The notes below the pieces were generated by a model. That model made no database searches. It worked only from the letters and a program-made list of their open reading frames with translations, and was not told the DNA's origin. The position numbers and the translations under genes are program-made. A stretch of 64,000 nt of DNA from Promethearchaeia archaeon. Its GTDB lineage: Archaea; Asgardarchaeota; Lokiarchaeia; Sigyniarchaeales; SOKP01. Below, piece by piece: positions 1 to 64,000 of the stretch. The stretch lies in NCBI GenBank assembly GCA_046483985.1, contig JAWOCD010000031.1:44571-108570 (forward strand), written 5' to 3'. Position 1 is the first letter of the stretch. The number at the start of each line of letters is the position of its first letter.

Positions 1-172
1 ATATAAAAGAAAAAAAATGGAGGCGCCGCTACAGAGTCATTATCTTCATGATTTTAATAATCTATATTATGAGGCTCTCATTTGTCACATTCATTCATGA
101 TCTATTTATGGGCGGCAATTTCAGCGACATATAAAAAATCTTTTTGAAAGATCAGTTCCTTTTTAGCTCATA

Positions 173-1426
173 ATGAGTAAAAGATTTCCCCCCCGCCGAT
201 ATCTTATTTTTCTATCTTCAATCTTGGGACCCCTTACTACCAACGCGATTATTCCCTTATTTGAACCATTGCGAGCGAATTTTTCTTTGGCCACAATCTC
301 CCAAGTTTCGCTGGCAATTTCATTCTATATTTTTCCATTCGCCCTGTTTCAATTATTTGGCGGAACATTTTCCGATGTGGTTGACAAGAAAAAAGTGATG
401 ATTTTAGGGTATATCATCTTTATAGGTTCATTACTCACTTCTTTATTGGCGATCTTCATTCGGGTGTATTGGTTATTCTTACTCGCCTTTTTCATCCAAG
501 GAATAGGGTTCTCCTTTATTAATCCTACTGTGCTGGCCATCTTAAGCATCATCACCCCAGAAGAAAAGGAGGGAGCAATTATGGGGGTTTTTAATTCTTC
601 AGCCGGTATCGGGATTTCATTGGGGTCATTTATTGCAGGACTCCTTGTATCATTGGCAGGGGGATGGAGATATCTATTTATTATTAACCCAATAATATCA
701 ACCCTTTCATTATTTTTATTTTTATACGGGATAAAAGGGTGTGAAGACCTAATTTGTAAACCTTATGAATTGTCCCCGCCGGAGGGGAGTCCCGAAGAAC
801 GTTCATTTTTAGGGAAAACCTTGACACAATTTAAAGAAAATTTAACAAGAGAAATACTCTTATTGGGCATAATCGGGTTCCTATGCTTTTTTACCGTGAT
901 TACGCTAACTAATACCTTGGGTGAGCAGATGATGGTTGCATTACCGAATGTTTCAGATAAAGAAATAGTGAGCATTGTTAGCCTTACCTTAACCATTAAC
1001 GGGTTGATTTCGATCTTTATGTCACCCGTAACGGGTTATGTTCTCAAGAAAATCAGTCCGTTAATTATGATGTTTATTGGATTCATTTTTCTATTGGCCG
1101 TAATTGGTCTTCCACTCGCAGAACATATTCCTACATTCATGGTCCTTAGTTTTCTCATTTACATAGGTTCAGTTTTTATCTGGCCCAGTTTGTTTAAATC
1201 GGCAATGGATTTAAACCCCACCGCAAAAGGTACCAATTCGGCAATCATCAATAGCCTCAGGTTTTTGGGGTATGCATCAGTGGGACCGTTCTATGTTTTA
1301 ATCGGGATTCCAACCTTGTTTATGATCGTCATAATTCTGGATATATTAGGAATTGGTATCTTGATTTTAATTAACCATTTACGAAAATCTTCAAGAAAGA
1401 AGATCGAGAACAAAAGAAAAGAATAA
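173..1426 (+). CDS. MFS transporter (DHA1/Bcr-CflA-like)
   Basis: 417 aa, ~12 hydrophobic segments; motif A-like 'GGTFSDVVDKKKVM'; 'GAIMGVFNSSAGIGISLGSFIAG'. Confidence 0.85.
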   Translation: MSKRFPPRRYLIFLSSILGPLTTNAIIPLFEPLRANFSLATISQVSLAISFYIFPFALFQLFGGTFSDVVDKKKVMILGYIIFIGSLLTSLLAIFIRVYWLFLLAFFIQGIGFSFINPTVLAILSIITPEEKEGAIMGVFNSSAGIGISLGSFIAGLLVSLAGGWRYLFIINPIISTLSLFLFLYGIKGCEDLICKPYELSPPEGSPEERSFLGKTLTQFKENLTREILLLGIIGFLCFFTVITLTNTLGEQMMVALPNVSDKEIVSIVSLTLTINGLISIFMSPVTGYVLKKISPLIMMFIGFIFLLAVIGLPLAEHIPTFMVLSFLIYIGSVFIWPSLFKSAMDLNPTAKGTNSAIINSLRFLGYASVGPFYVLIGIPTLFMIVIILDILGIGILILINHLRKSSRKKIENKRKE

Positions 1427-1683
1427 TAATCGCCCGACATCCAGCAGTAACAATATAACTGTAATAATAACCGCAATTATAGGGGAGAGAAAGGCGGGAT
1501 TGAACATTTGCAGAGATAACAATACCATAGTTGGCGAGGTAAGTGCTCCAGTTATGGACTAATTTTCAATAATCCAAAAATCTCTCCATTGTGAATATTG
1601 AACGAGATATTGTCTACAGCCCAAATATCCCTTTCGGATTCTTTATTATAGAAAACCTTCGACAACTCCTCAACTTCGATCAC
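1389..1683 (-). pseudogene. Remnant of an ABC ATPase N-terminus followed by a short hydrophobic (permease-like) tail
   Basis: 'VIEVEELSKVFYNKESERDIWAVDNISFNIHNGEIFGLL' resembles the N-terminus of the ABC ATPase at 28561..29892 and stops just before the Walker A motif. Another frame continues as hydrophobic 'ITGALTSPTMVLLSLQMFNPAFLSPIIAVIITVILLLL'. Confidence 0.6.
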
Positions 1684-1772
1684 GATTTCTAAGTATATCC
1701 TTGCTCCAATTATTAGATTCAAATGTAATCTTATTGTTATAAAAAGAAAAAGGAAAATATAAACATCTTGGT

Positions 1773-4700
1773 TTAGGCAAACCAAGTTTCTATTGTGAAG
1801 GAGTTTATCCAAAGATAAAGAGCAAGAGTTAGTAAAAACCACAGAGTGAAAAGAACTAGGAATGAAAAAGAGAGCGTGATACCTGTACTCTTAAATTTGC
1901 GTGAATTAAAGTCTCTGAATAGATAAAAGAAGGTAAATAAAACGACAGCAAAAATCAAGCTCAGCATTACCAGTTGGAACAGCGCCCAGTTCACCAAATC
2001 ATAGGAGAATGCAATGAGTGTGCCGAAATCCTTCGAGAGATAATCCATTAATGTATGCTCCCTTATAAAATATACAACATCAAATAAAATCGTTATCGCA
2101 ATCAAGATGGGATAAAGATGCATGAACCTTTGATTAAAGGCTATTGCTTTACCATGATACTTCTCCGTACTTTTATCTAAGATTCTTCTCTTAATCTTTC
2201 TTCCTATAAAGAGAAGTAATACGGAGGTGATGAAGGGAAGGATAAATAACGCGGCCCAAATTGCCGTGTTCACCGTTGCAATCATTTGATAGTCTTGGGT
2301 ATATGCCCATTCTTCCATCTTCCGAAGGATAGAATAGGAAAATGCAAATAACCGAAAAAAGGTTCCGATATAGAGTAAGACAAACATCAACCATTTGGGT
2401 TGACCGAGTGTCTTAAAGATTTTGTCCCGAAAAGATAACTGATTATGATTTTCGTTCTCCTCGATCTCCTTTCCTGGCTCTTTTTCCATGGGGCTATGTG
2501 TTCGGGTTTTACTATCTCTTAATATAATAAAAAAAAGATAAATAGCAACACATAAAAATCCGATCTGTAACAAGGCAGTGATAATATATAAAATCGGATT
2601 AATCTTGAATGAAAATGGTGATCGATATATATCTCCTCCTTCCATTGTTACAATATCGACGTTTGCTGAAAAGGCATGAAAACCAAATCCATTACACGTT
2701 TCTTGGAGTTGATCATGATTATTTAATCGAATAAGATTAGATCCAAACGTGGAAACACAATCAGCATGATGTTCCTTTTTCCAGCCAGGATATCCGATAT
2801 TCATGGACAGCATTGCCCCATAGGCATAAATCTCATAACTCATTTCATCTAAGTGGGTATGGGATTGATGATATGTTTTTGCATTAAAACTGACAAACAC
2901 AGCACTCTTATTCCAACTTGAGCGAAGGGCGCCATTCCCCCCTCGATTTGAAAGCCATGATAACCGATTTTGAGGCGGAGACTCTGGAGCGGTAGAAAGA
3001 TTTTGCCAACAAAATAATTCCAAGTAAAGATAGTTATCCCGGACATTAATAAAAGAACTCTGATTTTGAATGTGATAAAAATGAGCAATTTTTTGTCTTA
3101 ACTTATTGTTTTCCGTCAAATGACTATATGACCGCAACCAGAGCGCTTGTCGAGCTCCGTCAGAAGCATCTTCATAATGTGGATAAACGCCCGTTGGACT
3201 AAGCATATCAAGCGTCCGTTCATAAAATCGTTCAACTTTGCCATTCTCCTTAAGATAATCAACGAGATTTAAACGATTCATTGCATATAGGAAGGGCATA
3301 AGGCTTTGGAAGCCAAAATGCGCATAATTAAAGGATTCAATTGGTATGCCATCAACGGTCTCCTCGGAGATAAAGGTTTCGGTTTCATCCAGTGCAATTT
3401 GCAATAAATCTTTATCTTGGGTAACCATGCCAACAAGCCCCACAGAATTCATATTCACGGCAAGATGATTATTTAAGGGAGTAATATCATGCGGTTCTGC
3501 TAAAGGAACCACGAATTCTTTTAGGTTTTGGGCATATTGCTCTTGCTCTTTCTCTGTTAAATTTTGATATACGGCATCGTAAGCAATTATTGCCCCATAT
3601 GACATTAAAGCGGAATCCAATGTCTGTTTGCTGCTATAATGATAATCCATGAGATTTGCCAAAACAAGTTTAATTTTTTCAAGCGCAGATTTGTCTCCCT
3701 CGTAATAATGTAAAACCCATCCAATCAACCCCCGTCTCATTATGGGATGCGATACATTCTCATAGGTCAGGGTTCCGTCATCCTTGAAGATCAGATCTTC
3801 TGATGTTTCTGTTGTTTCATTTAATGAGTTATAGAAGGAATTTAATGGATTCGAACTGTGTAATTTTGAAAGCACATTATCTATATCCTCCTCTTCATAG
3901 AGAAGATAAGGATGAGTGAGATCTTGAATTTTATCTAAACACCTTTCTGCTGAAATTACCTCATGATCCTCCACTTCTATTTCAGCCACATTCTCATATT
4001 GTCCTCCCAAAGTATAGTTTCCTGGCTCAGAGAAATGTATTGTTACTAATCCGTTTGAATAATCATAAAGATGGGGGTCGCCGTTAACTTCTATGCTTTC
4101 CGGCTCCGGCATTCTTAATTTTATAGTACAAGGATTTATAACTTCAAGTTGTCCCGATAACTCAGTGTTGGAAATTGAAAAGCTCCCAGAAACTTTCTCC
4201 GTTGAGTGAAAATAAATATCCTCTCCTTCTTGTAATTTAGTGGCTTTTTGAAATCCCAAGGAAAATAAATGATTCGTGTTATTAGCCCGTAAATAGAAAG
4301 TCTCGGCATCAGCCGTCCAACCTTCCACTTCCTTGGTTAAAGATCCTTGTTGTTGTGGAAAGCGGCTCCAGAAGATATCATATGTTTCTTCATGGTGCAC
4401 TTGGAAGCACGTTTGATTTTTATCATTTTTCAAAACATCCACTTTCGGGAGTGTCATTGATTCGTTTAGCGGAAATAAGAGAGTACTAATCTGCTGGGGA
4501 CCGTTGGTATCTGCGATTAAATAGGGAGCTGTTTGATCGGCCCCAGAGGTTGCAAAACTTTCACCAGATTGAAAACTCATTTCTGAGGTAATGATTCGTC
4601 CGTATAATTTTACTTCATTCCCCTCAAAATCATCATTAGCAGTGAAATTCCAACTCTGAGCATCTTCATCCAATGTGAGATTTTCTCGACCGTGTTGGAT

Positions 4701-4910
4701 CCATTCAACCTCCATTCCTTTCTTAGTAATGATATCATCCTTAATGATAAAATATGGAGTTTCATTATTGGTCGATTTCATAAACCAGATATCCCGATTT
4801 ACGGTACCATTATCGGGAAATTGTTCGTTCAAGAAAGGATATATTAGGAATAATGAGCCTATAATCGCAGCAATAATTACTATTGCTATTTTTCTTTTAG
4901 AAACTCTCAT
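1773..4910 (-). CDS. Membrane-anchored heparinase II/III-like polysaccharide lyase (apparently circularly permuted) with a C-terminal multi-TM domain
   Basis: N-terminal signal anchor; 'HPYLLY' toroid start; 'PLNNH'; 'ESFNY'; 'LRSSWNKSAVFVSF...HQSHTHLDEMSYEIYAYGAMLSMNIGY...SNLIRLNNHDQ' Hepar_II_III motif; ~6 C-terminal TM helices. Confidence 0.75.
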   Translation of the reverse strand: MRVSKRKIAIVIIAAIIGSLFLIYPFLNEQFPDNGTVNRDIWFMKSTNNETPYFIIKDDIITKKGMEVEWIQHGRENLTLDEDAQSWNFTANDDFEGNEVKLYGRIITSEMSFQSGESFATSGADQTAPYLIADTNGPQQISTLLFPLNESMTLPKVDVLKNDKNQTCFQVHHEETYDIFWSRFPQQQGSLTKEVEGWTADAETFYLRANNTNHLFSLGFQKATKLQEGEDIYFHSTEKVSGSFSISNTELSGQLEVINPCTIKLRMPEPESIEVNGDPHLYDYSNGLVTIHFSEPGNYTLGGQYENVAEIEVEDHEVISAERCLDKIQDLTHPYLLYEEEDIDNVLSKLHSSNPLNSFYNSLNETTETSEDLIFKDDGTLTYENVSHPIMRRGLIGWVLHYYEGDKSALEKIKLVLANLMDYHYSSKQTLDSALMSYGAIIAYDAVYQNLTEKEQEQYAQNLKEFVVPLAEPHDITPLNNHLAVNMNSVGLVGMVTQDKDLLQIALDETETFISEETVDGIPIESFNYAHFGFQSLMPFLYAMNRLNLVDYLKENGKVERFYERTLDMLSPTGVYPHYEDASDGARQALWLRSYSHLTENNKLRQKIAHFYHIQNQSSFINVRDNYLYLELFCWQNLSTAPESPPQNRLSWLSNRGGNGALRSSWNKSAVFVSFNAKTYHQSHTHLDEMSYEIYAYGAMLSMNIGYPGWKKEHHADCVSTFGSNLIRLNNHDQLQETCNGFGFHAFSANVDIVTMEGGDIYRSPFSFKINPILYIITALLQIGFLCVAIYLFFIILRDSKTRTHSPMEKEPGKEIEENENHNQLSFRDKIFKTLGQPKWLMFVLLYIGTFFRLFAFSYSILRKMEEWAYTQDYQMIATVNTAIWAALFILPFITSVLLLFIGRKIKRRILDKSTEKYHGKAIAFNQRFMHLYPILIAITILFDVVYFIREHTLMDYLSKDFGTLIAFSYDLVNWALFQLVMLSLIFAVVLFTFFYLFRDFNSRKFKSTGITLSFSFLVLFTLWFLLTLALYLWINSFTIETWFA

Positions 4911-4972
4911 AGATGGGGATACAAATATGTAAAATGTATAAGAAATAAAAAAGATTACAGAAAAGTATAATT

Positions 4973-5314
4973 TTATTCCTTATTGGCTGATTTTGTAAGT
5001 CTCGTAGTTACCACGTCATTTAAGGCCCCAAAACCGATTCCCGCGAACAAATATGTAATTGTAAGCGTTTGCTGGAAGAATGCAAATCCAGCGGAAACAA
5101 ATGCTCCAATCAAGGCACCACGAAAAATTGAGTTAGGGATAGAATCCTTTCCCTTGTAAATTCTGATTTCCCCAGCAAGCCCAATTAAGGCGCCCATAAC
5201 GACCCGATTATACCAAGCCCCAATTAAATAAATTACCGGATTCAAAAGAAGGAAAGAATATAATTGAAAAGAGATCTTCTTCCTCTCTCTTGATTCAAGC
5301 AACCCAAGTTTCAA
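4973..5314 (-). CDS. Small hydrophobic membrane protein
   Basis: 113 aa, 3-4 Gly-rich hydrophobic helices; lies between the two lyase paralogues and overlaps the end of the upstream one. Confidence 0.6.
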   Translation of the reverse strand: MKLGLLESRERKKISFQLYSFLLLNPVIYLIGAWYNRVVMGALIGLAGEIRIYKGKDSIPNSIFRGALIGAFVSAGFAFFQQTLTITYLFAGIGFGALNDVVTTRLTKSANKE

Positions 5315-8300
5315 TGGTGAATGAATTGATTACGCCGTGCAAGATGAGAGATAACCAGGTCCATAACAAAATAAATATCAATGAAACGATCAGCAAACGG
5401 AGAGAATATTTCTTGCTCTCTTTAGGATTCAAGGAATAATACTTATATATAAACACTGCAATAATAAATGTAAATAAGAGACCCATAACTCCCACTTGAA
5501 ATAACATCCAATCTACAAACTCAAGGGCAAATCCGGACACGGTACCGAATCGCTTAGATATGAGATCCATAATCCGGTATTCCCGAACATATATTGCAAA
5601 ATCAAGTAAAAAGAGAAATATTCCAGCAGCAATTACTATATAGGACATGCGCCTTTTAAGTTCGGGATATATGTCGGAATTTTGATGAGTCGACGTGGCG
5701 ATTATTTTTTTATGGACTCTCCAGAAGAGGAGATACAGAACAACGGTGAATATTAACGGCAATACAAATAACATTACCCATACAATATTGGTAATCGCAT
5801 TTATCAATTCATAATCGCGTGTATATGACCATTCGGTTAATTTTCGCAAAATGGAATGCGCAAATGCATAGATTCGAAAATGGAGCCCAAAATACACTAA
5901 GGTTATTATTTGAAACACCTTCCATTGATAGATGAGACGATCATCAATAGGGGTGTAAAACTGACTTGGCAAGTTTATGAGGGTATTATTGCCTCCAGAT
6001 CCGTTATTTTGCTCTGTAGGTAGTTTTGCTTCGTTTTTATCTTCTCTTTCCTTAGTTTCCTCATAGCGTTTGTCCATTTTCAATAAAAGAAAGTAATAAA
6101 ATGCAATCGCTGCAAATGAGATTTGAAGAATTATAATAATAATATAAAAGATTGGATTTTGGGTAAGTGCATAGGGAGATCTATAAAGATCACCCCCATC
6201 CATAGCGATGATATCCACTTCTTTTGAAAATGCATGAAATGAAAAACCATCACAGGTCTCTTGCAATTGATCTTGATTATTTAGACGAATTGAATTAGAG
6301 CCCACTGTGGAGACACATTCAGAATGCCCTTCTTCTTTCCATCCTGGAAAACCCGAATTCATGGAGATTAATGCGCCATAAGCATAAATTTCATAACTAA
6401 GCTCATCCAATTGCGTATGTGATTGATGATAAGTCTTCGCATTCATGCTGATAAATACTGCGTCTCGATCCCAATCGGTCCGGAGAGCTGCATTTCCCCC
6501 TTTATAAGAGAGCCAAGAAGTTCTATTAGGAGATGGATCACTCGGCGAGGGGAGATCTTTCCAACGGAATAATTCCATAAAAAAATATTTGTTCTCAAGA
6601 TTATATATCGAGCTTTGGTTTTGCCAATTGTAGAAGAAGGAAATTTTTTTCCGTAATTCATCATTTTCCGTTAGATGCGCAACTTGTCTGAATTCAATGG
6701 GAGGGCGCCAATCATCAAAAGCATCTTCATAATGGGGAAACATTCCTATTGGACTCATTATATCCAGTGCGCGATCATAATATCTGTCAATAATTCCCCC
6801 TTTTTTATAGTAATCCATAATGCCGAGTCGTGACATAGCATAAAAATAGGGAGCTGCAAGATGATGCCCAATGGTTGCAATTGAAAAAGACTCAATGGGA
6901 ATTCCGTCTACCGTTTCCGCAGCTAAAAAATTGCTCATTTCATTAATAGCCAATTGCACCAAGTCTGGATCTTTTGTAACCAAACCGACAAGGCCCAAAG
7001 CACCCATATCTGTCGCGAGGTGGTTATTAAGCGGGATAACATCATGGGCCTCTTTTATGGGGTTGACAAAGGTCTTAAGATTCTCTGCATATTCCTCTTG
7101 TTTCGAGGTGGTGAGGTTATTATAAATTGTATCATAGGCAATTGCAGCACCAGAGGCGATTTGGGCGGTATCCAAGGTCTTTCCGGTATAATGGAGATAA
7201 TCGGGTATCTTCTCGAGAACCTTCTTTATATTCTTCAGTGCATCTTTTTCCCCCTCCAGAACTTGGAGACTCCAGCAGATTAATGCATGTTTAAACGGAT
7301 CTCGTTCAAGATCTTCAAAAGAAACCTCACCATCCAGAAAAATTCGCGTTTCAAATTCTGCGGTATCGTCTATTAGATCTTGATAAAAATCCTCTGTCGG
7401 TGAAGGGGGATTTTCATTCAAGACATCGGGAATCTCGGAATCATCAAACACTAAGTAGGGATGGTTTTTATCTTTTATTTTCTTTATGGCTTCGCTACCA
7501 GAAGGTGTTGAATACTCCTCAATTTCCATCTCTCCGTAGTTGCTATACTGATCTCCTAAAGTATAATTTCTTGATGCCTCAAAATCCAGAATCAACTTAC
7601 CATCTTCATAGATATACTCTGAAGAATCCGCAAGATCTCCATTAATTAAAAGCGATTCGGGTTCAGGAATATGTAACTCAACTTGGCAAGGTTCTTTAAT
7701 GGAAAGCGTCCCGTCTAATCCCGCTTCTGTAAATGAAAGTGAACCCGAAATAGGTTCAGATGATAAAAAATGAGTTTCTGCTCCCTTATCTAAGCGAGTA
7801 GCATCCTTAAATCCCATAGACAGGGGATCATCACTTTCGTTGGTTCTTAGGAAAAAAGATTGGGCAGTTGGTATCCAATCATCAACTTCGTGGGTAATTT
7901 TCTCTTTTTGCTCATCATATCGACTCCAGAAAATGTCCTCTGTGGAATTATGGTTAATCCGAAAAGATGTCTCATTTTTTTGGCTTTTTAAAACATCAAT
8001 TTCTGGGAGTGTTCTAGTTTCATTAAGTGGAATTAAAATCGTAGGAATCTGCTGAGACCCTTGAACCTTTGCAAGGAGATACGGCGCTTCATTATTTTCA
8101 GTAACTGAAGCAAATCCCATTTTTTTCTCAAATTCCACATTATCCGTGAGCATCTTTCCATATAATTTAACTTGATCCTCTTGAAAATAATCCCGTGTGG
8201 TAAAGTTCCATTCATGCTTTCCAGCATTTATTGATAGATTATCCTTCCCATGCTGAATCCATTCTACCTCTTGATTATTCTGCGTGTATACATCATCAAT

Positions 8301-8462
8301 AAAAATAAAATACGGAGATTCTTCATTCGTGGGTTTTATAAACCAGATTTCACGCTCTACTGTACCGTTATCTGGGAATTCCGAAAAAAGTAAGGGATAA
8401 AATAAAAAACTACTGATCGCTATTCCCAGACACACGAGAATCGTTACCTTAGTCTTGGCCAT
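5295..8462 (-). CDS. Paralogue of the membrane-anchored heparinase II/III-like protein
   Basis: Colinear with 1773..4910 over its full length (FPDNGTV.R.IWF, EVEWIQHG, PLNNHLA, AKTYHQSHT.LDE.SYEIYAYGA, INSFTIETW.A). Confidence 0.75.
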   Translation of the reverse strand: MAKTKVTILVCLGIAISSFLFYPLLFSEFPDNGTVEREIWFIKPTNEESPYFIFIDDVYTQNNQEVEWIQHGKDNLSINAGKHEWNFTTRDYFQEDQVKLYGKMLTDNVEFEKKMGFASVTENNEAPYLLAKVQGSQQIPTILIPLNETRTLPEIDVLKSQKNETSFRINHNSTEDIFWSRYDEQKEKITHEVDDWIPTAQSFFLRTNESDDPLSMGFKDATRLDKGAETHFLSSEPISGSLSFTEAGLDGTLSIKEPCQVELHIPEPESLLINGDLADSSEYIYEDGKLILDFEASRNYTLGDQYSNYGEMEIEEYSTPSGSEAIKKIKDKNHPYLVFDDSEIPDVLNENPPSPTEDFYQDLIDDTAEFETRIFLDGEVSFEDLERDPFKHALICWSLQVLEGEKDALKNIKKVLEKIPDYLHYTGKTLDTAQIASGAAIAYDTIYNNLTTSKQEEYAENLKTFVNPIKEAHDVIPLNNHLATDMGALGLVGLVTKDPDLVQLAINEMSNFLAAETVDGIPIESFSIATIGHHLAAPYFYAMSRLGIMDYYKKGGIIDRYYDRALDIMSPIGMFPHYEDAFDDWRPPIEFRQVAHLTENDELRKKISFFYNWQNQSSIYNLENKYFFMELFRWKDLPSPSDPSPNRTSWLSYKGGNAALRTDWDRDAVFISMNAKTYHQSHTQLDELSYEIYAYGALISMNSGFPGWKEEGHSECVSTVGSNSIRLNNQDQLQETCDGFSFHAFSKEVDIIAMDGGDLYRSPYALTQNPIFYIIIIILQISFAAIAFYYFLLLKMDKRYEETKEREDKNEAKLPTEQNNGSGGNNTLINLPSQFYTPIDDRLIYQWKVFQIITLVYFGLHFRIYAFAHSILRKLTEWSYTRDYELINAITNIVWVMLFVLPLIFTVVLYLLFWRVHKKIIATSTHQNSDIYPELKRRMSYIVIAAGIFLFLLDFAIYVREYRIMDLISKRFGTVSGFALEFVDWMLFQVGVMGLLFTFIIAVFIYKYYSLNPKESKKYSLRLLIVSLIFILLWTWLSLILHGVINSFTIETWVA

Positions 8463-8652
8463 TTTTCTTCGAAATTAGTTCAAAATGATATTTTTTGTTT
8501 TGATTAATCTAAGTAAGTAAGTTAAATTAATCTTTAATTTTCTATCTGCTTGCTTAGTTTTAATGAAATATAAAAATTAATTAATTATTAAAAGTAAGTA
8601 TAAATTAATTTGTTAATTTGACAATGATAATTATATAATCTAAAGGATTAAT

Positions 8653-9168
8653 ATGGCAAAAAATAAGATATTCATGTTCGGGTTAGATAATGCTGGAAAG
8701 TCTACTTTAAGTGAATATATCAGAAAGGAAAAGGTATTGGATGATCCAAAACCCACAAAATCTTTTAATATTAATGATATGATCCTAGATGATTTGGAAT
8801 ACATTCTCTGGGACGTACCAGGGCAAATTAAATTCAGAAAAAAGTGGAAAAAAGGAGTATTGGACACAAATATCTTGGTCTTCGTCTTAGATACCGCAGA
8901 TAAAGAACGCTTCGATGAGGCAAAAAAAGAATTATATCGTGTACTAAACGATTTAGAAACGCGAAGCGTCCCCTTAATTGTATGTTTTCATAAAATGGAT
9001 TTAGATGAGGCTCAGTCTAACTTTAAGGAAGCCAAAGAAACGTTGGAACTGTCCAGAATCGAGGAAAGGGAAGGATATTGGTTTAAAACCTCTGTTAAAA
9101 ATGGGGTAGGAATCGATGATTTAAAAGATAAACTAGTCGACCTTGTAGAAAAATCTCGCTGGGGATAG
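8653..9168 (+). CDS. Arf/Arl-like small GTPase (Ras superfamily)
   Basis: G1 GLDNAGKST, G2 PT, G3 WDVPGQ, G4 HKMD, G5 TSVK; 171 aa. Confidence 0.9.
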   Translation: MAKNKIFMFGLDNAGKSTLSEYIRKEKVLDDPKPTKSFNINDMILDDLEYILWDVPGQIKFRKKWKKGVLDTNILVFVLDTADKERFDEAKKELYRVLNDLETRSVPLIVCFHKMDLDEAQSNFKEAKETLELSRIEEREGYWFKTSVKNGVGIDDLKDKLVDLVEKSRWG

Positions 9169-9248
9169 TTTTCTACTTTTAAAATTTCAATTAATCTTTT
9201 TATGTTTAAAACCCTTATCAAGGGTTTTTTCAACCTTTGAAAAAACAT

Positions 9249-10676
9249 TTAATGTTTCTTCTCGATATTCAATTTTTCTGCTCTCTCTGCAAGTATTTTC
9301 TTAATGTTTTTCCTATCACCGGGGAACCACCGTAGAGCAAATAGCCACAGTAATGTGCCCGGAACAATAAAAAAGATCAAAAAAGTGGAAACCAGCGGAT
9401 AATTGTTCTGAGTTAGTCCCAAAAGAATGCCACATATTATTGGTCCGATCCCCCTTCCCAAAGATTCTAAAAATTGATTCCATGAAACAATCTGTCCTTG
9501 CGCTTCAGGTAAGTTAATTTCTTGCAAGACCGGAGCTTGATTAACCACATATAGAGAAAAGATTGAGCGAGAGGTAAAAAATAACGCCCCCATAATCCAA
9601 ATTCTTCCGTTGCTCATCAGAAAGAGGACATTGCTCCCCTCTCCTGGAGTAAAATGGGGCCAAGGAAAATGAAAAAACAGAGAAAAGGTAATCAACCCTC
9701 CTGTAATCGAGAAAATTATAATCGGAATGCGACGTATAGGATGGTCTTTAGAAACTTTATCGGATAAATCTGCCAAAAATATGGTTCCCAAGAGCCCTCC
9801 AGATAATCCGAACACAACTAAAAAGACGGACGTGGAGAAGGGAGAAATATTAATAGGAGGTGACTGGACGTAGGGAAGAATTAGAAAATTAATGCTTCCC
9901 AACAAAATCATGGTTGATATTCCTTCAATTAATGCAACGACATTTGTTTTGCTTAACATCGTTTTTTTCATGATTTTTTTATCTATTTCAAAGTCATATT
10001 CTATAGAATATTGAACTAAATGGGCCAGTTCTTCTCTTTGAGCCCCTCGTTTTGGCTCGTCTATATGATTATAAAATATTACCCCCAATATGATAATAGC
10101 AATACCGATTCCCCAAAACAATTGACGCCAAAACCCATTTTCAACAAGATAAGAGGCAATTAAATACCCAGTCACGGTGGAAATGTTTCGAACTATCTCA
10201 TAATAGCCAAAAAATCTTGATCGCTTTCCTTTCGGAATCTCATCATCTGCGAGTGACATCACTGCGGGCCACATTCCTCCAGAAGCAGACCCAAAAATAA
10301 AAACAAAAATTAGAAAATAAAGCCACGTTTCAGCCCCTTGACCCGGATTCACGAATCCTAAAAGGATCATCGGAATGCCCCGAAATAGTGAGAGAATAAA
10401 AATGATCAAACGACGGGAGTATTTATCTACCAATCGTCCTATGAATAATCCTGAAAAAGATCCGCTCCAAAAAAGGGTAGTAATAAGGATGCCAAGCTCA
10501 AGGGCATGGTAGGGCTCATTCGGCCAAAAGAGTAATGATAACGGTACAACTAAGACAACAAAACTACCGAATCCTATACTCTCAAACCCGTTAAGTAAAT
10601 ACAGAGGCCAGAAGGTCTTATTTATTGTCTTTAAGGTGTTGGTATCGGTATTTTTTTCATTTTGAAAGGGTTTCAT
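9249..10676 (-). CDS. MFS transporter
   Basis: 'GRLVDKYSRR' motif A; ~12 TM segments. Confidence 0.85.
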   Translation of the reverse strand: MKPFQNEKNTDTNTLKTINKTFWPLYLLNGFESIGFGSFVVLVVPLSLLFWPNEPYHALELGILITTLFWSGSFSGLFIGRLVDKYSRRLIIFILSLFRGIPMILLGFVNPGQGAETWLYFLIFVFIFGSASGGMWPAVMSLADDEIPKGKRSRFFGYYEIVRNISTVTGYLIASYLVENGFWRQLFWGIGIAIIILGVIFYNHIDEPKRGAQREELAHLVQYSIEYDFEIDKKIMKKTMLSKTNVVALIEGISTMILLGSINFLILPYVQSPPINISPFSTSVFLVVFGLSGGLLGTIFLADLSDKVSKDHPIRRIPIIIFSITGGLITFSLFFHFPWPHFTPGEGSNVLFLMSNGRIWIMGALFFTSRSIFSLYVVNQAPVLQEINLPEAQGQIVSWNQFLESLGRGIGPIICGILLGLTQNNYPLVSTFLIFFIVPGTLLWLFALRWFPGDRKNIKKILAERAEKLNIEKKH

Positions 10677-10750
10677 ATTAAAATTTCAGACGAGTAATTA
10701 TGAAATTAACTTCAAATCTAATAATTGTAACTTTAATTTAAAATTGCCCG
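10658..10750 (+). repeat. Direct repeat copy 1 (copy 2 at 18041..18134)
   Basis: The 54-bp core attatgaaattaacttcaaatctaataattgtaactttaatttaaaattgcccg (10697..10750) matches 18081..18134 with 2 mismatches; weaker similarity extends ~40 bp upstream. Confidence 0.9.
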
Positions 10751-11023
10751 TACGTCAAAAATTATTATTTATGAAAAGTTCGAAGGTCAAATTCCTTTTC
10801 CAAATGTCTCAGCAAATAAAAATAAATTTAGGGAGAGCTCCCGTTGATGTCTCAAAAGAAAAACATACTACTAAGTTTGAGGAGATTGAAAACGCTTTCA
10901 GCCGGTTAGAACATCTCAGGTTTATTGAAAAGAAAAACGGGAAATATAACTTTATCGGGACTGGTAAAAATAAATCGTATACAATCGATAATTATATAAA
11001 CATCTTTTTGTATATATTATATA

Positions 11024-11530
11024 ATGCGATGGATTTTGGGTGCGTGCACCTTGATTTATCTTGTCAAAACCGAATTACTTGAGAATTTTGTTAATTTAAT
11101 TGATTATCCTCTCATTATTGATTCAAGTGTGCATGAAGAAGTGGTTCTTAACGGAAAACGGCAGAATTATAAGGATGCTTTCGAAGCGGAAAAGTTGTTA
11201 AAGCAATTTCGAATTCCCGTGATTCCAATTGATGTTTCTAAGCACTTGGTTTTATTTCGAGATGCTGGAGAAACAAGTTGCTATATCTTGGCTAAAGAAG
11301 AAGGAATTTGTCTTACATCTGATGAAAGGGCATACAAAAAGTTTCTTAAACACGGAAAAAAGGTTATCCGATTGGATACTTTTTATTTCAGAAAATGTGT
11401 TGAGGGAAGATTAACTAGAAAAGAATTTATGACCATATTGAACCGATTAAAATCCGCGAATGCGACAAAACCTAAATCTATCTTATTCTTTATGGAAAAA
11501 TTAGAAAAGCAAGGGGAGGTTAATAAATAA
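11024..11530 (+). CDS. PIN-domain (DUF3368/VapC-like) toxin, first catalytic Asp replaced by Gly
   Basis: 'WILGACTLIYL', 'SVHEEVV', 'DAGETSCYILAKE', 'LTSDERA'; paired with the downstream antitoxin. Confidence 0.7.
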   Translation: MRWILGACTLIYLVKTELLENFVNLIDYPLIIDSSVHEEVVLNGKRQNYKDAFEAEKLLKQFRIPVIPIDVSKHLVLFRDAGETSCYILAKEEGICLTSDERAYKKFLKHGKKVIRLDTFYFRKCVEGRLTRKEFMTILNRLKSANATKPKSILFFMEKLEKQGEVNK

Positions 11531-11534
11531 AAAA

Positions 11535-11870
11535 ATGACCGATGTAATATCGACTCGCCTAGATGAAAAGGATGTTGAAGAATTAAACAAAATATGTGAA
11601 AAAGAACATTTGGATCGTTCGGCACTTATACGTAAATTCCTTTTGAATCAAATAAAAGAATATCATATGAAAGAAGCTGGTGAGAAATACAGAAAAGGAT
11701 TGGTCAGCTTAGCTGAAGCTGCTACACTGGCAAAAGTATCGATTTATGAGATGATGGAATATATTGATCGGGAGCGACTTGAATCTCCTTCATTCTCAAA
11801 AGAGGAAATGGAAGCAGAGTTAAAAAACTCCGAAAATTTATTTGCGAAAATGGAAAAGAAAAATGATTAA
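11535..11870 (+). CDS. Antitoxin: RHH + UPF0175 HTH
   Basis: 'VISTRLDEK...LDRSALIRKFL' RHH; 'YRKGLVSLAEAATLAKVSIYEMMEY' UPF0175 signature. Confidence 0.8.
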   Translation: MTDVISTRLDEKDVEELNKICEKEHLDRSALIRKFLLNQIKEYHMKEAGEKYRKGLVSLAEAATLAKVSIYEMMEYIDRERLESPSFSKEEMEAELKNSENLFAKMEKKND

Positions 11871-11879
11871 ATCAAAGCC

Positions 11880-12281
11880 TTGTTTAACGGTGCCGGAAGG
11901 ATTGTATGGGGGAAATTTGCTGATGTGTTAGATTTTAGAAGAGCAATGATTACCATGTTTGGGATACAAGCGTTGCTGTTTTTTATCTATTATACGTCGA
12001 ATGTGAACAATACCTTCTTTCTGGTAATGACTTGTCTTATCTTCTTTTGTTATGGGGGGAATTTAAGTTTATTTCCCACGGCTACGAGTGATTTATACGG
12101 AAAAGAACATTTCAGTTCTAATTATAGTGTAATATTCTGGGGAAATGGTATTGCGGGATTTGTCTCCGCAGTTGCCACCAATCTGATTGTTTCAATATTT
12201 GGGAGTTATCTTTTATTATTCACCACCCAAAAAACCGTCAAAGGGAGAAATTTAATGCCTTTTGAAGGTCTTATTGATTAA
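11880..12281 (+). pseudogene. C-terminal fragment of an OFA-family MFS transporter
   Basis: 'FNGAGRIVWGKFAD', 'YGGNLSLFPTATSDLYGKEHFSSNYS'; only the last ~4 TMs are present. Confidence 0.75.
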
Positions 12282-12292
12282 ATTTAAGGAGT

Positions 12293-12688
12293 TTATAGTT
12301 CCAGAAAATGTTGTAGCAGATCCATATAGTTTCTAAATTTTTCTTTTCTCATAGCATAATGAGTAAATCTTCCTTTTCTTATTCCCTCTATTACCCCAAT
12401 TTTTTCCAAAACCCGGAGATGGTGGGAGATGGTTGATTGAGATTTATTTAATGCTGCTTCTAATTCACAGACACAGCACTCTTTTTCTTTAATGATCCCT
12501 AAAATCTTTAAACGCTCTTCATTGCCTAAAGCATTGCACATTTTTAGAATTTTTTGAAAATTTTGTTGCTTGGTAATTGAGTTCCCTCGATTCTGGAGTG
12601 TTTGGCAATATTCATCAAGATCTACATCTCCTAACCCCTCGCATCCTTTAAGTGAGTCTATAATTTCTCTTCTTCTTTCTTTTTTCAT
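12293..12688 (-). CDS. arsR: ArsR/SmtB family transcriptional regulator
   Basis: 'ALGNEERLKIL...ECCVCELEAALNKSQSTISHHLRVL...RKGRFTHY'. Confidence 0.88.
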   Translation of the reverse strand: MKKERRREIIDSLKGCEGLGDVDLDEYCQTLQNRGNSITKQQNFQKILKMCNALGNEERLKILGIIKEKECCVCELEAALNKSQSTISHHLRVLEKIGVIEGIRKGRFTHYAMRKEKFRNYMDLLQHFLEL

Positions 12689-12756
12689 GTGAGAATCAAT
12701 TAAAAATTTTTATTTCAAATATTAAATATCAATTTTCCTTTTAAAATTCATCCTTA

Positions 12757-12770
12757 TCGATTTAAATCGA
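12757..12770. promoter_or_regulatory. Perfect 14-bp palindrome, candidate ArsR operator
   Basis: tcgatttaaatcga lies between the divergent arsR and acr3 remnant. Confidence 0.4.
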
Positions 12771-12794
12771 AATGGTTAAATCTATAAATTTAGA

Positions 12795-12920
12795 TTAGTG
12801 TTGGTTGGCTTGGGAGTATTTGGTCCAAGTGCTGTATTGGCTACGGTTGTAGAGGTATTAATAGAAGTACCGATCCTGCTAGCGTTGGTCATAATTATGA
12901 AACGTTTAAAAGGAAATTGA
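12795..12920 (+). pseudogene. acr3: C-terminal remnant of an Acr3 arsenite exporter (not in ORF track)
   Basis: Translates to LVLVGLGVFGPSAVLATVVEVLIEVPILLALVIIMKRLKGN*, matching the Acr3 terminal motif (AALATVVG.L.EVP.ML.LV); divergent from arsR. Confidence 0.75.
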
Positions 12921-13011
12921 GAATCTTCGGAAGAAGAAAAATAAGAAAACATTATATTTGAGGGTTGTTTTTTTAATAATTTTTTTAATTCTCCCCATAA
13001 TTTAGTTATAA

Positions 13012-13100
13012 TTGAAGTCTCCCCGCCCTAAAGGACGGGGATTCCTACGAGTCCACTAAGCGTTAGCTGGTGGGCATATCTTAGGGCTGTGTTTCGTAGA
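13012..13100 (-). mobile_element. IS200/IS605(IS607)-type right end with terminal hairpin
   Basis: Minus strand reads GAATCCCCGTCCTTTAGGGCGGGGAGACTTCAA, a GC-rich subterminal hairpin ending in TCAA. Confidence 0.65.
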
Positions 13101-13450
13101 AAATTTAAGTATAATTTTTTATGAAAGTCAAATGCTATCTTTAATTTCTTTGGAATTAACTCTCTCTCCAATAACAAGGGCAATATTTCTTCTGAAATGT
13201 CCAAAAGCGTTTGATTTGTCTCTTCCATTGGAAATGCTTTCGCGTAATCCCTCATTTGAGAAGTATGGGGTAAAATACGTCCCGTGTCCATTGACGTGGA
13301 AGAATTATTTTTCAACAAGGTTTCTAATTTATGATTCAATATTTGAGTTCCCGTTCTCTGACTATTCCCCACTAAAGCGTTAAACAAAGTAACGATAGAA
13401 AACTCCTAGCTCGAGTGCCCATCATATCGTTTCCTTACCGGCTTGCAAAA
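13100..13450 (-). pseudogene. Truncated DDE transposase fragment (ISH3/IS4-like)
   Basis: 'LIPKKLKIAFDFHKKLY' resembles the first catalytic Asp motif of ISH3-type transposases; in-frame stop upstream, truncated right after the motif. Confidence 0.55.
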
Positions 13451-13630
13451 CGACTTAATAATATAGACCAAAAACCTTTTATTAAACCTCGCACCTATAT
13501 TTAATTGGGAAAAAGAAGAACGTGGATTTTTCCATAAATAGTTATTTTTACTCGTCATAAAGATAACTATCTTCTTTTTCCTATTTTAATTTAGCGCAAC
13601 AAAATTATATAATAAAAGTGAAGATAAAAT

Positions 13631-14029
13631 ATGACAGAAAAAACTGCAGAAAACGCCAAAGAAGAATTTACCCCAGGAACTATGGGATTTATTCTTGGAT
13701 TAATTTTCGGAGGAGGATTTGGATTTATAGCTACCTTACTATCCGGTTTAGATATCATTACTGGATTATTAATGGGTATTGGGGGTGGAATTATAATCGG
13801 TTCGATTATTGGTCTTGCTTTAGAAAGAAGATGGGTTGGTACAAATGATAAACTAATAATTCCATTTGGATTAGGCTGGGGAACGGTAGTGGGTATTCTT
13901 TTAGGAGTAGTTACCTCTTGGATACATAATCTTGCCTACCTCAGTGGATTTTCAGTGGGATCCATAACCGGTTTAGTCGCTGGAACTTTTTTAGGTACTT
14001 TACTCTATCTTTCCTCCAAAAAAGACTAA
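13631..14029 (+). CDS. Gly-rich (glycine-zipper) membrane protein
   Basis: 132 aa, four hydrophobic helices with GxxxG repeats. Confidence 0.7.
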   Translation: MTEKTAENAKEEFTPGTMGFILGLIFGGGFGFIATLLSGLDIITGLLMGIGGGIIIGSIIGLALERRWVGTNDKLIIPFGLGWGTVVGILLGVVTSWIHNLAYLSGFSVGSITGLVAGTFLGTLLYLSSKKD

Positions 14030-14411
14030 AACGTGATCTTGATTTTTCAAAAGATATTCTCCGATATTGTATTGTTGGAAGTTGAGCAATCTCAGGCCAG
14101 AAAAGGGGGGAATTGTTAAATTATTTATAGATTCAAAATTGAACTACTAACCTCTAATCTATCTTTTAACATTCGCTTATAGAGAAGGGTTATGGCAATT
14201 TTTGGGATTATCGTCATCGGTTGCAACTTAGCCGTCCAGTGTATATAATAGAGCAAAATTCCAGAAGGAAATCAAAAAACAACCTCAAGAATAGTAGATC
14301 AAAAATATTTTATATCTATAATCGGAGATATTGTGTATGTTAAGAAAGAAAGTTGTGAAACAACTGAAGTCCTTTCAAAATGCAAGTATTGGACCTTAAG
14401 GGTGTGAATCT

Positions 14412-15671
14412 TTGAAGATATTACTTGTAAATCCGAACAGATTCAAAATCCCTCCCGTGATTCCCATAGGATTGGAATATCTGAGTTCAGCCGTGGAGAA
14501 GAGAGGATACGATGTTGATCTTCTCGATCTTTGTTTTTCGGATGCGCCAGAAAATACATTGAAGGGCATATTAAGGAGAAATAATTATGATATGATCGGT
14601 TTTAGCATCCGTAACATCGATTCGGCTGTGTATTTTAACCACCAGTTCTTTTTAAAGAACATAAGAAAGCTTGTCCAGATCGCCAAAAAGACTGGCATCC
14701 AGGTCATATTAGGGGGTTCTGGATTTTCTGCAATGCCCAATAAAATATTTAAATATATGGGAGCCGATTACGGAATTATCGGACCCGCCGAAAAAGCAAT
14801 GGTGCATTTCTTGGAAAAATGGGAAAAAGAGGGAATAGATGAACCGATCCTTGATGGAACACAGTACGGAATCGATAAGAACGCAACATATATGCGGGCA
14901 AGAAAAATCGATTATGAACCCTACCTCGAAAAAGAAGGAATTGTAGGATTTGGAACCCACATAGGGTGTGCCCACCAATGTCCGTATTGCGTAGAGGGAG
15001 GAACCCGAGAGTGGTTCAGAGAGATTTCAAGTGTAATTCAAGAGATTAAATATTTGGTTAACCAAGGATATAAACATTTCCATCTATGCGATAGCGAGTT
15101 TAATGCCGACTTAAATTATGCCATCAATTTCTGTAACGCATTAGCGAAGGAAAATATGAATATAACATGGACATTATACATGAAACCGTATCCGTATACA
15201 GAGCAACTCTTCCGAGCATTGAGAGATTCAGGAGCTAATTTAATAACTCTTTCTGTTGACAGCGATAACCGTATTCAAAAACAAAATCGCTATACCCTGG
15301 ACGATGTGAAAATGATTTTGGATTATGGAAACAAATACGGAATTGATATTGCAATTGACCTTCTTACGGGTTACCCTGGTGAACCTGTGAATTCCACAAA
15401 AAAGATCATCAAATTTTTTAAAAACAATCGACCGAAAACAGTAGGAGTCAGTTTTATCTACAGGATTTATGAAAACACTCCGCTAGGCGATCTCATACAG
15501 AACAGCCCTTCGCTTAAACACGGAATAATTAAATCATATTCAGGAGATCTAAATTTGTTAAAGCCAACCTTTTATGTACAGCTTAAACGAGAGTTTTTAG
15601 AAAATCTCTTCAAAGATGATGACTTATTTCAACTTGCCGGCTTAAAAGAAGGGGTCAATTATCAATTTTGA
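14412..15671 (+). CDS. Cobalamin-binding radical SAM protein
   Basis: N-terminal B12 domain 'PIGLEYL...IGFSIRNID...ILGGSGFS'; CxxxCxxC 'GCAHQCPYC'; 'LCDSEFN'. Confidence 0.88.
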   Translation: MKILLVNPNRFKIPPVIPIGLEYLSSAVEKRGYDVDLLDLCFSDAPENTLKGILRRNNYDMIGFSIRNIDSAVYFNHQFFLKNIRKLVQIAKKTGIQVILGGSGFSAMPNKIFKYMGADYGIIGPAEKAMVHFLEKWEKEGIDEPILDGTQYGIDKNATYMRARKIDYEPYLEKEGIVGFGTHIGCAHQCPYCVEGGTREWFREISSVIQEIKYLVNQGYKHFHLCDSEFNADLNYAINFCNALAKENMNITWTLYMKPYPYTEQLFRALRDSGANLITLSVDSDNRIQKQNRYTLDDVKMILDYGNKYGIDIAIDLLTGYPGEPVNSTKKIIKFFKNNRPKTVGVSFIYRIYENTPLGDLIQNSPSLKHGIIKSYSGDLNLLKPTFYVQLKREFLENLFKDDDLFQLAGLKEGVNYQF

Positions 15672-15983
15672 ACAAATCAGAAAAACTATTTTTTCGTATA
15701 AAATAGGAGTTTCCCGATAAAATAAAATTATTTTTAATTTCTTAAAATACGAAATTACTTGTCTACAGTACAAAAGAAGCGAGTACAGCACGGAGTATCG
15801 GCACTGTTAAGGAAGCAGAGTTTCTCGAAAATGATCTTATCATCCCTATAGCGGGAAAATAGTGACTAATTCCCTACAAAAATCCTCCGTTTGAAAGTAT
15901 ATAAAGAAAGCCGTACTAAAATTTAGTTAAATATTTATTAGAAAAATACAGTTCTATTTTCTATAACAAGAAAGGGAAGTTAT

Positions 15984-17909
15984 ATGTTATTCGAAAGTGT
16001 CATTATGGTTAGAACGGGTCGTTTTGGTGCAGATTTTGGGCATAAACTCATTATGAGCCTTATAGGATTAGGGATTTGTATTTATGATTGGAAAGTGAAT
16101 GATCGAAAGGATTATTTCTGGGTTTTCCTAGTGGGGACACTGATATGGACACTCGCCGAAGTATGGCTTCAAGTTGTTGGAACGAGAATATTACAAGATC
16201 CAGATCTCTTTGGTCTTGATGTGACGGATGCATTATGGTTGACAGCCCCTCTACAAGGAATGTCTGAAGCAGGATTTGTTGCGGCAATTGGTATGGTATT
16301 CGGAGATCGATTATTAAATAAGGAAACACGAAAAAACGGGATAATATCTTTTGTTATCGTCCTTCTATTCCTTATGCTCAGTTACATTGAATATGGAATA
16401 GCTTTTCAAGATGTACCCGTAGGAAATCCCTCAATCCCGTCCAGAAGAGATATGTTTCCTTTCAGTGCGAATCTTTTTGTTCTTTTGTTGAGTTCTATTG
16501 CAATAAGTTGGTTAATTACAATGAATTCCAAAGGTCGAAAGCGCGGACTTTCAATGTATTTAATTATGGTCTCTTTTATCGCTTGGTGGACCTTATTAGA
16601 ATTTCTAACCGGACAGAGATTTATTGAAATAGGAACCTTGAATCCGGATGGAACATTCTCCAATTTACGTCGCGCACCCCCATTAATTGAATTTGCGGCA
16701 AACGCTTATTGTGTGCTCGTTGAAGTTTCTCTTATTTATGTTCCCTTTTTGGGCATTCCTTACTGGCTGGGACTAATCAAACCCGAGGTCCAAGATCAAT
16801 CAGAAAAGAACTATGAAAAGATGAGGGAACTGTTGAGTTCCAAGATTTCTGCCCCCCTTCCAGAGAATAAAACTTCCAAGAAGCTCATTACCAACCTCTT
16901 CCCCGACGAAGAAGGATTTCTCATCGCAAACGGCATTAGGCACTCATTCTTTCCTACGAGCTTGTTGGGGATACGTATGAGAACGGGATTTTCGAGAAGA
17001 AAAATAAAGAATATGATCGAAGATATGGCCGAAAAGGGTAAGATCCTCAAGTTTGGACCCTTCGTCATCTTGCCGGGTTATTTGCCCGGGTTATTCGAGG
17101 TATATTTTACCTCTTCTCGGGACGACCCAGAGCACATGAAAAAGGCTGCCGAAGCACATTATAAATTGTTGAGTTCCGGATTTCACGCGGAACACATGGC
17201 AAATTTCCCCATTTATCGCGTCCTCCCGGCGGCCAAACCCGTGGAGAAACAAATCGAGGTCAACCAATCCTTGGAAGTTAAACAAGACATCTTTCCTCAT
17301 GAGATCGTCAAAGAATATTTCAAGGCGTTTGATGTGTTCGGAGTGCAACCATGCAGCTGTCGAACCGCCGCCAAGTTGGCGGGGAATCCTTGCCAAAGAA
17401 CGGATGAAAATTATTGCATTTCTGCCGGAGCATTAGCAAAAAATCTCATTAAGAAGGGGGTCGCAAGGAAAGTAAGTTATGAGGAATTGATGGAAGTGTT
17501 AAAAAGGGCAGAAAGGGAAGGGCTCATACACGGCACGTCCAACATGAAGAAGAGTTCGATGTTCGTATGTAATTGCTGTCCTTGCTGCTGCGGCGTGTTT
17601 AAGCAAGTAAAAAAATATAGAGACGAGCTAAATCATGAGGAATTCCAAAAACTGCTGCCAGAAAGGAGCTTTGAGCCTGAAATAGATAAAAAATGCGAAA
17701 AATGCGAATTATGCGCAGACAAATGCCCTATGGAGGTAATCTCATATTTGGAACAAGAGGATCGAATGCACATCGAGTTGGAATACTGTATTGGATGTGG
17801 TGTATGCGCAGCAAACTGCCCTAACGATGCGATTACCCTCAAGAAGGTAAAGAACGTCGAGTATCCCAAGGGATTGCTCGGTCTTGGGCGAAATCTCATG
17901 AAAAACTAA
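15984..17909 (+). CDS. Multi-TM membrane domain fused to a 4Fe-4S (ferredoxin-type) protein
   Basis: N-terminal ~265 aa with 7-8 TMs; C-terminal 'CSCR', 'CNCCPCCC', 'CEKCELCADKCP', 'CIGCGVCAANCP'. Confidence 0.75.
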   Translation: MLFESVIMVRTGRFGADFGHKLIMSLIGLGICIYDWKVNDRKDYFWVFLVGTLIWTLAEVWLQVVGTRILQDPDLFGLDVTDALWLTAPLQGMSEAGFVAAIGMVFGDRLLNKETRKNGIISFVIVLLFLMLSYIEYGIAFQDVPVGNPSIPSRRDMFPFSANLFVLLLSSIAISWLITMNSKGRKRGLSMYLIMVSFIAWWTLLEFLTGQRFIEIGTLNPDGTFSNLRRAPPLIEFAANAYCVLVEVSLIYVPFLGIPYWLGLIKPEVQDQSEKNYEKMRELLSSKISAPLPENKTSKKLITNLFPDEEGFLIANGIRHSFFPTSLLGIRMRTGFSRRKIKNMIEDMAEKGKILKFGPFVILPGYLPGLFEVYFTSSRDDPEHMKKAAEAHYKLLSSGFHAEHMANFPIYRVLPAAKPVEKQIEVNQSLEVKQDIFPHEIVKEYFKAFDVFGVQPCSCRTAAKLAGNPCQRTDENYCISAGALAKNLIKKGVARKVSYEELMEVLKRAEREGLIHGTSNMKKSSMFVCNCCPCCCGVFKQVKKYRDELNHEEFQKLLPERSFEPEIDKKCEKCELCADKCPMEVISYLEQEDRMHIELEYCIGCGVCAANCPNDAITLKKVKNVEYPKGLLGLGRNLMKN

Positions 17910-18040
17910 TCTCCTTTTTTTTTATGGTCCTTGGAACACCTTATAAAAGAACAAATTATAACTACTACGGACTATACCAAAACAGAAAATTTCTTTAAAA
18001 TTAAATTAAAGTGAGAAGAACGAAAGGAAGTCCAGTGATT

Positions 18041-18134
18041 CATTTTGAAATGGGGGTCATATTTATATTTCAGAAAAGGTATTATGAAATTAACTTCAAA
18101 TCTAATAATTGTAATTTCAATTTAAAATTGCCCG
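18041..18134 (+). repeat. Direct repeat copy 2; covers the upstream region and TTG start of the LRR gene
   Basis: See copy 1 at 10658..10750. Confidence 0.9.
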
Positions 18135-20200
18135 AGTTTAAAGAATTTAAAGTAAACCAGTACATTACCCTTCGTTTAGAGGGGCATAAAACGATTATTT
18201 ATGTAAACGGAGAGGTCTATAATCAATGTAAATATGTGTTACTGGAGAATCCGCATAGATATGAAGGGCAAGATGAGATAAAGAGCATTGACGATGCCAT
18301 TGAACGCCTTTCAAAAAAATTAGAAGGAACTAAAAATAAGGCAAAATTTACGATCAGTCCAGAACAAGAATTTTGGGCCCATTGTTCCAACATGCAAGCA
18401 TGGGTAGAGCACGACTATGATACCAGAATTCTTCATCGGAATCTAGCATTTCCCCTACTAAAAAAACTTACGGAGGAAGGAGATAAAAAAGCAAAAAAAG
18501 TATTTAAAGACGAAATAGGGAGAAGATTTACGAACGGTAATAGCACGGTTATGAATTTTTTAATCCGAGAAGGCTATTTGGATTATCTTAACGATGACGA
18601 AATTAACGCATTGTTTAATGACCCAAACCTGCAAGAAATAGAAATACTGGATTTATCCTATACGACATTTGATTTAGATCCGGATTTTTTACTTTCCCTC
18701 AAGAACATAAAAGAATTAATATTAATGGGAAATAATTTGACCACGCTTCCCAAAGAGATTGGGGAGCTGAAAACGTTAAGAAAATTGGACCTATCTAATA
18801 ATGAGTTAAAAGAACTGCCCAAAAGAGTATGCGAGTTAGAATTACTCGAAACATTAAAGATCAATAATAATCTCTTAGAAGTATTGCCGATCTCACTTGG
18901 AGATCTCACAAACCTAAAAAAATTAGAAATAGAACGAAATTTAGTAGAAAAAATTCCTGATTCTATTGGCAATTTAATAAACTTAGAAATTTTTAATGCT
19001 AAAGATAACCGAATTAGCCTTATTCCCGGTGCGCTCGGAAAATTAGTAAATCTTCAAGAACTTTATTTGGCCCGTAATCAACTCCAACTTATCCCCGATG
19101 TAATTGAAAACTTAGACAAATTGAGAATTGTTGATTTAGATGATAATCAATTAAAAAAATTACCCAGAGGATTTGAAAGGTTAAAACAGCTTGAAGAAAT
19201 CCATTTGGATGATAACCATTTAACAAATATCTCCGGGTCTATTAAGAACTTAGAAAAATTACGAATTCTCAATTTAAATGATAATCAATTGTACGCCTTT
19301 GATTCGTTTGGGCAGTTAAATAGTCTCAAGGTTCTAAATCTCAGCGGAAATTATTTAGTTACCCTACCAGAAGCATTCGGTAATTTAACCGTCTTGGAAA
19401 TATTAAACATTAATGAGAATAAATTAAAAAAACTTCCCTCTTCGCTTGGAAACTTGCGTAATCTTAAAAAATTGAATTTAACCCATAATCAAATTCAATC
19501 CTTACCACGGAGTATTGGAAATCTTATTAAATTAGAATCGTTAAATTTTTTACGAAATAACATTATTTTCCTTCCTGAAACTATTGGTCTCTTGCAAAAT
19601 TTGAAAGTTCTTGCTTTAGAGAATAATAAAATTCGAAAACTTCCAAAAACCTTTACCAAATTAACCGAAGTGAAAAATTTAAATCTCAGCTATAACAAAA
19701 TCAACACATTACCGGAGGATATTGGAAATCTCAGTTCTTTAGAAGTGCTCTATCTCAATCGGAACCAAATAAAAGAATTACCAGAGTCTTTCGGCAGGCT
19801 AACGTCATTAAAGAGGGTTAATATCAGCGATAATAATCTAATCACGGTCCCAGAATCTTTTAAACATTTGAATCTGGAGAGTATAAACTTAAATCGAAAT
19901 AATTTAATGAACTTTCCAGAAGTACTTTGTCAAATTCAATCTTTGAAAAAACTTCATATGGGAACAAATAACATTCATATCGTTCCCTCTTGTGTGGGGA
20001 ATTTAAAAAACTTGGAAAGGTTAGATTTAGGAGATAATCAAATCGAATATTTACCGGAATCATTCAAGAGACTCGATCAATTAGTCCACCTCTTTTTGGG
20101 ATGGAATAAATTCACCCAAAGGCCTCAAGTTCTTAAGAACTTAAGAAAATTAAAATTCGCATATTTTAATGAAAACCCATTTGAAAATGAAACCTCATAA
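18128..20200 (+). CDS. Leucine-rich repeat protein with a Lokiarchaeia-type N-terminal domain (probable start TTG 18128)
   Basis: About 20 LxxLxLxxNxLxxLP repeats; N-domain 'EFKVNQYITLRLE...EQEFWAHCSNMQAWVEHDYDTRILHRNLAFPLLKKL'. Confidence 0.9.
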   Translation: MPEFKEFKVNQYITLRLEGHKTIIYVNGEVYNQCKYVLLENPHRYEGQDEIKSIDDAIERLSKKLEGTKNKAKFTISPEQEFWAHCSNMQAWVEHDYDTRILHRNLAFPLLKKLTEEGDKKAKKVFKDEIGRRFTNGNSTVMNFLIREGYLDYLNDDEINALFNDPNLQEIEILDLSYTTFDLDPDFLLSLKNIKELILMGNNLTTLPKEIGELKTLRKLDLSNNELKELPKRVCELELLETLKINNNLLEVLPISLGDLTNLKKLEIERNLVEKIPDSIGNLINLEIFNAKDNRISLIPGALGKLVNLQELYLARNQLQLIPDVIENLDKLRIVDLDDNQLKKLPRGFERLKQLEEIHLDDNHLTNISGSIKNLEKLRILNLNDNQLYAFDSFGQLNSLKVLNLSGNYLVTLPEAFGNLTVLEILNINENKLKKLPSSLGNLRNLKKLNLTHNQIQSLPRSIGNLIKLESLNFLRNNIIFLPETIGLLQNLKVLALENNKIRKLPKTFTKLTEVKNLNLSYNKINTLPEDIGNLSSLEVLYLNRNQIKELPESFGRLTSLKRVNISDNNLITVPESFKHLNLESINLNRNNLMNFPEVLCQIQSLKKLHMGTNNIHIVPSCVGNLKNLERLDLGDNQIEYLPESFKRLDQLVHLFLGWNKFTQRPQVLKNLRKLKFAYFNENPFENETS

Positions 20201-20334
20201 ATCCAAAAATTCAAAATTTAGAAATCTATTATTTATGTAGAAGTTAATCTTCCATTTTTATAGAAATTAAGAAGACTATAGAAAAAATATAACATATTAT
20301 TGCAAAAGCATTAAGGATGAGATAAGGATTTCCG

Positions 20335-21849
20335 ATGAGCAGCTCCGATAAATTTCAGAAAAGTTCAAAATTGTTTACAGAAGGGAAATATAATGAAGCA
20401 ATTTCATTATTAAATGAAGTTTTAGAGGAGGAACCGGAAAATATTATCTTTTGGAATTATTTAGGGAAAGTATATTTAAAAATAGAACATTTCGACGATG
20501 CAATTGACGCATATCGGACTGCGCTCAACATTAATCCAAAAAGTTACTCGGCTTGGCAAAATTTAGGGTCTGTGTTTTATGAAAAAGGAGACTATAAACA
20601 TGCGGTGGTCGCCTTGAAAAAAAGTTTATCCTTAGAAGAGAAAAACAGTCTAACTCTGAGTACATTGGCAAAGACCTACAAAAAATTAGGAAGTCTGAAA
20701 AAAGCTAAGCAAATCTATATCCGCATATTGAAATCATGGCCCAAACATGCGGTTGCATGGAGCAATTTGGGAGTTATTTATTTTCACGAAAACATGTACG
20801 ATAAAGTCATTAGTGCTTTTAAGAAAGCGGTTAAAATTGTTCCCAATAATTCTTTTTATTGGAATAACCTCGGATCTGCATATCTGAAACGAGGGGTTTT
20901 AGATAAAGGCATTTATGCTTGTAAACGCGCTTTAGATATCGACCCAGAATATGAAGCAGCATGGCATAATCTTTGCAAAGCATATAATAGCCGTGGCTTA
21001 GATTTTGAATATAAGGGGAAAAAGCCAAATGATGAACAGACTTGGTTTTCCTTATCTCGCACGTTATACAAAGCCAACTATTATCAAGATGCATTGGACG
21101 CAATAAAGCGGGCATTAAAGGAAAACAAGAAAAAAAGATTCCTTAAATTAGAGAAAAAGATTAAAAAAGCGCTCAAGGAAAAGAAGATTGACAAAAAATC
21201 CAAAAAAATTCCCAATAAAATCAAACATTCTTTTAAATTCTTTAAAAAACCGGAAAATAAAAAAGCGGTAGAAGAATTAAAAAAATCATCCAATATTAAA
21301 GATCTTGATCATACACCTTCTGATGTCCAAGAAGAACCTAACCAAGGTGAAGGAAAATATAAGATAAGTACATTAATATCTTCATTATCAGAAGAAGGGG
21401 ATGAAAAAGAAGATACGGTATTTATCAGTGAAAAAGAGTATGATTTAGTGGATGCGTTATTTATCGTTGATGGAGCAAATATTGCATATGGGGATACCAG
21501 AGGGGAAAATTTGGCAAAGTTTTCTAATATAGAAAAATTGGTAAAACGGCTCGAAGAACTGGGTGTTAACTATAAGATATTTACCGATAGGTCTCTCTAT
21601 TACAAGATAGATGACCAAGACAAATTTGATAAGTTTGTCAAAGAGGGGAAAATTCTGGAAATGCCCGGGGGAACGGAGGCAGATTATTTTATCTTACAAT
21701 ATGCCCAAGAAAATAATGCATTTATCATTTCAAATGATATGTTTAAAGAGTTTTATCAGATATTCGGAAGAGACTGGATTTTAGACCATAGAGTATCATT
21801 TAAAGTAATAGATGACCGAGTTTTCTTCGATAAGTTGCTTAAAAGATAA
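20335..21849 (+). CDS. TPR-repeat protein with a C-terminal Zc3h12a/Regnase-like NYN (PIN) ribonuclease domain
   Basis: ~7 TPRs (AWxNLG); C-terminal 'IVDGANIAY...GGTEADYFILQYA...IISNDMFKEF'. Confidence 0.82.
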   Translation: MSSSDKFQKSSKLFTEGKYNEAISLLNEVLEEEPENIIFWNYLGKVYLKIEHFDDAIDAYRTALNINPKSYSAWQNLGSVFYEKGDYKHAVVALKKSLSLEEKNSLTLSTLAKTYKKLGSLKKAKQIYIRILKSWPKHAVAWSNLGVIYFHENMYDKVISAFKKAVKIVPNNSFYWNNLGSAYLKRGVLDKGIYACKRALDIDPEYEAAWHNLCKAYNSRGLDFEYKGKKPNDEQTWFSLSRTLYKANYYQDALDAIKRALKENKKKRFLKLEKKIKKALKEKKIDKKSKKIPNKIKHSFKFFKKPENKKAVEELKKSSNIKDLDHTPSDVQEEPNQGEGKYKISTLISSLSEEGDEKEDTVFISEKEYDLVDALFIVDGANIAYGDTRGENLAKFSNIEKLVKRLEELGVNYKIFTDRSLYYKIDDQDKFDKFVKEGKILEMPGGTEADYFILQYAQENNAFIISNDMFKEFYQIFGRDWILDHRVSFKVIDDRVFFDKLLKR

Positions 21850-22017
21850 AACACTTCATTTTTTAAATTAATATGCCTCGTTTATATCAATCTTCTTGAA
21901 CTCTATTGATAAAATAAATTGTGAGGTAACGACCATTTTTTTTAAAAACTCTTTTTATTTTCTTTTTATTATCTTTATTATAATATACATATAAATAACA
22001 ATTCAGATAGGATTAAA

Positions 22018-23760
22018 ATGGTTTATGAAAAAAAACCTTGGCTAAAATATTATGATGATTGGGTTCCCGAGACCTTAGAGTATCCTGAAATTACTATGTA
22101 TGAAGGGGTTGCTCAATCATGCCGAGAACATAAAGATAGGACAGCGTTAGAATTCTTTGGGTATGAGATGAATTATGGAACTTTGCTAAAAAAGATAGAT
22201 AAGTTTGCGCGAATATTATATGACTTAGGTTTACGGGAAGGGGAAAGAATTACAATTGCTCTGCCTACTTGCCCGCAAGGTATTATTGCTTTTTATGCAG
22301 CAAATAAACTTGGCGCGATTGCGTCCATGATCCACCCACTCTCGCCTCCCAACGAAGTTGAGTTTTATCTTAATCTCAGCGACTCAAAAATGGCTCTGAC
22401 TTTGGATATGTTCTATGAAAATTTTGAGGAGATTCTCGATAAAACTTCAGTAGAAAAAGTCATCTTGGGAAAAATCCAAGATTATTTGGGGTTTATCAAA
22501 AAAGCTCTGTTTTGGCTCGTAAAGGGAAGAAAGGTGAAGGTTCCCGACGATCCGAAAATTCATTGGTGGAGTGACCTTGTCGATAAAGAATATACAGAAT
22601 TTCCGGAATCGTCGATGGGATTTGAAGATTTAGCAGTAATACTTTATTCAGGAGGGACCACCGGTTTGCCGAAAGGGATAAAACTGTCCAATAAAAATTT
22701 TATTTGCGAAGGGTACCAAGTAACTAAATGGGGGAATCTAAATCAAAATGACTCTATGCTTATCATTTTGCCGATATTTCATGGATTTGGATTAGGAGTA
22801 TGTGTAAATGCCGGATTAATGGCAGGTGGAAAGGGGATTTTAATTCCTACTTTTACCCCCGAGAAAGTGGTTAAATTAATCCAGAAGAAACAACCCACCT
22901 TTATGGTTGGTGTCCCAACCTTATTTGAAGCGATGAATAAAGACCCGAATTTCCAGAATGATACTGATCTCAGTTGCTTGCGGGGTGCGTTTTGTGGTGC
23001 GGATACTTTACCGCGCATTGTAAAAGAGAATTTCGAAGAGATTGCAAGAAAAAGCGGAAATGAAGATTTAATTTTGCGAGAAGGGTATGGATTAACGGAA
23101 ACGGTCACGGCTGTTGCTGCTATGCCCATGAATGAATACAGAGAAGGGAGTATAGGAATTCCATTTCCAGATATGCTAATGAAAGTGGTAAAAATGGATG
23201 AAAACGAGGAATCAACAATGGAAGAGGCTCCAATAGGTGAGGAGGGTGAATTCTGTGTTTCGGGACCTGACGTCATGATGGGGTATTTGGATAATCCAGA
23301 AGAAACAGAAAATGTTCTCAAAAAGCACAAGGACGGACGAGTTTGGGTTCACACGGGAGATGTTGGCACAATGGACGAAGATGGGTTCTTTTATTTCAAA
23401 TTAAGGAAGAAACGGATGATAAAATCTTCAGGATTTAATGTGTATCCCGTACAAGTGGAGAACATATTGAACGACCATCCCGATGTGGTCAATTCTTGTG
23501 TAATTGGAGTTCCGGATAAAGATCAAGTGGAACGGGTGAAAGCCTATGTGGTCTTAGAAGATCATGAAAAAGCGTCTAAAGAAAAAGAGAAAGAACTTAT
23601 CAATTACTGCAGAGAAAAGTTGTTGAAGTGGAAATGTCCGCGAGATGTTGCATTTACCGAGGAGTTACCGAAAACGCTTGTCGGCAAGGTCGCATACAAG
23701 GTCTTGGAAGACAAGGAGAAAGAACGACTCCGCGCCGAAGGAAAATATGCAGGAGATTAA
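22018..23760 (+). CDS. fadD: Long-chain fatty acid--CoA ligase
   Basis: 'YSGGTTGLPKG', 'EGYGLTE', 'HTGDVG', 'PKTLVGK'. Confidence 0.88.
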   Translation: MVYEKKPWLKYYDDWVPETLEYPEITMYEGVAQSCREHKDRTALEFFGYEMNYGTLLKKIDKFARILYDLGLREGERITIALPTCPQGIIAFYAANKLGAIASMIHPLSPPNEVEFYLNLSDSKMALTLDMFYENFEEILDKTSVEKVILGKIQDYLGFIKKALFWLVKGRKVKVPDDPKIHWWSDLVDKEYTEFPESSMGFEDLAVILYSGGTTGLPKGIKLSNKNFICEGYQVTKWGNLNQNDSMLIILPIFHGFGLGVCVNAGLMAGGKGILIPTFTPEKVVKLIQKKQPTFMVGVPTLFEAMNKDPNFQNDTDLSCLRGAFCGADTLPRIVKENFEEIARKSGNEDLILREGYGLTETVTAVAAMPMNEYREGSIGIPFPDMLMKVVKMDENEESTMEEAPIGEEGEFCVSGPDVMMGYLDNPEETENVLKKHKDGRVWVHTGDVGTMDEDGFFYFKLRKKRMIKSSGFNVYPVQVENILNDHPDVVNSCVIGVPDKDQVERVKAYVVLEDHEKASKEKEKELINYCREKLLKWKCPRDVAFTEELPKTLVGKVAYKVLEDKEKERLRAEGKYAGD

Positions 23761-23902
23761 TTCCATTTTCGCGGTAAATATTTCCTCCCTATTTTATTAC
23801 TTTTTTACCAAATTAGAATTAAAAAATTCTAACATTTTTATATAATCTAACCCCTAATTGAATTATAATTCAAATTAAATATATAGAAGAAGAAAATTAG
23901 AA

Positions 23903-24919
23903 ATGTTTGACGAGTCCAATTGTGCGGAGTGTGAAAATATCGACTGCTTGATGAGATGTCAATGGATAGAGTTCGAGAATCTTGAGGAAGCTCGAGCGGA
24001 AATGAGAAAACTAATCAACGGAGAAAAATCCCAGGTATTAGAAGAGTGCGTCACGTGTTTTGCGTGCGATGAATATTGTCCCTATAATTCTCATCCATTT
24101 GATTTATTTGTCAACCTGCAAGAAAAATATGAGGCTCATGAAATTAACCCTGCCGTTATCGAAAACATGATTAAAAGATATCAGCCCCATGAAGAACTCA
24201 GAATAAAGGATATTGACCCCGAGAAACCAGTCCTCAATAAATGTGCCTTTGTAAAATCACATGGCAAACATATGAAAGGACAATTATTTGAAGATCTCCA
24301 ATATGTAGCGGGGAGAGATTTTTTCTGCAATTTAATGTATCACCATTTTGAACGAGATTCGGTAATTCGAGAACGGATACCAAAGATTATCGAAAATATT
24401 GAAAAACAAAATATAAAAGAGATGATATGCTTCCATGATGAATGTTATGGGTTATATGCCTCATATTGTCCGCGAAATGACATTGAGGTTCCATTTGACC
24501 CGATTCATGTATTTGAGTATATTTATAATTATCTACAAGATAATCCTGGTAAAATTACGAGTCTTAATAAGAAAATCGCATATCAGAGAAATTGTTCAAA
24601 TCGGTTCATCCCGGAAACAGATAAGTGGGTGGACAAAATATGTGAACTTATCGGAATAGAGCGGGTTGATAGGAAATACGATCGGGAAAATGCTTTATGT
24701 TGCGGTGCGCCGTTCGCTATGTTAGGGAAACGGAAAATGGTAAGACCCACTCAGAAAAAAAATATCAAGGATATGAAAGAGCACAATGCCGAATATGCAA
24801 TCTTTAATTGTCCGATGTGTTTAGATACTCTGGGATCCAAAGCGAAACGAAAAGACCTAAAACCATATCTCTTGAGCGATTTAGTACGGATGGCCATGGG
24901 AGAGGAATTAGATTACTAA
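23903..24919 (+). CDS. Fe-S / CCG-domain oxidoreductase (HdrD/GlpC-like)
   Basis: 'CVTCFACDEYCP', 'ALCCG', 'NCPMC'. Confidence 0.8.
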   Translation: MFDESNCAECENIDCLMRCQWIEFENLEEARAEMRKLINGEKSQVLEECVTCFACDEYCPYNSHPFDLFVNLQEKYEAHEINPAVIENMIKRYQPHEELRIKDIDPEKPVLNKCAFVKSHGKHMKGQLFEDLQYVAGRDFFCNLMYHHFERDSVIRERIPKIIENIEKQNIKEMICFHDECYGLYASYCPRNDIEVPFDPIHVFEYIYNYLQDNPGKITSLNKKIAYQRNCSNRFIPETDKWVDKICELIGIERVDRKYDRENALCCGAPFAMLGKRKMVRPTQKKNIKDMKEHNAEYAIFNCPMCLDTLGSKAKRKDLKPYLLSDLVRMAMGEELDY

Positions 24920-25050
24920 ATGAGGAGATAAAAGATAGGCTTTTTCTTTTTTTAATTCTTATATTCATTCATTAATATATTCAATCAATTTAAAGATAGA
25001 TTAGGATGTTACCATTAAATGTGCCAGAGGTAATGAGAAGATTTCTAAGG

Positions 25051-26223
25051 TTATTTCTTTCGCTTAATTTCTAAAGTGTCAAGTATTTCAATCAAATCTA
25101 AAACCTCAAATCCCGCCTCATATTTATCATTGGCATCACTAAGATTAGTTCTACAAAAAGGACAAGTCGAAGATAGGATCTCAGCACTTGTTTCTTGAGC
25201 TTCTGTAAGACGATCTTTGGAGATTTCCAGAGCCCAATCGGGGTATCCGATTTTCACACCTCCCCCCGCCCCGCAGCACCATGAATTTTCGCGATTTCTT
25301 CTCATTTCGACGAATTCAATACCGGGTATCTGTTTGTAGACCTCTCGGGGTGCCTCATAGACACCCGCATGCCGACCAAGATGGCAAGGATCATGATATG
25401 TTAATCTTTTTTCAAATCTCCCACCAATTTCTATTACACCTTTATCAAGTAAGTCTTTGATTAATCCTGCGGTATGAAACACTTCAAAATCATAACGTAA
25501 CCCCAATTTCTTACAATCTTCTTTAATTGTACGATAGCAGCCCGCACAGCTTGTGACCACATTGGAAGCTCCCGCATTCTGAATCTGCTTGATATTATAA
25601 TTCAAAAATTCCTTAGACGGTTCTACTTGGCCAGTTCTAATTAAAGGACTTGTACAACAATGCTCATCAATAAGCGTAAAATCAGTTCCCGCCTTTTTCA
25701 GAAAACGAATGGTATCATCTCGCAATTTTTGTTGTCGATAATTGCTGGTACATCCGATAAAATAGACCCATTCGGCCTCATCTGGTATATCGTGCTCCTT
25801 TTTTAACTCTTCATTATCCGCGTTCTTCTCTCCATACGGATTAAACATCTCAGGATTAGTAGTTCTTTCTAACAATTGCTTCTGCTTTTCTGGACAATAG
25901 CCATTTTGGACAGCTTCCACTCTGGCAAGTTCGATAAAATCCACCAATAAGTGATTAAATTTATCAAATCGGCAATTTTCCATGCAATTTCCGCATGTTG
26001 AGCATGCATATAACACATTTGCAATACTTTCCTCCCATTCCAGTTTACCTCTGCATAGGGCATAAATAAGCCACATCCTTCCTCCGGTACTGTAGGTCTC
26101 AAATTGAAATTTCTGGTAACTCGGACAATTGATATCCGAGTAATTTGAGGTAAACTTACAATAACCGCAACGGAAACAGCGATGTACGATCTCTTTCCAA
26201 TTTTCGAATTCTTCTTGAGTCAA
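25051..26223 (-). CDS. HdrD/GlcF-like Fe-S oxidoreductase (2x CCG)
   Basis: 'CFRCGYC', 'CSTCGNCMENC', 'YHDPCHLGR', 'WCCGAGGG', 'TCPFC'. Confidence 0.88.
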   Translation of the reverse strand: MTQEEFENWKEIVHRCFRCGYCKFTSNYSDINCPSYQKFQFETYSTGGRMWLIYALCRGKLEWEESIANVLYACSTCGNCMENCRFDKFNHLLVDFIELARVEAVQNGYCPEKQKQLLERTTNPEMFNPYGEKNADNEELKKEHDIPDEAEWVYFIGCTSNYRQQKLRDDTIRFLKKAGTDFTLIDEHCCTSPLIRTGQVEPSKEFLNYNIKQIQNAGASNVVTSCAGCYRTIKEDCKKLGLRYDFEVFHTAGLIKDLLDKGVIEIGGRFEKRLTYHDPCHLGRHAGVYEAPREVYKQIPGIEFVEMRRNRENSWCCGAGGGVKIGYPDWALEISKDRLTEAQETSAEILSSTCPFCRTNLSDANDKYEAGFEVLDLIEILDTLEIKRKK

Positions 26224-26224
26224 A

Positions 26225-27595
26225 TTACTTCACCTCCCAATTTCCAGGATTCATAATCCCGTTTGGATCAATGGCCTTACGAATAATATGAAAAAGCTTT
26301 TTGTAGCCATCATCCATATATTTCATTACTTCTTTTTGACCAGCCAGCTCCGTTTTCCATGGAATACCTCCTAAATTTAAGACCATTTTATTTGTCTCAT
26401 GCAAGGCAGATCGTGCATTCTCCATATCATTCGGATCCGCGCGATTAAAAGAATAAGTAGCGGCAAACATTACATTGTGCGCTTTTCCAATGATTCTGCA
26501 TACTAAGGTGGGAACGATGTTATGATCATTGGAGATTTTACTTGCCTTGCTGATGGCATCTGGAATTTTATCTATAGGCACAAAAGAGCCCACATATTCA
26601 AATCCCCCTCCTTTTCGGAAATCAGCAGCTCTTGCGGCAAACTGGGGTTTTTCCAAAAAGATGTCTCTTAATTTATCGGGGGCCTTCATATATCGCGCTC
26701 CGTTCTTTCTATAAATTCGTTTTAATTTTTTAATTTTCCTTTCAATAACCTGTTCTTTATCTCCCGTAACATAGGTCATAAAGAAACAATATCCTTTCAT
26801 CCATTTGGGTTTATCTTGCTTTCCGATTAAAATATCCTCTGCTAACTCGGTGTAGGTTATTTTATTTATCAATTCTGGGATATTAGATTCATCTTTCATT
26901 AATGCGAATGCAATTTCTCTTATTTTAGGCTTCGGAAAAAGGCGAATAGCTAATTTAGTAACAATTCCCATGGTGCCAAATGAACTAATAAATAACCCAA
27001 TCATATCGGGGATAGGGCCTCTAGTAAACCAAGAATCCGAGATGGCACAAGATCCTAGTTTACATACCTGTCCATTGGGGAGTAATACTTCTATTCCATT
27101 GATCATTTCCCCATGATTGCCGTATTTATGAGAAAGATAGCCGGAACCGTGAATAAGCGCATTGCCCGCCACGGTAACTGACGGAGGGGCATCCGGTATA
27201 GGTGGTTGTAAATTAGGATAATTTTCATTCAAAAAATTAAGTAACTGACCGGAAGAAACACCAGGCTCAATAAGGGCATAGCGACTTGATTTATTAATTT
27301 CAATGATTTTGTTCATTCGTTTTAAATCTAAAACAACGCCGCCTTTAATCGGAATAGTAAGTCCACTTAATGTTAAACCTGCACCCATAGGTATAACAGG
27401 TATGGTTTCTTGGTTGGCTAAATTAAGAATTTGTTGAATTTCCTCGGTATCTTGCGGCATGACAACTATATCCACATCACGGGGTTTTGAGGCACCTGGA
27501 TCTCTTGAATAAATAAATAATTCTTCTTTTCTATTAGAGACAAACTTTTTTCCTACGATGGATTCTAATTTTTCATAGATCTCATTTTTATCCAA
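26225..27595 (-). CDS. FAD-binding oxidoreductase (GlcD/D-lactate dehydrogenase family)
   Basis: 'PMGAGLTLSG', 'FGTMGIVTK', 'IDPNGIMNPG'; translationally coupled to the Fe-S partner. Confidence 0.85.
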   Translation of the reverse strand: MDKNEIYEKLESIVGKKFVSNRKEELFIYSRDPGASKPRDVDIVVMPQDTEEIQQILNLANQETIPVIPMGAGLTLSGLTIPIKGGVVLDLKRMNKIIEINKSSRYALIEPGVSSGQLLNFLNENYPNLQPPIPDAPPSVTVAGNALIHGSGYLSHKYGNHGEMINGIEVLLPNGQVCKLGSCAISDSWFTRGPIPDMIGLFISSFGTMGIVTKLAIRLFPKPKIREIAFALMKDESNIPELINKITYTELAEDILIGKQDKPKWMKGYCFFMTYVTGDKEQVIERKIKKLKRIYRKNGARYMKAPDKLRDIFLEKPQFAARAADFRKGGGFEYVGSFVPIDKIPDAISKASKISNDHNIVPTLVCRIIGKAHNVMFAATYSFNRADPNDMENARSALHETNKMVLNLGGIPWKTELAGQKEVMKYMDDGYKKLFHIIRKAIDPNGIMNPGNWEVK

Positions 27596-27756
27596 TCTTC
27601 AATTCACCTTATTTGATCAAATAATAATAGTTTCCTCAAAATAAATACCTAGTTCTTTTGACTAAATTAGATTTTGAAGAATTAAAGAGTCAAAAAATTT
27701 AGCAAAGTTAGAGAAGAGAAACTTAAGAGTTTTATACAAAAAAAGAATGAAAAAAA

Positions 27757-28557
27757 TTAACTTACTTCCAATTTACTAAAAGATCGAGCTCCGAGGGAGA
27801 TTAGAAATGCACCAAATACAACTTGAACCAGTAAGCTCAACCATACGGGGAAATATGAGACGCCAAAGATTACTGCTCGGAATAAGTCTACACCATATGT
27901 AAATGGATTACCCATCATAATTATTTGCATAAATTGAGGTACAGTGTTAAATGGAAATAGCGCTCCACTTAACCAGAACATAGGCATAACGATAAATGTC
28001 TGAATAAGTCCGAATCCTTGAAAGCTCTCTAAGTGGGAAGCGACAGTCAGGCCTATTCCCACAATTCCTATGCTCACCAAGATTATAACGGGAATAAGTA
28101 GAAGAGTTCTCCATATAAGATCAATTCGGTAACTAAAAAAACCTAAAATGGATGCAATAATAACGATTAAAAGGCTTTGGATCAAGGTTTGAAGGGCTAT
28201 TCCAAGGGTTTTCCCAGTCATAAGTGTTCTTCGCTTAACTGGTGCAACTAACAATTCTTTCATAAATCCAAACATTTTATCCCGAATTATTCCAAGCCCA
28301 CCAAAAATTCCTGTAAACAAAATTGTAATAGCGGCTATTCCAGAGGCTGTAAAAGCGTGTGACGCGATAGTTTTTCCTTCAATGACAATATCCAATGAGG
28401 AGAATCCCGCGCTAAAGACTACCAAGAAAAAAAAGGCTTGAGCAAAGGAAGAGATAACTCGAGACTTTTCCCTCCAGAATTTTAATAATTCTCGTTTGGC
28501 TAAAACCCAAATGGCCGGCCAATTAAATTCCTCTAAAAATTTTATTTCTTTATCCAT
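27757..28557 (-). CDS. ABC-2 type exporter permease
   Basis: 'IIRDKMFGFMKELLVAPV', 'LSGALFP', 'NPFTYGVDLFR'. Confidence 0.9.
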   Translation of the reverse strand: MDKEIKFLEEFNWPAIWVLAKRELLKFWREKSRVISSFAQAFFFLVVFSAGFSSLDIVIEGKTIASHAFTASGIAAITILFTGIFGGLGIIRDKMFGFMKELLVAPVKRRTLMTGKTLGIALQTLIQSLLIVIIASILGFFSYRIDLIWRTLLLIPVIILVSIGIVGIGLTVASHLESFQGFGLIQTFIVMPMFWLSGALFPFNTVPQFMQIIMMGNPFTYGVDLFRAVIFGVSYFPVWLSLLVQVVFGAFLISLGARSFSKLEVS

Positions 28558-28560
28558 CTT

Positions 28561-29892
28561 TTATCGCTTCTTCCTCAATTGTTTCATTTGAATTAATTTT
28601 CTTATATTTTTCGTTCTACTCCCGTCTTCTTCACGGATGGCTCTTCCGGTGTAATGTAAAAAGACATCTTCCAATGTAGGTTGATGCATATGAATTGTTT
28701 TGATCTCTAACTTGGATGAATTAACATATTCCACCACTTTTGATAGTTGCTTACCTCCCTTATCGCAGGAAATTGAAATCTGAGGTTTTATACCATTTTC
28801 TTCGCTGTATTCTCCGTCTTGGATTTCTTTTATAACTATTTGAATATTTTCCGGAAGCTCTTTCAGTAATTCATTTTCAATCTGAGTTGCTAACCTTTTT
28901 TTCTTATCAAACGGGGCCTTTAAAAAGGCTTGGGCTGCCATAGGCTTACTTTTTACTGCTTGGACAAAGTTTTCCGGATTAGAAAGCATTTGGTTAATCT
29001 TTTCACGAATTATCTGAGGACTTACATTTGGCATCTTTTGCATTTTTGACTTGTCAAATGAGATTTGTTCTCGTTTTTCGTGTTGCGATCCACGGGAGAC
29101 ATTTTTCACTCCTTCAATGGAATTAATTCTTTTGATAAGGGAGGCAAGATCTGAAGGATCTTCAATTCCCTCAAACTCCAACTCAATCACATCACCAGAT
29201 AATTTATGTTTCAGATTCTCAGCTGTATCCATAGCAATTATTTTTCCATGATCCATGATACAGATTCGATCTGCTAATTCGTCAGCCTCTTCCATATAGT
29301 GAGTAGTAATAAGAATAGTCATCTGTGTCTCTCCTCTATTTAGTTCCTTTATTTTTTCCCATATCTTTCTACGTGTCTGAGGATCCAGACCCAAGGTAGG
29401 TTCATCCAAGAGTAAGACTGCGGGATTATGTAGAAGTCCTCTGGCAATTTCTAACCGTCGTTTCATCCCGCCCGAGTAGTTTTTTGCGTACATATCGGCA
29501 TATTTCGTCATGTCAACTAAGTCAAGAACCTCTTTGATTTTTTTTTCACGTTCTTCCTTTTTCTTCCCATATAATACCGCATGTAATTCCAAGTTTTCAT
29601 AGCCCGTTAAATCACCGTCTAAACTGGGTTCTTGAAATACCATTCCTATGCTTTTTCTTACTGCATCTGGATCTCCTTCGACATTATAAGAATTTACAAT
29701 CGCTTCTCCATTTGTAGGAAATAAGAGTGTGGCGAGCATAGAGATTGTTGTAGTTTTTCCAGCCCCGTTTGGTCCGAGAAGAGCAAATATTTCGCCTTTT
29801 TTAATTGAAAAATCAATCTCATCCACTGCCAGCACATCTCCATCTTCATAAACTTTTTGTAGCGAGTCCACTTCTATAATATTTTCACTCAT
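28561..29892 (-). CDS. ABC exporter ATP-binding protein (DrrA-like) with C-terminal insertion
   Basis: Walker A GPNGAGKT, signature YSGGMKRR, LLLDEPT, TLEDVFL. Confidence 0.92.
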   Translation of the reverse strand: MSENIIEVDSLQKVYEDGDVLAVDEIDFSIKKGEIFALLGPNGAGKTTTISMLATLLFPTNGEAIVNSYNVEGDPDAVRKSIGMVFQEPSLDGDLTGYENLELHAVLYGKKKEEREKKIKEVLDLVDMTKYADMYAKNYSGGMKRRLEIARGLLHNPAVLLLDEPTLGLDPQTRRKIWEKIKELNRGETQMTILITTHYMEEADELADRICIMDHGKIIAMDTAENLKHKLSGDVIELEFEGIEDPSDLASLIKRINSIEGVKNVSRGSQHEKREQISFDKSKMQKMPNVSPQIIREKINQMLSNPENFVQAVKSKPMAAQAFLKAPFDKKKRLATQIENELLKELPENIQIVIKEIQDGEYSEENGIKPQISISCDKGGKQLSKVVEYVNSSKLEIKTIHMHQPTLEDVFLHYTGRAIREEDGSRTKNIRKLIQMKQLRKKR

Positions 29893-29897
29893 CAGTA

Positions 29898-30452
29898 TTA
29901 TTCCTCTAAATCTTTAATTTTTTGTTCCATATTTTGAAGAAATATTTCTTGTTGTTTGATTCTCTTCTTTAATATCTTCTTCTGAATCTTTAGATGTTCA
30001 AGTTGTTCTTCTCTTGACATCTCTCTCCCGCGTAATACGATTTCCTCAACCGGCAAAAAGTTCTCAATGTCCAAATCAATAAAATCCTCATCTAAGTTAA
30101 AGGTAAAAACCACCATCGATTTTATTGCTTCACTTAATTTCTTCCGTTTTTTCAACAAGATTTTAAGAGTTTCTTCACCCTTAGGAGTTATATCATAGAT
30201 TTTTTTTCCCCGTTCATCTTGTTTTGTTTCCGTGAGCTCAATCAGCTCTTTTTCCTTCAAATTTTTTAGTACAGTATAAATTGTAGAAACAGCAGGACTC
30301 CATATGCCCATTGAATGTTCTTCAATATCTTGAATAATTTTATATCCATGGGAGGGGGCTTTTTCTAATAATAAAAGAGTATGCATACTAATAAACCCTC
30401 TCTTCATGCCCCGATTAAATTTATTTACGATATCCTCAACCAATATTATCAA
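29898..30452 (-). CDS. PadR family transcriptional regulator
   Basis: 'PSHGYKII...WSPAVSTIYTVLKNL...KIYDITPKG'. Confidence 0.88.
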   Translation of the reverse strand: MIILVEDIVNKFNRGMKRGFISMHTLLLLEKAPSHGYKIIQDIEEHSMGIWSPAVSTIYTVLKNLKEKELIELTETKQDERGKKIYDITPKGEETLKILLKKRKKLSEAIKSMVVFTFNLDEDFIDLDIENFLPVEEIVLRGREMSREEQLEHLKIQKKILKKRIKQQEIFLQNMEQKIKDLEE

Positions 30453-30466
30453 ACAAATTTCTTTAA

Positions 30467-30495
30467 ATCAATTATATTATATATTGATAATTGAT
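30467..30495. promoter_or_regulatory. Inverted repeat, candidate PadR operator
   Basis: atcaattat-N11-ataattgat directly upstream of the padR-ABC operon. Confidence 0.4.
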
Positions 30496-30609
30496 ATATC
30501 AGTTCTTGAAATATAAAATTTCTGATTATGGCAAATCCATCATAAATCTTTCTGTTAGCATATTTCAAGAGGAATAAGGTTAACAATAATTTTCTCTTTC
30601 ATTTTTTAT

Positions 30610-30860
30610 CAAAAAAGCAAAAGAAATGGGGACTTCTTTCGCAGATCGTTAAATGATTAAATATCTTAAGGGCATATTTTTAAATAGGTCAATATCTAAC
30701 TTATAATTAAACAATGCTTCGGACTTAATATTAATATAGTTCGTAATTATAAGAAGAAGCAGAACCTTAATTTACGGTTGGAGAACCAACCAATATTGTC
30801 TAATGTACTGATCACGCATTAGAGAATATAAATCTCACGCCCTTAGGCGTGAATAGTTCA
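30610..30860 (+). mobile_element. Non-autonomous IS200/IS605-type element (MITE/PATE-like), copy 1
   Basis: Homologous to 44501..44772; preceded by TTTAT; ends with hairpin CTCACGCCCTTAGGCGTGAATAGTTCA; no ORF. Confidence 0.75.
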
Positions 30861-30906
30861 AATATGTTTATTAATTATATTTCAAGTATTAAAATGAAGG
30901 TCTTCT

Positions 30907-32352
30907 ATGTCTAAACTTAAAAATTATTTGAAAGAACTGGAAATTTGGAAACAAGCGCTATGGGGGATAATTATTATTGGAGGGCCCGTTATTACCACCC
31001 TCCTTTTGATTTGGCTCTTTTCTTTACATGGAACTTTGGGTATTTTCCTCTGGCATCCTTTATTCTTTTCCATTATCGTTATACTGGGAATTTTTGCGGT
31101 TTTGGGATTTAGTTTTGCTTTACTCAATATTTTTCTTCCTAATCGAAGAGAATCAAAACTCTTTTCTATCCTTAGAAAATGTTCATGGATCTTTTGTATC
31201 ACTTGTTTAATTACTTCCGTTTCGTTTATAGGGTATGTGGGACCGAAACTTACCCATACCGCGGGGTCAACTGCGCCTCAGATTTTAATTTGTGATGGAG
31301 AAGGGGAGAATGGGATTCCTAAAATGGCGGTCACCTTTTGGACCGAAAGGCCCACCACGAATACACTCAAATGGGGAAACGAATCCTTATCAAAAACCAT
31401 AACGGAAGAAAAAGCGACCCATCAACATGCATTTATCTTGGATAAATTAAATCCCGACACAGAATATTGGTATCAAATAAATGAAGAAGGGGAAATTTAC
31501 AATTTTACTACCGCATCGGAAGACAATGACAAACTGAGACTTGCAATTACTTCTGACGCCCATTTTGGCCGGTCGGAGAGTAGACCCGGCATTACAAGGG
31601 ATATTTTAAAGGAAGTTACAGATCCGGGCAACTCTTTTGATAGTCTCTTTTTCTTGGGTGATCTTGTAGAATACGGATTCATGGATAGTCAGTGGAAGCA
31701 ATTTCTAGACTCTGTGTCCCCCTATACTACAAGAATACCCTTCAGAACTCTATGTGGTAATCATGATACGATATTTGGTGGTGTAAAATATTACAAAGAT
31801 TATTTATATCCAGAGAAAATGCCAACAGATACAGGATCTCGGCTATATTACCGAATCGATATAAATAATGTCCACATTTTTGCTTTGAATCTTGAATGGG
31901 GGCTTGAAACCTATACCGCAGAACAAAAAGAATGGCTTGAAAGCGAAATTGCAAAAGTTGAAGAAGATGATTGGACCATTGTAATGTCTCATAGTTTTTT
32001 CTATAGCTCAGGAAGTGTTTATGGATTTAAGTCATGGGCAGATCAACCTGATATGCTTGATGCCTTTGAGGATTTATTCATCGAAAATGATGTAGACCTC
32101 GTCTTTTCTGGCCATAATCACCATGTGGAAGTTTTAGAAAAGGAGGGAATTTATTATCAAATCGTGGGGGCTGCGGGGGCCGTCCCTGATCCCAAAGCAG
32201 ATACAATATCAGACGCAAGCGAATGGTACATGAATATCGAAACGGATTCAGAATTCGGATTCTTCGAAGTTGATATAGACGGAAACAATGCCACCCTAAA
32301 TTACCGGAATAAAAACTATGATTCCCTCTATAATATTACAATAGAGGAATAA
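30907..32352 (+). CDS. Membrane-anchored purple acid phosphatase-like metallophosphoesterase (FN3 + calcineurin-like)
   Basis: 3 N-terminal TMs; 'SDAH', 'GDLV', 'GNHD', 'SGHNH'. Confidence 0.85.
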   Translation: MSKLKNYLKELEIWKQALWGIIIIGGPVITTLLLIWLFSLHGTLGIFLWHPLFFSIIVILGIFAVLGFSFALLNIFLPNRRESKLFSILRKCSWIFCITCLITSVSFIGYVGPKLTHTAGSTAPQILICDGEGENGIPKMAVTFWTERPTTNTLKWGNESLSKTITEEKATHQHAFILDKLNPDTEYWYQINEEGEIYNFTTASEDNDKLRLAITSDAHFGRSESRPGITRDILKEVTDPGNSFDSLFFLGDLVEYGFMDSQWKQFLDSVSPYTTRIPFRTLCGNHDTIFGGVKYYKDYLYPEKMPTDTGSRLYYRIDINNVHIFALNLEWGLETYTAEQKEWLESEIAKVEEDDWTIVMSHSFFYSSGSVYGFKSWADQPDMLDAFEDLFIENDVDLVFSGHNHHVEVLEKEGIYYQIVGAAGAVPDPKADTISDASEWYMNIETDSEFGFFEVDIDGNNATLNYRNKNYDSLYNITIEE

Positions 32353-32556
32353 TGCGATAAAAGGAATAATATATATTTTTTCTATATTTTTTTAAACTAA
32401 AGGATAATAATTCCTAAAGAGAAAAAGAGAGTAAAAAAATGAAAGAATTAGATTTTGTTTAAAATTTTTATTCTTTTTTTAGATACACAGCTCAAATAGA
32501 TGATCCTAATGGAAATAAATATAAGATTCTCTAAAAATCCTATTCTTTATTTTTAT

Positions 32557-32692
32557 ATTTAGATATACTTTTTTCTTGAATTTAGATATACTTTTTTCTT
32601 GAATTTAGATATACTTTTTTCTTGAATTTAGATATACTTTTTTCTTGAATTTAGATATACTTTTTTCTTGAATTTAGATATACTTTTTTCTT
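32557..32692 (+). repeat. Perfect tandem repeat, 23-bp unit x ~5.9
   Basis: Unit atttagatatacttttttcttga, no spacers; ends 21 bp upstream of the ATG at 32714. Confidence 0.95.
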
Positions 32693-32713
32693 TATCAGTA
32701 TCTTATTATAATT

Positions 32714-33913
32714 ATGTCTCAATCTGAAATAAAAAGATCAGACACAAAAAAACCTACAAGTAAATCTCTCGTAAAACAGGCGATAATTAAATTACTGCTT
32801 ATTGTGTTAGTTTTAAGTCCTATACTGATGTTTTTCATTCTCTCGCCCTTGTTCTATTTATATGATCCTAATGAGCATGGTCCATGGGTTTCATGGTCTG
32901 GAAATCCGGATGAACAGGTGTATATTTCTTGGGAAACAGAGGAGAAAACCTCGGGAATTCTCAAATATGGTATCGATGAAGGCGATCTCAACCAAAGTGT
33001 GACTGAATCAGAGAAGACAAACATCCATCATGTCAATTTAACTGGCTTATCAGCGGATACTACGTATTACTATGAGGTGGAAATTGATGGGAAAGTATTT
33101 GGAAAAGGAAAATTTAGAACAGCCCCATCCAGCCAAAAGGATTTTACTTTTGGATTATATTCTGATACGCAGCAAAACTTCGGACCAGGGCATCATTTTC
33201 GAGTGGGAAACGCGTTAAAAGATAAGAAGTATGCTTTTATTGTGAATGTAGGAGATATCGTCCAAGATGGTGGGAAAAAAGAACATTATAATAATTTTTT
33301 CAAAATAGGCTCTGAATATTTGGATACTATTCCCTTTATTCCTGTAATTGGTAACCATGACCAACGAAACGTTACGCTATTTACCGAATACTTTATCAAT
33401 CAAGTCAACAAATCGCAATATCACTTTTATTACAGTTTTAATTGGAGTAATGTGCATTTCTGCTTCCCTCATTTTGCCTATGGAAGTGAATCCGAAATGA
33501 CGGATGCGCAATTAAACTGGCTAAAAAAAGACCTATCACGGTCCCAAGATAAAGCATTTCGCATTGTGATGTTTCATTGTCCCATTAAAGGAGCCTCCTT
33601 TTTCGGCCCCAATGAAGTGTTAATCGAAAAAGTACAACCAATATTGCTCGAATATAATGTTACCGCTACGGTCCATGGCCACGAACATCATTTCGAACGC
33701 GGAAATATTAAGGGTATGACATATTTTATTTCTGGCGGCGGGGGCGGAGCACTGGATGTAGGGCTTCGCCCACTACCAGAAACAGAGGTCTTAACAGAAT
33801 CTCCTAATTTCACGGAGGTTCACGTAACCGAAAATGAAATAAATTTCAAGACCATGACGCTCGAGGGTTCAGTTATTGATGACTTTACTATCCAGGCAGA
33901 GGAGGGGGTATAA
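32714..33913 (+). CDS. Purple acid phosphatase-like metallophosphoesterase (FN3 + calcineurin-like), signal anchor
   Basis: 'SDTQ', 'GDIV', 'GNHD', 'FHCP', 'HGHEHHFER'. Confidence 0.85.
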   Translation: MSQSEIKRSDTKKPTSKSLVKQAIIKLLLIVLVLSPILMFFILSPLFYLYDPNEHGPWVSWSGNPDEQVYISWETEEKTSGILKYGIDEGDLNQSVTESEKTNIHHVNLTGLSADTTYYYEVEIDGKVFGKGKFRTAPSSQKDFTFGLYSDTQQNFGPGHHFRVGNALKDKKYAFIVNVGDIVQDGGKKEHYNNFFKIGSEYLDTIPFIPVIGNHDQRNVTLFTEYFINQVNKSQYHFYYSFNWSNVHFCFPHFAYGSESEMTDAQLNWLKKDLSRSQDKAFRIVMFHCPIKGASFFGPNEVLIEKVQPILLEYNVTATVHGHEHHFERGNIKGMTYFISGGGGGALDVGLRPLPETEVLTESPNFTEVHVTENEINFKTMTLEGSVIDDFTIQAEEGV

Positions 33914-33916
33914 AGA

Positions 33917-34570
33917 ATGATCGAAACCTTTACATTTGCCCCATACCTTATGCTGTATTTTGCCGCCATTATTCAAACCTTCGTCATGATCTCCTTCATT
34001 GTGGCACCACAGAATTATAAAGCACAAAATAAATTCGTTAGGATCGTGCACAGCTTCTTTATGCATTTTGGTTTTACATTCATGTTTTTGTTCGGAGTCG
34101 TCTTTCTTGATACTGCTCTTGCATGGTTATTCGGGCAATGGATGTATGCGGACTGGAGATATCAGCTTCCCGCGGTCTTGTTTATCCTATTCTTGGGAAT
34201 TCAATATGTGATCGGAAGCATGTTTATTAATCCTCGAATTAGCACCCTCATCTACTCAATTTGTGCGATACTCGTTATTCTGCTCGGAATTCACATCTAT
34301 ATTCCCTCAATGGACTTGTGGACGAGCGTGGTCAACTTCTTGAGAATCTTGATTCTTCTGCAGATTATCTATCTCCTTATATGGGGAATTAACACCTATT
34401 TGGACTCAAGGGAAAGATTATCATGGAAAGAAAAGAATAAAAAATTATGGGATATTTCCCCTAAATTTCACGAGATATTTTCAAGGGGATTGAATATTAT
34501 CATCTGGATTATTATGATGGTCGAAGTGTGGCTCAAGCTATTCGGGAGCTCTCTCTTTATCTGGTTTTAA
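33917..34570 (+). CDS. Hypothetical membrane protein (~6 TM)
   Basis: Hydrophobic 217 aa ORF, 3 bp downstream of the phosphatase. Confidence 0.7.
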   Translation: MIETFTFAPYLMLYFAAIIQTFVMISFIVAPQNYKAQNKFVRIVHSFFMHFGFTFMFLFGVVFLDTALAWLFGQWMYADWRYQLPAVLFILFLGIQYVIGSMFINPRISTLIYSICAILVILLGIHIYIPSMDLWTSVVNFLRILILLQIIYLLIWGINTYLDSRERLSWKEKNKKLWDISPKFHEIFSRGLNIIIWIIMMVEVWLKLFGSSLFIWF

Positions 34571-35198
34571 GATCCTACATTAAATCTTTCTTATTTCACA
34601 AATTAAATCTTTAAGGAAAATCAAGCTAAAAGAAGAGTGGTCAATGTGTCGCCTACTTTTTTTATGTTCACTAATTATTTTTTGGGTAATTAATGATATT
34701 AGGCTAATTTTTTACGTTAGTATTTTTTCAGCGATCCATTGACCAATATATATTATATCAAAGCCGGCGTGTTCGTGAAAATCAGAAAATCAGCAAATCT
34801 TTACTGAACTTTATGGAAATGGATTATCCATAATTAAGATTTATTAATAAATTCCTTTCAACCAATATTCTAAACTATCATCAGAGTTCCAGAATTCTTA
34901 TAATTAAAATCTGGAGTGAATTTAAAAATCATTTTCTAAAAATTCTAAAATTATTAGAATTAGAAGAAACGCATTAAAATAATCTATCTTCTCTGAACAA
35001 ATCCAAACACAATATTTACGAATATCATTAATTTGTGCAAAACTAACTAATAATATTCGTATTAATTAGAAATTCTTTTTAAGTAAACTAGGGTTAAATT
35101 TTATAAATAGTTATTTGATTAAAAACAAATTTCGCTTAATCAAACAAACAGACTATTAATTAAATCATTTTATTAAAAAAGGATAAGAAGGTATTCTT

Positions 35199-35984
35199 AT
35201 GAAAAGCGATCAAGAGTTGATCAAGAAGTTACGGTCAAACACTTTGAAATGCGTCATTTTCGATTTTGATGGGACGGTATACGATATTAAAGAACCCCTA
35301 GAAGATGCCGTAAAAGAGGTAATAGAATCTTATAACATTCAAGCCGACGAAGAGTTATTGCTGCAGGAAATCGCGGCTATTATTGAGTCAATACAAGCGC
35401 ATCCCATTCCAAAAATCATTCTTCAATCGTATGACATCTTTAATCAGGTAACAGCGCTGAGCGACATTAGATTTTTAAAAAAACTGAAAATAGCGGCAAA
35501 AATGTTCACAAAATATCAAGCAAATGCAAAAGAATCCTCAGTTTTCGCAAGTGTCGAACCAGTGGTGCAACATTTCAAAAAAGCGGCTGAAATAATTATC
35601 GTGTCTCATAACCAAACGGCACACATTGAAGATCACTTAGAAAAGGCACGGTTAACTTCGTATTTTGATAAAATTTACGGTGCAGATAAACTTGAAGCAT
35701 TAAAACCTGATCCCAGAGTTTTTGACTTTTTCCTCGAGAAAGAGGAAGGATATAGTCCGAAGGATATTGTGGTTATCGGGGATATGCCTACAGATATACA
35801 AGCTGGAAATGAAGCAGGCTTCTGGACAATCGCAGTTCAGAGCGGAATTACAAGTCGCGACATGTTAGCGAATTACGGACCGGATTTATTGCTAAATAAT
35901 CTTGGTGAACTCTTAGCAATATTAAAGAATGAAGACCAATTACCTTCAAAATCCAAAATCAATAAAGCAAAAGTAAAGATGTGA
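35199..35984 (+). CDS. HAD-superfamily phosphatase (Gph-like)
   Basis: 'IFDFDGT', 'SHN', 'KPDP', 'IGDMPTDIQAG'. Confidence 0.88.
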   Translation: MKSDQELIKKLRSNTLKCVIFDFDGTVYDIKEPLEDAVKEVIESYNIQADEELLLQEIAAIIESIQAHPIPKIILQSYDIFNQVTALSDIRFLKKLKIAAKMFTKYQANAKESSVFASVEPVVQHFKKAAEIIIVSHNQTAHIEDHLEKARLTSYFDKIYGADKLEALKPDPRVFDFFLEKEEGYSPKDIVVIGDMPTDIQAGNEAGFWTIAVQSGITSRDMLANYGPDLLLNNLGELLAILKNEDQLPSKSKINKAKVKM

Positions 35985-35994
35985 GGTTTTAATT

Positions 35995-37671
35995 ATGGTT
36001 ATTACTGAATTAGAAACTAAAGATGTTGTAAAAGAAAAAGATAGAAAAGAACAACCAGAAAGAGAAGAATTAGAACAAAAGGAGCCAGACTTTAGGAAAA
36101 CTCATACCAAATTATTGTATAAGTTATTTAAGTATAATTTATTTGATATATCGAATGATATTTTACGAAAGATTCTTGATCAATTTAATCTTTTAGATAA
36201 ATTCGGAGAATTACAATGGTGGGCGGCGTACATTTGGGTACGTGAAGCGATGAGAAGATTATGGAATTTTAATTATGATCGGGTCGATGGCAATCTTTTC
36301 CCCGAATATGGGGGTGGAATCTTAGTCTCCAACCATCAATCGCACCTAGATCCGTTTTTCGTGGCGGGGGCTACCACTCGTAGGATTCATTGGATGAGCA
36401 AGGACGAAAATTTTAAAACCCCAATTATGCGTAGCTTGTTCACCAATCTCAGCGCATTTGAAGTCAAACGGGAAGCTAAGAATAAAGAAGCATGGAACAA
36501 AGCAATAAGTATTTTGGAAAATGATAACTGGGTTGGAATCTTTCCAGAGGGGACACGTTCAAAAGATGGCTCGATAGGAGAATTCAAAACCGGTGCCGTA
36601 CGAATGGCCATCGAAACGGGACAACCGATAGTTCCCGCCGCTGTCATCGGCTCAAGAAACGCTTTACCTAAGGGAAAATTAGTTATGAAGCCCGTACAAG
36701 TGAAGGTTCGGGTTGCGGAACCCCTCTATTACGACGAATACGACATAGACACAGTCTCTTACAAGAAAGTCCGAGAATTGACTGAGGAACTCCGGGAGAT
36801 TGTAATTGGCCTCAAGAATGGAACCTATAATAAGGACAGCGATTACCATGTGGAGGACCTTTCGATTGGAGCTCCGGATACAGCCGAAGAAAGCATTAAA
36901 AAATTCAATCTCATGGACCGAATCAAGTCCTTGGGAAAGGATACATTACAATTAATAGATGATATCTGGTATTCAATTCTCCGTGGTGCCGAAGTTTTCG
37001 ATTTGAAGGAACATTTTCAAGAAGCCATTTATCACTTTTCTGGGAATGTCGTAAATGGCATGTGCGATTTAATGCTACCATACCGGACCATCGATTATGA
37101 TGAACATATTCCCGAAGAAGGAGGGGCTATAATCTGCTCCAACCATAACTCCGAATGGGATGTTATCATACTCGCCACCACCTTCCAACAGCGAGGGGAA
37201 GTCGTCTATCAGATGGCAAAGGAATCTCTTTTTAAGATACCGATAGTGAACGGATGGGTGCGAACATGTCATGCATTTCCATTACGCAGAGACGCACATG
37301 ATGAGGGTTCTTATAATTATGCGAGAGAACTCTTGGAAAATGGAAAAAGAGTTATAGTATATCCTGAAGGGACCACCAATCCCGGAAACGGACAATTCTT
37401 GGAAGGTCACACCGGTGCAATTCGATTAGCAATTGAAGCAAAAGTTCCCATCATCTTGGTTGGAATAACCGGCACAGAGGATATATTTCCAAAACATGCA
37501 AAAATGTTAAATTTCGGACAAGGATGCATCCTTAAGGCGGGAGAATTGTTTCGAGAACATGAACAGTATTTTGATAAGCCCATGCCAGATTATAAGGAAC
37601 TAAAACGAATGACGGATAACATGATGGCACGTATTGAGGATTTAACATTTTATGACGATCCAAATGCATAA
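35995..37671 (+). CDS. plsC: Tandem two-domain lysophospholipid acyltransferase (PlsC x2)
   Basis: Domain 1 'SNHQSHLDP...FEVKR...IFPEGTRS...IVPAAV'; domain 2 'SNHNSEWD...FPLRR...VYPEGTT...IILVGI'. Confidence 0.88.
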   Translation: MVITELETKDVVKEKDRKEQPEREELEQKEPDFRKTHTKLLYKLFKYNLFDISNDILRKILDQFNLLDKFGELQWWAAYIWVREAMRRLWNFNYDRVDGNLFPEYGGGILVSNHQSHLDPFFVAGATTRRIHWMSKDENFKTPIMRSLFTNLSAFEVKREAKNKEAWNKAISILENDNWVGIFPEGTRSKDGSIGEFKTGAVRMAIETGQPIVPAAVIGSRNALPKGKLVMKPVQVKVRVAEPLYYDEYDIDTVSYKKVRELTEELREIVIGLKNGTYNKDSDYHVEDLSIGAPDTAEESIKKFNLMDRIKSLGKDTLQLIDDIWYSILRGAEVFDLKEHFQEAIYHFSGNVVNGMCDLMLPYRTIDYDEHIPEEGGAIICSNHNSEWDVIILATTFQQRGEVVYQMAKESLFKIPIVNGWVRTCHAFPLRRDAHDEGSYNYARELLENGKRVIVYPEGTTNPGNGQFLEGHTGAIRLAIEAKVPIILVGITGTEDIFPKHAKMLNFGQGCILKAGELFREHEQYFDKPMPDYKELKRMTDNMMARIEDLTFYDDPNA

Positions 37672-38753
37672 TGTTCGAGGGAATCAGTATGAGTTCTGAA
37701 GAATATAAAATTAAGGTCGGCATCCCCCGAGCATTTCATTATTATCGATATTTTCCTTTTTGGAAGAAGTTATTTGATGAGTTTGGGGTAGAAATTATTT
37801 TGAGCCCCGGGACCAACAAAAAAATCGTCCAAGAGGGGGTTTCCTATGCATTGGGGGATCTTTGTTTGCCTTTGAAGGTATATTACGGACATGTGTTGAA
37901 ATTAATTGAAAAACATCCAGAATTAGATTATTTATTTGTTCCGCGTTATGTTTCGGAGGTGCCTGATTCTTATTTCTGCCCGAAGTTCCTTTCTTTACCA
38001 GATGTAATCAAAATTGTGCCTAATGTGCCTCCAATTTTGCATTTCGAGGTTAATGTGAAAAAGAAACCCATTTCTATGTCGGTAATAGATATGGCAAAAG
38101 AATTAGGGATAGGGCAGAGAAAGGCATTGGACGCATATTATAAGGCAGATGAGTATTTTAATAAATACGTATCTTTTTTGAGGAGCGGAGCGCCCGTAAA
38201 TTATGCACTACGTCTGGTAAAAAACAATAAAGCTTTTAAGCTCCCAAAGAAAAAACAAAAATCTGGTGAAATCAAACTACTTCTTTTAGGACATGAATAT
38301 AATATTTTTGATACCTATGTAAATTTAGATTTTCAAGAAAAATTGCGGGAAGAAAACGTTGAGGTAATTACTAAGGAAAATTTGCCCCAAAAAGTATTTC
38401 AAACCCCAGTAGTTGTAAACAAAAAGCTAAAAAACTATTGGAGGCACGAAGAAGAAATCATGCAAGCGATCCGATATTTTCTTACTAAAGGTCGCGACGA
38501 AATTGATGGCGTCATCTTTTTAATTAGTTTTGCATGTGGCCCCGATAGTATTATTTCCGAATTAATTATGCGGGATATGAAAGTTGTAAGACTTCCGTTT
38601 CTCCAGATTATAATGGACGAACATACTGGAGAAGCAGGGTTACTTACTCGTGTTCAATCATTTACAGATATGATAAAACGAAAAAAGAAGAAATTAAAAA
38701 TGCGAGAAAAAGAACAGCAAACTACGAGTTCTCAAAAAGCGGAGGTAATATAA
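37671..38753 (+). CDS. DUF2229 / acyl-CoA dehydratase-activase-associated Fe-S protein (PlsA/Ger reductase-type domain)
   Basis: 'KVGIPRA...FPFWKKLF...CLPLKVYYGHV...FCPKF', 'SFACGPD', 'DEHTGEAGLLTRV'. Confidence 0.8.
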   Translation: MFEGISMSSEEYKIKVGIPRAFHYYRYFPFWKKLFDEFGVEIILSPGTNKKIVQEGVSYALGDLCLPLKVYYGHVLKLIEKHPELDYLFVPRYVSEVPDSYFCPKFLSLPDVIKIVPNVPPILHFEVNVKKKPISMSVIDMAKELGIGQRKALDAYYKADEYFNKYVSFLRSGAPVNYALRLVKNNKAFKLPKKKQKSGEIKLLLLGHEYNIFDTYVNLDFQEKLREENVEVITKENLPQKVFQTPVVVNKKLKNYWRHEEEIMQAIRYFLTKGRDEIDGVIFLISFACGPDSIISELIMRDMKVVRLPFLQIIMDEHTGEAGLLTRVQSFTDMIKRKKKKLKMREKEQQTTSSQKAEVI

Positions 38754-38756
38754 CAG

Positions 38757-39953
38757 ATGTTGGTATCATTTCCAAATATGGGTTATAACTGGGTAGCTTT
38801 TAAAACATTATTCGACTGTCTAGACGTTCCTGTCGTGTTACCCGATCCGACAAATAGAAAATCAGTCAAGTTCGGTGTGCGGCATAGTCCTGAATTTGTC
38901 TGTTTTCCGTTTAAAGCGACGCTTGGAGATTTCAAAAATGCTTTAGAGAAAGGCGCAGACACTCTCGTGATGGCAATTGATTGCGGTCCTTGCCGGTTCG
39001 GTTTTTATGCGAGCGCCCAAGAACGAATTCTGCGAGATTTAGGATATGACGATTTTCGAATGGTCCCTTTAGATCAAGCTGATCTCTTAGAATTAAAGTG
39101 GGTCAATACCTTATTTAAAGTGACAGAGGATCAAGGACTATTTAAATATGCAAAGGCCGTTAAAGCAGTCATCTTTTTCCTAAAAAAATCAAAATATATA
39201 GAGGATATTCAGACTGCAGAGGGGATTTTCCGGGCATATGAAGAAAATAAAGGCGATACCACCCGAACGGTGGATAAACTGCTGGACAAATTAGATCAAA
39301 TGAATACTTTAAAAGGGCTTCGAAACTTCCGTTCGGTTATCAAGGAAGAATTTAATCAAATTGACGTAGATAAAAGTCGCAACACCTTAAAGGTGGGTAT
39401 TTCTGGTGAAATTCACATCACTTTAGAACCTTATGTTAACTTAGATATCCGTCGTAAGTTGGGTAACATGGGCTGTGAAATACATCAGTCATTAAGTCTT
39501 TACGATTGGATAGTACATAAATTTCATTTAAATTACCACCGAAAATGGTTAAAACATTTAGCAGAGCCTCATATGTCAATGGACATTGGCGGGGAAGCTG
39601 TCTGGGTATTAGGCGAATATATTGATAAAGCGAATGCAGGTTTTGACGGATTTGTCCATCAATATCCCTTTACTTGCATGCCAGAACTTACGGCTCGGAC
39701 AATTATTGAAAATAAATTAAAGCCCGAATATGATTTGCCTGTAATTTTCTTTTCATTTGATGAGCAATCAGGACAAGAAGGCTTCAGAACGCGTCTGGAA
39801 GCATTCTGCGATTTAATGCAATCAAGGCGATCTCAGAGTTTGATCGGCCCCGGAAGTGAAACAATCAAAAAAGACAAGCAAGATGAGGTTAAATTGAATA
39901 ATTATGGTAATGTATTTTATCAAGAAATTAAACAATTAATTCAAACTAAATAA
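38757..39953 (+). CDS. 2-hydroxyacyl-CoA dehydratase-like subunit (PlsR-type domain)
   Basis: 'CFPFKATLG', 'GPCRFGFY', 'GEI', 'PFTCMPE', 'DEQSGQEGFRTRLEAF'. Confidence 0.75.
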   Translation: MLVSFPNMGYNWVAFKTLFDCLDVPVVLPDPTNRKSVKFGVRHSPEFVCFPFKATLGDFKNALEKGADTLVMAIDCGPCRFGFYASAQERILRDLGYDDFRMVPLDQADLLELKWVNTLFKVTEDQGLFKYAKAVKAVIFFLKKSKYIEDIQTAEGIFRAYEENKGDTTRTVDKLLDKLDQMNTLKGLRNFRSVIKEEFNQIDVDKSRNTLKVGISGEIHITLEPYVNLDIRRKLGNMGCEIHQSLSLYDWIVHKFHLNYHRKWLKHLAEPHMSMDIGGEAVWVLGEYIDKANAGFDGFVHQYPFTCMPELTARTIIENKLKPEYDLPVIFFSFDEQSGQEGFRTRLEAFCDLMQSRRSQSLIGPGSETIKKDKQDEVKLNNYGNVFYQEIKQLIQTK

Positions 39954-39964
39954 TAAAGAAGGAA

Positions 39965-40999
39965 TTGAATATGGTTCAAGCTAGAGAAAATATTACAAGT
40001 ACTAAAAAAATAAAACAAGATGCATTTCTTGGCATCGATGTAGGAAGTGTAAGTTGTAAATTTGTATTGATAGATGAAGATGGGAATATGCTAACTAATG
40101 TGTTTCTTAGAAACCGCGGATCACCGATTGATTCAGTGAAAGTTGGGATGGCAAAAATGAAATCCCATATAGAGGAAAACGAAGAACTACAGGAATACAA
40201 GATACGATCGTGTGGAACAACAGGATCAGCCCGATATTTAACAAAAGCAGTCGTTGGCGGTGATCTTGCAAAGACCGAAATTATTGCTCATGCAGTTGCT
40301 ACACAATCAATGTATCCCGACGTTAGAACAATCCTTGAAATCGGGGGGCAAGACAGTAAAATTATCATCCTTCGTGATGGGATTATCGTTGATTTTGCAA
40401 TGAATTCAGTATGCGCCGCTGGAACAGGATCTTTTTTAGATCACCAAGCAGAACGATTAAATATTCCTATAGAGGATTTTGGAAATTATGCTATCAAATC
40501 CGATAGTCCTGTATCCATTGCGGGACGATGTACGGTATTTGCTGAATCGGATATGATCCATAAACAAAACGCAGGACACTCAAAAGAAGATATCATTGCG
40601 GGGCTTTGTGATTCCTTGGTACGCAATTACTTAAACAACGTAGGAAAAGGAAAAGAATTGGCCGAACCAGTTGTGTTCCAAGGTGGAGTTTCTTATAACG
40701 AGGGTATTATAGAAGCATTTGAACGGCATTTGGAGTGTGAAGTGACAGTTCCCAAGCATAATGTATTAATGGGAGCACTCGGGATGGCAATTTTAGTAAG
40801 GGAATATTTTTACGAACATGGAAAGGAAACAAGTTTCCGTGGATTAAACGTCGCACAAACTGAATTTCATACCTCTACATTTCATTGTGGAGATTGCCCC
40901 AACAATTGCGAAATCGTTGAAGTAAAAATGCCCAACCAGGGAGATAAGATAATAGCACGCTGGGGAAGTAGATGTGGTAAATGGAGTATAGGGTGGTAG
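39965..40999 (+). CDS. ATP-dependent CoA-substrate-specific activator (BcrAD/BadFG/HgdC ASKHA ATPase) with Cys-rich tail
   Basis: 'GIDVGSVS', 'TTGSAR', 'EIGGQDSK', 'MNSVCAAGTGSFL', 'RCTVFAESD', tail 'CGDCPNNC...GSRC'. Confidence 0.9.
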   Translation: MNMVQARENITSTKKIKQDAFLGIDVGSVSCKFVLIDEDGNMLTNVFLRNRGSPIDSVKVGMAKMKSHIEENEELQEYKIRSCGTTGSARYLTKAVVGGDLAKTEIIAHAVATQSMYPDVRTILEIGGQDSKIIILRDGIIVDFAMNSVCAAGTGSFLDHQAERLNIPIEDFGNYAIKSDSPVSIAGRCTVFAESDMIHKQNAGHSKEDIIAGLCDSLVRNYLNNVGKGKELAEPVVFQGGVSYNEGIIEAFERHLECEVTVPKHNVLMGALGMAILVREYFYEHGKETSFRGLNVAQTEFHTSTFHCGDCPNNCEIVEVKMPNQGDKIIARWGSRCGKWSIGW

Positions 41000-41057
41000 T
41001 GGAGAAATGAGTGGAAATTTAATCTATTATTTATAAAATTAAAATAATTAAAATGGA

Positions 41058-41273
41058 GTGAAAAGCAAAGTGGAAAATGTAGAAAAGATTTTCAAAAATA
41101 TAAAAAAACTTGGGAAAGAAATTTTTGACACAGCAAACCATCGCACAAAGCTGCGAACAATATTTGATGCGTATACAGAAGAAGCTATCCCAACTTTTGT
41201 GAAAGAGGAAGATTTGAAAGAATATTATGAGGAACAAATGGAAAAAGTAAATGAGTTTATTTATAAATTATAA
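41058..41273 (+). CDS. Small hypothetical protein in the lipid operon
   Basis: 71 aa co-directional ORF filling the gap; amphipathic. Confidence 0.5.
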   Translation: MKSKVENVEKIFKNIKKLGKEIFDTANHRTKLRTIFDAYTEEAIPTFVKEEDLKEYYEEQMEKVNEFIYKL

Positions 41274-41320
41274 GGATTTTAAAAAGTTTTAAAACAAAGT
41301 AAAAATAAAAAAAAGAGTGA

Positions 41321-42037
41321 ATGAAAATGGTTGAAACAGCTTATAATACAACGGAAGAAAGCGCGGGTTTCGATAAAGATGAACTCATAAATGATCTCCT
41401 ATATGGAGCAACAAAGGGACTCGGAAAAATGGTGTCTAAGTATGTAAATAATTTGAAGATTGAAGGAAAAGGAAATGTGCCTATGCGTGGGAAGGCAATT
41501 TTAACAACAATTTCAAAAAACGCCCTTCGAGACATGGTCCTTATCAGTCAAGTATCAGGTAGAAAAATCCATTTTATGCTTGATCCAAAATTGATGAAGC
41601 AAAAAGTGGTTGGAGACTTCTTAAAACGATTGGGGATGTTTCGAAGTACGATCAGTAAAGACGACAAAGAACCAATAAATAAAGTGTTTAAGATCTTAAA
41701 TAAGAAGAAAGAACTGGTCGCCATGACGCCCGAGGAGAAATTAGGCAGAGAAACCATAATTAAAGCAATGGCCAGCATTATCAAGTTTGCAATCGCCGGA
41801 GATGCTCCAATAGTCCCGGTCGCGATTTACACGAGAACTAACAAAATTCTCAATATGATTCCAACAAGTTCATTGGTAGTACGGGTTGGAACACCGCTAA
41901 AATTAGACAGAAAATTAACCCGTGATAAATATCGCCCAAAACGATATAAAGCAGCGGAAGAGATAGTTAATATTATCGAACATCTGAAAAATGAGACCCC
42001 GATAGACGAATCAGACAAGAATTCATCATCAGAATAA
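41321..42037 (+). CDS. Degenerate PlsC-fold protein (lacks the catalytic His)
   Basis: 'IEGKGNVP..GKAIL', block I reads 'TISKNALRD' instead of NHxSxxD, 'MTPEEK' instead of FPEG, 'APIVPVAI', 'VRVGTPL'. Confidence 0.7.
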   Translation: MKMVETAYNTTEESAGFDKDELINDLLYGATKGLGKMVSKYVNNLKIEGKGNVPMRGKAILTTISKNALRDMVLISQVSGRKIHFMLDPKLMKQKVVGDFLKRLGMFRSTISKDDKEPINKVFKILNKKKELVAMTPEEKLGRETIIKAMASIIKFAIAGDAPIVPVAIYTRTNKILNMIPTSSLVVRVGTPLKLDRKLTRDKYRPKRYKAAEEIVNIIEHLKNETPIDESDKNSSSE

Positions 42038-42055
42038 TAAATGAGCTGAAAGACA

Positions 42056-42325
42056 GTGGAAAAATTAAAAGAGAAAAACCCCGAAGAATCCTCAGATAAG
42101 AATTGCCATCCCAAAGAAAATGAAGATCTTAATATGAAGAAGGTGAAGAAAATGTTCGGCGACTTAGATATTGATAAGGAACTGAGTGGATTATTCTATA
42201 ATTCAATAAAACTTTTCTTTGAACTTGGAAGGGAACTCACCGAAAATCTAGACGAAGAGCTGTATGACAAAGCACTTAAAATGTATCAGCAGAAAAAGAA
42301 TAAAAAAGAAAAAAGTAACATTTAA
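42056..42325 (+). CDS. Small charged hypothetical protein
   Basis: 89 aa co-directional ORF at the operon end. Confidence 0.5.
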   Translation: MEKLKEKNPEESSDKNCHPKENEDLNMKKVKKMFGDLDIDKELSGLFYNSIKLFFELGRELTENLDEELYDKALKMYQQKKNKKEKSNI

Positions 42326-42514
42326 GATTTTTTCTATTTTTCATTTTAAAAAATCTTATTTTGCTTGTAATTTAAACTGTAGTTATATTGAGATTCAAAG
42401 ATATGATCCATATTTAAAAATTAACAAAAAGGCAATTCTCTCCCATAGAAAGCGGTCGAACAGACATGTGATAAAGGAAGGAAAGAAAAAGCATGAGAAT
42501 CTCGTTCTACTTAG

Positions 42515-42691
42515 TTAGTCCTTCTTCTGTTCCTCACGTTTAATATCAAGGAAACGCTCGACTCGGCGGCGAACAGCATCTATAATGAATTCCGAGTGGG
42601 ATCTATAACCAAGTTCCTTTTGCTCCTCAATAATTTTAAGTATTGATTCAACCAAATCTTCGGGGATTCTTACTGTGCGATAATTAGGCAT
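42515..42691 (-). CDS. Ribbon-helix-helix (CopG/Arc/MetJ) regulator (not in ORF track)
   Basis: MPNYRTVRIPEDLVESILKIIEEQKELGYRSHSEFIIDAVRRRVERFLDIKREEQKKD*, 58 aa. Confidence 0.8.
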   Translation of the reverse strand: MPNYRTVRIPEDLVESILKIIEEQKELGYRSHSEFIIDAVRRRVERFLDIKREEQKKD

Positions 42692-42980
42692 AATTAAAAC
42701 AAACAGACAATGTTAATTTTATATTTTTTTTTTTTTTTATATTATGGAGAAAACAAATATGATTTTTTCTTGACACGCTAACTATTTCTCTCTGTGTTCT
42801 ATGAATAAAAAAATTCAAATATATTAATAGTTTTGTATTTTTTTGTTAATTTACATTAAATTCTTTGACTATAAAGTGAAAGTACGGGGAAAATATTGAA
42901 TTATTAATGAGTTATCCTTGTTTAAAATGATTAAAAAATAAAAAATCTCTTCAATTATATAATAAACTATTCATTTATAA

Positions 42981-43016
42981 TTCCTTTTAATTCCTTTTAA
43001 TTCCTTTTAATTCCTT
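42981..43016 (+). repeat. Short tandem repeat (ttccttttaa x ~3.6)
   Basis: Visible directly in the intergenic sequence. Confidence 0.85.
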
Positions 43017-43114
43017 CATAAATCCAACTTTTTCTAAAAAAATTAGATAAGATTATCCACAGACAGTAATTGAAATGAGAAATACGCCAGAAACTTCAAT
43101 AAACAAAACTTCAA

Positions 43115-44041
43115 TCAAACACGCTTCTCATAATTAATGAGTACCACTGCAACTAGTACTATAACCCCCCCAAGTATGTTCCATATTACAATGACTTCTT
43201 CTCTTTGGAGCAGTGTTGAGATAAGGAGAGTAATAAATGGTTCAAAATATAAAAATGAAGCAACTTTAGAGGACATTAAGTTTTTTTGAGAATATTGCCA
43301 AATATAATACCCGACCACATAGCATCCTACACCCAAATACAGACCACTTAAAAGGACAACCGGATGAAAAAAAAATTGCAAAAATATCTCCAATTCATTG
43401 GAAAATACAACTAAAAAAAACAACTCTAATGTCCCCAAATATCCAATATATTCAAGCATTCGGTGATGGGAATTAGTTTTTGGAATTTTCTTGGTCAAGG
43501 TTGAATAGATACTCCAAGAAACAGGGGTTAAAAGAGCAAAAAAAAATCCTAAGAAACTGGGAGAGGAGGGAAAAAGAGTTCCTAGATCCCCTCCCGTCAC
43601 CAACAAAAAGCCTCCAATGCTTGCAATTATAAAACCGATCGCCTTTAATAGAGTGAGAGGTTCTTTGAAAAGGAAAAGTGCAAGAAAAGAGATCAATACG
43701 GGTGACAAAAGACAGACAAATAGAGCCGGAAGGGAAGGACCGATCAGTTCAATAGCATTATATTGTGTATAGAAAAAAAAAGAAACCCCAGTAAGGCTTG
43801 CAAAGAATAGATAGACCCATGAACTTAAGGAATATGAAGTCTTTTTCTGAGAAGAAGAATCTGAAGTAAATATCTTTCTGTAAATCCGTATTAATATGTA
43901 AGTGCCAGAAGCGATAACAAAACGATATAGAGCAACAGAAAGAGGAGGGATATATTCTACGGAGATATCAACGACGACGAAAGAAAAACTCCATATAATA
44001 ATCATTAAGGTAAGTAACAGATAGTTTTCATACTTCTTCAT
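43115..44041 (-). CDS. DMT/EamA family transporter
   Basis: Two EamA repeats, ~10 TMs, 'IWSFSF', 'LFKEPL', 'FLYFEP'. Confidence 0.88.
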   Translation of the reverse strand: MKKYENYLLLTLMIIIWSFSFVVVDISVEYIPPLSVALYRFVIASGTYILIRIYRKIFTSDSSSQKKTSYSLSSWVYLFFASLTGVSFFFYTQYNAIELIGPSLPALFVCLLSPVLISFLALFLFKEPLTLLKAIGFIIASIGGFLLVTGGDLGTLFPSSPSFLGFFFALLTPVSWSIYSTLTKKIPKTNSHHRMLEYIGYLGTLELFFLVVFSNELEIFLQFFFHPVVLLSGLYLGVGCYVVGYYIWQYSQKNLMSSKVASFLYFEPFITLLISTLLQREEVIVIWNILGGVIVLVAVVLINYEKRV

Positions 44042-44048
44042 ATGAATC

Positions 44049-44441
44049 TTACTTCAGTATCTTTATCTCATATAGGTTATCGTATGCATCTTTGATAAAA
44101 TAATAAAACCCTTCTCCTTGTCTCGGAATCTTCTTAATGTCGAAATCCATAGCATTCGCACGGGAGAGTAATCTATCAGGGTCTTTCACAAGTAAACAAT
44201 TGTGAGTAAAGATGTCCCTTGCTTTTTCATTTTCATCTGTAATAAATACCTCCGCATTAATATGTTCTGACTCGTATCGAATCGCGCGCCTCTTCTTTTT
44301 AACCCCAAAAATTTTCTCCGTTAAATCTGGAGAAATATCAAAAGAGCGCACTTTTTTCATTTCCAAGAGGTTAACAAAAAAATTATCGCTATTCTTTTCC
44401 GAATTTGATGCAACCGCAATATGTTCTAAATTCATCTTCAT
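44049..44441 (-). CDS. VOC/glyoxalase family protein
   Basis: 'LEHIAV', 'THNCL', 'FIKDAYDNLYEI'. Confidence 0.8.
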   Translation of the reverse strand: MKMNLEHIAVASNSEKNSDNFFVNLLEMKKVRSFDISPDLTEKIFGVKKKRRAIRYESEHINAEVFITDENEKARDIFTHNCLLVKDPDRLLSRANAMDFDIKKIPRQGEGFYYFIKDAYDNLYEIKILK

Positions 44442-44500
44442 TATTATAGGTTAATCAATTAATAATTAGTTTTATTATTATCTGAGATAAATAATTTTAT

Positions 44501-44772
44501 CAAAAAACAAAAGAAAACATCATCCCTAGGATGGAGATGAATTTTGCGTTTAAATCCCTAAATATCTTAAGACCATATTTTTAAATAGGTCAATATCTAA
44601 CTTATAATTATACAATGCTTCGGATTAATACCTACCTTAACATTAATATAGTTCATAATTATAAAAAGAAGCAGAACCGTAATTTCCGGTTGGAGAACCA
44701 ACCTATATTATCTCGTGGAATGATCACACATTAGAGAATAGGAATCGCACGCTTTTAGGCGTGAGTAGTTCA
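44501..44772 (+). mobile_element. Non-autonomous IS200/IS605-type element (MITE/PATE-like), copy 2
   Basis: Preceded by TTTAT; left-end hairpin CATCATCCCTAGGATGGAGATG; right end GAATCGCACGCTTTTAGGCGTGAGTAGTTCA; homologous to 30610..30860. Confidence 0.78.
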
Positions 44773-44849
44773 TAATCAATGGTACACTTTAATTAATTAA
44801 AGTATTTTCTACAGAAAAAAATAAATTTACCTTAAATCGGGACATTAAT

Positions 44850-45437
44850 GTGAAGAAAATTGTATATAATCTAAATCTAGCGATAGTGGGTTCTTTAAAT
44901 TCCAGAAAAAAAAGATTATTAGATGTCTTAGAATCGGTAGTTTTAGAACAAAGGGAAAAAAGAAACTTCCGAGAATTTCAGATTTTATATCACCACATTA
45001 TGTTTAAATTAAAAATTTTTACTTCTGCGTCATTCAAGGAATTAAAGAAAAAAATATCAGACGTTCAAAGATTAGACGGTTTAATGATAGTGATTAATGT
45101 CTACGAAAGGAAATTTTTTAACTCCTCATTAGATAAAAAAATAGAATCTCTTAAAGGGACAATTGAATTTGAAAATTATAAAATTTTAGTGGCGTCCGAA
45201 CAACAAGCTTTTGCAGAGAGATATAAAATTCGAGAGAATGAGTTAATTCAGAAAGCGAAAGATTTAGACTTTATTTACTGTTTTAAAATAGATAACCAAA
45301 CAGATAATGGAGATATTTTAGGAATATTTCATAAAATCCTAGAAGATTCCATTTTAAAGTTTGAAAACTCTAATCCTGAGTTGTTTGAATTAGCAAAGAT
45401 TTATGGTAAGCATGTAGAAGAAAAGGAAGAAATATAA
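44850..45437 (+). CDS. Hypothetical protein, degenerate small-GTPase-like fold
   Basis: 'LNLAIVGSLNSRKKRLL' (P-loop position), 'FKLKIF', 'DGLMIVINV', 'KILVA', 'IFHKILEDSI'; G-motifs not conserved. Confidence 0.45.
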   Translation: MKKIVYNLNLAIVGSLNSRKKRLLDVLESVVLEQREKRNFREFQILYHHIMFKLKIFTSASFKELKKKISDVQRLDGLMIVINVYERKFFNSSLDKKIESLKGTIEFENYKILVASEQQAFAERYKIRENELIQKAKDLDFIYCFKIDNQTDNGDILGIFHKILEDSILKFENSNPELFELAKIYGKHVEEKEEI

Positions 45438-45462
45438 ATGATAAATCGATTTTTGTGAAAAT

Positions 45463-46707
45463 TTAGATAAAAAGCCTACTCCCTATAAAACTTGCCAAAT
45501 CCATGACTTTTATCTTTTCTTTCAATTTTTTTTGCTCGTTTGCTAAGGCGGGCTCACTTAAATAACAAATAAAATGCGATAGACATTTTATACAAGGAAC
45601 CAGTAAATATTCAGCACCCGTTTCAGCAGCCTCATTTATTCGCATTTTTCTTAATTGTCTCGTAAATTCTGTACACCCCGAGAATGCAGAAACGCCGCAA
45701 CATTTTGCATCTTCTTTTATATGTTCCATTTCGAGAAGTTTTACGCCAGGAATTTTTTTTATGATCTCTCGTGGGGTATCAAATAATTTAGGTCCAAAAC
45801 GACCAATTCGACAGGAATCATGATATGTCACTGTAACCGGGTTTTCCTTTGGAAATCGAACCTGTTCAAGAATATTATGTTTTAGAAAGTATTCTGTATA
45901 ATGGAGAACCTCAAAATCACAATCTTCAACAACTTTTGGATAATCTATCTTCCATGTTCTGTAGTCCTCTGCATCAACCACAATTAAAGTTTTTACTCCG
46001 GCTTGTTTGAACAATTCTACATTATAATGTGCTAATTTTTTAAAGGTTTCCTCATCACCGCGCCCCCATAACGAATCATGGCCCGATAATTTCTCACGTA
46101 ACACAACAGGAGAAATACCTACTTCATTCAATAAACTAATAACAGTTATAGGGGATTTTAAATAGTCCACATCAAATTCGAAAGGAATATCTTCCATGAA
46201 AGGTGCCGGTCCTACAAATAACCCAATTTCGCCAGCTTCTTGTATTTGAAGATCTTTCTCCTCAAGGAAACTTAAGTGATTAGGGGGATTGGGGTTCTCC
46301 GCCATAAGATTTGCAATTAAAGGGAATATCCCATCGTGAGTTTCACATTGAGAGATTTTTTCTAATTCTTCTTCAATTCCTTCTTTAACGGCGAGTTTTC
46401 TTAATTCCAAGATTAGTTCTGGAATCTGAACCCCTTCTTCCCCTTTTGTCATGGGACAATACACTGTGCATTGACCGCAGGTTAAACATTGCCATATGTT
46501 ATTTTTTTCCAAGGCTTCTTCGACTGATTTATATACAATATCATCGATTAATTGTCGAGGAGAAAAAATATCTAAATGAGCCAAGAGGCATACATTGACG
46601 CAGCGGTTACAATTATAGCAATAGTTTGCACGTGCTCTCACTTTCTGAATGATATCTTGCGATTCGAACAATTTCTTATTCTTTTTTTTAGTTGCCGTCA
46701 TATTCAA
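45463..46707 (-). CDS. HdrD-like Fe-S/CCG protein (first CCG domain Cys-less)
   Basis: 'CYNCNRCVNVC', 'CLTCGQCTVYCP', 'YHDSCRIGR', 'KCCG', 'PCIKC'. Confidence 0.82.
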   Translation of the reverse strand: MNMTATKKKNKKLFESQDIIQKVRARANYCYNCNRCVNVCLLAHLDIFSPRQLIDDIVYKSVEEALEKNNIWQCLTCGQCTVYCPMTKGEEGVQIPELILELRKLAVKEGIEEELEKISQCETHDGIFPLIANLMAENPNPPNHLSFLEEKDLQIQEAGEIGLFVGPAPFMEDIPFEFDVDYLKSPITVISLLNEVGISPVVLREKLSGHDSLWGRGDEETFKKLAHYNVELFKQAGVKTLIVVDAEDYRTWKIDYPKVVEDCDFEVLHYTEYFLKHNILEQVRFPKENPVTVTYHDSCRIGRFGPKLFDTPREIIKKIPGVKLLEMEHIKEDAKCCGVSAFSGCTEFTRQLRKMRINEAAETGAEYLLVPCIKCLSHFICYLSEPALANEQKKLKEKIKVMDLASFIGSRLFI

Positions 46708-46844
46708 AAAATAGAATTATCTTAACTCTTACCAATGATAATTAATTCAATATTTTTAATGCTATCATTTTTTTAAATAAGAAATTTTAAACTCCAGCTT
46801 GTATACATATAAACATTAAAATTGGTTGAATTAATTGTTATCTT

Positions 46845-47588
46845 ATGGAGAAAGAACAAAAGATTCAGATAGCCCTTGCTAAAGTAAGTGGCAAAATAAT
46901 AGAGGACAAAAAAAAGTTAAAGAATCTTATTATTCAATGTAAGAAGATTACATATGATAAGCAATACCTAAAAAAGATTATACTTATTCCAGGTGGAGGG
47001 AGTTCTGCAAATTTAATACGTTTTATTAATGCTCAACTCAAAATAAGCAATGACTTGGCTCACTGGATGGCCATCTTAGCTATGGACTTTAATGCAGATC
47101 GGATTCATCGAAGGTTTCCTTCTCTTAAAATTAGTGATACAATCGAGAAATTAAAGGAAGATACAGAGTCAAGGATCATACTCCTTAAACCTTTTCAGTT
47201 TCTCTATGAAGAGGATGCCTTACCTCATAGTTGGGATATTACTTCTGACTCAATCACATTATATATTGCACATAAATTAAAACTTTCAAATTGCTTCTTG
47301 ATAAAGGATGTAGCGGGCATATATTTAAAAGATGAAGAGAGAGTAATAAAAGAGATTACAGCTAATGAGATTATAAAGTTAAAAAAAAATAACAAATTAA
47401 CAAACTTGGGAAATAAAAATGAAAATCTTAAAAAATCCCGGCCCATTGACGAATATTTACCTATTTACATCAAGAAATTCGGCATAGATTGTATTTTCAT
47501 TAATTTTGGAGAAAACCTCTTGGTCCGCTTTTTCGACGAGTCTGTAAATAAGCAAGACCTTATTTTCACAAAAATATCGCATATCTGA
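46845..47588 (+). CDS. mfnE: Amino-acid-kinase family, MfnE-like (methanofuran biosynthesis kinase)
   Basis: 'IPGGG..ANLIR', 'AHWMAILAMD', 'LPHSWDITSDSI', 'IKDVAGIY'. Confidence 0.72.
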   Translation: MEKEQKIQIALAKVSGKIIEDKKKLKNLIIQCKKITYDKQYLKKIILIPGGGSSANLIRFINAQLKISNDLAHWMAILAMDFNADRIHRRFPSLKISDTIEKLKEDTESRIILLKPFQFLYEEDALPHSWDITSDSITLYIAHKLKLSNCFLIKDVAGIYLKDEERVIKEITANEIIKLKKNNKLTNLGNKNENLKKSRPIDEYLPIYIKKFGIDCIFINFGENLLVRFFDESVNKQDLIFTKISHI

Positions 47589-47639
47589 ATTAAATTTATT
47601 AATTTATAGAATTAATATTATAATTAAAGTTACCACATT

Positions 47640-48347
47640 TTGGGAAAAAATATGGATCTCTCTCGTATTATACAAGTATATGTTATTCAACTCGGTGTTG
47701 GTGGAATATTTTACTTGGTAATAGCGTTTTTGATTCTGAGACGCAATAGGAACCGATTAAATAAAATATTTTCAATGTACTTTATCTCAATCGCAATAGG
47801 AACCATAATCAATGTCATCTATGTATCTTTGGAGTCTATTTTTATTATTAAAGTACTGAACATACTCACTTATTATTTTTTCTGTTTTGGTCAAGTCTTC
47901 CTTTTATTATTTAGTCTCATTTTGATCAAATCAGAACGGGTAATTAATACCAAAAAACAATTAATCATCATTATTGTATTCGCAATCCTCCTAACGGGTC
48001 TTTTCGTAATTGGATTAGGGTTTAATGCAGTCACATTAAATGACAAAAATAAACCAGTTTGGGATTTTTTGTTTGTATCCTACACCTTAATTGTGTGTGG
48101 ATTATATAACTTCATTCCAACTTTATATTTTTCCGCGGAGATTTATAAAAAATTTGAAGATCAACAATTAAAAAGGAAATGGAAATTCTTTCTTTTGGGA
48201 ATTATCATCTACTACTTCGTTTGGGGAGGGACCACACTTTCAAATCACTTAAACATTCCCGCCTTTAGAATGGTCTGGTCCCTGATTTCTTTAATTGCAT
48301 TAATCAGTACATATACGATTTATTATGGGGTTGGAAAGCAGTTATAA
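47640..48347 (+). CDS. 7-TM membrane protein (HisKA_7TM-like sensor domain, stand-alone)
   Basis: Seven hydrophobic helices; 'RNRNRLNKIFS', 'LKRKWKFFLLG'. Confidence 0.65.
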   Translation: MGKNMDLSRIIQVYVIQLGVGGIFYLVIAFLILRRNRNRLNKIFSMYFISIAIGTIINVIYVSLESIFIIKVLNILTYYFFCFGQVFLLLFSLILIKSERVINTKKQLIIIIVFAILLTGLFVIGLGFNAVTLNDKNKPVWDFLFVSYTLIVCGLYNFIPTLYFSAEIYKKFEDQQLKRKWKFFLLGIIIYYFVWGGTTLSNHLNIPAFRMVWSLISLIALISTYTIYYGVGKQL

Positions 48348-48543
48348 TTCACTCCTTTTTGTCCTTTATTTCTTATTTCTCCTTTCTTGATCAATAAATC
48401 ATGACATGAACAGCTTTTATTTTTTAGAGAAAAGTTATAATTAATATTATTGATTAAATAAAACCATTCCAACTTGCAAGGTTTTAAAACCTAATCTAAT
48501 ATTTGCAAGTTAATTAACCGAATTATGAAGTAAATTTATCTAT

Positions 48544-48891
48544 ATGTCTTGGGATCTGAGAAAAATAAAGGGAATAGGGCCAGTTATGGCAGACAAGCTG
48601 AATGAAGCTGGAATCAAAAGTATAGAGCAGTTGGCAGAATCCAGTATCCAAGTTTTAGCATCTGTAAATGGGATCGGAAAATATTCGGCTGAAAAATTGA
48701 AAAAAAACGCCAAACATTTATTAATGCTGGAAAATGGGCTTATAATCGCCTTAGATTCTATAAAAAAAGAATTTCAAAAAAAATGTCCAAAATGCGGGGG
48801 AAAAATGAAATCAAAATTTATTATTATTTCCCCGGAGAAACGTATGCATGTTAATCAATGCACAGTTTGCAAATTTTATATGCCAAAATGA
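48544..48891 (+). CDS. Helix-hairpin-helix protein with C-terminal Zn ribbon
   Basis: 'IKGIGP', 'VNGIGK', 'CPKCG...CTVC'. Confidence 0.78.
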   Translation: MSWDLRKIKGIGPVMADKLNEAGIKSIEQLAESSIQVLASVNGIGKYSAEKLKKNAKHLLMLENGLIIALDSIKKEFQKKCPKCGGKMKSKFIIISPEKRMHVNQCTVCKFYMPK

Positions 48892-48917
48892 ATTAACGTT
48901 ATAAGAAAGTCTTTTCC

Positions 48918-49679
48918 TTACTCATTTTTCAGTTTTTTCATCAATTGAGTAAAGATCTCACCGGATTTTCCTTTTACAAATATGTCAGCGATATCATCCA
49001 TTGCTGTGCTGTCTTTATTTATAAATATTATCTCCGCTCCGTATTCTTTAGCAAGGCCAGGCAAAAAATTAGCGGGTGACACTTCTAAAGAACTTCCAAC
49101 CATTAAAAAGCAATCACAATCTCTTACTGAAGCAACTGCATTATTCAGTATCCCTGGCGGGAGATTTTCGCCAAACAAAATAACTTTTGGTTTAATAAAT
49201 CCACTGCATTCACATACGGGATACTCCTCAGATTGAGTATCCACTTCATCTAAATCATACTCGCGGTCACACCGGACACATTCTAATTTTCCATAAGAGC
49301 CATGCAATTCATAAATGGGAATGTCTTCATGGGAACTGCTTCCAGCTCGTTGATGTAACATATCAACATTTTGAGTAATGATTGCCTTGACTTTACCCAT
49401 CTTTTCCAATTCGGCAATCGCATAGTGAGTTGGATTCGGTTCAGCTTCGATCAAAGTTTTTTCCAGATCTCGATGCATCTCCCAAAACTTTGTAGGGTCT
49501 TTAAGGAATAATTGATAATTGGCATGGACAGCAGGATCATATCGACTCCATAATCCACCTTCAGAACGGAAATCCGCAATACCTGATTCTGTGGATGCTC
49601 CTGCACCGGTAAAAACTACAATATCATCGGAATTTTGGATAATTTCCGCAGCTTCTGATAATTTTTTTTGCTCGATCAT
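48918..49679 (-). CDS. cobB: Sir2-family NAD-dependent protein deacylase
   Basis: 'TGAGASTESGIADFRS', 'TQNVD', 'ELHGS', 'KPKVILFGE', 'GSSLEVSPA'. Confidence 0.92.
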   Translation of the reverse strand: MIEQKKLSEAAEIIQNSDDIVVFTGAGASTESGIADFRSEGGLWSRYDPAVHANYQLFLKDPTKFWEMHRDLEKTLIEAEPNPTHYAIAELEKMGKVKAIITQNVDMLHQRAGSSSHEDIPIYELHGSYGKLECVRCDREYDLDEVDTQSEEYPVCECSGFIKPKVILFGENLPPGILNNAVASVRDCDCFLMVGSSLEVSPANFLPGLAKEYGAEIIFINKDSTAMDDIADIFVKGKSGEIFTQLMKKLKNE

Positions 49680-49742
49680 CTTACTTACATAAAGGGAAAA
49701 TTCAAATTTAAATTCAATATTTCAAAAGAAAAAGCATGTTGA

Positions 49743-50423
49743 TTAAAAATTATAATATTTTCCTATATCTTCATACGTATATTTACCATAGGTAACCGAG
49801 TCGACATTTTTTAGAAAACTATTGTACATCTTCCACGTGAATTTGATTTTCTTTTGACTTTGGTAAATTTTCAGCCATTTAAACAGATTCTTTCTTTTTT
49901 CCTCATCAATTGAATAGGAAAACTGTTGTTCCTCAGAATCGCTTTTAAACTGGCCGTAGGTGGCGATAAAATAGACAAAATATTCGATATCCTTTAATTC
50001 CAACTCTTTTGCCGCCTTAACTCCAATATCGTGGGTTGCTTGATGGTCTTCGTGTCCATTACTATCACTGGGTAAAACAAGTCTATCGACATCCTCTAAT
50101 AGCGGTTTGACCTTCTGTACCGCATCGTCCACATACTTTTGTCCTTCCGCATCATGAAATTTTAAAAGATGATGATTTTCGGAGGGAAGCCCCAAAAAGT
50201 CAATGGCTTGCTTCGCTTCATTTATCCGCATATCTGCCACCTCATCTTCCGTCATGTTTTGAGCCTCTTCATTTAGGACATCTTTTGCTAAGCGATAACA
50301 AGCTCTGCCGTCTGTGACCGTGATTACATGGATTTCATAGTCTTCATTTATCCAATCGAGTAAAAGAGGACCTGGGCCAAACAACAAATCGTCCGGATGG
50401 GGTTCAAGAATTATTATTTTCAT
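49743..50423 (-). CDS. PIG-L/LmbE family deacetylase
   Basis: 'EPHPDD', 'TDG', 'R..EA', 'HEDH', 'YQSQ'. Confidence 0.85.
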   Translation of the reverse strand: MKIIILEPHPDDLLFGPGPLLLDWINEDYEIHVITVTDGRACYRLAKDVLNEEAQNMTEDEVADMRINEAKQAIDFLGLPSENHHLLKFHDAEGQKYVDDAVQKVKPLLEDVDRLVLPSDSNGHEDHQATHDIGVKAAKELELKDIEYFVYFIATYGQFKSDSEEQQFSYSIDEEKRKNLFKWLKIYQSQKKIKFTWKMYNSFLKNVDSVTYGKYTYEDIGKYYNF

Positions 50424-50489
50424 TTTTTATCATTTTAAATTTAATTGATATTTTTCAATATAAAAGATGGAAAAGAATGCTTTTTTAAG

Positions 50490-51185
50490 TTATTTCTTAT
50501 CCATTTGATATCCACATCGTGGGCACACTAACTTTCCAAAACCGATTTTATAATTGTTTAATCCAGTCATTACTTCATTACAAATGGGACAACGAGGTTT
50601 AAAGGTGGGAAACCATTCTCCTTTCACATTTGGCATTGCCTTTAATCGCTGAGACATCTTCATCTTTTGTAACGTGTCCCTATCGAGTTTAAAGAGATCA
50701 TGCTCATGCTCTTCCATAATAGACTTACCTTTTGGAGCAAGAACCGTAACAAATCTCATTTTCGACGGTGTTTGTAGAAGATTTAAAATTCGCTGGATGG
50801 CTCCCCTCTTATGCTGCTGAAATAATTTGGCCAATTCAGGAGGGGCAAGGGCCACCAGAATGCCTTGAGATATTCCTTGCTTTTTTTTATTCTGAAAGAG
50901 AAGCTGATATAATCGTCCATTCTTATCAACCCCCCAGATAAAATTCCACATCGTGATATCATAATCTTCCCCTTGCGGACCCACAATCCTCCGAATTGTC
51001 CGATACCAAGAATATTCTTTATTATTATAGATTTTCGAAACAATATCGTCGAAAAAAGAGGCTTCTATGACCGGGTATGTTTTAAATACTCGTTTTATGC
51101 TCAATAATTTGACTTCTGAGAGTTTATCCTTGGTATGTGTTTCCCACGGAGTAAGGGTATATAGTGAAAAAAATCTATTCATCAT
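50490..51185 (-). CDS. Hypothetical protein with C-terminal Zn ribbon
   Basis: 'CPICN...CPRCGY'. Confidence 0.7.
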   Translation of the reverse strand: MMNRFFSLYTLTPWETHTKDKLSEVKLLSIKRVFKTYPVIEASFFDDIVSKIYNNKEYSWYRTIRRIVGPQGEDYDITMWNFIWGVDKNGRLYQLLFQNKKKQGISQGILVALAPPELAKLFQQHKRGAIQRILNLLQTPSKMRFVTVLAPKGKSIMEEHEHDLFKLDRDTLQKMKMSQRLKAMPNVKGEWFPTFKPRCPICNEVMTGLNNYKIGFGKLVCPRCGYQMDKK

Positions 51186-51330
51186 TTATTAAAAACCATC
51201 AACCAATAATAAATCTAAGTTTATAGATTGCGCAAAATTTGTAAAGATTATGGGTATAATTTATTTTAAGTTTCCCATCTTTTAAAATTGAAGAAAAATG
51301 AATAATTTTATAATAAAAAAAGAAGAAAAA

Positions 51331-52590
51331 TTAAATTTTAGTTAATTTTGATAAATCTCCTTCAATTGTTGCATCTAAAATCGGTCCAATGACCTCCTCT
51401 ACCTTATCTAATGGGACTGGATTGGGCATGGCTTCCAGTTTCATCTTATTTTCTGCCGCATCATTTATTGCTTTTTCTCTATATTCTGGTTTCCATCCTT
51501 TTAGCTCGCTTATTTTAATCGGAAATGCCATATCTTGATACCAATCAAGCATTGCTTGAGCAACATTCATCCCAATATTCTCGCCCTTTTCTACATCAAG
51601 CATATCGGCAATGGGTTCGAGCTTTTCCATAACTTTGGGATCCTTCCCATAGTACGCAATATAATAGGGCATCATAATCCCAGTAGATTTTCCATGGGGT
51701 ATCGTTTCGGCCCAAGAAAATGAATTCATATGCGGCCCAGCCGTTCCCTTGAAGCGTTCTCCGCCAATGACGGTTCCTCCTAAAAGAGATGCAATTGACA
51801 TCATTTTTCGGGCGGTATAATTTTCCAGATCTTCGGCCGCAGTCTTTAGCCAGCGAAATACCAGTTCTAAAGACAATAAAGCGCGTTCATTAATGTCTTC
51901 ATTACCCGGGTCTTGAACCATATTCAAATACCCTTCCATAGAATGGGTCAAAGTATCAAGACCGACCGTGACCGTTAAATCCTTTGGACATGACATCGTT
52001 AATGTGGGATCCACAATTGCATAGTGCGGATGCATTGAAATATCAGAGATTAATTTCTTTAGCCCTTTTTCTGGAAGTGTCACGTTCGAATAACGGGTTA
52101 CTTCCGAAGAGGTCCCCGAAGTGGTGGGGATACAAATACATGGTGAAATTCTATCGAGTTTTTCACTTGCCTTTCCGACCCCAAAATAGGGAGAGATATC
52201 ATCCTCTCCCAACGTCGTCAAGATCAATGCTGCTTTGGCCGCATCCATCGTACTACCTCCTCCGAGTGCAATAGTCACGTCATAGTTGCCTTTATTAAAG
52301 CTAGCTGCAATATCTTCTACGGTTTGTTTGGATGGATTTGGCTCGACACCTTCATAAAGATCATGATTCATGCCCGCCTCTTCAAGCGATTCTTGTAACG
52401 TATCCAGATAACCGAACTTTTTTACGGACCCTTGGCCTATTACAATGAATGCAGAATCTCCAAATTCACCTGCATACTTTCCAGTTTCTTCTAACTTATT
52501 TTTTCCAAAAACAATTTCAGTGCGTGGCCATTCCTCAAATATCTCAAATGCTTTTTTCTGTATCTTTTTATCTCGTTTTGATAGTTCCAT
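51331..52590 (-). CDS. Iron-containing alcohol dehydrogenase
   Basis: 'GVEPNP', 'LGGGSTMDAAK', 'IPTTSGTSSEVT', 'DTLTHSMEGY'. Confidence 0.9.
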   Translation of the reverse strand: MELSKRDKKIQKKAFEIFEEWPRTEIVFGKNKLEETGKYAGEFGDSAFIVIGQGSVKKFGYLDTLQESLEEAGMNHDLYEGVEPNPSKQTVEDIAASFNKGNYDVTIALGGGSTMDAAKAALILTTLGEDDISPYFGVGKASEKLDRISPCICIPTTSGTSSEVTRYSNVTLPEKGLKKLISDISMHPHYAIVDPTLTMSCPKDLTVTVGLDTLTHSMEGYLNMVQDPGNEDINERALLSLELVFRWLKTAAEDLENYTARKMMSIASLLGGTVIGGERFKGTAGPHMNSFSWAETIPHGKSTGIMMPYYIAYYGKDPKVMEKLEPIADMLDVEKGENIGMNVAQAMLDWYQDMAFPIKISELKGWKPEYREKAINDAAENKMKLEAMPNPVPLDKVEEVIGPILDATIEGDLSKLTKI

Positions 52591-52722
52591 TTTTTTAAAA
52601 ACACCCTATATTTCTCAATATAGAACTATTTAAGATAGAAAAAAAAGATTTAGGTTTAACTAATAGCCCATAGAATAGGAGAAAAATATGAAAAGAGAAG
52701 AAGAAATCTCTGTGAACTTGCC

Positions 52723-52979
52723 TTAAGTTTTTATTTCCTTTAATTTACGGGAAAGAAAAAATAGATCTGCTCCAAAAATACCATTCATAACAGGAGCACT
52801 AAGAATTAACAAACGAGAAATTGGAGTGGCTCCAATGGCTAAAATTCCATAGGCGATGCACGATGTGAGCATATACATACGGAAAGAATGTCGCGCAGCC
52901 CCCCCAATATAATATCAACGATCACCAGTAATCCACAGATTAGCCTACTTTCTCTAATGGTAAAAACTTTTTTCTCCAT
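52723..52979 (-). pseudogene. Frameshifted/internally deleted membrane protein remnant
   Basis: MEKKVFTIRESRLICGLLVIVDIILGGCATFFPYVYAH.. continues in another frame as IAYGILAIGATPISRLLILSAPVMNGIFGADLFFLSRKLKEIKT*. Confidence 0.45.
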
Positions 52980-53094
52980 AGACCTAGTAAAGCCTAAACC
53001 ATTTTAAATATTTAGAACTAATAGAGTAAATTTTAATTTTTTAAATTTTTACTCATTTTTAAGTTTCTACTATTAATTATCCAGTGTATATCTA

Positions 53095-54794
53095 TTCTAT
53101 AGAGCATTAAGTTTTGTCGCTTCTATAATCTTATATTCTTAAAGATTTTAAAGCCCGCATTCTCGGCCAATTTTGGCATTATTAATTGGAAATTTAAATA
53201 TTTCGAGGATTGAAATGCGCTTGGTTTCATGACTAAGTCAGAGCGCCCGAGCTTATATGCCGTTAGCGCCTTTAAGAGTTCTAAAATATAGATGCTCGCT
53301 TGATGTTTAATGGCGGCATCGATGCCGCGGGTATTCATACGCCCCGCGTTGTAATATGTGTGATTATATGAATTTCCCTGCTCAATCATGGGGCGAAAGT
53401 TATAAATAAACAGAAAAAACTCCTCGGACCACTCGGGAGGGATAAAATCGGTATTAAAGTAATATCCCTTCTTTAATTCTTTAACAGGCTGAGTTTTTAT
53501 GTTACTTCTGGCACGAATGACCGGGAGCATATTTCTAAACTTCACATGCTGTAAATTATTTAGCGAATAAGGACCGGTATCCGAGATGATTAACTGCCAC
53601 TCCTCTTTTGTTTGGGATAAAAATCCATCCACCGTCTTTTTAAACGCCTCGTGATCACTTCGATTTCCGGGAAACATCTTAAAATAGATGGGAAACCACC
53701 GGTCCCGACAATATGCATATAATATACCCGGGTCATACCCAACTCCTTTCTTTTTCCCGTTATGCCGACAATAGCCTGCATCGGGATCATTATACTCATC
53801 TATCTCCTCATTTTTGTTATTATTACAGTTAGAACGGATAAATTGCCCGTCCCAAATTAGAATTCTGGGAACAATTATTCCCAACTCAATGCATTCCTTT
53901 ACAAGTAGTCGGAAAAAGTTAAACACTTTGTCTGCGGGAAGTTTATTCATTACAAAACTTATATCGGCAGCCGTGGGAATTGATTCGGGATCGTTTGTCA
54001 CACTAAATAAGGGAGGCATAATTAATAACCGACTCATCTTTTCTATTCCGCTGTAATCCTTAAACCCCAAATTTATGCGAAGTAGATTATAGAGAAAGAT
54101 ATCCTTTACCGAGAGCTGCTTAAAATAGACACCCTTTGCCTCCAGCTGTGCTTGTAGCTCGTCAAAAAAGGTTAAATCGTTTAATTCGAAAATATTCTCA
54201 AAAAAGCCCTTAAACCCGGATAGATACCGGTGCATATCCCATTCTTTTCTTGAAATTATGTGTTCTGCATATTCGCGATATCTTGGGATTTTGACCTTCG
54301 GAAATCGATAAAGATACTTCCCCTTTAATGTTGGAATCCAGTCTACGAAATCATCAAGCGTTAATTGCCTGTATTGGGAATCATCTGCATCGTCGTCAAC
54401 TTGTCGCTTATTATAGGGTCTTACGGGAGCCCAGGGGAATTTTTTTCTCACCTCATGCCGAACGCCTTTTTCCCATGTTTTATAGATCTCCACTCGATCC
54501 TTACCCATGAAGTCTACAATATGTTTCTGATGGATATTCTTTTTTCTTTTATATAGAATATGAATCAATTCTTATCAACTGCATAGATCATTTAATCTCA
54601 TTAATTTACCATTCCTTTTAACAATAATGGTTAATTTGGATAATCCTTTTTGGAGAAAAACTGGATAAGTAATCATTTATAACTAAAAATGCTCTCATTA
54701 CGTTCAACATGAGGATTGGACCATCCACATAAAGATGAGGGATGAAAATAACTGCACTTCCAGAGGCGTCGACAAAATTTGATCTTATATAGAA
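53095..54794 (-). mobile_element. Insertion sequence (~1.7 kb) with imperfect terminal inverted repeats
   Basis: ttctatagagcattaagttttgtcg at the left matches the reverse complement of the right end (ttctatataagatcaaattttgtcg) at 20/25; encloses a DDE transposase. Confidence 0.65.
53123..54568 (-). CDS. DDE transposase (IS4 superfamily, IS5/IS1182-like)
   Basis: 'ILIWDGQFI', 'DPDAGY', 'IISDTGPYS', 'YNFRPMIEQGN' (YREK-like). Confidence 0.82.
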   Translation of the reverse strand: MIHILYKRKKNIHQKHIVDFMGKDRVEIYKTWEKGVRHEVRKKFPWAPVRPYNKRQVDDDADDSQYRQLTLDDFVDWIPTLKGKYLYRFPKVKIPRYREYAEHIISRKEWDMHRYLSGFKGFFENIFELNDLTFFDELQAQLEAKGVYFKQLSVKDIFLYNLLRINLGFKDYSGIEKMSRLLIMPPLFSVTNDPESIPTAADISFVMNKLPADKVFNFFRLLVKECIELGIIVPRILIWDGQFIRSNCNNNKNEEIDEYNDPDAGYCRHNGKKKGVGYDPGILYAYCRDRWFPIYFKMFPGNRSDHEAFKKTVDGFLSQTKEEWQLIISDTGPYSLNNLQHVKFRNMLPVIRARSNIKTQPVKELKKGYYFNTDFIPPEWSEEFFLFIYNFRPMIEQGNSYNHTYYNAGRMNTRGIDAAIKHQASIYILELLKALTAYKLGRSDLVMKPSAFQSSKYLNFQLIMPKLAENAGFKIFKNIRL

Positions 54795-54918
54795 AACATA
54801 TTTTATGAGTAAATAATTTAAGGAAATGAAAAAGAAGTAAAATTATAAAAATTTAAAATTTACTCAATAAAAAAGAAAATTCATTAAGACAAAAAAAAAA
54901 TTAAAGAAAGTAAAGAAA

Positions 54919-56322
54919 TTATGGTTTGACAACTTTTTCGCAGACGTTGTCGATTTTTTCGATAGTCTCGTCAATGATTTCGTCGGTATGTTGAATACAT
55001 GTGTAGAACCGAGAACCTGCAACTGAAATAATCTCTTGATCCACAAGAGCAGCTCCCATTTTTTCCATAAATTCCTTTCGATTCTTGATCTGAGGTGCCT
55101 GCTTCGGATCAGTAATATCAATTCCAAACACGCATGAGGTGTGGAAATGAACCGTTGCGTTATAGTTATAGGAGAACCATGGTAATTCATGTTTCTTGAA
55201 TACTTCATTCATACCTTCAGAAAGTCTTGTCGCTGCTTTTCCTGCCACTTCTGTTGCATTTGTTTCTTCCACTAATTTAATTGCATGATAGGCTGCTGCA
55301 CATGTTAAAGGATTAGCCGCTAATGTCCCTCCGCAATATGCCCGTTTCATACCACCACCTACCCCACCAGCTACAGTTGCTAAAACATCTGCACGACCTC
55401 CAATTGCTGCTGCAGAAGGATAGCCGTGTCCCACGATTTTGCCAAATACAGAAATATCCGGTTCATAGCCATAATATGCTTGTCCTCCACCGTCATGGAG
55501 GCGAAACGCACAGACTACTTCATCAGAGATAAGTAAAGCATCATTTTTATGACAGATCTCTTCCACTTGTTTATTAAATCCCGGTTTTACAGGGATTGCT
55601 CCCGACTCGCCACCCATAGGTTCTATGATCACTGCCGCAACTCTCTCTTCTTTAAAAATCTTTTCTATTGCCTCTATATCATTCGGAGGGACGGCATGCA
55701 TATATTTAAAGCATGGTTTAGGAATTCCGTGAGATTCCATTCTTCCTGTTCCTGGAATATGGAGATCATATACAAGTTGGTCTGACCATCCATGATAACT
55801 GCCACCAATTTTTATTACATGTTTATTACCAGTAAATACCCGTGCAACACGGAGTGCAAGCATATCTGCTTCAGTTCCACTTTGAAGCCATCGAATACGT
55901 TCACAAGATGGAAAATGCTTTTGTAGTTGTTCAGCGGCTAAATATTCATATTTATTCGTAATTCCATGGCAAGAACCTAATTCTTCAATCACTTGTGTCA
56001 CCTTTTCAGTCAAGGGCTCGTAATTATGGCCCAAGATGATAGGTCCTCCATCCATAAGATAATCTGTAAGAACAACATCGTCAATTGTTTCCATATAACA
56101 ATCCCAGACTCTTTTGCTCTCCAAGGGAAATGGAAAATTAAATGCGAGGTTATGTTCTACACCAGCAGGAATAATGTTTCGTGCTCTTTCAAACGCTTCC
56201 TTAGATTTCTTATGATTTTTTTCGTAACGCTCTACAATTGCTTCTAATTCACTTTTTTTGAATTTTGGAGGGGGTGCCGCAAGAATTTCCTCCACATTTG
56301 CCATCTTTTCTTCGTAATCCAT
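54919..56322 (-). CDS. Class III PLP aminotransferase (glutamate-1-semialdehyde aminomutase-like, probably not true HemL)
   Basis: 'GPIILGH', 'SGTEA', 'GSYHGW', 'LISDEV', 'FGKIVGHGYP', 'GGTLAANP'. Confidence 0.85.
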   Translation of the reverse strand: MDYEEKMANVEEILAAPPPKFKKSELEAIVERYEKNHKKSKEAFERARNIIPAGVEHNLAFNFPFPLESKRVWDCYMETIDDVVLTDYLMDGGPIILGHNYEPLTEKVTQVIEELGSCHGITNKYEYLAAEQLQKHFPSCERIRWLQSGTEADMLALRVARVFTGNKHVIKIGGSYHGWSDQLVYDLHIPGTGRMESHGIPKPCFKYMHAVPPNDIEAIEKIFKEERVAAVIIEPMGGESGAIPVKPGFNKQVEEICHKNDALLISDEVVCAFRLHDGGGQAYYGYEPDISVFGKIVGHGYPSAAAIGGRADVLATVAGGVGGGMKRAYCGGTLAANPLTCAAAYHAIKLVEETNATEVAGKAATRLSEGMNEVFKKHELPWFSYNYNATVHFHTSCVFGIDITDPKQAPQIKNRKEFMEKMGAALVDQEIISVAGSRFYTCIQHTDEIIDETIEKIDNVCEKVVKP

Positions 56323-56393
56323 TTTTTTTACACCAATTTTTAATTCTTATATACTTTTTTCTATTATTTAATTAAAGACAAAGACATTTAGTT

Positions 56394-57404
56394 TTATGAA
56401 TTCTTTCCAATACCAATAAGTAACCCTTGTTGTTTGTGGATATTAATCTCTCGTAAGTCGGCTTTTTCCATATCCTTTTTAAGATCTTCTTCAGTAAAGA
56501 TTCGATTTTTGAACGCCATATTATATAATTTTATCAATTCGTTCATGAAAAAGTTCTCGGTAGTGGGAATACTTGCTACAGTGACAAGAACAATAAGTCC
56601 TTCAGGTGTTGATACTCGTTTGATCTCATTTAAGATATCCATTCGCGAAAGTCCAAAAAATTTCGGATTCTGTTTATAGACCGGAACAATTGCCCCATCA
56701 AATTTATTCTTCGGCATTGTAATTTGCCGGTCAATCATTTCGGTGTACTTCACATCATTCAATTTTGCCTTGGTTTTTTCTTCATTTGGAAGATTTTTTG
56801 AAAGAATAAAGACTTCCTTCGCGAAGTTAGCCAATTGTTGTACAATGGAGAGAACTTCATATTCAGAAAACCAAATCGATAAGATTCGATTAAAATGCTT
56901 ATTTCCGATTTCTTTGAGAAACTGCTTAGAAAACTCCTCACGATATTCTTCAGAATCCATGATATTATTATTAATCAGAAATTTTAGGAGAAGTTTCGGG
57001 ATATACGGAGTGAATTTGGTCGGTTCAATTTTTGTTTTTTTCCCTTTTTCATTATCATCCAGCTTGAGTAAGCCCTTCTGTTCTAAGTTTCCCAAACTAT
57101 TGTAAAAACTGGATGAGAAATATTTATTCTCTTGCTCTACCGTTCTTCGAAACTTTTTTGCTTCTTCTGATGTCTCCTTTTGGAGATTGATATCGGCGTC
57201 TGATATATTTTCCTTAAATTCAATGAACTGTTTTACTTCCGTATAAAGGGTATGTCGGACGACCGGTTCTGCATATCTCATTAAAAATTCCAAGGCGATG
57301 ATTTCAGCAATTGAAAGATCTGAAAAATCTGAGATATTATGAGATGCAGCGTATTTCAAAAAGTCCTCGTGCTCATGAGTCACTTTGTTATCTGAAGAAT
57401 TCAT
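56394..57404 (-). CDS. Putative regulator: wHTH-like N-domain + degenerate SAM-methyltransferase-like domain
   Basis: 'SSSFYNSLGNLEQKGLL' (wHTH-like); 'ILNEIKRVSTPEGLIVLV' (MTase motif) without a GxG loop. Confidence 0.5.
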   Translation of the reverse strand: MNSSDNKVTHEHEDFLKYAASHNISDFSDLSIAEIIALEFLMRYAEPVVRHTLYTEVKQFIEFKENISDADINLQKETSEEAKKFRRTVEQENKYFSSSFYNSLGNLEQKGLLKLDDNEKGKKTKIEPTKFTPYIPKLLLKFLINNNIMDSEEYREEFSKQFLKEIGNKHFNRILSIWFSEYEVLSIVQQLANFAKEVFILSKNLPNEEKTKAKLNDVKYTEMIDRQITMPKNKFDGAIVPVYKQNPKFFGLSRMDILNEIKRVSTPEGLIVLVTVASIPTTENFFMNELIKLYNMAFKNRIFTEEDLKKDMEKADLREINIHKQQGLLIGIGKNS

Positions 57405-57480
57405 AAAATCGTCTTATAAAATTAAAATAAAGCATTTTAAATAAAGTCTTTTCAGATTTGAAATTTTTCAAAACACAATA

Positions 57481-57873
57481 TTGAAAGAAATAAAAAACAA
57501 AAAGATGTTGGACGTTCCTGATAATCGGCTTGTGTGGTTTCCCGAAAGCATTAGTAATCTTGCTAACCTTAAGAACTTGAATTTGTTCTTAAATCATGAT
57601 CTTGCCGAATTTTCACGCGCGCTCTGCAGACTCAAAAAGTTTGAGAGCCTTTCGGTTTCCGCTTCAAAAGTTAGATCAGTTCCCGACTGCATAGAGAAAA
57701 TGAAATCACTTAACTTTCTTAGGATTGGACAGACCAATATTACCGAGCTTTCCGAATCTCTCATAGATCTCGGTAATTTGTAAAAACTCATTATTAAAAA
57801 TCTGGAATTAGATTCAGCTTCGAGAAATCTAATCGAGGAGCTAAAAAAAAGAGGAATAAATGAAATAAGCTGA
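57481..57873 (+). pseudogene. LRR protein remnant with premature stop
   Basis: LRR repeats; in-frame TAA at 57781, after which the frame continues KLIIKNLELDSASRNLIEELKKRGINEIS*. Confidence 0.7.
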
Positions 57874-57972
57874 TTAATTGTGATAAGTAGTAGGATACAA
57901 TTTAAAGGAAAAACATTTTTTAATTTAAAATAAACATAATAAAAAAAAATTTGTTAAATTAGTCAGATTAGG

Positions 57973-59340
57973 TTAGACGCTGGAAAAATCGGTCTTCTTT
58001 CCTACGCCAAAGATACCTAGCGCTACACCCAGTTCGTGAGCCTTTTCTTCTTTGGCATAATCTCGGACTGAAACTCCTTCCATTACAGCGTCAATTGCTT
58101 GTCGGAACGCTTTTGCACCGGCAATAGGTCCTTCGGGATGGGAATGAATTGCTCCACCAGAACCAATCATAATATTAGTACCCAGAGCATCAACACACTT
58201 CTCGACTAAACTCTGTGTAATTCCTCCACTCGGCATTGGGAGAGTTCGTTTGATGTGTGGCGCGTTACGCATTGGCATGCTCATTTGTCTGGCTGTTTGG
58301 ATAAAGCGATCGTTTCGAGTGGGGGCTTTTCCGTAGGGTGCAGGATGGACGATCGTGTCGCATCCGCATAATCGACCAAACTTCCCAAGTACTAAGGGGC
58401 TTGAGATGCCGCCAAGAGGATCTTGATACAAGGCTCCTGCGAAATCCATATGGCCCAAAATAGGTACATCAATTGAAGGATCTTCTGCTAATTCTCTCAT
58501 GGCAGAATATCCAACGCTAATATGATTCACCATTAATGCATTTGCCCCATGTTCAAGTGCCACATCTGCCAATTCAAACATTTTATTAACTCTATCAGTG
58601 ATATTAACGGTATAAAGCGTCTTTTCTCCCTTTTCTGAATCGGCTTTATCGAGAGCCTCCATAAATTGAGTTACTCGCTCGGCTAATGGATTAAATCCGA
58701 TATCCGCGATAAGTTCATCATCCTTAATTACATCACATCCACCTACAGCTGCTTTATATGCAAGCTCATCGGCCGGAGTTTCATCAAGAGTATAAACACA
58801 AGGTTTAATCATGTTATTCAATAACGGTCTCTCTGGAACATCCAATAACTTTCTAATCCCTGTGTCGCCAAACTTTGGTCCTTCGAATTCTTTTAAGAAT
58901 TCTTTCGGGAAGCGAACATCAACCATTTTGAGTGGTCCGCCCATAGAAATATTTCCCATAATCGTTGTAAACAACATCGGAAATTGAGGTCGAAAGTTTA
59001 GCGGATAAGCAACTTGGACAACATAATTATAATATTTCGGCTTATCAAATATATCCTCAACTCCATTATATTCGAAATCAGGAATTTGCCAAAGTCCGAT
59101 TACTTTCGCAACGTGTTTTCTTCGGGTTTCAGGAGTTTCTGCGGGTACTGGAACAAAGGTCCCAGTTGATTGTTCCACACAGAGTGCTTGAGTCATATAA
59201 AATGCGTCCATTCTTTTACCGAGTTTTACGATATATGTTGCAATAATGTGGTTCTCATAATCGATGTCTTCAGGAAGTGCATTCGGTTTGCTTAAATTAT
59301 CAAGGTCGTACTGATCAAATTGATCTGGTAATTCAGACAT
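57973..59340 (-). CDS. RuBisCO-like protein (form IV RLP)
   Basis: 'EQSTGT', 'GPKFG..GIRKLL', 'IKP', 'DVIKDDEL', 'PSGG', 'GGAIHSHPEG..AGA.AFRQA'; lacks true RuBisCO motifs (KDDEN, HRA, G..GK loop 6). Confidence 0.88.
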   Translation of the reverse strand: MSELPDQFDQYDLDNLSKPNALPEDIDYENHIIATYIVKLGKRMDAFYMTQALCVEQSTGTFVPVPAETPETRRKHVAKVIGLWQIPDFEYNGVEDIFDKPKYYNYVVQVAYPLNFRPQFPMLFTTIMGNISMGGPLKMVDVRFPKEFLKEFEGPKFGDTGIRKLLDVPERPLLNNMIKPCVYTLDETPADELAYKAAVGGCDVIKDDELIADIGFNPLAERVTQFMEALDKADSEKGEKTLYTVNITDRVNKMFELADVALEHGANALMVNHISVGYSAMRELAEDPSIDVPILGHMDFAGALYQDPLGGISSPLVLGKFGRLCGCDTIVHPAPYGKAPTRNDRFIQTARQMSMPMRNAPHIKRTLPMPSGGITQSLVEKCVDALGTNIMIGSGGAIHSHPEGPIAGAKAFRQAIDAVMEGVSVRDYAKEEKAHELGVALGIFGVGKKTDFSSV

Positions 59341-59459
59341 TTTAATTCACATATTTATTTTTTTTTATTTGAATATTTCTCAATCTTCAATTTTGTATTG
59401 AGTTAATGAATGTTAATGAATTTACAAATATAAATCTATTCCAAAATTTTAAGAAAAAA

Positions 59460-59477
59460 AATTCCAAAATTGGAATT
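59460..59477. promoter_or_regulatory. Inverted repeat in the divergent RLP/kinase intergenic region
   Basis: aattccaa-aa-ttggaatt; also a gttaatgaat direct repeat at 59402..59421. Confidence 0.35.
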
Positions 59478-59711
59478 ATCAATGTAAAATAAAATTTAAA
59501 TTCGGAAAAATCGGAATTCTTTTGCTTATTTGATAAATGTCTTCTTATAAATTAAGCCATCCCGTGGGATAATAACTGTTTTTTTGTAACCGAGCAAGAT
59601 TCAAATCAAAAGACCAAAGCAAAATTTTTATTTGAATTAAATTCATAGTCAATATATAGTTTTTATATAGATCTAAAAAATTAATTAACGAACTCCATAT
59701 TACTTTCAACT

Positions 59712-61622
59712 ATGTCTATTAAAGAAAAAAAATATATACTCGCAATAGATCACGGCACGTCAGGAATTAAGAGCGCGATCGTCTCCACGCACGGGGATGT
59801 AATTAACTGGGTTTTTCAAGAGGTCCCGTTAATACTTCCAGAACCCGGAGCAGCCGAACAAGATCCCGATGTGTGGTGGGATGGGATCATCAATACGGCT
59901 AAAAAGCTATTAAAGAAATGCTCGGTACCCGCCGAAGATATTATTGGAATTTGTAATACCAGCCAATGGAGCGGTACAGTTGCCCTTGACGAAAATGGAG
60001 ATCACTTGATGAATGCCATTATTTGGATGGACACCCGTGGTGCTCCGTATATAGAAGAGATCCACGACAGTTTAATCCAAGTGTCTGGATATTCCCTCTG
60101 GAAGATTCTAAAATGGGTGAAATATACTGGCGGAGGTCCAACGTTATCGGGAAAAGATCCCATCTCTCACATCTTATGGTTAAAGAATGAACGACCAGAG
60201 GTTTATAAAAATACTGATGTGTTTCTCGAACCGCAAGACTATATCAATTATCGACTTACGGGAAAAATTGCGGCATCATATGCCTCAATTCATATTCACT
60301 GGGTTACCGACATCAGGGACCCCAATAATATTGTATACAGCGATAAATTGCTCAAAGTCCTAAAAGTAGATAAAGAAAAACTCCCGAAAAAGCTCAAATG
60401 GTCAACAGATGTCTTAGGAAACGTGAAAAAGGAAATCGCAGACGAATTAGGATTACGAGAAGATGTAAAAGTAGTGATGGGGGCACCAGATCTTCATGCT
60501 GCAGCAATAGGATCTGGAGCGGTAGAAGACTATGAGGGGCATTTCTGTGTGGGTACCTCCGATTGGTTACTTTGTCATTTACCGCACAAAGAGACCGATA
60601 TCTTTCATAATATGGCAAGCGCCCCCTCGGCAATTAAAGAGAAATACCTATTAATAAACGAACAAGAAATGGCGGGTGGTGCGTTAGCGTTCTTACGAGA
60701 TAAACTGCTTTATCATAAAGACGAACTATTACGCGAAAGTATCATTAATGATGTGACGAATGTATATAATCAAATTCTGAATGAATTATCGTACCGAGAT
60801 GACATTTCATCAGATGAGAAGAAGAAGATAAAGAAGAGGATCCTATATTATAAGAATGAGATTATGAACGAAGAAGAGGTTCCAGATATTTATGAATTAT
60901 TTGATGATATTTGCGTAGAGATCGAATCAGAACAAAAAAAGGCGGAAATAAACCTGGATTTCTTGGACTTCATTAAAGATAAAATCGAATACCACAGTGA
61001 GCGTCTTCAAAAAGCCGATCCCTTACAAAATATATACAAACTTTTTGATGAAATCGTTGAAAAAACTCCTCCTGGATCCAATAACGTAATTTTTACACCA
61101 TGGTTATTCGGAGAAAGAGCGCCAGTGGATGATCATACTATCAGAGGGGGGCTTTATAATATTTCGTTAGAAATGACAAGGGAACATTTAATTCGGGCAA
61201 TCTTTGAGGGAGTAGCTTATAATATAAGATGGTTACTTCATTATGTGGAAGATTTTATTGAGGATTTTGTTGAAGAAGAAAAGCCAGAGCAGGTGAAAGA
61301 CGGAAAAATTATGCCAGTGTTAAATATCATCGGTGGAGGAGCAAGAAGCGATATATGGTGCCAGATTTTTGCCGATGTACTAGACAGAAAAATTCGACAA
61401 GTGAAAAACCCCATTCAAGCAAACGCTCGCGGCGCCGCTTATATAGCAGCAGTAGGACTTGGATATATTAAATGGAAACACATCTCCGACCACATTAATA
61501 TTAAAAAAGTGTATGAACCAAACCCCGAGAATCGGGAGATTTATGACAAACTTTATGAAGAATTTTTGAATATATACGATGTCACCAAGGATATTTGCGA
61601 GCGATTGAACAAGAAAAAATAA
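59712..61622 (+). CDS. FGGY-family carbohydrate kinase (xylulokinase-like) with internal repeat insertion
   Basis: 'IDHGTSGIK', 'EQDP', 'IWMDTR', 'GERAP', 'RAIFEGVA', 'GGGARSDIWCQIFAD'. Confidence 0.88.
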   Translation: MSIKEKKYILAIDHGTSGIKSAIVSTHGDVINWVFQEVPLILPEPGAAEQDPDVWWDGIINTAKKLLKKCSVPAEDIIGICNTSQWSGTVALDENGDHLMNAIIWMDTRGAPYIEEIHDSLIQVSGYSLWKILKWVKYTGGGPTLSGKDPISHILWLKNERPEVYKNTDVFLEPQDYINYRLTGKIAASYASIHIHWVTDIRDPNNIVYSDKLLKVLKVDKEKLPKKLKWSTDVLGNVKKEIADELGLREDVKVVMGAPDLHAAAIGSGAVEDYEGHFCVGTSDWLLCHLPHKETDIFHNMASAPSAIKEKYLLINEQEMAGGALAFLRDKLLYHKDELLRESIINDVTNVYNQILNELSYRDDISSDEKKKIKKRILYYKNEIMNEEEVPDIYELFDDICVEIESEQKKAEINLDFLDFIKDKIEYHSERLQKADPLQNIYKLFDEIVEKTPPGSNNVIFTPWLFGERAPVDDHTIRGGLYNISLEMTREHLIRAIFEGVAYNIRWLLHYVEDFIEDFVEEEKPEQVKDGKIMPVLNIIGGGARSDIWCQIFADVLDRKIRQVKNPIQANARGAAYIAAVGLGYIKWKHISDHINIKKVYEPNPENREIYDKLYEEFLNIYDVTKDICERLNKKK

Positions 61623-61689
61623 ACTATTTCTCTCTTTCACTTCTTACTTTTAATCAAAAATTAAGTATTATGGTCAATTCAAAAGAAAC

Positions 61690-62544
61690 ATGACATTTAA
61701 AGACAAATTACAATCTCATTTAAAGAATACTCTTCCTAAAAAGAAGTTAGAAGTCCTCCCAAGTGGATTCCAGACATTGGGAAAAGTAGTAGTAATTAAA
61801 CTGAAACCAGAACTCTTTCCCCATGAGGAAAAAATAGCGCAAGCATATTTAGATTTACTGCCGTATATACGTTCAGTCTATATTAATAGAGGGAAAATTG
61901 AAGGGCAATATCGAACCCCAGAAGGAATTGAATATCTTGCCGGCGAGAAAGATCCAATAGTCCAACATAAAGAACATGGAGTCCTTTATGAATTTGATAT
62001 AACTAAGATTATGTTTTCCCAAGGAAATTTACGCGAGAGGAAATTTTTAAGCACATTAGTGGATGAAGGTGAGATTATTGTAGATATGTTTGCCGGAATC
62101 GGTTATTTTTCATTACCTATTGGAAAACTCTCCTCACCCAAAAAAGTTTATAGTATAGAAATGAACCCCGTTGCATATGAGTTTCTTCTGAAAAACATCG
62201 AATTGAATAACTTAGGAGATACAATTATTCCAATTAAGGGCAATTGCAAGCAAGAAGTAATTAAACTGAGTAAGCAAGGAGTTCAGGCAGATCGTGTTAT
62301 TATGGGCGTTTTCCCGGCGCCTGTGGATTATGTGGATGAAGCTTTAACTCTTTTAAAACCCGGGGGGACAATCTATCACTTTGAAGGAGTGGTGGATAAA
62401 GACAAATATTTGGATTTATTTGAAGAATTTAATGAAATTGCAGCGAAAAAAGGTATCATATGCGAATTAAAGGCCAAGCGGTTTGTTAAAAGTTATGGAC
62501 CCAATCTATTTCATACCGTGTTGGATATAGAAGCGTCAAAATAG
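61690..62544 (+). CDS. taw2: Met-10+/Trm5-Taw2 family tRNA-modifying SAM-dependent transferase
   Basis: 'HKEHG..YEFDITKIMFSQGNLRER', 'DMFAGIGYFSLP', 'EMNP', 'ADRVIMG', 'VKSYGP'. Confidence 0.75.
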   Translation: MTFKDKLQSHLKNTLPKKKLEVLPSGFQTLGKVVVIKLKPELFPHEEKIAQAYLDLLPYIRSVYINRGKIEGQYRTPEGIEYLAGEKDPIVQHKEHGVLYEFDITKIMFSQGNLRERKFLSTLVDEGEIIVDMFAGIGYFSLPIGKLSSPKKVYSIEMNPVAYEFLLKNIELNNLGDTIIPIKGNCKQEVIKLSKQGVQADRVIMGVFPAPVDYVDEALTLLKPGGTIYHFEGVVDKDKYLDLFEEFNEIAAKKGIICELKAKRFVKSYGPNLFHTVLDIEASK

Positions 62545-62780
62545 ATAATTAAGAAAAAACACAAATGAGTGCAAAGTTTTTATTTTTTTTTGATTTCAGA
62601 AAAATAAAAAAAGAATAAAATTAAAAGTAAAATAAGAAATTTTTTTAGATTGAAGTTCAATAATAATTAGTAAGGAATTATTTGTATAGTTGCAATTTAT
62701 TTTAATTTACCATTTACCATAGGAATATTAATCTATTAATATATTAACCCGTTAATATAAAATAAAGAATGAATTAAATT

Positions 62781-64000
62781 ATGAAAGAAAAAACGGTCGT
62801 TGGTTTAGATTATAGTCACGACAATAAACTCGTCTTAGAAGCGTCAAGTTATTCGGACTTTACTCAATTTTTATTCACATCTGGATATAAACTGGGCAAG
62901 ATACAAGCAGGGTTTGAATCACTCCAAAAATTAGAAAATTATGATATGATTTTGCTCTCAAGCCCCCGTCATAAAGAGTTAAGTGAAGAAGAAATTGATA
63001 ATTTGGTAACATATGTGAAAAAAGGGGGAAATTTATTAGTGGTAAGCAGTACTGGAGGAGATAAGAAGAATAGAACAAACCTTAATGAACTGACAGAAAA
63101 TTTTGGATTTAAATTTAATCCAGATACGATTCATGACTCAATGAGTTATATTAATTTACAAAAAAGACCCTTATTCACGGAATTTACTCCGCATGTAATC
63201 TCTGAACAAGTTCAAAAAGTCATACTTTCTAGTGCTTGTTCTTTGGAAATCTTGGACTTTATTGAGGAGGATAAAGAGGTGAAAATTGAGGAAATAATTA
63301 GAACAGGTCTAAACTGCTGGCGAAAACGATATAATAGGGAAAAAAAGGATTGGGTCCGTGAAGATAGTCCTAAAATTCCTATGCTGGTTTCAGTTGATTA
63401 CTTCAAAGGACATGTCGTCGGATTTGGGACACTATCCATATTTTCATCTCTTGGACGTGAATATGGATTCAACGCTTTTGATAATAACATATTAATCGCA
63501 AATATCTTCAGATGGCTTACCACTGGAGGAATAACTGAGGGTAAGACATTGACGCTAGTTTTAAATTTGCAGTTATATTATTGGGCAAAGTCCATAGTCG
63601 AAAAAGAAAAGTGGGAAAGTCTCTCAGATTTAATTAATGTAAGTTTGAAATATTTCAAAGATAACTATGATGATATCCTCGGAGAGATAAAGAAACTGCA
63701 AGAAGAGAAGAAAAAACGAAAAGAAAAATATAAAAAAGCAAAGAAAGAAAAATCGGAAGAAAAAGTTTTAGAATTAGTGCCTAAACGTGAGAAAAAAGAC
63801 CTTGAAGATATTATGAGTGCATTAAAAGATGCCACTGGAGAAGAATTCGATTTTGATTTGGACGATATTGAAGCAGAATTAGAAGAAGGAGAAATTGATG
63901 AGGAGACCCTCGAAGAGATAAAAGAGAAGGAAAAAAGAGAAAAAGAAGAGGAAGAAAGGGAAAAGGAAACCAAAGAGAAAAAAACGAAGGGGCTCTGTTC
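62781..64000 (+). CDS. GIFT (GldG/IFT52-like) domain protein with RHH-like module and charged tail; runs off the window (not in ORF track)
   Basis: MKEKTVVGLDYSHDN...LENYDMILLSSPRHKELSEEEIDNLVTYVKKGGNLLVVSSTGGDKKNRTNLNELTENFGFKFNPDTI...DNNILIANIFRWL; no stop before the window end. Confidence 0.75.
   Translation, partial: MKEKTVVGLDYSHDNKLVLEASSYSDFTQFLFTSGYKLGKIQAGFESLQKLENYDMILLSSPRHKELSEEEIDNLVTYVKKGGNLLVVSSTGGDKKNRTNLNELTENFGFKFNPDTIHDSMSYINLQKRPLFTEFTPHVISEQVQKVILSSACSLEILDFIEEDKEVKIEEIIRTGLNCWRKRYNREKKDWVREDSPKIPMLVSVDYFKGHVVGFGTLSIFSSLGREYGFNAFDNNILIANIFRWLTTGGITEGKTLTLVLNLQLYYWAKSIVEKEKWESLSDLINVSLKYFKDNYDDILGEIKKLQEEKKKRKEKYKKAKKEKSEEKVLELVPKREKKDLEDIMSALKDATGEEFDFDLDDIEAELEEGEIDEETLEEIKEKEKREKEEEEREKETKEKKTKGLC

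Follow-up and report, generated by a model that had tools for sequence, protein, structure and literature searches.

The window analysed here, a stretch of 64,000 nucleotides, comes from a Lokiarchaeia-type Asgard archaeon whose genome is 97% complete. The open reading frame (ORF) listing bore out the eight co-directional genes described in the initial annotation, which are separated by gaps of −1 to 58 nt, and searches with Pfam and NCBIfam profiles showed that its domain inventory was correct. The genes and the features that flank them are as follows.

34571..35198, no strand: AT-rich spacer of 630 bp; presumed promoter region and left edge of the cluster
35199-35984, +: HAD, HAD-IA phosphatase, 261 aa (PF13419)
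35995-37671, +: PlsC2, tandem PlsC/LPAAT-type acyltransferase, 558 aa (2x PF01553)
37671-38753, +: DufA, DUF2229 iron-sulfur subunit, alpha-like, 360 aa (PF09989)
38757-39953, +: DufB, paralogous iron-sulfur subunit, beta-like, 398 aa (weak PF09989, hhalign)
39965-40999, +: Act, ATP-dependent activase of the BcrAD/HgdC type with a 4-Cys C-terminal tail (PF01869/TIGR00241)
41058-41273, +: s71, small helical putative fourth reductase subunit, 71 aa (conservation, complex model)
41321-42037, +: PlsCx, PlsC-fold paralog without catalytic motifs, 238 aa (weak PF01553)
42056-42325, +: s89, possible small ORF, 89 aa, uncertain as a gene (ORF listing)
43115..44041, −: convergent neighbour encoding an EamA-family transporter (PF00892, 99 bits)

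The two genes upstream of the spacer had no relatives in 68 related loci. Relatives of the EamA gene lie downstream of the cluster in related loci (e.g., L003, L025, L036, L048, and L054), and also in three loci without the reductase. A gene for an AMP-binding ligase lies elsewhere in the window, at 22018-23760. The last ORF, s89, matched no Pfam or NCBIfam family and overlaps another ORF at 42264-42518; weak relatives with 35–50% identity were present at 5 loci.

Phosphatase and acyltransferase genes

The HAD protein matched HAD_2 (PF13419) with 83.6 bits and contains both DFDGT and GDMPTD, which correspond to the DxDxT and GDxxxD motifs of HAD-IA enzymes; all its matches to NCBIfam equivalogs fell below their cut-offs. 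PlsC2, annotated as a two-domain PlsC with intact sites, does carry two PF01553 domains (200 bits) and matched TIGR00530 with 174 bits. The HX4D and PEGT motifs are present in both domains (NHQSHLD/FPEGT and NHNSEWD/YPEGT) and are invariant in 51 orthologs. Domain 1 matched the PlsC of Thermotoga maritima (PDB 5KYM) with an E-value of 1.2e-16, and PlsC2 shares the PF01553 fold and these motifs with that protein and with AGPAT. Unlike bacterial PlsC, however, it fuses two catalytic domains and is accompanied by a motif-less third paralog. The similarity of PlsC2 to 1-acylglycerol-3-phosphate acyltransferases suggests that it could act on an acceptor of the lysophosphatidic acid or glycerol phosphate type, and there were also weak NCBIfam matches to lyso-ornithine-lipid acyltransferases.

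The degenerate PlsC of the initial annotation, PlsCx, was recognised as such: its match to PF01553 is weak (31 bits), and whereas PlsC2 combines PF01553 with HX4D and (F/Y)PEGT, the catalytic motifs are gone from PlsCx and from every ortholog aligned (n = 12). In PlsCx itself, TISKNALRD and MTPEE stand where HX4D and FPEG would be, and all 12 aligned orthologs have the substitute motifs TIS[KD]NxxRD and MTPE, with 68 invariant columns. The genome contains three PF01553 domains in total, all of them within this operon.

The DUF2229 module and its relatives

DufA scored 159.6 bits with PF09989 (DUF2229), for which the cut-off is 29.4, and its translation may in fact begin at Met7 (37689). The next protein, DufB, had been described as a dehydratase-like subunit; instead of a classical dehydratase subunit, it is a paralog of DufA (hhalign, 97.9%, E 3.5e-13), with a weak PF09989 match in its N-terminal part (39.3 bits). 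Invariant cysteines occur in DufA (C65, C103, and C289) and in DufB (C49, C79, and C307), giving each a three-cysteine site like those of HgdAB and HadBC, and these residues are putative cluster ligands. A full-length HGD-D domain (PF06050) was found in neither subunit: DufA has a C-terminal tail of 60 aa that scored 19.8 bits, under the cut-off of 28.4, and DufB has none. The same 60 residues matched HadC (3O3M_B, E 1.9e-5) and the DCCP structures 7YYL and 6ENO. Act is an ASKHA activator with a Cys tail, as annotated (PF01869, 158 bits; TIGR00241, 185.7 bits; tail CxxCxNxC...RCGKW), and has the conserved motifs NSVCAAGTG and AGRCTVFAESD.

The small gene s71 is conserved 3′ of Act in type-1 loci, and more distant relatives were found in the triads of sister families and in other triads. 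It is missing together with the triad where PlsCx lies directly 3′ of PlsC2 (L089, 60-bp gap). A complex model that placed s71 on DufB scored 0.85, while none of 3 controls exceeded 0.00; the runs shared at least 89% of contacts, and the partner pLDDT was at least 69. Of 80 solved complexes, 58 attain the mark for such scores, as do 2 of 110 mismatched pairs; these counts apply only approximately here, because the model was built on custom alignments. On this model, s71 may be a small fourth subunit docked on DufB.

All characterised DUF2229 enzymes turn glycerolipid esters into ethers (PMC13159169, PMC9702350). PlsA/PlsR of Clostridium perfringens (Q8XL48/Q8XL47; single-gene form in Enterococcus faecalis, Q835P9) resembles the present module in its BcrAD/BadFG activase and DUF2229 reductase domain, and probably in its second reductase or dehydratase-like component. 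Ger (Tmari_0479 of T. maritima; SHJ90043 of Desulfatibacillum alkenivorans) belongs to the same superfamily. The proposed kinship with these enzymes holds part for part, weakly so for DufB, but the expected grouping with fused PlsA/Ger-like proteins does not, since the module falls in a separate, stand-alone clade; the PlsA-like comparisons and the tree used Lokiarchaeal BBD(+R) proteins as stand-ins for validated PlsA, PlsR, or Ger. These BBD+R pairs have the two-gene layout of PlsA/PlsR and correspond to Act, DufA, and probably DufB. DufA aligned collinearly with the D region of these PlsA-like proteins (E 3.7e-23 by hhalign), and Act matched their second activase domain, the only B domain with which it shares the 4-Cys tail (CxxCxNxCE...RCGKW), a tail also common to the activases of bacterial triads. 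DufB matched the PlsR-like R profile weakly, yet collinearly over its full length (E 1.1e-4, probability 56%), and judging from its sequence is probably the PlsR counterpart. The module possesses two marks of the DUF2229 superfamily, the PF09989 domain and a BcrAD/BadFG activase with the Cys-rich tail that, in the PlsA-like homologs used for comparison, comes before the D domain.

Several differences accompany these similarities. Whereas PlsA/PlsR is a one- or two-gene system, the present module is divided among three proteins and a putative small fourth subunit, belongs to another clade, and lies in an operon with acyltransferases. Ger follows the same order as DufA and then DufB (D-H, then D-H), but is a single polypeptide with two activase domains, and its fused bacterial relatives are ∼1,420–1,450 aa long. 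In published work, the BBD part was conserved in all alkyl-ether producers, Ger was described as BBD followed by H/D segments (PMC13159169), and a single activase domain was correlated with plasmalogen producers (PMC13274423). No Ger-type BBD with two activase domains was found in the cluster, which has a single activase domain. The cluster is the only DUF2229 locus of the genome, in which no BBD-type protein was detected. Ger homologs have been reported earlier in Lokiarchaeota (PMC13159169); the published criteria (≥ 30% query coverage, E ≤ 1e-50) would probably catch fused BBD proteins and miss split proteins of 344–398 aa.

The nearest relatives of the module are stand-alone DufA-DufB-activase triads of anaerobic bacteria (774 representative clusters, E ≤ 1e-30), and the DufA clade is large, mostly bacterial, and without a characterised member. 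The bacterial triads resemble the present module in gene order, protein sizes, and the Cys-tailed activase, and in some of them a small ORF follows. One adjoins glycosyltransferase and LPG_synthase_TM genes. A recent paper noted additional PlsA homologs that lack the activation domain and whose role is unclear (PMC13274423). The module also shares an ASKHA activator and three-cysteine sites, and by prediction ATP-driven electron injection and a heterodimeric Fe-S component, with HgdAB/HgdC, HadBC/HadI, and DCCP, in addition to the structural matches of the DufA tail. It differs from HgdAB and HadBC in that HGD-D is reduced to a sub-threshold tail and that Act has the extra 4-Cys tail, and canonical sets of those enzymes are encoded at separate loci of this genome.

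Linkage across Lokiarchaeia

The linkage of the module to plsC, on which the initial annotation had relied, is kept in four Lokiarchaeial families with differing gene orders. In 52 of 57 related loci, the gene immediately 5′ of DufA is PlsC2, and the HAD gene lies upstream of PlsC2 on the same strand in 38 of the 46 loci with room for it. Act adjoins DufB in 15 of 18 loci, and in 9 of 13 the next gene after Act is PlsCx. The junction between DufA and DufB is often split by unrelated insertions, so that each half still pairs an acyltransferase gene with a reductase gene; PlsC2-DufA and Act-s71-PlsCx remain together after rearrangement. In sister families, in which DufA is 41–47% identical, PlsC genes adjoin DufA-DufB-Act in other orders and are separate rather than fused. 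A BBD+R pair lies directly downstream of DufA in 8 loci.

Closely related complete genomes of the same genus contain HAD-PlsC2-PlsCx without any DUF2229 system, and PlsCx stays beside PlsC2 in genomes without the reductase. The acyltransferases can therefore do without the reductase, which is an optional add-on or modifier of the acylation set. The cluster was seen in one class only (Lokiarchaeia-type families) and was not found in the other sampled Asgard families.

Candidate function and its alternatives

The explanation we favour, to which we give about an even chance, is that an acylation set and a DUF2229 module, two functional units kept joined in Lokiarchaeia, together convert glycerolipid esters into ethers. 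The first unit would consist of the HAD phosphatase, the tandem PlsC, and the non-catalytic PlsC-fold paralog, the two domains of PlsC2 attaching one acyl chain after the other, with acyl-CoA as the donor, to a backbone of the glycerol phosphate type. The second, a member of the DUF2229 (PlsA/PlsR/Ger) superfamily, would be an enzyme made up of four proteins, in which DufA and DufB form a heterodimeric [4Fe-4S] core, s71 sits on DufB, and Act, an HgdC-type ATPase, spends ATP to inject a low-potential electron. The carbonyl of an acyl ester made by PlsC2 would then be reduced by the activated core through a ketyl radical, giving a vinyl or alkyl ether as in the reactions of the bacterial PlsA/PlsR and Ger. 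We infer in this scheme the substrate and product, the backbone stereochemistry, the membrane role, and the ester-to-ether chemistry itself. A bolder version is tentative: the operon might hold all that an archaeon needs to make ether lipids by acylation and subsequent reduction, separately from the prenyltransferase route, and the hundreds of bacterial triads would then form a hitherto unrecognised second class of lipid ester reductases.

Several observations count against the ester-to-ether explanation. Sequence identity between DufA and the BBD proteins in their D region is only ∼22–28%, and none of the best 150 representatives matching DufA was of the BBD type. No PlsC gene adjoined any sampled non-Lokiarchaeal triad, PlsY was not found in the genome, its supply of G3P is in doubt, and the same-genus genomes described above retain the acyltransferases without the reductase. 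Furthermore, the cultured Lokiarchaeon P. syntrophicum yielded isoprenoid hydrocarbons only, in an analysis that was not designed for acyl or alkyl glycerolipids (PMC11316595).

These observations leave room for other explanations. The module could instead dehydrate or reduce an acyl-CoA via a ketyl radical, in the manner of 2-hydroxyacyl-CoA dehydratases or benzoyl-CoA reductases, after which PlsC2 would transfer the altered chain, and we consider this unlikely. The best-studied chemistry of the superfamily is that of CoA thioesters, and such tailoring of the acyl donor would agree with the HadC- and DCCP-like tail of DufA and, as an optional modification, with the genomes that have the acyltransferases but no module. 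In related genomes, a paralogous module is fused to FAD_binding_4, which is typical of 2-hydroxyacid dehydrogenases, and at one locus a 3-hydroxyacyl-CoA dehydrogenase gene lies immediately 3′ of DufA. However, PF06050 is confined to the short, sub-threshold tail, the Cys-tailed activase is of the PlsA-like type, and no CoA-transferase or hydroxyacid dehydrogenase gene occurs within the cluster. Three full HGD-D pairs are encoded elsewhere in the genome, one of them beside its second PF01869 gene, a canonical 263-aa activase, and these also make a true 2-hydroxyacyl-CoA dehydratase, an alternative raised initially, unlikely.

It is somewhat less likely again that what the acylation set makes, and the reductase then modifies, is a non-membrane product such as an acylated small molecule or a lipid of the storage or neutral kind. 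Removal of phosphate by HAD could give neutral products of the diacylglycerol type, and the conserved EamA exporter neighbour and the weak lyso-ornithine-lipid matches of PlsC2 are in keeping with this, and so is the fact that the genome encodes the archaeal route to isoprenoid ethers (GGGPS, a G1PDH-like gene). Nevertheless, the best matches of PlsC2 are to 1-acylglycerol-3-phosphate acyltransferases, and no ornithine-lipid or wax-synthase partner was found within the cluster. If the product were not a membrane lipid, the cluster would have little bearing on the lipid divide or on membrane lipids in general. The least probable of these explanations is that the module was inserted at a recombination-prone spot and is functionally unrelated to the acyltransferases. 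The many insertions at the DufA-DufB junction, the clean absence of the module from same-genus genomes, the gathering of further DUF2229 paralog sets at the same site, and the lack of PlsC neighbours in the sampled non-Lokiarchaeal triads all fit such a passenger. In contrast, adjacency of PlsC and the triad recurs in the four families at the DufA identities given above, with varied gene order and with PlsC fused or unfused, and the two gene groups on either side of the junction have stayed joined through rearrangement.

Earlier publications have described both PlsC genes and fused homologs of Ger from Asgard archaea (Villanueva 2017; Sahonero-Canavesi 2022), scattered among the genomes and without a defined pathway, but the coupling of acyltransferases and reductase in one operon and the split four-part form appear to be unreported so far. 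The relevance to eukaryogenesis is weaker than was initially claimed, because, among the Asgard families sampled, the cluster was found in those of the Lokiarchaeia type alone; it is probably of bacterial origin. Whether Asgard archaea have lipids other than isoprenoid ethers is an open question bound up with the lipid divide. Here, the sole PlsC-type acyltransferases of an archaeon and a PlsA/Ger-superfamily reductase lie in one compact, expressible operon, which is, on sequence grounds, a concrete candidate route to fatty-acid-derived lipids in this archaeon, and natural variants within the genus lack the reductase. If the ester-to-ether explanation is true, a large family found in anaerobes, the stand-alone DUF2229 triads, would gain its first function.

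Gene content of the acyltransferase-reductase cluster

The ORF listing of the window contained eight ORFs on the plus strand at 35199-42325, with intergenic gaps of −1 to 58 nt; in the sequence read, an AT-rich spacer of 630 bp precedes them. The genes were assigned by profile searches of the predicted proteins and are listed below in their order.

Genes of the cluster at 35199-42325
HAD, plus strand: HAD-IA phosphatase; motifs DFDGT and GDMPTD found
PlsC2, plus strand: 558 aa; two PF01553 acyltransferase domains; motifs NHQSHLD/FPEGT and NHNSEWD/YPEGT
DufA, plus strand: 360 aa; DUF2229 with a short HGD-D-like tail
DufB, plus strand: 398 aa; weak N-terminal DUF2229 match
Act, plus strand: 344 aa; activase of the BcrAD/HgdC type
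s71, plus strand: ORF of 71 aa
PlsCx, plus strand: 238 aa; weak PF01553 match
s89, plus strand: ORF of 89 aa

These results agree with the eight-gene cluster described in the initial annotation, except for one subunit. The gene called a "dehydratase-like subunit" is present, but its class had to be changed, because DufB is a paralog of DufA and not a classical HGD-D protein (hhalign 97.9%, E 3.5e-13). Two genes for purple-acid-phosphatase-like metallophosphoesterases were found upstream of the cluster (30907-32352 and 32714-33913), and this adjacency is not kept in related loci. The window also contains an acyl-CoA-ligase-type AMP-binding gene followed by a gene for a CCG-domain protein (22018-24919). 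Past the 3' end of the cluster, the minus strand encodes an HdrD-like protein that combines CCG and ferredoxin domains (45463-46707). These genes may be connected with acyl activation or electron supply.

HAD, PlsC2 and PlsCx make up the acyltransferase part. An alignment of 51 orthologs showed no variation in the two HX4D and two PEGT motifs of PlsC2, and domain 1 of this protein matched the Thermotoga PlsC structure 5KYM (E 1.2e-16). In PlsCx, TIS[KD]NxxRD and MTPE stand where the HX4D and PEGT motifs would be (12 of 12 aligned orthologs). Because 68 columns of this alignment remain invariant, we interpret PlsCx as a conserved non-canonical paralog and not as a decaying gene. The genome, which is 97% complete, has three PF01553 domains in total, all inside the cluster, and no PlsY was found in it. 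For the archaeal lipid route, both GGGPS and a G1PDH-like gene were found.

The reductase part consists of the triad DufA-DufB-Act and s71. The invariant cysteines are C65/C103/C289 in DufA and C49/C79/C307 in DufB; such a three-cysteine pattern forms the cluster sites of 2-hydroxyacyl-CoA dehydratases. Among solved structures, only the C-terminal 60 residues of DufA found matches, namely HadC (3O3M_B, E 1.9e-5) and a double-cubane cluster protein, and a sequence search of the PDB with DufB gave no relevant match. Act has both conserved cysteine motifs of HgdC-type activators and the C-terminal tail CxxCxNxCE...RCGKW. A true 2-hydroxyacyl-CoA dehydratase is an unlikely reading of DufA, DufB and Act and was rejected, because the genome holds separate canonical sets elsewhere: a canonical 263-aa activase adjoining an HGD-D pair, and two further HGD-D pairs.

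The s71 ORF is kept downstream of Act in loci with type-1 DufA; in sister families and in another triad, the activase gene is likewise followed by small ORFs of this pattern. When modelled as three chains, s71 docked on DufB (score 0.85, vs 0.00 for the best of three controls), with ≥ 89% of contacts shared between runs and a partner pLDDT of ≥ 69. Of 80 solved complexes, 58 reach this mark, and so do 2 of 110 mismatched pairs; these counts apply only roughly here because author-made alignments were used. The predicted contact supports a putative binding of s71 to DufB.

Conservation and distribution of the linkage

Adjacency was counted in 64 related loci with type-1 DufA.

Gene adjacency in loci with type-1 DufA
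PlsC2 immediately 5' of DufA: 52/57 loci
HAD upstream on the same strand: 38/46 loci
Act adjoining DufB: 15/18 loci
PlsCx within 700 bp past Act: 9/13 loci
DufB adjacent to DufA: 6/39
DufB split from DufA by inserted DNA (187 bp to 6 kb): 14/39
DufB outside the DufA locus: 19/39

Since DufB adjoins DufA in so few loci, the compact arrangement of the window is the minority state. The DufA/DufB junction (38753/38757 in the window) is a recurrent site of insertion or rearrangement (L019, L022, L023, L046, L056 and other related loci). The inserts are mutually unrelated and include a PAS histidine kinase, a metallo-beta-lactamase, an ABC transporter ATPase, E1 dehydrogenase subunits, a Ras-like GTPase and CbiQ; some are short (190-830 bp). 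Despite these breaks, each half still couples a gene of the acyltransferase part to one of the reductase part. In sister families, whose DufA is 41-47% identical, PlsC genes also adjoin DufA-DufB-Act: the triad is accompanied by two separate PlsC genes in one family and, in two others, by PlsC2-like, PlsCx-like and HAD-like genes whose order differs. The linkage to plsC pointed out in the initial annotation is conserved across four Lokiarchaeial families, in 52 of 57 loci and in the sister families, despite rearrangement.

Some related loci carry a second DUF2229 paralog set (L066:14147-16660, L031:9808-12228, L034:2353-4794 and L058:3387-5825). Its first gene encodes a protein of 806-837 aa, in which an N-terminal FAD_binding_4 domain is fused to DUF2229 and an HGD-D tail, and is followed by a dedicated activase gene and one for a DufB-like protein of 444 aa. 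This set is absent from the window's genome.

We sampled 301 genomes evenly across the taxonomy of the phylum. The DufA gene was present in 55 of the 68 genomes of the window's own family and in 6 of the 7 of one sister family. Two more single genomes within the class and one low-quality genome from elsewhere also had it, and the remaining families of the sample gave no find. Asgard-wide conservation was rejected, as the gene was found in this sample only in the window's family, three sister families within its class and the low-quality genome. The NCBI record titles of five related loci (L018, L024, L028, L043 and L048) name Hermod-, Odin-, Borr-, Hod- or Thorarchaeota. Such labels had first pointed to Asgard-wide conservation. 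They, or the binning, look unreliable: DufA in these loci is 65-70% identical to that of the window, yet the sample shows the gene only in Lokiarchaeia-type families. Besides the triad-bearing families, four Asgard families without the triad have PF01553, there as a single-domain protein, so strict phyletic coupling of PlsC and the triad was rejected.

Three genomes of one genus in the window's family, all 99-100% complete, keep HAD-PlsC2-PlsCx and the neighbouring EamA-family transporter gene (L087, L088 and L089; G088:C6, G179:C14 and G254:C159), and DufA, DufB, Act and s71 are absent from them. Replacement of the missing triad by BBD, a PlsA-like protein, was rejected; only short canonical activases were found. 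The presence or absence of the reductase is a natural polymorphism within the family. Because these genomes keep HAD-PlsC2-PlsCx with neither the triad nor BBD, the reductase is an optional addition to an acyltransferase core that is predicted to work alone.

Comparison with PlsA/PlsR and Ger

Just 3' of type-1 DufA, we found a gene pair encoding BBD (977 aa; two activase domains and DUF2229) and R, a PlsR-like partner of 469 aa, at L066:9453-13813 and L011:11043-15040, and also in L004, L005, L012, L061, L065 and L068. With bacterial proteins, among them those of Thermodesulfobacteriota, BBD shares 60-62% identity, which suggests that the pair was recently acquired from bacteria. Many of these bacterial relatives are fully fused (about 1,420-1,450 aa), and R matched their C-terminal parts at 44-49%. 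The architecture of BBD fits published Ger/PlsA. Ger homologs in Lokiarchaeota have already been published, with search criteria of coverage ≥ 30% and E ≤ 1e-50 (PMC13159169), and from these criteria we infer that those homologs are BBD proteins.

The split module appears to correspond to BBD and R in each part, yet to belong to another branch of the family. DufA is collinear with the D region of BBD (E 3.7e-23) but only about 22-28% identical to it. Act resembles the second activase domain of BBD, including the cysteine tail, whereas the first domain has no tail, and DufB aligned with R over the full-length profile (E 1.1e-4, probability 56%). When 1.84 billion representatives were searched with a profile, 774 clusters passed E ≤ 1e-30; the top 150 of these were stand-alone proteins of ~330 aa or DufA-DufB fusions of ~700-770 aa, and none was of the BBD type. 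In a FastTree phylogeny rooted on BBD, the lokiarchaeal DufA forms fell into one clade with a few metagenomic sequences (27 rows, SH-like 99), nested in the stand-alone radiation. The proposed grouping of the module with PlsA/Ger-like proteins was therefore not recovered: with BBD as the comparison, DufA lies in a separate stand-alone branch that has no characterised member. A recent paper (PMC13274423) mentions further PlsA homologs that lack an activation domain and whose role it calls unclear.

The sampled triads in bacterial contexts (a spore-former, a Gram-negative bacterium and an actinomycete) were self-contained DufA-DufB-Act sets, and none had a PlsC neighbour. On the Gram-negative contig (L084:4658-11640), the triad and a 107-aa ORF follow genes for a GT4 glycosyltransferase, a polysaccharide deacetylase and LPG_synthase_TM, which is the sole lipid-related setting among these triads.

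Proposed function and alternatives

In the reading best supported by our analysis, PlsC2 would esterify a glycerol phosphate-type backbone with an acyl group, assisted by PlsCx and the phosphatase. A four-protein, ATP-driven Fe-S enzyme would then modify the acyl ester, most likely by reducing it to a vinyl or alkyl ether. We consider the chances of this two-step scheme to be about even. The ester-to-ether step is favored because the only characterised DUF2229 enzymes catalyse such a reduction. Alternatively, the module may tailor acyl-CoA donors, or the product of the cluster may be something other than a membrane lipid. The reductase module may also be an unrelated cassette. The lipid data published for cultured P. 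syntrophicum cover isoprenoid hydrocarbons only and have no bearing on the question (PMC11316595). The strongest evidence for a functional coupling of acyltransferase and reductase is the recurrence of their linkage across rearrangements.

The PlsC genes of Asgard archaea have already been published (PMC6737245, PMC6431249). Neither the split module nor its fourth subunit nor the operon coupling to acyltransferases was described in any paper found by our full-text literature searches. The chief interest of the cluster is that the acylate-then-modify proposal is open to direct test.
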